Shown piece by piece: positions 1 to 12,161 of a stretch of DNA of 12,161 nt. The translations under genes and the position numbers were made by a program. The notes under the pieces were generated by a model. That model was not told where the DNA came from. It did no database searches and saw only the letters and a list, made by a program, of their open reading frames with translations. Each line of letters opens with the position of its first letter. Position 1 is the first letter of the stretch. The DNA comes from Promethearchaeia archaeon (lineage in GTDB: Archaea; Asgardarchaeota; Lokiarchaeia; Sigyniarchaeales; SOKP01): assembly GCA_046497275.1 (NCBI GenBank), contig JAWOFX010000077.1:1-12161 (forward strand), in the 5' to 3' direction.

Positions 1-639
1 CAGGTACTGCTGGACAAGGAGTGATTACATTAAAAAGGCTTATCGAATTTGCTGCTCAGAAAAGTGGAATTGAGTTAGTCCTTGGAAGTGAATCTTAATA
101 TTTAATTAAAATATGAGCACTCTATGCATGGTCTAGCTCAACGAGAAGGAGCAATAACAAGTCATACTCGATATCAGAAGAAAGCTTTCGAGGATCCTCG
201 TAAGAATTTACAATCACCTCTAATCTGTTATGGAGATGCAGATTTATATATTTGTTTTGAACCAGTGGAATCATTAAGAAGAGGAATTTTTGCTTCGAAC
301 AAAACGACATTTGTTTTAAATGAAAGGACAATTCCAGGGGTAATGATTACTGCTGATTTGGAAAACTATCCTTCCTTAGAACATATTAAAAAAATATTGA
401 AAAAAAACTCTAAAAATGTTTATTTCATGAACGCAACTCAATTAAGCTTAGATACTTTTGGTAATAATCAACAATTAAATATTATCATGTTGGGCTTCGC
501 TATTGCAACAGGTAAATTGCCTTTTATTAAGATTAAACATTATGAAGAAGTTATTAGGGAATGGTTGAGAGATCCAGAAAAAAATATTCGGGCTCTTCAT
601 TTAGGAATTGAGAAAGGAAACCAAATCATTTCTTCTTAA
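1..639 (+). CDS. iorB: Indolepyruvate:ferredoxin oxidoreductase beta subunit (2-oxoacid oxidoreductase gamma-like domain); 5'-partial and split into exon 1 (<1-92) and exon 2 (124-639)
   Basis: The frame starting at nt 3 reads GTAGQGVITLKRLIEFAAQKSGIELVLGSE, matching the IorB N-terminal GxGGQG motif. The ORF at 124 continues MHGLAQREGAITSHTR...SPLICYGDADLYICFEPVESLR...NIIMLG, matching the family pattern ExHGxAQRxGxxxSHxR...SPLI..G.AD....FEP.E.LR. The two parts are in different frames and join when 93-123 is removed. The start codon lies upstream of the window. Confidence 0.88.
93..123 (+). other. Putative 31-nt bulge-helix-bulge (tRNA-endonuclease-type) intron in iorB
   Basis: Insert TCTTAATATTTAATTAAAATATGAGCACTCT contains in-frame TAA (96-98) and shifts the frame. 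The central 4-bp helix AGUG(87-90)/CACU(118-121) is flanked by 3-nt bulges AAU(91-93) and CUA(122-124). Inner stem is 94-103/109-117; outer exon-exon stem is 70-86/125-141. Cleavage after the second nt of each bulge (92|93 and 123|124) gives GAA-ATG-CAT = E-M-H. Confidence 0.85.
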
Positions 640-678
640 TAGTAACTTTATTAAATTTGTTGATTTAAAAATTTAAAA

Positions 679-1638
679 TTAATTCGATTCAATTCTTAAA
701 TATTGAATGGTATTTTTTTCAAATGAAAATTGATTTCTCTTCATCGAAATTATTTTAATTAAAGGAAGAAAATTTGCTAAAAAAAGAGAGATTCCACGAA
801 TAGGAATATTATTTAATAAAAATTTTACAAATTGGCAATCAAAAAATCCAAACCTGTCCCTCATTCTATTTACCAATCCTATTTTTGAGGACTCTAAATA
901 CAAGAAATCTGAATTCAGTACATTGTCTGCTTCTTTGAAAATTGTGATACCCTTTTTATATAGAGGGATCCCCCCATCAATCATGCAGGGCAGATCTCCA
1001 ACTATTCCTTTTACACCATAAAATGGTGGTACTTTAAAATAATTCTCTTGGGAAAAAGAAGCTAGTATAAATTCTGGATTTTTTTCATGAACTGTGATGG
1101 GAATTGCTTTTCTCTTACTCCTTTTTTCTTTATTGTTTTTATCGAAAATAGTTCTCTTATTTTTTATGATAAGATCAAAAGGCTGTCCTCCTCTCGCTCT
1201 AATCGCATCATTTTCTGTTCTTATTTCTAGATGAAGATGTGGACTTGACCAGTAAGAAAAATATCCATTTCTTATAGTTGTTCCTAAGATATCTCCAATC
1301 TCTATATGGTCGCCAACCTTCACGATAGGATTTATATGGAGTGTTTTAAAAATCCTTTCTGGATGGTCTCTATTCTGAATTAAGATAAGATACTCCTTAT
1401 CGATACCATCTTTAAACTTAGGTTTTGGAGCTTTAAGCTCTTTAATTTGAAAAATTTTGCCTTCAATAGGGCTTAGAGCTTCATAATTTTCTAAAGAAAT
1501 ATTTTGATATATATCCACAGCAAGGGCATGTTGGTGAGCATAGTAGGGAGATGTACCAAGACTAAAATGGCTATTTTCTAAAATAGATACACGTAATTCT
1601 CCCATTCTGATAATATCATAAAAATTTTCTTTCGACAT
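679..1638 (-). CDS. Peptidase M23/LytM-like fold protein (uncharacterised archaeal type)
   Basis: 319 aa. Motifs AHQHALAVDIY (H..D), SPIEGKI, TLHINPIVKVGDHIEIGDILG and PHLHLEIR (HxH) follow the M23 metallopeptidase layout. No obvious signal peptide. Confidence 0.65.
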   Translation of the reverse strand: MSKENFYDIIRMGELRVSILENSHFSLGTSPYYAHQHALAVDIYQNISLENYEALSPIEGKIFQIKELKAPKPKFKDGIDKEYLILIQNRDHPERIFKTLHINPIVKVGDHIEIGDILGTTIRNGYFSYWSSPHLHLEIRTENDAIRARGGQPFDLIIKNKRTIFDKNNKEKRSKRKAIPITVHEKNPEFILASFSQENYFKVPPFYGVKGIVGDLPCMIDGGIPLYKKGITIFKEADNVLNSDFLYLESSKIGLVNRMRDRFGFFDCQFVKFLLNNIPIRGISLFLANFLPLIKIISMKRNQFSFEKNTIQYLRIESN

Positions 1639-1780
1639 TTCAAATATTATAAAGATTAATTAAAGATTTAATTTCAGATTTAAACAAATTTTATTATAGG
1701 TGTTAAACATTAGATAAAATTAAAGATCTAAATAAAAATTAAACAGTAGCATTAAAAATCTCTCTTATTTAATTTTAATA

Positions 1781-2557
1781 ATGGCTCCCGTAATAGAAAA
1801 AATTCAAGAGAAAAACAATCAGAAAAAAGAACTAGTAACCCGAAATTTTGACGTAGAATATCATCCCGAAAAACTATTAATAGATGTAGATAAATCAGAA
1901 TCAAGCACAGTGTTTTTAATCCTCATATATTTTTTTATCTTGGATACTCTAGATTTATTTATAGCAATACAAATTAATTTAATTCTATTAGGAATATTTT
2001 CAGTAATATTTGATATAATTATATTGGTATTTCTATATTCTGGATATTCAAATTATAAAGATCTAAACATAAAATGGATATTTAATAAATCAATAGAGAA
2101 ACTGGAGATTTATAGAAAATCCTCCCGAATTGATGAGAGAAATACGTTATCATTTCAAAATATTGAAGCAATTACCCTTTCAGAAAATTTATATATAAAT
2201 GATCGATTTTTTGTCTCTCTCATAACTAAAAAGCATAAGAAACAGAAGATATGTAATGGAAAGAGGGAAGAATGTTATGATGTTGCTAAAAATTTATCTG
2301 AGTTTCTGAATAAACCAATAATACAAAGAAATTTCTATGATAAATCTCTTATAGCGATCAGCTCCTCTTTATTTCTTTCTATCTCAATATTTTTCATTCT
2401 ATTCTTTTTCATCTCAATACAATTAATCTTTCAGTATATTTTCTTTCTAACACTCAAAACAATTATTATTTTATGTATCTTACGAATTATTTTCCTATTT
2501 AAGGAACACATTAAAGCGAAAAACCATTATTTCAAAATGCTTAGAAAATTATCATAA
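1781..2557 (+). CDS. Hypothetical integral membrane protein (2 TM, soluble domain, 2 TM)
   Basis: 258-aa ORF with hydrophobic segments at about aa 44-87 and 190-240 around a charged soluble region. No family confidently recognised. Confidence 0.7.
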   Translation: MAPVIEKIQEKNNQKKELVTRNFDVEYHPEKLLIDVDKSESSTVFLILIYFFILDTLDLFIAIQINLILLGIFSVIFDIIILVFLYSGYSNYKDLNIKWIFNKSIEKLEIYRKSSRIDERNTLSFQNIEAITLSENLYINDRFFVSLITKKHKKQKICNGKREECYDVAKNLSEFLNKPIIQRNFYDKSLIAISSSLFLSISIFFILFFFISIQLIFQYIFFLTLKTIIILCILRIIFLFKEHIKAKNHYFKMLRKLS

Positions 2558-2620
2558 AGAATTTCATATCCAATTTAATTTTTAAATTAATAAAAAAAAT
2601 TGAAGAAAGGGCTCTAATAT

Positions 2621-4333
2621 ATGGATCTTAGTGGATATATCGGCAAAAGAGAGCAAAATCAACTTTTTATGCTTTTTTTAGCTTTTATTGTATTTTTATT
2701 CTCTCTTACAATTCTTCAATTCCATCGATCCCAGTCTTATCAATCATATCAACAAGTTGATTTAAATCATGCCGGGGCGACTATTTATGCTAATATTTAT
2801 TACCCTATTAATGATATAGAATTTCAAGAAAAAAAACCTTTAGTGATTTATGTGCACGGATTTGCTAATGATAGAAATTTCGATATCCATTTTCCAATAG
2901 AATTAGTTAAACGTGGCTTCATAGTTGCAACATTAGATTATCATGGTCATGGTCAAAGTGGAGGAACTATGTTTGATATTAATCCAGAAACGGGTCGACC
3001 AGCTATTTATGAAGATGTATCCAAATTACTTGATCTTCTTGAAAATCTTCCAATATATAGCTCAGATATTAATTCTTCTCAAATCGGACTAGTTGGTCAT
3101 TCTCTTGGAGGAGCAATTGCATTAATGACAAATATACTAGACAAAAGAATCAATACAACTGTCGCATTGGCCCCACTTGTGAATCAAGGAGTGATTTCTC
3201 ATCCTAATTTTATCAATCATATGCCTGTAGATCACCTAAATCAGACAAATACTAAAAACTTGTTGATACTAGCACATAAAGATGATACCCTCCTTGATTA
3301 TAGAGAGCATGCCTTAGTTGCCAAGAATTTAACTGGGTGTAATCTCTCTCTTTACGAAGAGCCTATGCTTGGGGATGCACATTCAATGCTCAGTTCTAAT
3401 GTAATAAAAGAAATGATAACTTGGATAGAATTTAATTTTTTTGGGTTTGTAAATGGCCCGATTATCATATCATACTTTTTTTCCTATATTTTTCTTGGAA
3501 TAAGTATGCTTCTTCTATTTATTATTATTTTTCTTATAATTTCTCTCGCCGCAAATTTCTTCTCATTTGAAAAGATAAAAGTGGAAAGGATAATTTTAAA
3601 AGAAAAAGAGAAATACCGTAATAAAGAAAAAATATTACGAATATTAGCGATATTTCTTAATTCTGGAATCTTTCTTACGATATGGATATTATTTTCAAAT
3701 TATTTTCGATTAAGTGGGATTTTCATTTCTTCCTTTCTATTATTAGGAATTTATACCTTTGCATATCTTTTCCTATACTGGAATAAAAACAAAAGATCAT
3801 TTAATAAAGAGTTTAAATTGAAAAAAAAGATCAAAAAACGACTCAAACAAGAATTGAAGATTAATTGTTTTATGTATGGGATTTTTTCCTCCGCAATTTT
3901 TCAAATATTTTATGTGATTTTTACTGTTTCATATCCCTTTGCATTTGTATGGCCAACTAACTTACGTGTAATCCTTGTGGGCTTTACTATATTCCCTATT
4001 TTTCTTTCATTTGAGATGTTTTATCGAGGGACAATATACCCCTTATTAGATTTTTTGGATTCAGAAAGACTTAAAGCTAAAATTATTATTATACTCTCAA
4101 TTATCATTCAATTTTTAATTATTTATCTTAGTAGAATTTGGGTCTTCATACCAACCTTACTTGTTGCATATCTAATATTTCTGGTTGTAATTATCATAAA
4201 TACTCTATTTTATGAAAGAAATAAGTCCATTTCTATTCGCTTTATGTTTTCAGTTGATTTACTTTTCTTTTTTTTCGGTTCAGCGATTACAACAGTACTT
4301 GGTCTTGATGTAGCGATCTATTTACTGCTATAA
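2621..4333 (+). CDS. Membrane-anchored alpha/beta-fold serine hydrolase with multi-TM C-terminal region
   Basis: 570 aa. N-terminal TM, then PLVIYVHGF, GFIVATLDYHGHGQS, nucleophile elbow GHSLGG, candidate Asp (HKDDTLL) and His (DAHSML), followed by many hydrophobic helices. Confidence 0.85.
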   Translation: MDLSGYIGKREQNQLFMLFLAFIVFLFSLTILQFHRSQSYQSYQQVDLNHAGATIYANIYYPINDIEFQEKKPLVIYVHGFANDRNFDIHFPIELVKRGFIVATLDYHGHGQSGGTMFDINPETGRPAIYEDVSKLLDLLENLPIYSSDINSSQIGLVGHSLGGAIALMTNILDKRINTTVALAPLVNQGVISHPNFINHMPVDHLNQTNTKNLLILAHKDDTLLDYREHALVAKNLTGCNLSLYEEPMLGDAHSMLSSNVIKEMITWIEFNFFGFVNGPIIISYFFSYIFLGISMLLLFIIIFLIISLAANFFSFEKIKVERIILKEKEKYRNKEKILRILAIFLNSGIFLTIWILFSNYFRLSGIFISSFLLLGIYTFAYLFLYWNKNKRSFNKEFKLKKKIKKRLKQELKINCFMYGIFSSAIFQIFYVIFTVSYPFAFVWPTNLRVILVGFTIFPIFLSFEMFYRGTIYPLLDFLDSERLKAKIIIILSIIIQFLIIYLSRIWVFIPTLLVAYLIFLVVIIINTLFYERNKSISIRFMFSVDLLFFFFGSAITTVLGLDVAIYLLL

Positions 4334-4358
4334 ATATAATAAGGTATTTAAGAGGAGT

Positions 4359-4868
4359 TTACGATCTTTTGATAACTTTAACTAATCCTTTTTCTCTAAG
4401 TTTATTCATCATTTCTTCCAGTTCATTTAGATCTTTTTGAGCAATCTCTGCTACTTGTTCTAAAGTATTCATTCCATCACAAATTTTTAAGATTTTAAAC
4501 TCCTCTTGTGTGAGCATTCCCAAATGGACTGACATTTCTGGGACGTCTTTCACCACGATTGGTATGCGCACTGGAGCTCCAGATTCAGGGGCTTCTAAAT
4601 CATCCAATGATGGAGCATCTCCAAAAAATGATTTCACACCGGTAACATTATAGTTTTGATCAATATATACAAAAATTGCATGTTCATTTATACTTGGATC
4701 ATCAAGCTCATCTGGGTCAGGGTATGGATTGGTATGCTTATATTCTTTTGTATATATTCCCATTTCTAAGCCTTGTTGAATTTCATCTTTATCTACCTTT
4801 AATGGAATCATTTCATGGCAAATATCACACCAAGCGAACACTTCTATCAAGGAAAAGTATTTTTTCAC
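4359..4868 (-). CDS. Hypothetical protein with N-terminal CxxC/His domain and C-terminal winged helix-turn-helix
   Basis: 169 aa from GTG; the true start may be ATT at 4883. N-terminal WCDICH with later His residues (KHTN, EHAIFVYID). C-terminal LTQEEFKILKICDGMNTLEQVAEIAQKDLNELEEMMNKLREKGLVKV is wHTH-like. Confidence 0.75.
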   Translation of the reverse strand: MKKYFSLIEVFAWCDICHEMIPLKVDKDEIQQGLEMGIYTKEYKHTNPYPDPDELDDPSINEHAIFVYIDQNYNVTGVKSFFGDAPSLDDLEAPESGAPVRIPIVVKDVPEMSVHLGMLTQEEFKILKICDGMNTLEQVAEIAQKDLNELEEMMNKLREKGLVKVIKRS

Positions 4869-4889
4869 TTTACTTTGTGGAATAAACTT

Positions 4890-4896
4890 TCACCTC
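4890..4896 (-). promoter_or_regulatory. Shine-Dalgarno site GAGGTGA for the wHTH gene
   Basis: Plus-strand TCACCTC (4890-4896) reads GAGGTGA on the minus strand, an archaeal consensus SD, 6 nt upstream of in-frame ATT at 4883. Confidence 0.6.
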
Positions 4897-5100
4897 AAAT
4901 TATTAACATTTTCAACAAATAATTATAGATTAATTAAAGGAATCTAGATATAAATATGTATAGAAATTATGGATTAATAGAACTAAAAACCGAATCTGAT
5001 TTGAATAAATCCCAGATAAAATGAAAAAAAATTAAAGTTATACTTAATTTTATTCTTTAAGTTTTAACTATTATACAAATATAAAATTTGTAGATCAAAA

Positions 5101-5271
5101 ATGAGTAAGATTAATAAATGTTCATGCTGCGGAAGACCTATAACCCCATACGAATCCGCAGTTCATTTTCCGTGTCCCAATTGCGGAGATGTGACTATTT
5201 GGAGATGCGAGGCATGCCGAGAGCGTGGAAAGACGTATCGTTGTCTGAAATGTGAATTTGTAGGACCTTGA
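5101..5271 (+). CDS. HVO_2753/DUF1610-family zinc-finger protein (56 aa; absent from ORF track)
   Basis: Manual translation MSKINKCSCCGRPITPYESAVHFPCPNCGDVTIWRCEACRERGKTYRCLKCEFVGP*. It has four CxxC motifs, the family signatures F.CPNCG, I.RC..CR, Y.C..C.F.GP, and the usual position directly upstream of EF-1beta. Confidence 0.93.
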   Translation: MSKINKCSCCGRPITPYESAVHFPCPNCGDVTIWRCEACRERGKTYRCLKCEFVGP

Positions 5272-5337
5272 AATGATAAAACTTGTTAATTCAAATATAA
5301 TATTATAAAATTATGGAAATGAAAGAGGATATATAAA

Positions 5338-5604
5338 ATGGGTGAATATGTCGCATTAATTGATGTAATACCTGAAGAAATCGAGACTGATTTTAATAAT
5401 CTTGTTGATAAATTGGCTAAAACACTTCCCGAAACTTGTAAGATTGCCCATCATGAAATAATGCCAGTTGCTTTTGGATTGAAAAAAGTGAGATTACGAG
5501 TTAGATATCCTGAAGAGTGGGGCGGAACAGACAGGATTGAAGAGCTTTTTAAACAAGTAAATGGCCTTCAAGGAGTAGAAGGTATCGCGTTTTCTAAAGC
5601 ATAA
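5338..5604 (+). CDS. ef1b: Translation elongation factor aEF-1beta
   Basis: 88 aa with the PVAFGLKK signature and GGTDRIEE. SD-like GAGGA at 5325-5329. Confidence 0.95.
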   Translation: MGEYVALIDVIPEEIETDFNNLVDKLAKTLPETCKIAHHEIMPVAFGLKKVRLRVRYPEEWGGTDRIEELFKQVNGLQGVEGIAFSKA

Positions 5605-5699
5605 GAAATAAAAAAAGAATTTGACATCAGATCATTCTAGAAATCCCTGTTTTTACAAATGATGTATATTATTCTATAATTGTTTTTTATTCCTTCTTT

Positions 5700-5840
5700 T
5701 TATATTATACAATTTTTATGGCAGTAAAAAGATTTTTTAGGTGCAAATTTTCCTTTATGAAATTCTCCAAGGGAGATTACAACCTCTTTAGATAAATCCT
5801 GCTTTTCAATTTTTTCTTTACATATTTCACATCTTATCAT
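5700..5840 (-). CDS. Small putative zinc-binding protein, CxxC...HxxC (46 aa; absent from ORF track)
   Basis: Manual translation MIRCEICKEKIEKQDLSKEVVISLGEFHKGKFAPKKSFYCHKNCII*. ATG at 5840, TAA at 5702-5700, SD-like GTTGATGAG just upstream. It occupies an otherwise empty 380-bp gap. Confidence 0.7.
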   Translation of the reverse strand: MIRCEICKEKIEKQDLSKEVVISLGEFHKGKFAPKKSFYCHKNCII

Positions 5841-5984
5841 ATTCTCATCAACTAATTATTCAGAAATTTAACAACCATATTATTAACAGAATTATTTAAA
5901 TTCCTCTAAATTTCTAAAATCTTAACTAAAAAGATCTTCAATTAACAGAATAAAAATAAATGACCAAAATTAATAATATAATAA

Positions 5985-7838
5985 TCAACCGGTTCTTTTG
6001 AACAATTTATCCAACTCTTTAAAAGAAAAGAATTTCAAAGTTGGACGCCCATGAGCACAGTGAAAAGGATCATTGCAATGGGCTAACTCAATAATCAATT
6101 TTTGTATTGCTTGCAATGATAAATCATCTCCTCCACGAATACTTCTATGACACGCGAGATAATTAATGATCTCTTCCTTTACTTTTGAAAAACTTTTATC
6201 TTTCCCTATTTCTGTTATATCTGAAATGATATCTTTGATGATTATTGGGTTAATTTCTTTTTGAAACACCGTAGGTATTTCTCTTAAAATAAATGTATTT
6301 CCTCTAAAAGGTTCAAAAGTAAAACCTAATTTTTTAATCTCCTTCAAATTGTCTTCTAAAAATAACTTCTCGCTTGGATTAAGTTCAATTTTTAAAGGAG
6401 ATATTAATCTTTGTTTATGTTTATTAGATTGTTCATATTGCTGAATTAAAAATTCTTTATTAATCCTTTCAGATGCCGCATGTTGATCAAGAATAAAGAA
6501 CCCTTCTTCATTATTTTCATTAATTCCCTCTAAAATAATGTAAATATTATTGCTTAATTGACCAGTAAGAGATATAGGTCTTATTTTTGGGAAATTTTTT
6601 ATATTAATGTATTTCCCTCTAAAATAGCTATCTCCTTTTTGGTTTTTACTATCGAAGATTTGAGTATCTTCAAGATTTAATTGAATAGATGTAAGGTCTT
6701 TTGAGGGAAGTTTATGTTCATTATTAGTTATATCTTCAATTTCTATCAATTCTTCTTCTAAGATAGTTTCATGCTGGTGAAATTCTTTTTGAGAACCAAA
6801 ATCTTGTAAATTTGTAGATAAATATTTGCCCTCGTCTTTAATAAATTTATTTTCAACAAAATCTCTTATAATATTATATACTTTATTATAAACGAATTCT
6901 TCATCTTCAAATCTAACTCTCAATTTTTTTGGATGGATATTAAAATCAATAACAGAAGGATCCAAATCGAGATTTAACACAAAAAATGGATTTCTACCAA
7001 TCATTAAAACTCCTTCATATGCTTCCTTAACAGCATCGAACAATAAGCTGCTCTTAATGAATCTTTTGTTAATGAAAAAGGTGGAATATTGTCTTCCTTT
7101 TTTTGCCGTTTTAGGATGTCCTAAAAATCCCGATAATTTAAACCTATATCCCTTCTCTTCATAATGGATACTTTCACACAATTGAGCTATTTTTTTTCCA
7201 TAAATATGAAAAATTGTCGTTTGTAAATCGTTTTGAAGTGGGCAATTTATCATAGTTAATTCATTATGGGTGTAGATAAAGTGTAAATGCGGATAGGCTA
7301 AAGCATAACGTTGAATTATATCTGTTATATGTCCTAATTCAGTTGAATCTGTTTTGAGAAATTTTTGCCTCGCAGGGGTATTATAAAATAAATTACTTAC
7401 TCTAATATTAGTCCCAACAGGTGCTGATATTTCTCTTTCATTTACAATTTTTCTCCCTTCAATGATTAATTGTTTTCCAAATTTTTCCTCTTCAATTCTT
7501 GAGATTATATCTATTTTACTTACTGCTGCGATGCTTGCTAAAGCTTCTCCACGGAAACCTAACGTTGAAAGGATCTCTAAATCTTCAATACCTCTTATCT
7601 TACTACTCGTATGACTTTCAAAAGCAACACTTAAGTCATCAGAAGGAATTCCTATTCCATTATCGATAACTTGAATAGATACTTTACCTGCTTTTCGGAT
7701 ATTAATCCTTATCTCAGTAGCTTCAGCATCTATACTATTTTCTATTAATTCTTTAACAACGTTTGCCGGTCTCTCGACAACTTCACCCGCTGCTATCTTA
7801 TCAGCATTTTTTATAGGTTTTATTTTCCTTCTGTTCAT
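5985..7838 (-). CDS. mutL: DNA mismatch repair endonuclease MutL
   Basis: 617 aa. GHKL ATPase motifs IAAGEVVERPANVVKELIENSIDA, DNGIGI, TLGFRGEALASI, GTNIRVSNLFYNTPARQKFL. C-terminal endonuclease motifs DQHAASERINKE (6453-6488), ACHRSI and CAHGRP (6042-6059). Confidence 0.97.
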   Translation of the reverse strand: MNRRKIKPIKNADKIAAGEVVERPANVVKELIENSIDAEATEIRINIRKAGKVSIQVIDNGIGIPSDDLSVAFESHTSSKIRGIEDLEILSTLGFRGEALASIAAVSKIDIISRIEEEKFGKQLIIEGRKIVNEREISAPVGTNIRVSNLFYNTPARQKFLKTDSTELGHITDIIQRYALAYPHLHFIYTHNELTMINCPLQNDLQTTIFHIYGKKIAQLCESIHYEEKGYRFKLSGFLGHPKTAKKGRQYSTFFINKRFIKSSLLFDAVKEAYEGVLMIGRNPFFVLNLDLDPSVIDFNIHPKKLRVRFEDEEFVYNKVYNIIRDFVENKFIKDEGKYLSTNLQDFGSQKEFHQHETILEEELIEIEDITNNEHKLPSKDLTSIQLNLEDTQIFDSKNQKGDSYFRGKYINIKNFPKIRPISLTGQLSNNIYIILEGINENNEEGFFILDQHAASERINKEFLIQQYEQSNKHKQRLISPLKIELNPSEKLFLEDNLKEIKKLGFTFEPFRGNTFILREIPTVFQKEINPIIIKDIISDITEIGKDKSFSKVKEEIINYLACHRSIRGGDDLSLQAIQKLIIELAHCNDPFHCAHGRPTLKFFSFKELDKLFKRTG

Positions 7839-7938
7839 GCTGTGTTCAAATTTTTTTGATTTTAAAAAATTAATCTATAGTTAAGGAACTCTAAATGGAT
7901 AATATTTAAATCAAGAGAGGGCTATAAAATTTTATTAT

Positions 7939-8589
7939 TTATGAGGAATTATGATTTCTGGATAGTATAAAAAACCGCCCAGTTGATTTCATATAATTTG
8001 TATACTCTTGAGGAAAGATTTCTAATAGTTCCTTCTCTTCATTACGAGCTTGTATATATAATCCAATCCCTCCAATGATCAACAATCCCAGAAGCAACCA
8101 ATCTTGGATTACAAATAAAAATCCAAAACAGATTAAATAGAATGATAAATAGATTGGATGTCGAATTTTAGAATATACACCTGTCTTTACAAGTTTCCTT
8201 TTCTGAGTTTTTCCATCTATTGGATATTCCCAGTAAACTCCCAATTCTCTATAGGCAATATTCAACGTAATATTTCCACCAGCTATTAAAGTAATTCCAA
8301 TTACTTGAAAAGTTTCGCCCAAGAAAATAAAATTTATTCGGGGAATATATATAATGAATTCCTCGTAGAAAAATATATTAAGACATGCAATGACAATAAA
8401 TATATTCAGTACAATAATTCCAAACTTTCCTATTCTATTGAATCCTTGGGGGTCATTTTTATTGATTTCTCTGTTTTTATCTTCATTAATCTTACTACGT
8501 TTTTTAGTTAAAATTATGAAGGTAATATTATACCCGAAAAATAGGAAACTGAGTATGATGATAACTCGAATTATTGTTGGACTAAACAT
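7939..8589 (-). CDS. Isoprenylcysteine carboxyl methyltransferase (ICMT/PEMT) family membrane methyltransferase
   Basis: 216 aa, multi-TM, with LVKTGVYSKIRHPIY and EEKELLEIFPQEYTNYMKSTGRF family motifs. Confidence 0.88.
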   Translation of the reverse strand: MFSPTIIRVIIILSFLFFGYNITFIILTKKRSKINEDKNREINKNDPQGFNRIGKFGIIVLNIFIVIACLNIFFYEEFIIYIPRINFIFLGETFQVIGITLIAGGNITLNIAYRELGVYWEYPIDGKTQKRKLVKTGVYSKIRHPIYLSFYLICFGFLFVIQDWLLLGLLIIGGIGLYIQARNEEKELLEIFPQEYTNYMKSTGRFFILSRNHNSS

Positions 8590-8786
8590 AAATGATTAAA
8601 CATATTCAAAAATTTATTCTTTATTAATTGGATAAACCAAGTTTAATTTATACTTAATCTATTTTAATTGGGTTAAATAATCCATTTATACCTTTAGAAT
8701 GAGGATTTCTTACAAAAACTAAAAATCTGGAGTGATCCAACAATATTTTCAACTCTCAAATTAAATTATTCCCAAATTTTAATCAT

Positions 8787-8805
8787 AAATAAAAAATAAA
8801 AAAAA
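8787..8805 (-). terminator. Candidate oligo-U terminator downstream of the second hydrolase gene
   Basis: Plus-strand A-run AAATAAAAAATAAAAAAAA gives a long T-tract on the minus strand 17-35 nt after the stop at 8822. The low GC background makes this weak evidence. Confidence 0.4.
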
Positions 8806-8821
8806 GTAATTTTTTTAAATT

Positions 8822-10729
8822 TTATAAAGTTGCTCCTATTACCCCACCAACAGATAAGAACCACACAGTAATGATAGATGCCATTATTGAGCCAAGATAA
8901 ATCCTGCCTGTTTTTCGATAAAAGTACACCATCAAGTAATATAATAATACCGAAAGAGGAAGCAGACTCATTAGTTGTAATGGCATTATAGGATTAAAAC
9001 CTTCTATTAACCATCCAGCAAATGTGTAATTCGATCTAAACAATGGTGGAAGATATTGAACCAGAAAAACTATAAGTAGTCCCGTGAGCATTGCAAAACA
9101 AGCTTTGAGCCACCAGACAATCTGTGTTTTGGCTGGAGAGCCTAATTCTTTTTGGCGAATTTGTCCAAATAAAAATATTCCCCCAACAACCAAGAAAAAC
9201 GGCATAACAATTGGTAAGTAGAGTAGGAAGAGATAAAATCGTTCGAGAGTGAAAGTTTTCATAAATGTCCAGAAAATTCTGAACTCGATATTGAACCATG
9301 TTTGAAAGATGCTCACCAGTAGATACATCCATCCGAATAAAATTCCCGCTACTACAACCGTTTTTCCAAATTTTTGCCAACCTGATCTATCTTTGAGGTT
9401 AGAAACAACTGATTCTTTGCTATATAATACACCTAAATCATATGGTGCTATTCCTCCTCTGTCCATTTTCCAAATCACAAAATACCATATTGAGACCAAA
9501 CCAAAACTAATAGCTGCTGAAATTAGATAGAAACCCAAAAAGTTATTCAACATGCCTAATGCGAATATATCTGGGAAACCCCAAGCTTGATCTGCAGTGG
9601 AAAAGAAGATGTAAATAACTCCTCCGATAGCGGCATTAATAAATGCAAATACCCACCACATCCATTTTTTATCCGTAACAACTCTTTCTGGCATGGGTTG
9701 TGAAACTTCCGCAAAATATTTCAATTGTATCAGTAATTTAAACAGAAATACCATAGAAACAATAGTCATAATTAAGGCTAAGCCACTAAATAATTCGGTA
9801 TAAATGTATGTTTGACCTAAAGCAGCAACTGTTGCCCATGCTTGAGCTTCACTATCTCCTTTCAATGCTTGCAACATCCACGCAACTGATTCTTTTTGAC
9901 AACTTAAATCTGCCGTTAAGCCTGGGTGTGTGCATCCTTTCGCGTAATGTTCTCTGTAGGCATTTCCAAGTGAAAAATCGCCATAGGTGGTATCTACTTG
10001 CCCTGGTGTACCTGGGGCTAAACCAGCATTTATACCAGTAACTATTAATCCTTGTTGATATACTTCATCCACTGTCATATCTTCGGTATAATTTCCTGGC
10101 CCAACAATACTCAGATCAACAGTATACCATTCCTCGTATTCTGCCCATATATGTAAAACATTTCTATGAACAAAGAAATTTTGTAATATTGGTGGAAAAG
10201 TTTGGAAAATAGAAGCATTAGGGGCATATACATCACTGGGAAGAGGACTAAGTTGGAAATAAAATGTAGAAATGTATCCCATTGAATGTCCATAAACTCC
10301 CATACCTCCATCAACAAAAGCTTGCCTTGCTAACCATATATAAGCGGTTTGAGTACCTGCAATCTGGCTACTGGTAGAAAATTCCCCTTCAGAATCTCCA
10401 TGTCCTAACTGGTCGATCGTCAATACAACAAATCCTGCTCGTGCTAATTCTAAAGCAGTACCTCGCTGAACATCCTTATCATTATTATATCCATGTACAC
10501 CAAGAATTCCAGGAGCTGGATTTAAACTATTTACACCTTTAGGTCGATATAATTTACCCACTATTTGGGAACCATCAGTATGTGTTATGGATACTTCTTG
10601 AACATCAATAGTACCAAAGTTTGTCTGAAAACCATAGGCGAGAAGACCGAACACAAAAATTAAAGCAACTACTATAATGAAATAAGTTTTGTTATTTTTA
10701 TATTTATCAAGAGAAACCAAATTTATCAC
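8822..10729 (-). CDS. Membrane-anchored alpha/beta-fold hydrolase with multi-TM C-terminal region
   Basis: 635 aa. N-terminal TM, PGILGVHGY, GFVVLTIDQLGHGDS, nucleophile elbow GHSMG, candidate catalytic His in THPGLT, then many TM helices. The start may instead be TTG at 10720, with AAGTGAT as SD. Confidence 0.85.
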   Translation of the reverse strand: MINLVSLDKYKNNKTYFIIVVALIFVFGLLAYGFQTNFGTIDVQEVSITHTDGSQIVGKLYRPKGVNSLNPAPGILGVHGYNNDKDVQRGTALELARAGFVVLTIDQLGHGDSEGEFSTSSQIAGTQTAYIWLARQAFVDGGMGVYGHSMGYISTFYFQLSPLPSDVYAPNASIFQTFPPILQNFFVHRNVLHIWAEYEEWYTVDLSIVGPGNYTEDMTVDEVYQQGLIVTGINAGLAPGTPGQVDTTYGDFSLGNAYREHYAKGCTHPGLTADLSCQKESVAWMLQALKGDSEAQAWATVAALGQTYIYTELFSGLALIMTIVSMVFLFKLLIQLKYFAEVSQPMPERVVTDKKWMWWVFAFINAAIGGVIYIFFSTADQAWGFPDIFALGMLNNFLGFYLISAAISFGLVSIWYFVIWKMDRGGIAPYDLGVLYSKESVVSNLKDRSGWQKFGKTVVVAGILFGWMYLLVSIFQTWFNIEFRIFWTFMKTFTLERFYLFLLYLPIVMPFFLVVGGIFLFGQIRQKELGSPAKTQIVWWLKACFAMLTGLLIVFLVQYLPPLFRSNYTFAGWLIEGFNPIMPLQLMSLLPLSVLLYYLMVYFYRKTGRIYLGSIMASIITVWFLSVGGVIGATL

Positions 10730-10935
10730 TTTTTTGTATATAGATTTTATTTTTAAATAGACTTAAAATGATTCCAAAATAAAATTTGATTACATACTAT
10801 AAAAAACTTTCTCTGTTGATACATAATCTCAAATCTGTGAATATTACTTACGTAAAATGGCAATTGGGAAGAAAAAAGAAAATATAGAAAACCGAGTCAA
10901 AATAATATTCTTGAGAATTTCTTCCGATATTTCAA

Positions 10936-12161
10936 TTAGTTATTTAACATTTCCTTTATATCAATGAATTTTCTCATAGCTTCTACAGGAGTCAAAGAAT
11001 TAACATCTGTTTCTTGAATGATTTTAATAATTTCCTTGATCTCATCATCAACAATTGGTTCACTTTTTATAAGTGGTTTAAAGAATGTGGTTTGCACAGT
11101 TTTTTTCTTCTCATTTTGTTTATTTGTTTGTGAAGAATAAATCTCCTTTTTGGCATTTAGTTGCTTTATTTCGTGTTCTAAGCTTTCAATTCGTTTTAAC
11201 TTCTTTTTTATTTCTTTTTCCTTTTTATTTAGGCTTTCATCACATCTCTTTAAATCTTCATTTTTGTTATTCAATTGAGTGTTAATCGTTTCAAGTTGTT
11301 TTTCTTTGTTACTTATTAGTTTATCATGAAATTTTCCAGCAGCACTTTTATTGTTATTATTTTTTTCGATAGTTGCTTCGAAAGGATCTTTTTGCTCAAT
11401 TTTTTCCAAAATCTGAAAAGCTTTAATTATTACATCATCAGGCAATCCAGCTAATCTTGCAACATGAATTCCATAGGATTTATCTGTACTACCTGGTTTT
11501 AATTTACGAACGAAATTTATACTTCCATCATCGTTTTCAATTATATCTAAATGATAATTTTGAATACGTGGTAATTCTATTTCTGTTAATTGATGATAAT
11601 GAGTGCTAAATAAAGTCTTAGCTTTTAATTCATGCAATTTTTCTAGAGTTGCGATTGCAATACTTTGACCATCACTCGTACTTGTCCCTCTTCCAAGCTC
11701 ATCAATGATTACTAAACTTTTTGGAGTTGCATAATTTAGAATTTTAGCTGTTTCAGTCATTTCTATCATAAAAGTGGACAATTTTCTAGCTAAATCGTCA
11801 GAGGCGCCTATGCGTGTGAAAATCTGATCGATAATGCCTATATGTGCAGAGGATGCAGGCACAAAACACCCCATTTGAGCAATAAGGCAGATTAAAGCTA
11901 CTTGACGCAAAAAAGTAGATTTTCCTGACATATTTGGCCCCGTAATTATTAAGATTTGCTCTTTTTCAGAGTCAATATAGCAATCATTTGGGATAAATCT
12001 TTCTGTTAAATCCATTTGCTCAACAACGGGGTGTCTTCCATCTTTGATAATGATTTTATCGCTGTTTTTTTCCATAATAGGTCGACAATAATTGAAATTC
12101 TCAGAAATTTCTGCAAAACAAGCATATACATCTATAAAAGCTATATTATTTGCAGTTTCTA
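10936..12161 (-). CDS. mutS: DNA mismatch repair protein MutS (MutS1 type), 5'-partial
   Basis: The frame is open to the window edge (ETANNIAFIDVYACFAEISENFNYCRPI precedes the listed Met). Motifs GRHPVVE, Walker A GPNMSGKSTFLRQ, FTRIGASDDL, STFMIEM, DELGRGTST, SYGIHVARLAGLP and the C-terminal DVNSLTPVEAM. Confidence 0.97.
   Translation of the reverse strand, partial: ETANNIAFIDVYACFAEISENFNYCRPIMEKNSDKIIIKDGRHPVVEQMDLTERFIPNDCYIDSEKEQILIITGPNMSGKSTFLRQVALICLIAQMGCFVPASSAHIGIIDQIFTRIGASDDLARKLSTFMIEMTETAKILNYATPKSLVIIDELGRGTSTSDGQSIAIATLEKLHELKAKTLFSTHYHQLTEIELPRIQNYHLDIIENDDGSINFVRKLKPGSTDKSYGIHVARLAGLPDDVIIKAFQILEKIEQKDPFEATIEKNNNNKSAAGKFHDKLISNKEKQLETINTQLNNKNEDLKRCDESLNKKEKEIKKKLKRIESLEHEIKQLNAKKEIYSSQTNKQNEKKKTVQTTFFKPLIKSEPIVDDEIKEIIKIIQETDVNSLTPVEAMRKFIDIKEMLNN

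What the first reader, a model, noticed from the sequence alone, without database searches (positions are those of the whole stretch)
70..141. Candidate tRNA-endonuclease-type (BHB) intron interrupting the metabolic gene iorB
Seen in sequence: the IorB motif GSE-x-HGLAQR is interrupted by 31 nt (93-123, only 6 G/C) that add a TAA stop and a frameshift. The RNA can form hBHBh': central helix A87-G88-U89-G90 with C118-A119-C120-U121, 3-nt bulges AAU (91-93) and CUA (122-124), an inner stem of 9 pairs (94-103/109-117, one G-U, one bulged A, 5-nt loop) and an outer stem with 14 of 17 positions paired (70-86/125-141). Established: archaeal EndA cuts BHB motifs after the second nt of each bulge and RtcB ligates; short BHB introns in mRNA are best known from crenarchaeal cbf5. 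Applying that rule gives cuts at 92|93 and 123|124, which restores both the frame and the E-x-H spacing (GSE-MHG). Inference: this is a spliced protein-coding intron in a central-metabolism gene of a probable Asgard archaeon, which would be mis-annotated as a truncated 171-aa ORF.
Basis: partly seen in the sequence, partly recalled or inferred. Interest (0 to 1): 0.93.

Follow-up and report, generated by a model that had tools for sequence, protein, structure and literature searches.

The report
tRNA-type mini-intron splitting Asgard iorB
An Asgard archaeon's gene for a subunit of an amino-acid-degrading enzyme is interrupted by a 31-base insert with exactly the RNA shape that the tRNA-splicing enzyme cuts. 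Related species keep that shape through compensating mutations, so the mRNA very probably has to be spliced, something published for only one other archaeal gene.

Summary
Window 93-123 is a 31-nt AT-rich insert with an in-frame TAA and a frameshift. It splits an IorB-like gene between ...LVLGSE and MHGLAQREG....

- **Fold:** the minimum-energy fold of 66-145 is exactly the proposed hBHBh' motif.
- **Junction:** 37 intron-less orthologs in the same family and 5 in neighbouring families read GSE|MHG (or GAE|xHG) with no gap. That is exactly where cuts after the second nucleotide of each bulge would join the exons.
- **Conservation:** 21 of 58 family orthologs carry a 30/31-nt insert at this site, in 18 distinct sequences. 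91.7% of base-pair cells are kept and 10 pairs show compensatory changes, one of them in the exon-intron central helix.
- **Selection:** both exons are under purifying selection (pN/pS about 0.2).
- **Not an artefact:** a separate JGI metagenome contig carries the identical insert.
- **Machinery:** the genome encodes a catalytic and a non-catalytic EndA subunit and two RtcB ligases.
- **Context:** at least three other genes in this genome (CSP, TFS, UbiA-type) are split the same way.
- **Annotation:** public gene calls truncate this gene to 171 aa.

The scan has noted similar Asgard mRNA introns on other DNA before, but not this one.

The parts
3..92 (+). Exon 1 of the IorB-like gene, cut by the contig start. 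It covers the last 30 of 44 codons and ends ...LVLGSE.
   Evidence: Open frame 3..98. It is 80% identical to residues 15-44 of the intron-less same-genus ortholog. The full 44-codon exon 1 is seen on the near-identical contig L102.
70..86 (+). 5' strand of the outer helix h. It is exon sequence and pairs with 125-141.
   Evidence: MFE fold. 14 of 17 positions are paired. Intron-bearing alleles average 13.5/17 pairs against 9.9/17 in intron-less alleles. An exon-exon pair covaries UA<->CG.
87..90 (+). 5' strand of the central 4-bp helix H (AGUG, exon). It pairs with 118-121 (CACU, intron).
   Evidence: The U89-A119 pair becomes C-G in 6 of 18 distinct sequences.
91..93 (+). 5' bulge (AAU). The predicted EndA cut is 92|93.
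   Evidence: The cut rule (between the 2nd and 3rd bulge residues) is as stated in PMC2738675. The position matches the junction in intron-less alleles.
93..123 (+). The 31-nt BHB intron. It carries an in-frame TAA at 96-98 and shifts the frame.
   Evidence: The borders are unambiguous because the flanking bases differ.
94..117 (+). Inner stem-loop h': 9 pairs, bulged A98, loop 104-108.
   Evidence: 8 of 9 pairs show compensatory changes among 18 sequences.
118..121 (+). 3' strand of the central helix H (CACU, intron).
122..124 (+). 3' bulge (CUA). The predicted EndA cut is 123|124.
125..141 (+). 3' strand of the outer helix h (exon 2 sequence).
124..639 (+). Exon 2 of the IorB-like gene: 171 codons plus the stop codon.
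   Evidence: ORF. Pfam POR PF01558 matches profile positions 29-173, so the domain is N-terminally truncated. NCBIfam IorB models match from profile position 36-42 onward.

Best explanation
Window 93-123 is a genuine archaeal bulge-helix-bulge (BHB) intron inside the coding sequence of an IorB-like gene. The gene encodes the beta subunit of an indolepyruvate-type 2-oxoacid:ferredoxin oxidoreductase.

**Proposed mechanism**
1. The iorAB transcript folds locally into an hBHBh' motif. The outer helix is built from the two exons. The 4-bp central helix pairs exon 1 with the 3' end of the intron. The inner hairpin is entirely intron.
2. The host's heteromeric (alpha-beta)2 splicing endonuclease EndA cuts after the second nucleotide of each 3-nt bulge, at 92|93 and 123|124.
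3. RtcB joins the exons and probably circularises the 31-nt intron.
4. The spliced mRNA encodes a colinear 215-aa protein with the GSEMHGLAQREG motif restored.
5. Unspliced RNA can give only a 45-residue N-terminal peptide and, at best, a 171-aa fragment that lacks the GxGGQG segment.

**Shown here:** the structure, its covariation, the exact agreement of predicted cuts with the orthologous junction, purifying selection on both exons, and the presence of the enzymes.

**Inferred:** cleavage, ligation and the need for them. The intron probably arose in or at the base of this Asgard family and has been lost precisely several times.
For: 1. **Fold.** The MFE fold of the own sequence is the canonical hBHBh'. 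5 of 7 relatives folded alone give the same motif.
2. **Junction.** Intron-less orthologs read GSE|MHG or GAE|xHG with no gap at the predicted junction: 37 in the family and 5 in neighbouring families. The BLAST alignment to the same-genus ortholog is contiguous, 44|45.
3. **Covariation.**
   - 21 of 58 family orthologs carry a 30/31-nt insert at the same site. All 21 are stop-free after precise removal.
   - On 18 distinct sequences, 91.7% of pair cells are standard pairs, against at most 47.5% when the partners are slid.
   - 10 pairs show double changes: 8 of the 9 inner-stem pairs, plus the central-helix pair UA<->CG in 6 sequences. 0 of 500 shuffles reach the covariation score.
   - RNAalifold adds an exon-exon compensatory pair.
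   - Length variation (30 vs 31 nt) lies only in the inner stem. The bulges and central helix have no indels.
4. **Exon helix.** Exon-exon complementarity is higher where the intron is present: 13.5 vs 9.9 of 17 pairs.
5. **Selection.** Among intron-bearing alleles the median pN/pS is 0.21. Exon 1 has pN 0.07 and pS 0.61.
6. **Independent assembly.** JGI contig L102, whose exon 2 protein is 95% identical, has the identical insert and shows iorA, a 144-nt spacer, a 44-codon exon 1, the intron and exon 2.
7. **Enzymes.**
   - The genome has two EndA-domain ORFs.
   - One resembles the A. pernix catalytic subunit and keeps the His. The other has Val in place of the catalytic His.
   - The genome also has two RtcB genes.
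   - Asgard EndA is reported as (alpha-beta)2 with the L1 loop (PMC5829648).
8. **Other split genes.** The same genome has 30-nt BHB-shaped inserts in CSP, TFS and a UbiA-family gene. Pfam profile coordinates continue across each junction. These inserts lie inside codons, so only RNA joining can give a functional product.
9. **Cut rule.** The rule and its agreement with exon borders match the experimentally spliced cbf5 case (PMC2738675).
Against: - **No RNA-level evidence.**
  - The spliced junction was not found in JGI metagenome contigs.
  - No full-length protein at least 95% identical to a truncated one exists among the top 120 database clusters.
- **ATG after the junction.**
  - The codon after the junction is ATG in 21 of 21 intron-bearing alleles but in only 22 of 37 intron-less family alleles. 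Independent translation of exon 2 therefore cannot be excluded.
  - The U of that ATG also makes the first outer-helix pair, and ATG is the state in all 5 outgroup orthologs.
- **Relaxed central helices.** Three of the 18 distinct sequences have one or two mismatches in the central helix (G008, G087, G079).
- **Redundancy.** The genome has two other iorAB operons (about 32% identical). The cognate iorA is not in this assembly, so this copy is not shown to be essential.
- **Single-sequence statistics.** The fold z-score for one sequence is modest (-2.79; -1.39 in a 161-nt context).
Confidence: 0.85

Rival explanations
1. The gene is split and works without splicing. The insert is a tolerated hairpin insertion. 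Exon 1 is translated to a peptide of about 45 aa that stops in the insert. Exon 2 is translated on its own from the ATG at 124. The two pieces assemble non-covalently, or the 171-aa piece suffices.
For: An ATG stands exactly at the start of exon 2 in all 21 insert-bearing alleles, but in only 22 of 37 insert-less family alleles. Every insert has an in-frame stop. Public gene callers do call a 45-aa gene and a 171-aa gene.
Against: - It does not explain why the insert keeps exactly a 4-bp helix with exon 1, two 3-nt bulges and an exon-exon outer helix through compensatory changes. Nor does it explain why exon complementarity is higher in insert-bearing alleles.
- The ATG is ancestral: it is present in all 5 outgroup orthologs. 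Its U is needed for the first outer pair.
- No conserved Shine-Dalgarno-like motif precedes it, by direct reading of the 18 sequences.
- The 171-aa piece lacks the GxGGQG segment of the POR domain, profile positions 1-28.
- In the same genome, equivalent inserts sit inside codons of CSP, TFS and UbiA, where restart is impossible.
Confidence: 0.07
2. The motif is an EndA-recognised site used mainly for regulation. The mRNA is either cleaved without efficient ligation, which lowers IorB expression, or spliced only under some conditions, as with HAC1/XBP1. Splicing would then be a switch rather than a constitutive maturation step.
For: The substrate geometry is the same as under the best explanation. 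The genome has two other iorAB operons that could supply basal activity. The insert is patchily distributed among close relatives.
Against: Nothing in the sequence suggests a sensor or an alternative fold. Purifying selection on both exons shows that the joined product matters. Similar inserts lie in housekeeping genes such as TFS and CSP, which points to constitutive removal.
Confidence: 0.05
3. The insert is an artefact or a decaying gene: an assembly or sequencing error, or a recent disabling insertion in a pseudogene.
For: The window starts inside the gene, and the cognate iorA is missing from the MAG.
Against: - The identical insert lies on an independent JGI contig.
- Homologous inserts are present in 20 other species-level genomes from different assemblies.
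- pN/pS is about 0.2 in both exons, and no other stop or frameshift occurs in any of the 21 alleles.
- The 31-mer is not a repeated element in the genome.
Confidence: 0.02

Closest known systems
BHB intron in the cbf5 (pseudouridine synthase) pre-mRNA of Crenarchaeota (Watanabe 2002; Yoshinari 2006; Yokobori 2009, PMC2738675)
   Same: - It is a short intron inside a protein-coding sequence.
- It is defined by a bulge-helix-bulge motif.
- The cuts fall between the 2nd and 3rd bulge residues and coincide with the exon borders.
- The host has a heteromeric EndA.
- The distribution is lineage-specific, with secondary precise losses.
   Different: - The gene is different (a metabolic oxidoreductase subunit rather than an RNA-modification enzyme), and so is the phylum (Asgard rather than Thermoproteota). 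The introns are not homologous.
- Most cbf5 motifs are described as unconventional or relaxed BHB. This one is a strict hBHBh' in most alleles.
- cbf5 splicing was shown by cDNA and in vitro cleavage. Here it is inferred.
- This intron is one of several of a uniform size of about 30 nt in the same genome.
Archaeal pre-tRNA and pre-rRNA BHB introns and processing stems (EndA/RtcB pathway)
   Same: The recognition motif and predicted chemistry are the same. The enzymes are encoded in the genome. This genome's tRNA genes are themselves often interrupted: ARAGORN calls introns in 13 of 25.
   Different: The substrate is an mRNA. The outer helix must be built from codons, so protein coding and RNA pairing constrain the same bases.
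IRE1/RtcB splicing of HAC1/XBP1 mRNA in eukaryotes
   Same: It is spliceosome-independent. A protein endonuclease cuts at RNA structure, RtcB-type ligation follows (in metazoa), and removal of a short intron changes the reading frame.
   Different: The endonuclease is different (IRE1 rather than EndA/TSEN), and so is the motif (twin stem-loops rather than BHB). That system is regulated by stress. No sign of regulation was seen here.
IorB, indolepyruvate:ferredoxin oxidoreductase beta subunit (TIGR03334 / NF005323)
   Same: It has the POR domain. Its best NCBIfam matches are all IorB models. An IOR-alpha gene lies directly upstream in relatives.
   Different: Scores are far below the equivalog cut-offs (111 vs 238 bits for the intact same-genus ortholog). 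The substrate specificity is therefore not established, so I call it IorB-like.

Membership tests
Archaeal BHB (splicing-endonuclease) intron | [quoted passage not shown] | tested here: met
   MFE fold. The alignment of 18 sequences has no indels in the bulges or central helix, and 91.7% of central-helix cells are paired.
Archaeal BHB (splicing-endonuclease) intron | Flanking helices h (exon) and h' (intron), the strict hBHBh' form | tested here: met
   The outer helix has 14/17 positions paired and the inner stem has 9 pairs. 8 of 9 inner pairs covary.
Archaeal BHB (splicing-endonuclease) intron | Cuts between the 2nd and 3rd bulge residues reproduce the true exon junction | tested here: met
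   The predicted cuts 92|93 and 123|124 give GSE|MHG, identical to the ungapped intron-less orthologs. The rule is as stated in PMC2738675.
Archaeal BHB (splicing-endonuclease) intron | The host encodes EndA and an RNA ligase (RtcB) | tested here: met
   PF01974 is found twice (one ORF keeps the catalytic His, the other has His->Val) and PF01139 twice.
Archaeal BHB (splicing-endonuclease) intron | Excision and exon ligation observed in RNA (cDNA junction, circular intron) | not testable with these tools
Indirect searches for a spliced form found nothing.
Archaeal BHB (splicing-endonuclease) intron | Cleavage by purified EndA at the predicted sites | not testable with these tools
   This is a bench experiment.
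IorB (indolepyruvate:ferredoxin oxidoreductase beta subunit) | POR/gamma-type domain (PF01558) | tested here: met
   Exon 2 scores 52.6 bits and matches profile positions 29-173. The intact ortholog scores 67.2 bits and matches 1-172.
IorB (indolepyruvate:ferredoxin oxidoreductase beta subunit) | Score above the NCBIfam equivalog cut-off | tested here: not met
   The best score is 111 bits against a cut-off of 238 (NF005323), and 109 against 205.8 (TIGR03334), for the intact same-genus ortholog. Hence 'IorB-like'.
IorB (indolepyruvate:ferredoxin oxidoreductase beta subunit) | Encoded directly downstream of an IOR alpha (TPP/Fer4) subunit gene | tested here: met
   An IOR-alpha homolog lies upstream in L007, in L102 and in most relatives, with or without the intron. 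It is not visible in the window itself because the contig starts inside the gene.
Group I / group II intron, intein, programmed bypass | A ribozyme core of hundreds of nt; or an in-frame protein-splicing domain; or matching take-off and landing codons | tested here: not met
   The insert is only 30-31 nt, has in-frame stops and shifts the frame. There is no Rfam match. The codon before ATG 124 does not match the GAA take-off codon, by direct reading.

The most novel reading that the evidence does not exclude
The iorB intron is one instance of a general habit. In this Asgard (Lokiarchaeia-type) family the tRNA-splicing machinery would routinely splice messenger RNAs. Many genes per genome would carry uniform mini-introns of about 30 nt that are gained and precisely lost on short evolutionary time scales, and whose removal forces exon codons to co-evolve with RNA pairing. 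That would be an intron-exon gene structure, independent of the spliceosome, in the closest prokaryotic relatives of eukaryotes.
Probability: 0.6. Interest if true: 0.9.

Novelty: new member of a known kind. Interest (0 to 1): 0.78.

Why it matters
- **Rarity.** In the papers I could search, endonuclease-dependent introns inside archaeal coding sequences are described only for cbf5 of Crenarchaeota. This adds a metabolic gene in Asgard archaea, supported by unusually clean comparative evidence: intron-less alleles, 18 covarying alleles and exon-exon covariation.
- **Annotation.** Gene callers and public databases truncate this gene. 33 of the top 120 protein clusters are 190 aa or shorter, and 29 of them begin at MHGLAQ. 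Metabolic reconstructions of Asgard MAGs will therefore miscount such genes as fragments or pseudogenes.
- **Biology.** Together with the other split genes verified in the same genome, it suggests that mRNA splicing by EndA/RtcB is a regular part of gene expression in this lineage. That bears on how intron-containing genes and transcription-translation coupling coexisted before eukaryotes. It is directly testable by RT-PCR on enrichment cultures or by metatranscriptomes.

Tried and rejected
- **RNA evidence.**
  - An exact search for the spliced junction (32 nt) in JGI metagenome contigs gave 0 hits.
  - Among the top 120 database clusters, no truncated protein has a full-length partner at 95% identity or more that could be a cDNA product. 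The best pair is 94%.
- **Genome-wide census.**
  - I scanned the genome for BHB geometry and tested whether excision merges ORFs.
  - The counts were no higher than for decoy splice offsets: 1357 vs 1444-1535, and 121 vs 114-121 under stricter structure rules.
  - Hairpins at ordinary gene boundaries swamp the signal, so this scan says nothing about how many introns exist.
  - Individual candidates had to be judged by motif and Pfam continuity instead.
- **Calibrating the cut rule on this genome's tRNA introns.** ARAGORN's intron borders were too imprecise. I relied on the published rule.
- **Repeat or mobile element.** blastn-short of the 31-mer found no second copy, only short AT-rich matches.
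- **Known RNA family.** There is no Rfam match at the site.
- **Bypassing, intein, group I/II intron.** All were rejected on length, stops and lack of take-off/landing codons.
- **Single origin vs many.** The 510-nt gene tree is too poorly resolved. It shows 11 state changes, of which only 2 are forced by well-supported branches.

Full report
**What is in the sequence.** The window is a whole contig (G000:C140) that begins inside a gene.
- Frame 3..98 reads ...QKSGIELVLGSES and stops at TAA 96-98.
- In another frame, ATG 124..639 reads MHGLAQREGAITSH... for 171 codons.
- Exon 2 carries a Pfam POR domain that starts only at profile position 29. Its NCBIfam IorB matches start at profile position 36-42. 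So it is an N-terminally truncated domain.
- The 31 nt between the two frames (93-123) have 6 G/C.

| Element | Positions |
|---|---|
| Outer helix | 70-86 / 125-141 |
| Central 4-bp helix | A87-G90 / C118-U121 |
| 3-nt bulges | 91-93 and 122-124 |
| Inner hairpin | 94-117 |

The motif persists in a 161-nt context. I shuffled the 31 nt in place. A perfect central helix plus at least 9 inner pairs appeared in 32 of 200,000 trials.

**The junction is defined independently by intron-less alleles.**
- A six-frame search of related genomes and retrieval of the 5' regions gave 58 orthologs in the same family and 5 in neighbouring families.
- 37 family orthologs and all 5 outgroup orthologs are uninterrupted. 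They read GSE|MHG, or GAE|xHG, with no gap exactly where cuts at 92|93 and 123|124 would join the exons.
- The same-genus ortholog aligns contiguously, residue 44 to exon 1 and residue 45 to exon 2.
- The rule that EndA cuts between the second and third bulge residues, and its use to validate exon borders, is stated for the cbf5 intron in PMC2738675.
- The borders here are unambiguous because the bases flanking each cut differ.

**The insert is conserved as a structure.**
- 21 of the 58 family orthologs carry a 30- or 31-nt insert at this very site, in 18 distinct sequences.
- Most fold on their own into the same hBHBh'.
- On a covariance-model alignment of the 18 sequences, 91.7% of pair cells are standard pairs, against at most 47.5% when partners are slid. 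Ten pairs show changes on both sides, and no shuffle reaches the covariation score.
- Eight of the nine inner-stem pairs covary.
- The central-helix pair between the third base of the Ser codon (exon) and the intron switches U-A to C-G in six sequences.
- RNAalifold also finds an exon-exon pair switching U-A to C-G in five sequences.
- The one-base length difference lies in the inner stem. The bulges and central helix have no indels.
- Three of the 18 distinct sequences have one or two mismatches in the central helix (G008, G087, G079). A heteromeric EndA with broad specificity would be expected to tolerate this (PMC5829648).

**The exons behave as one living gene.**
- All 21 interrupted alleles are stop-free after precise removal.
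- Among them the median pN/pS is 0.21, with exon 1 at pN 0.07 and pS 0.61.
- Exon-exon complementarity in the outer helix averages 13.5 of 17 pairs where the intron is present (minimum 12) and 9.9 where it is absent.
- A JGI metagenome contig (L102), whose exon 2 protein is 95% identical, carries the identical insert. It shows the full locus: iorA (646 aa), a 144-nt spacer, a 44-codon exon 1 beginning MIFKEHDIIN..., the intron, and exon 2. The spliced product would be 215 aa, the length of the intact orthologs.
- Assembly error and pseudogene are therefore excluded.

**Identity and host.**
- The intact same-genus ortholog matches only IorB models best, but far below their cut-offs (111 vs 238 bits). 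An IOR-alpha gene precedes it there and in most relatives. I therefore call the gene IorB-like.
- The own genome has two further iorAB operons at about 32% identity. The cognate iorA is not in the assembly.
- The nearest public records are Promethearchaeota/Lokiarchaeota MAGs, which are Asgard archaea.
- The genome encodes two EndA-domain proteins. One is most like the catalytic subunit of the Aeropyrum pernix heterotetramer and keeps the catalytic His. The other has Val at that position.
- The genome also encodes two RtcB ligases.

**Distribution.**
- The intron is absent from the five outgroup orthologs and patchy within the family. For example, it is in 1 of 5 genomes in the window's own genus, 4 of 4 in another genus and 7 of 18 in a third.
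- The short gene tree needs 11 state changes, of which only 2 are forced by well-supported branches.
- I therefore infer one gain at or near the base of the family followed by repeated precise losses, as proposed for cbf5. Lateral exchange of alleles is not excluded.

**Context in the same genome.** Earlier first-reader notes of this scan list many candidate mRNA BHB introns in this genome. I checked four of them.

| Gene | Insert | Pfam evidence |
|---|---|---|
| Cold-shock protein | 30 nt | Exon 2 starts at CSD profile position 13 |
| TFS | 30 nt | Exon 1 ends at Zn-ribbon profile position 25 of 39 |
| UbiA-family | 30 nt | Profile 3-48, then 53-231 |
| cdhA | 31 nt | Only exon 2 matches a profile (weaker) |

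The first three inserts lie inside codons, so only RNA joining can rescue those genes. This makes splicing of iorB more credible by analogy. My own crude genome-wide scan could not count such introns, because decoy splice offsets scored as high. Follow-up agents of this scan have reported similar mini-introns in other Asgard genomes. None concerns iorB.

**What is not shown.** No RNA data could be reached. One observation keeps a rival alive. The codon after the junction is ATG in all 21 intron-bearing alleles but in only 22 of 37 intron-less family alleles, so exon 2 could in principle be translated alone. However, ATG is also the outgroup state, and its U forms the first outer-helix pair next to the bulge. 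The restart idea also does not explain the conserved BHB geometry.

**Verdict.**
- This is a real, conserved BHB intron in an Asgard mRNA, and I put the probability at about 0.85.
- It is a new member of a kind that the searched literature documents only for cbf5.
- Public annotation truncates the gene: 33 of the top 120 clusters are 190 aa or shorter, and 29 of them start at MHGLAQ.

Noticed in passing
G000:C20:17894-17923 (L098); G000:C130:8745-8774 (L100); G000:C111:36426-36455 minus strand (L101); G000:C46:5373-5403 (L099): Four other genes of the same genome are split by 30-31-nt BHB-shaped inserts: a cold-shock protein, TFS, a UbiA-family prenyltransferase and cdhA. Pfam profile coordinates continue across the junction for the first three, and those inserts lie inside codons. 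For cdhA only exon 2 hits a profile.
   Followed up: partly
whole genome G000: ARAGORN finds only 25 tRNA genes, 13 of them with called introns (several of 29-31 nt), in a genome estimated 98.9% complete. This suggests many heavily interrupted tRNA genes that standard tools miss.
   Followed up: no
window 1-3 (contig start); G000:C65 and G000:C85: The contig starts inside iorB exon 1, and the cognate iorA is not found anywhere in the assembly. Only two paralogous iorAB operons (about 32% identical) are present. In L102 and most relatives iorA lies directly upstream. In one genus (G020, G008) no iorA lies within 1.5 kb upstream.
   Followed up: partly
window 124-126 and the same codon in orthologs: The first codon of exon 2 is ATG in 21 of 21 intron-bearing alleles. 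In intron-less family alleles it varies: ATG 22, CAT 5, CAA 4, GAT 3, TCT 3. Both the need for U125 to pair with A86 and a possible restart codon could explain this.
   Followed up: partly
public protein clusters P0001-P0120: 33 of the top 120 homologous clusters are 190 aa or shorter, and 29 of them begin exactly at MHGLAQ. Interrupted alleles are therefore deposited as truncated '2-oxoacid:acceptor oxidoreductase family protein' entries. On L102 a separate 45-aa gene is called for exon 1.
   Followed up: yes
window 5101-5604 and 5985-12159: The rest of the window looks ordinary. It holds a small Zn-ribbon ORF next to an aEF-1beta-like ORF, MutL, an ICMT/PEMT-like methyltransferase, two alpha/beta-hydrolase genes and a MutS gene cut by the contig end. 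I found no second interruption.
   Followed up: partly
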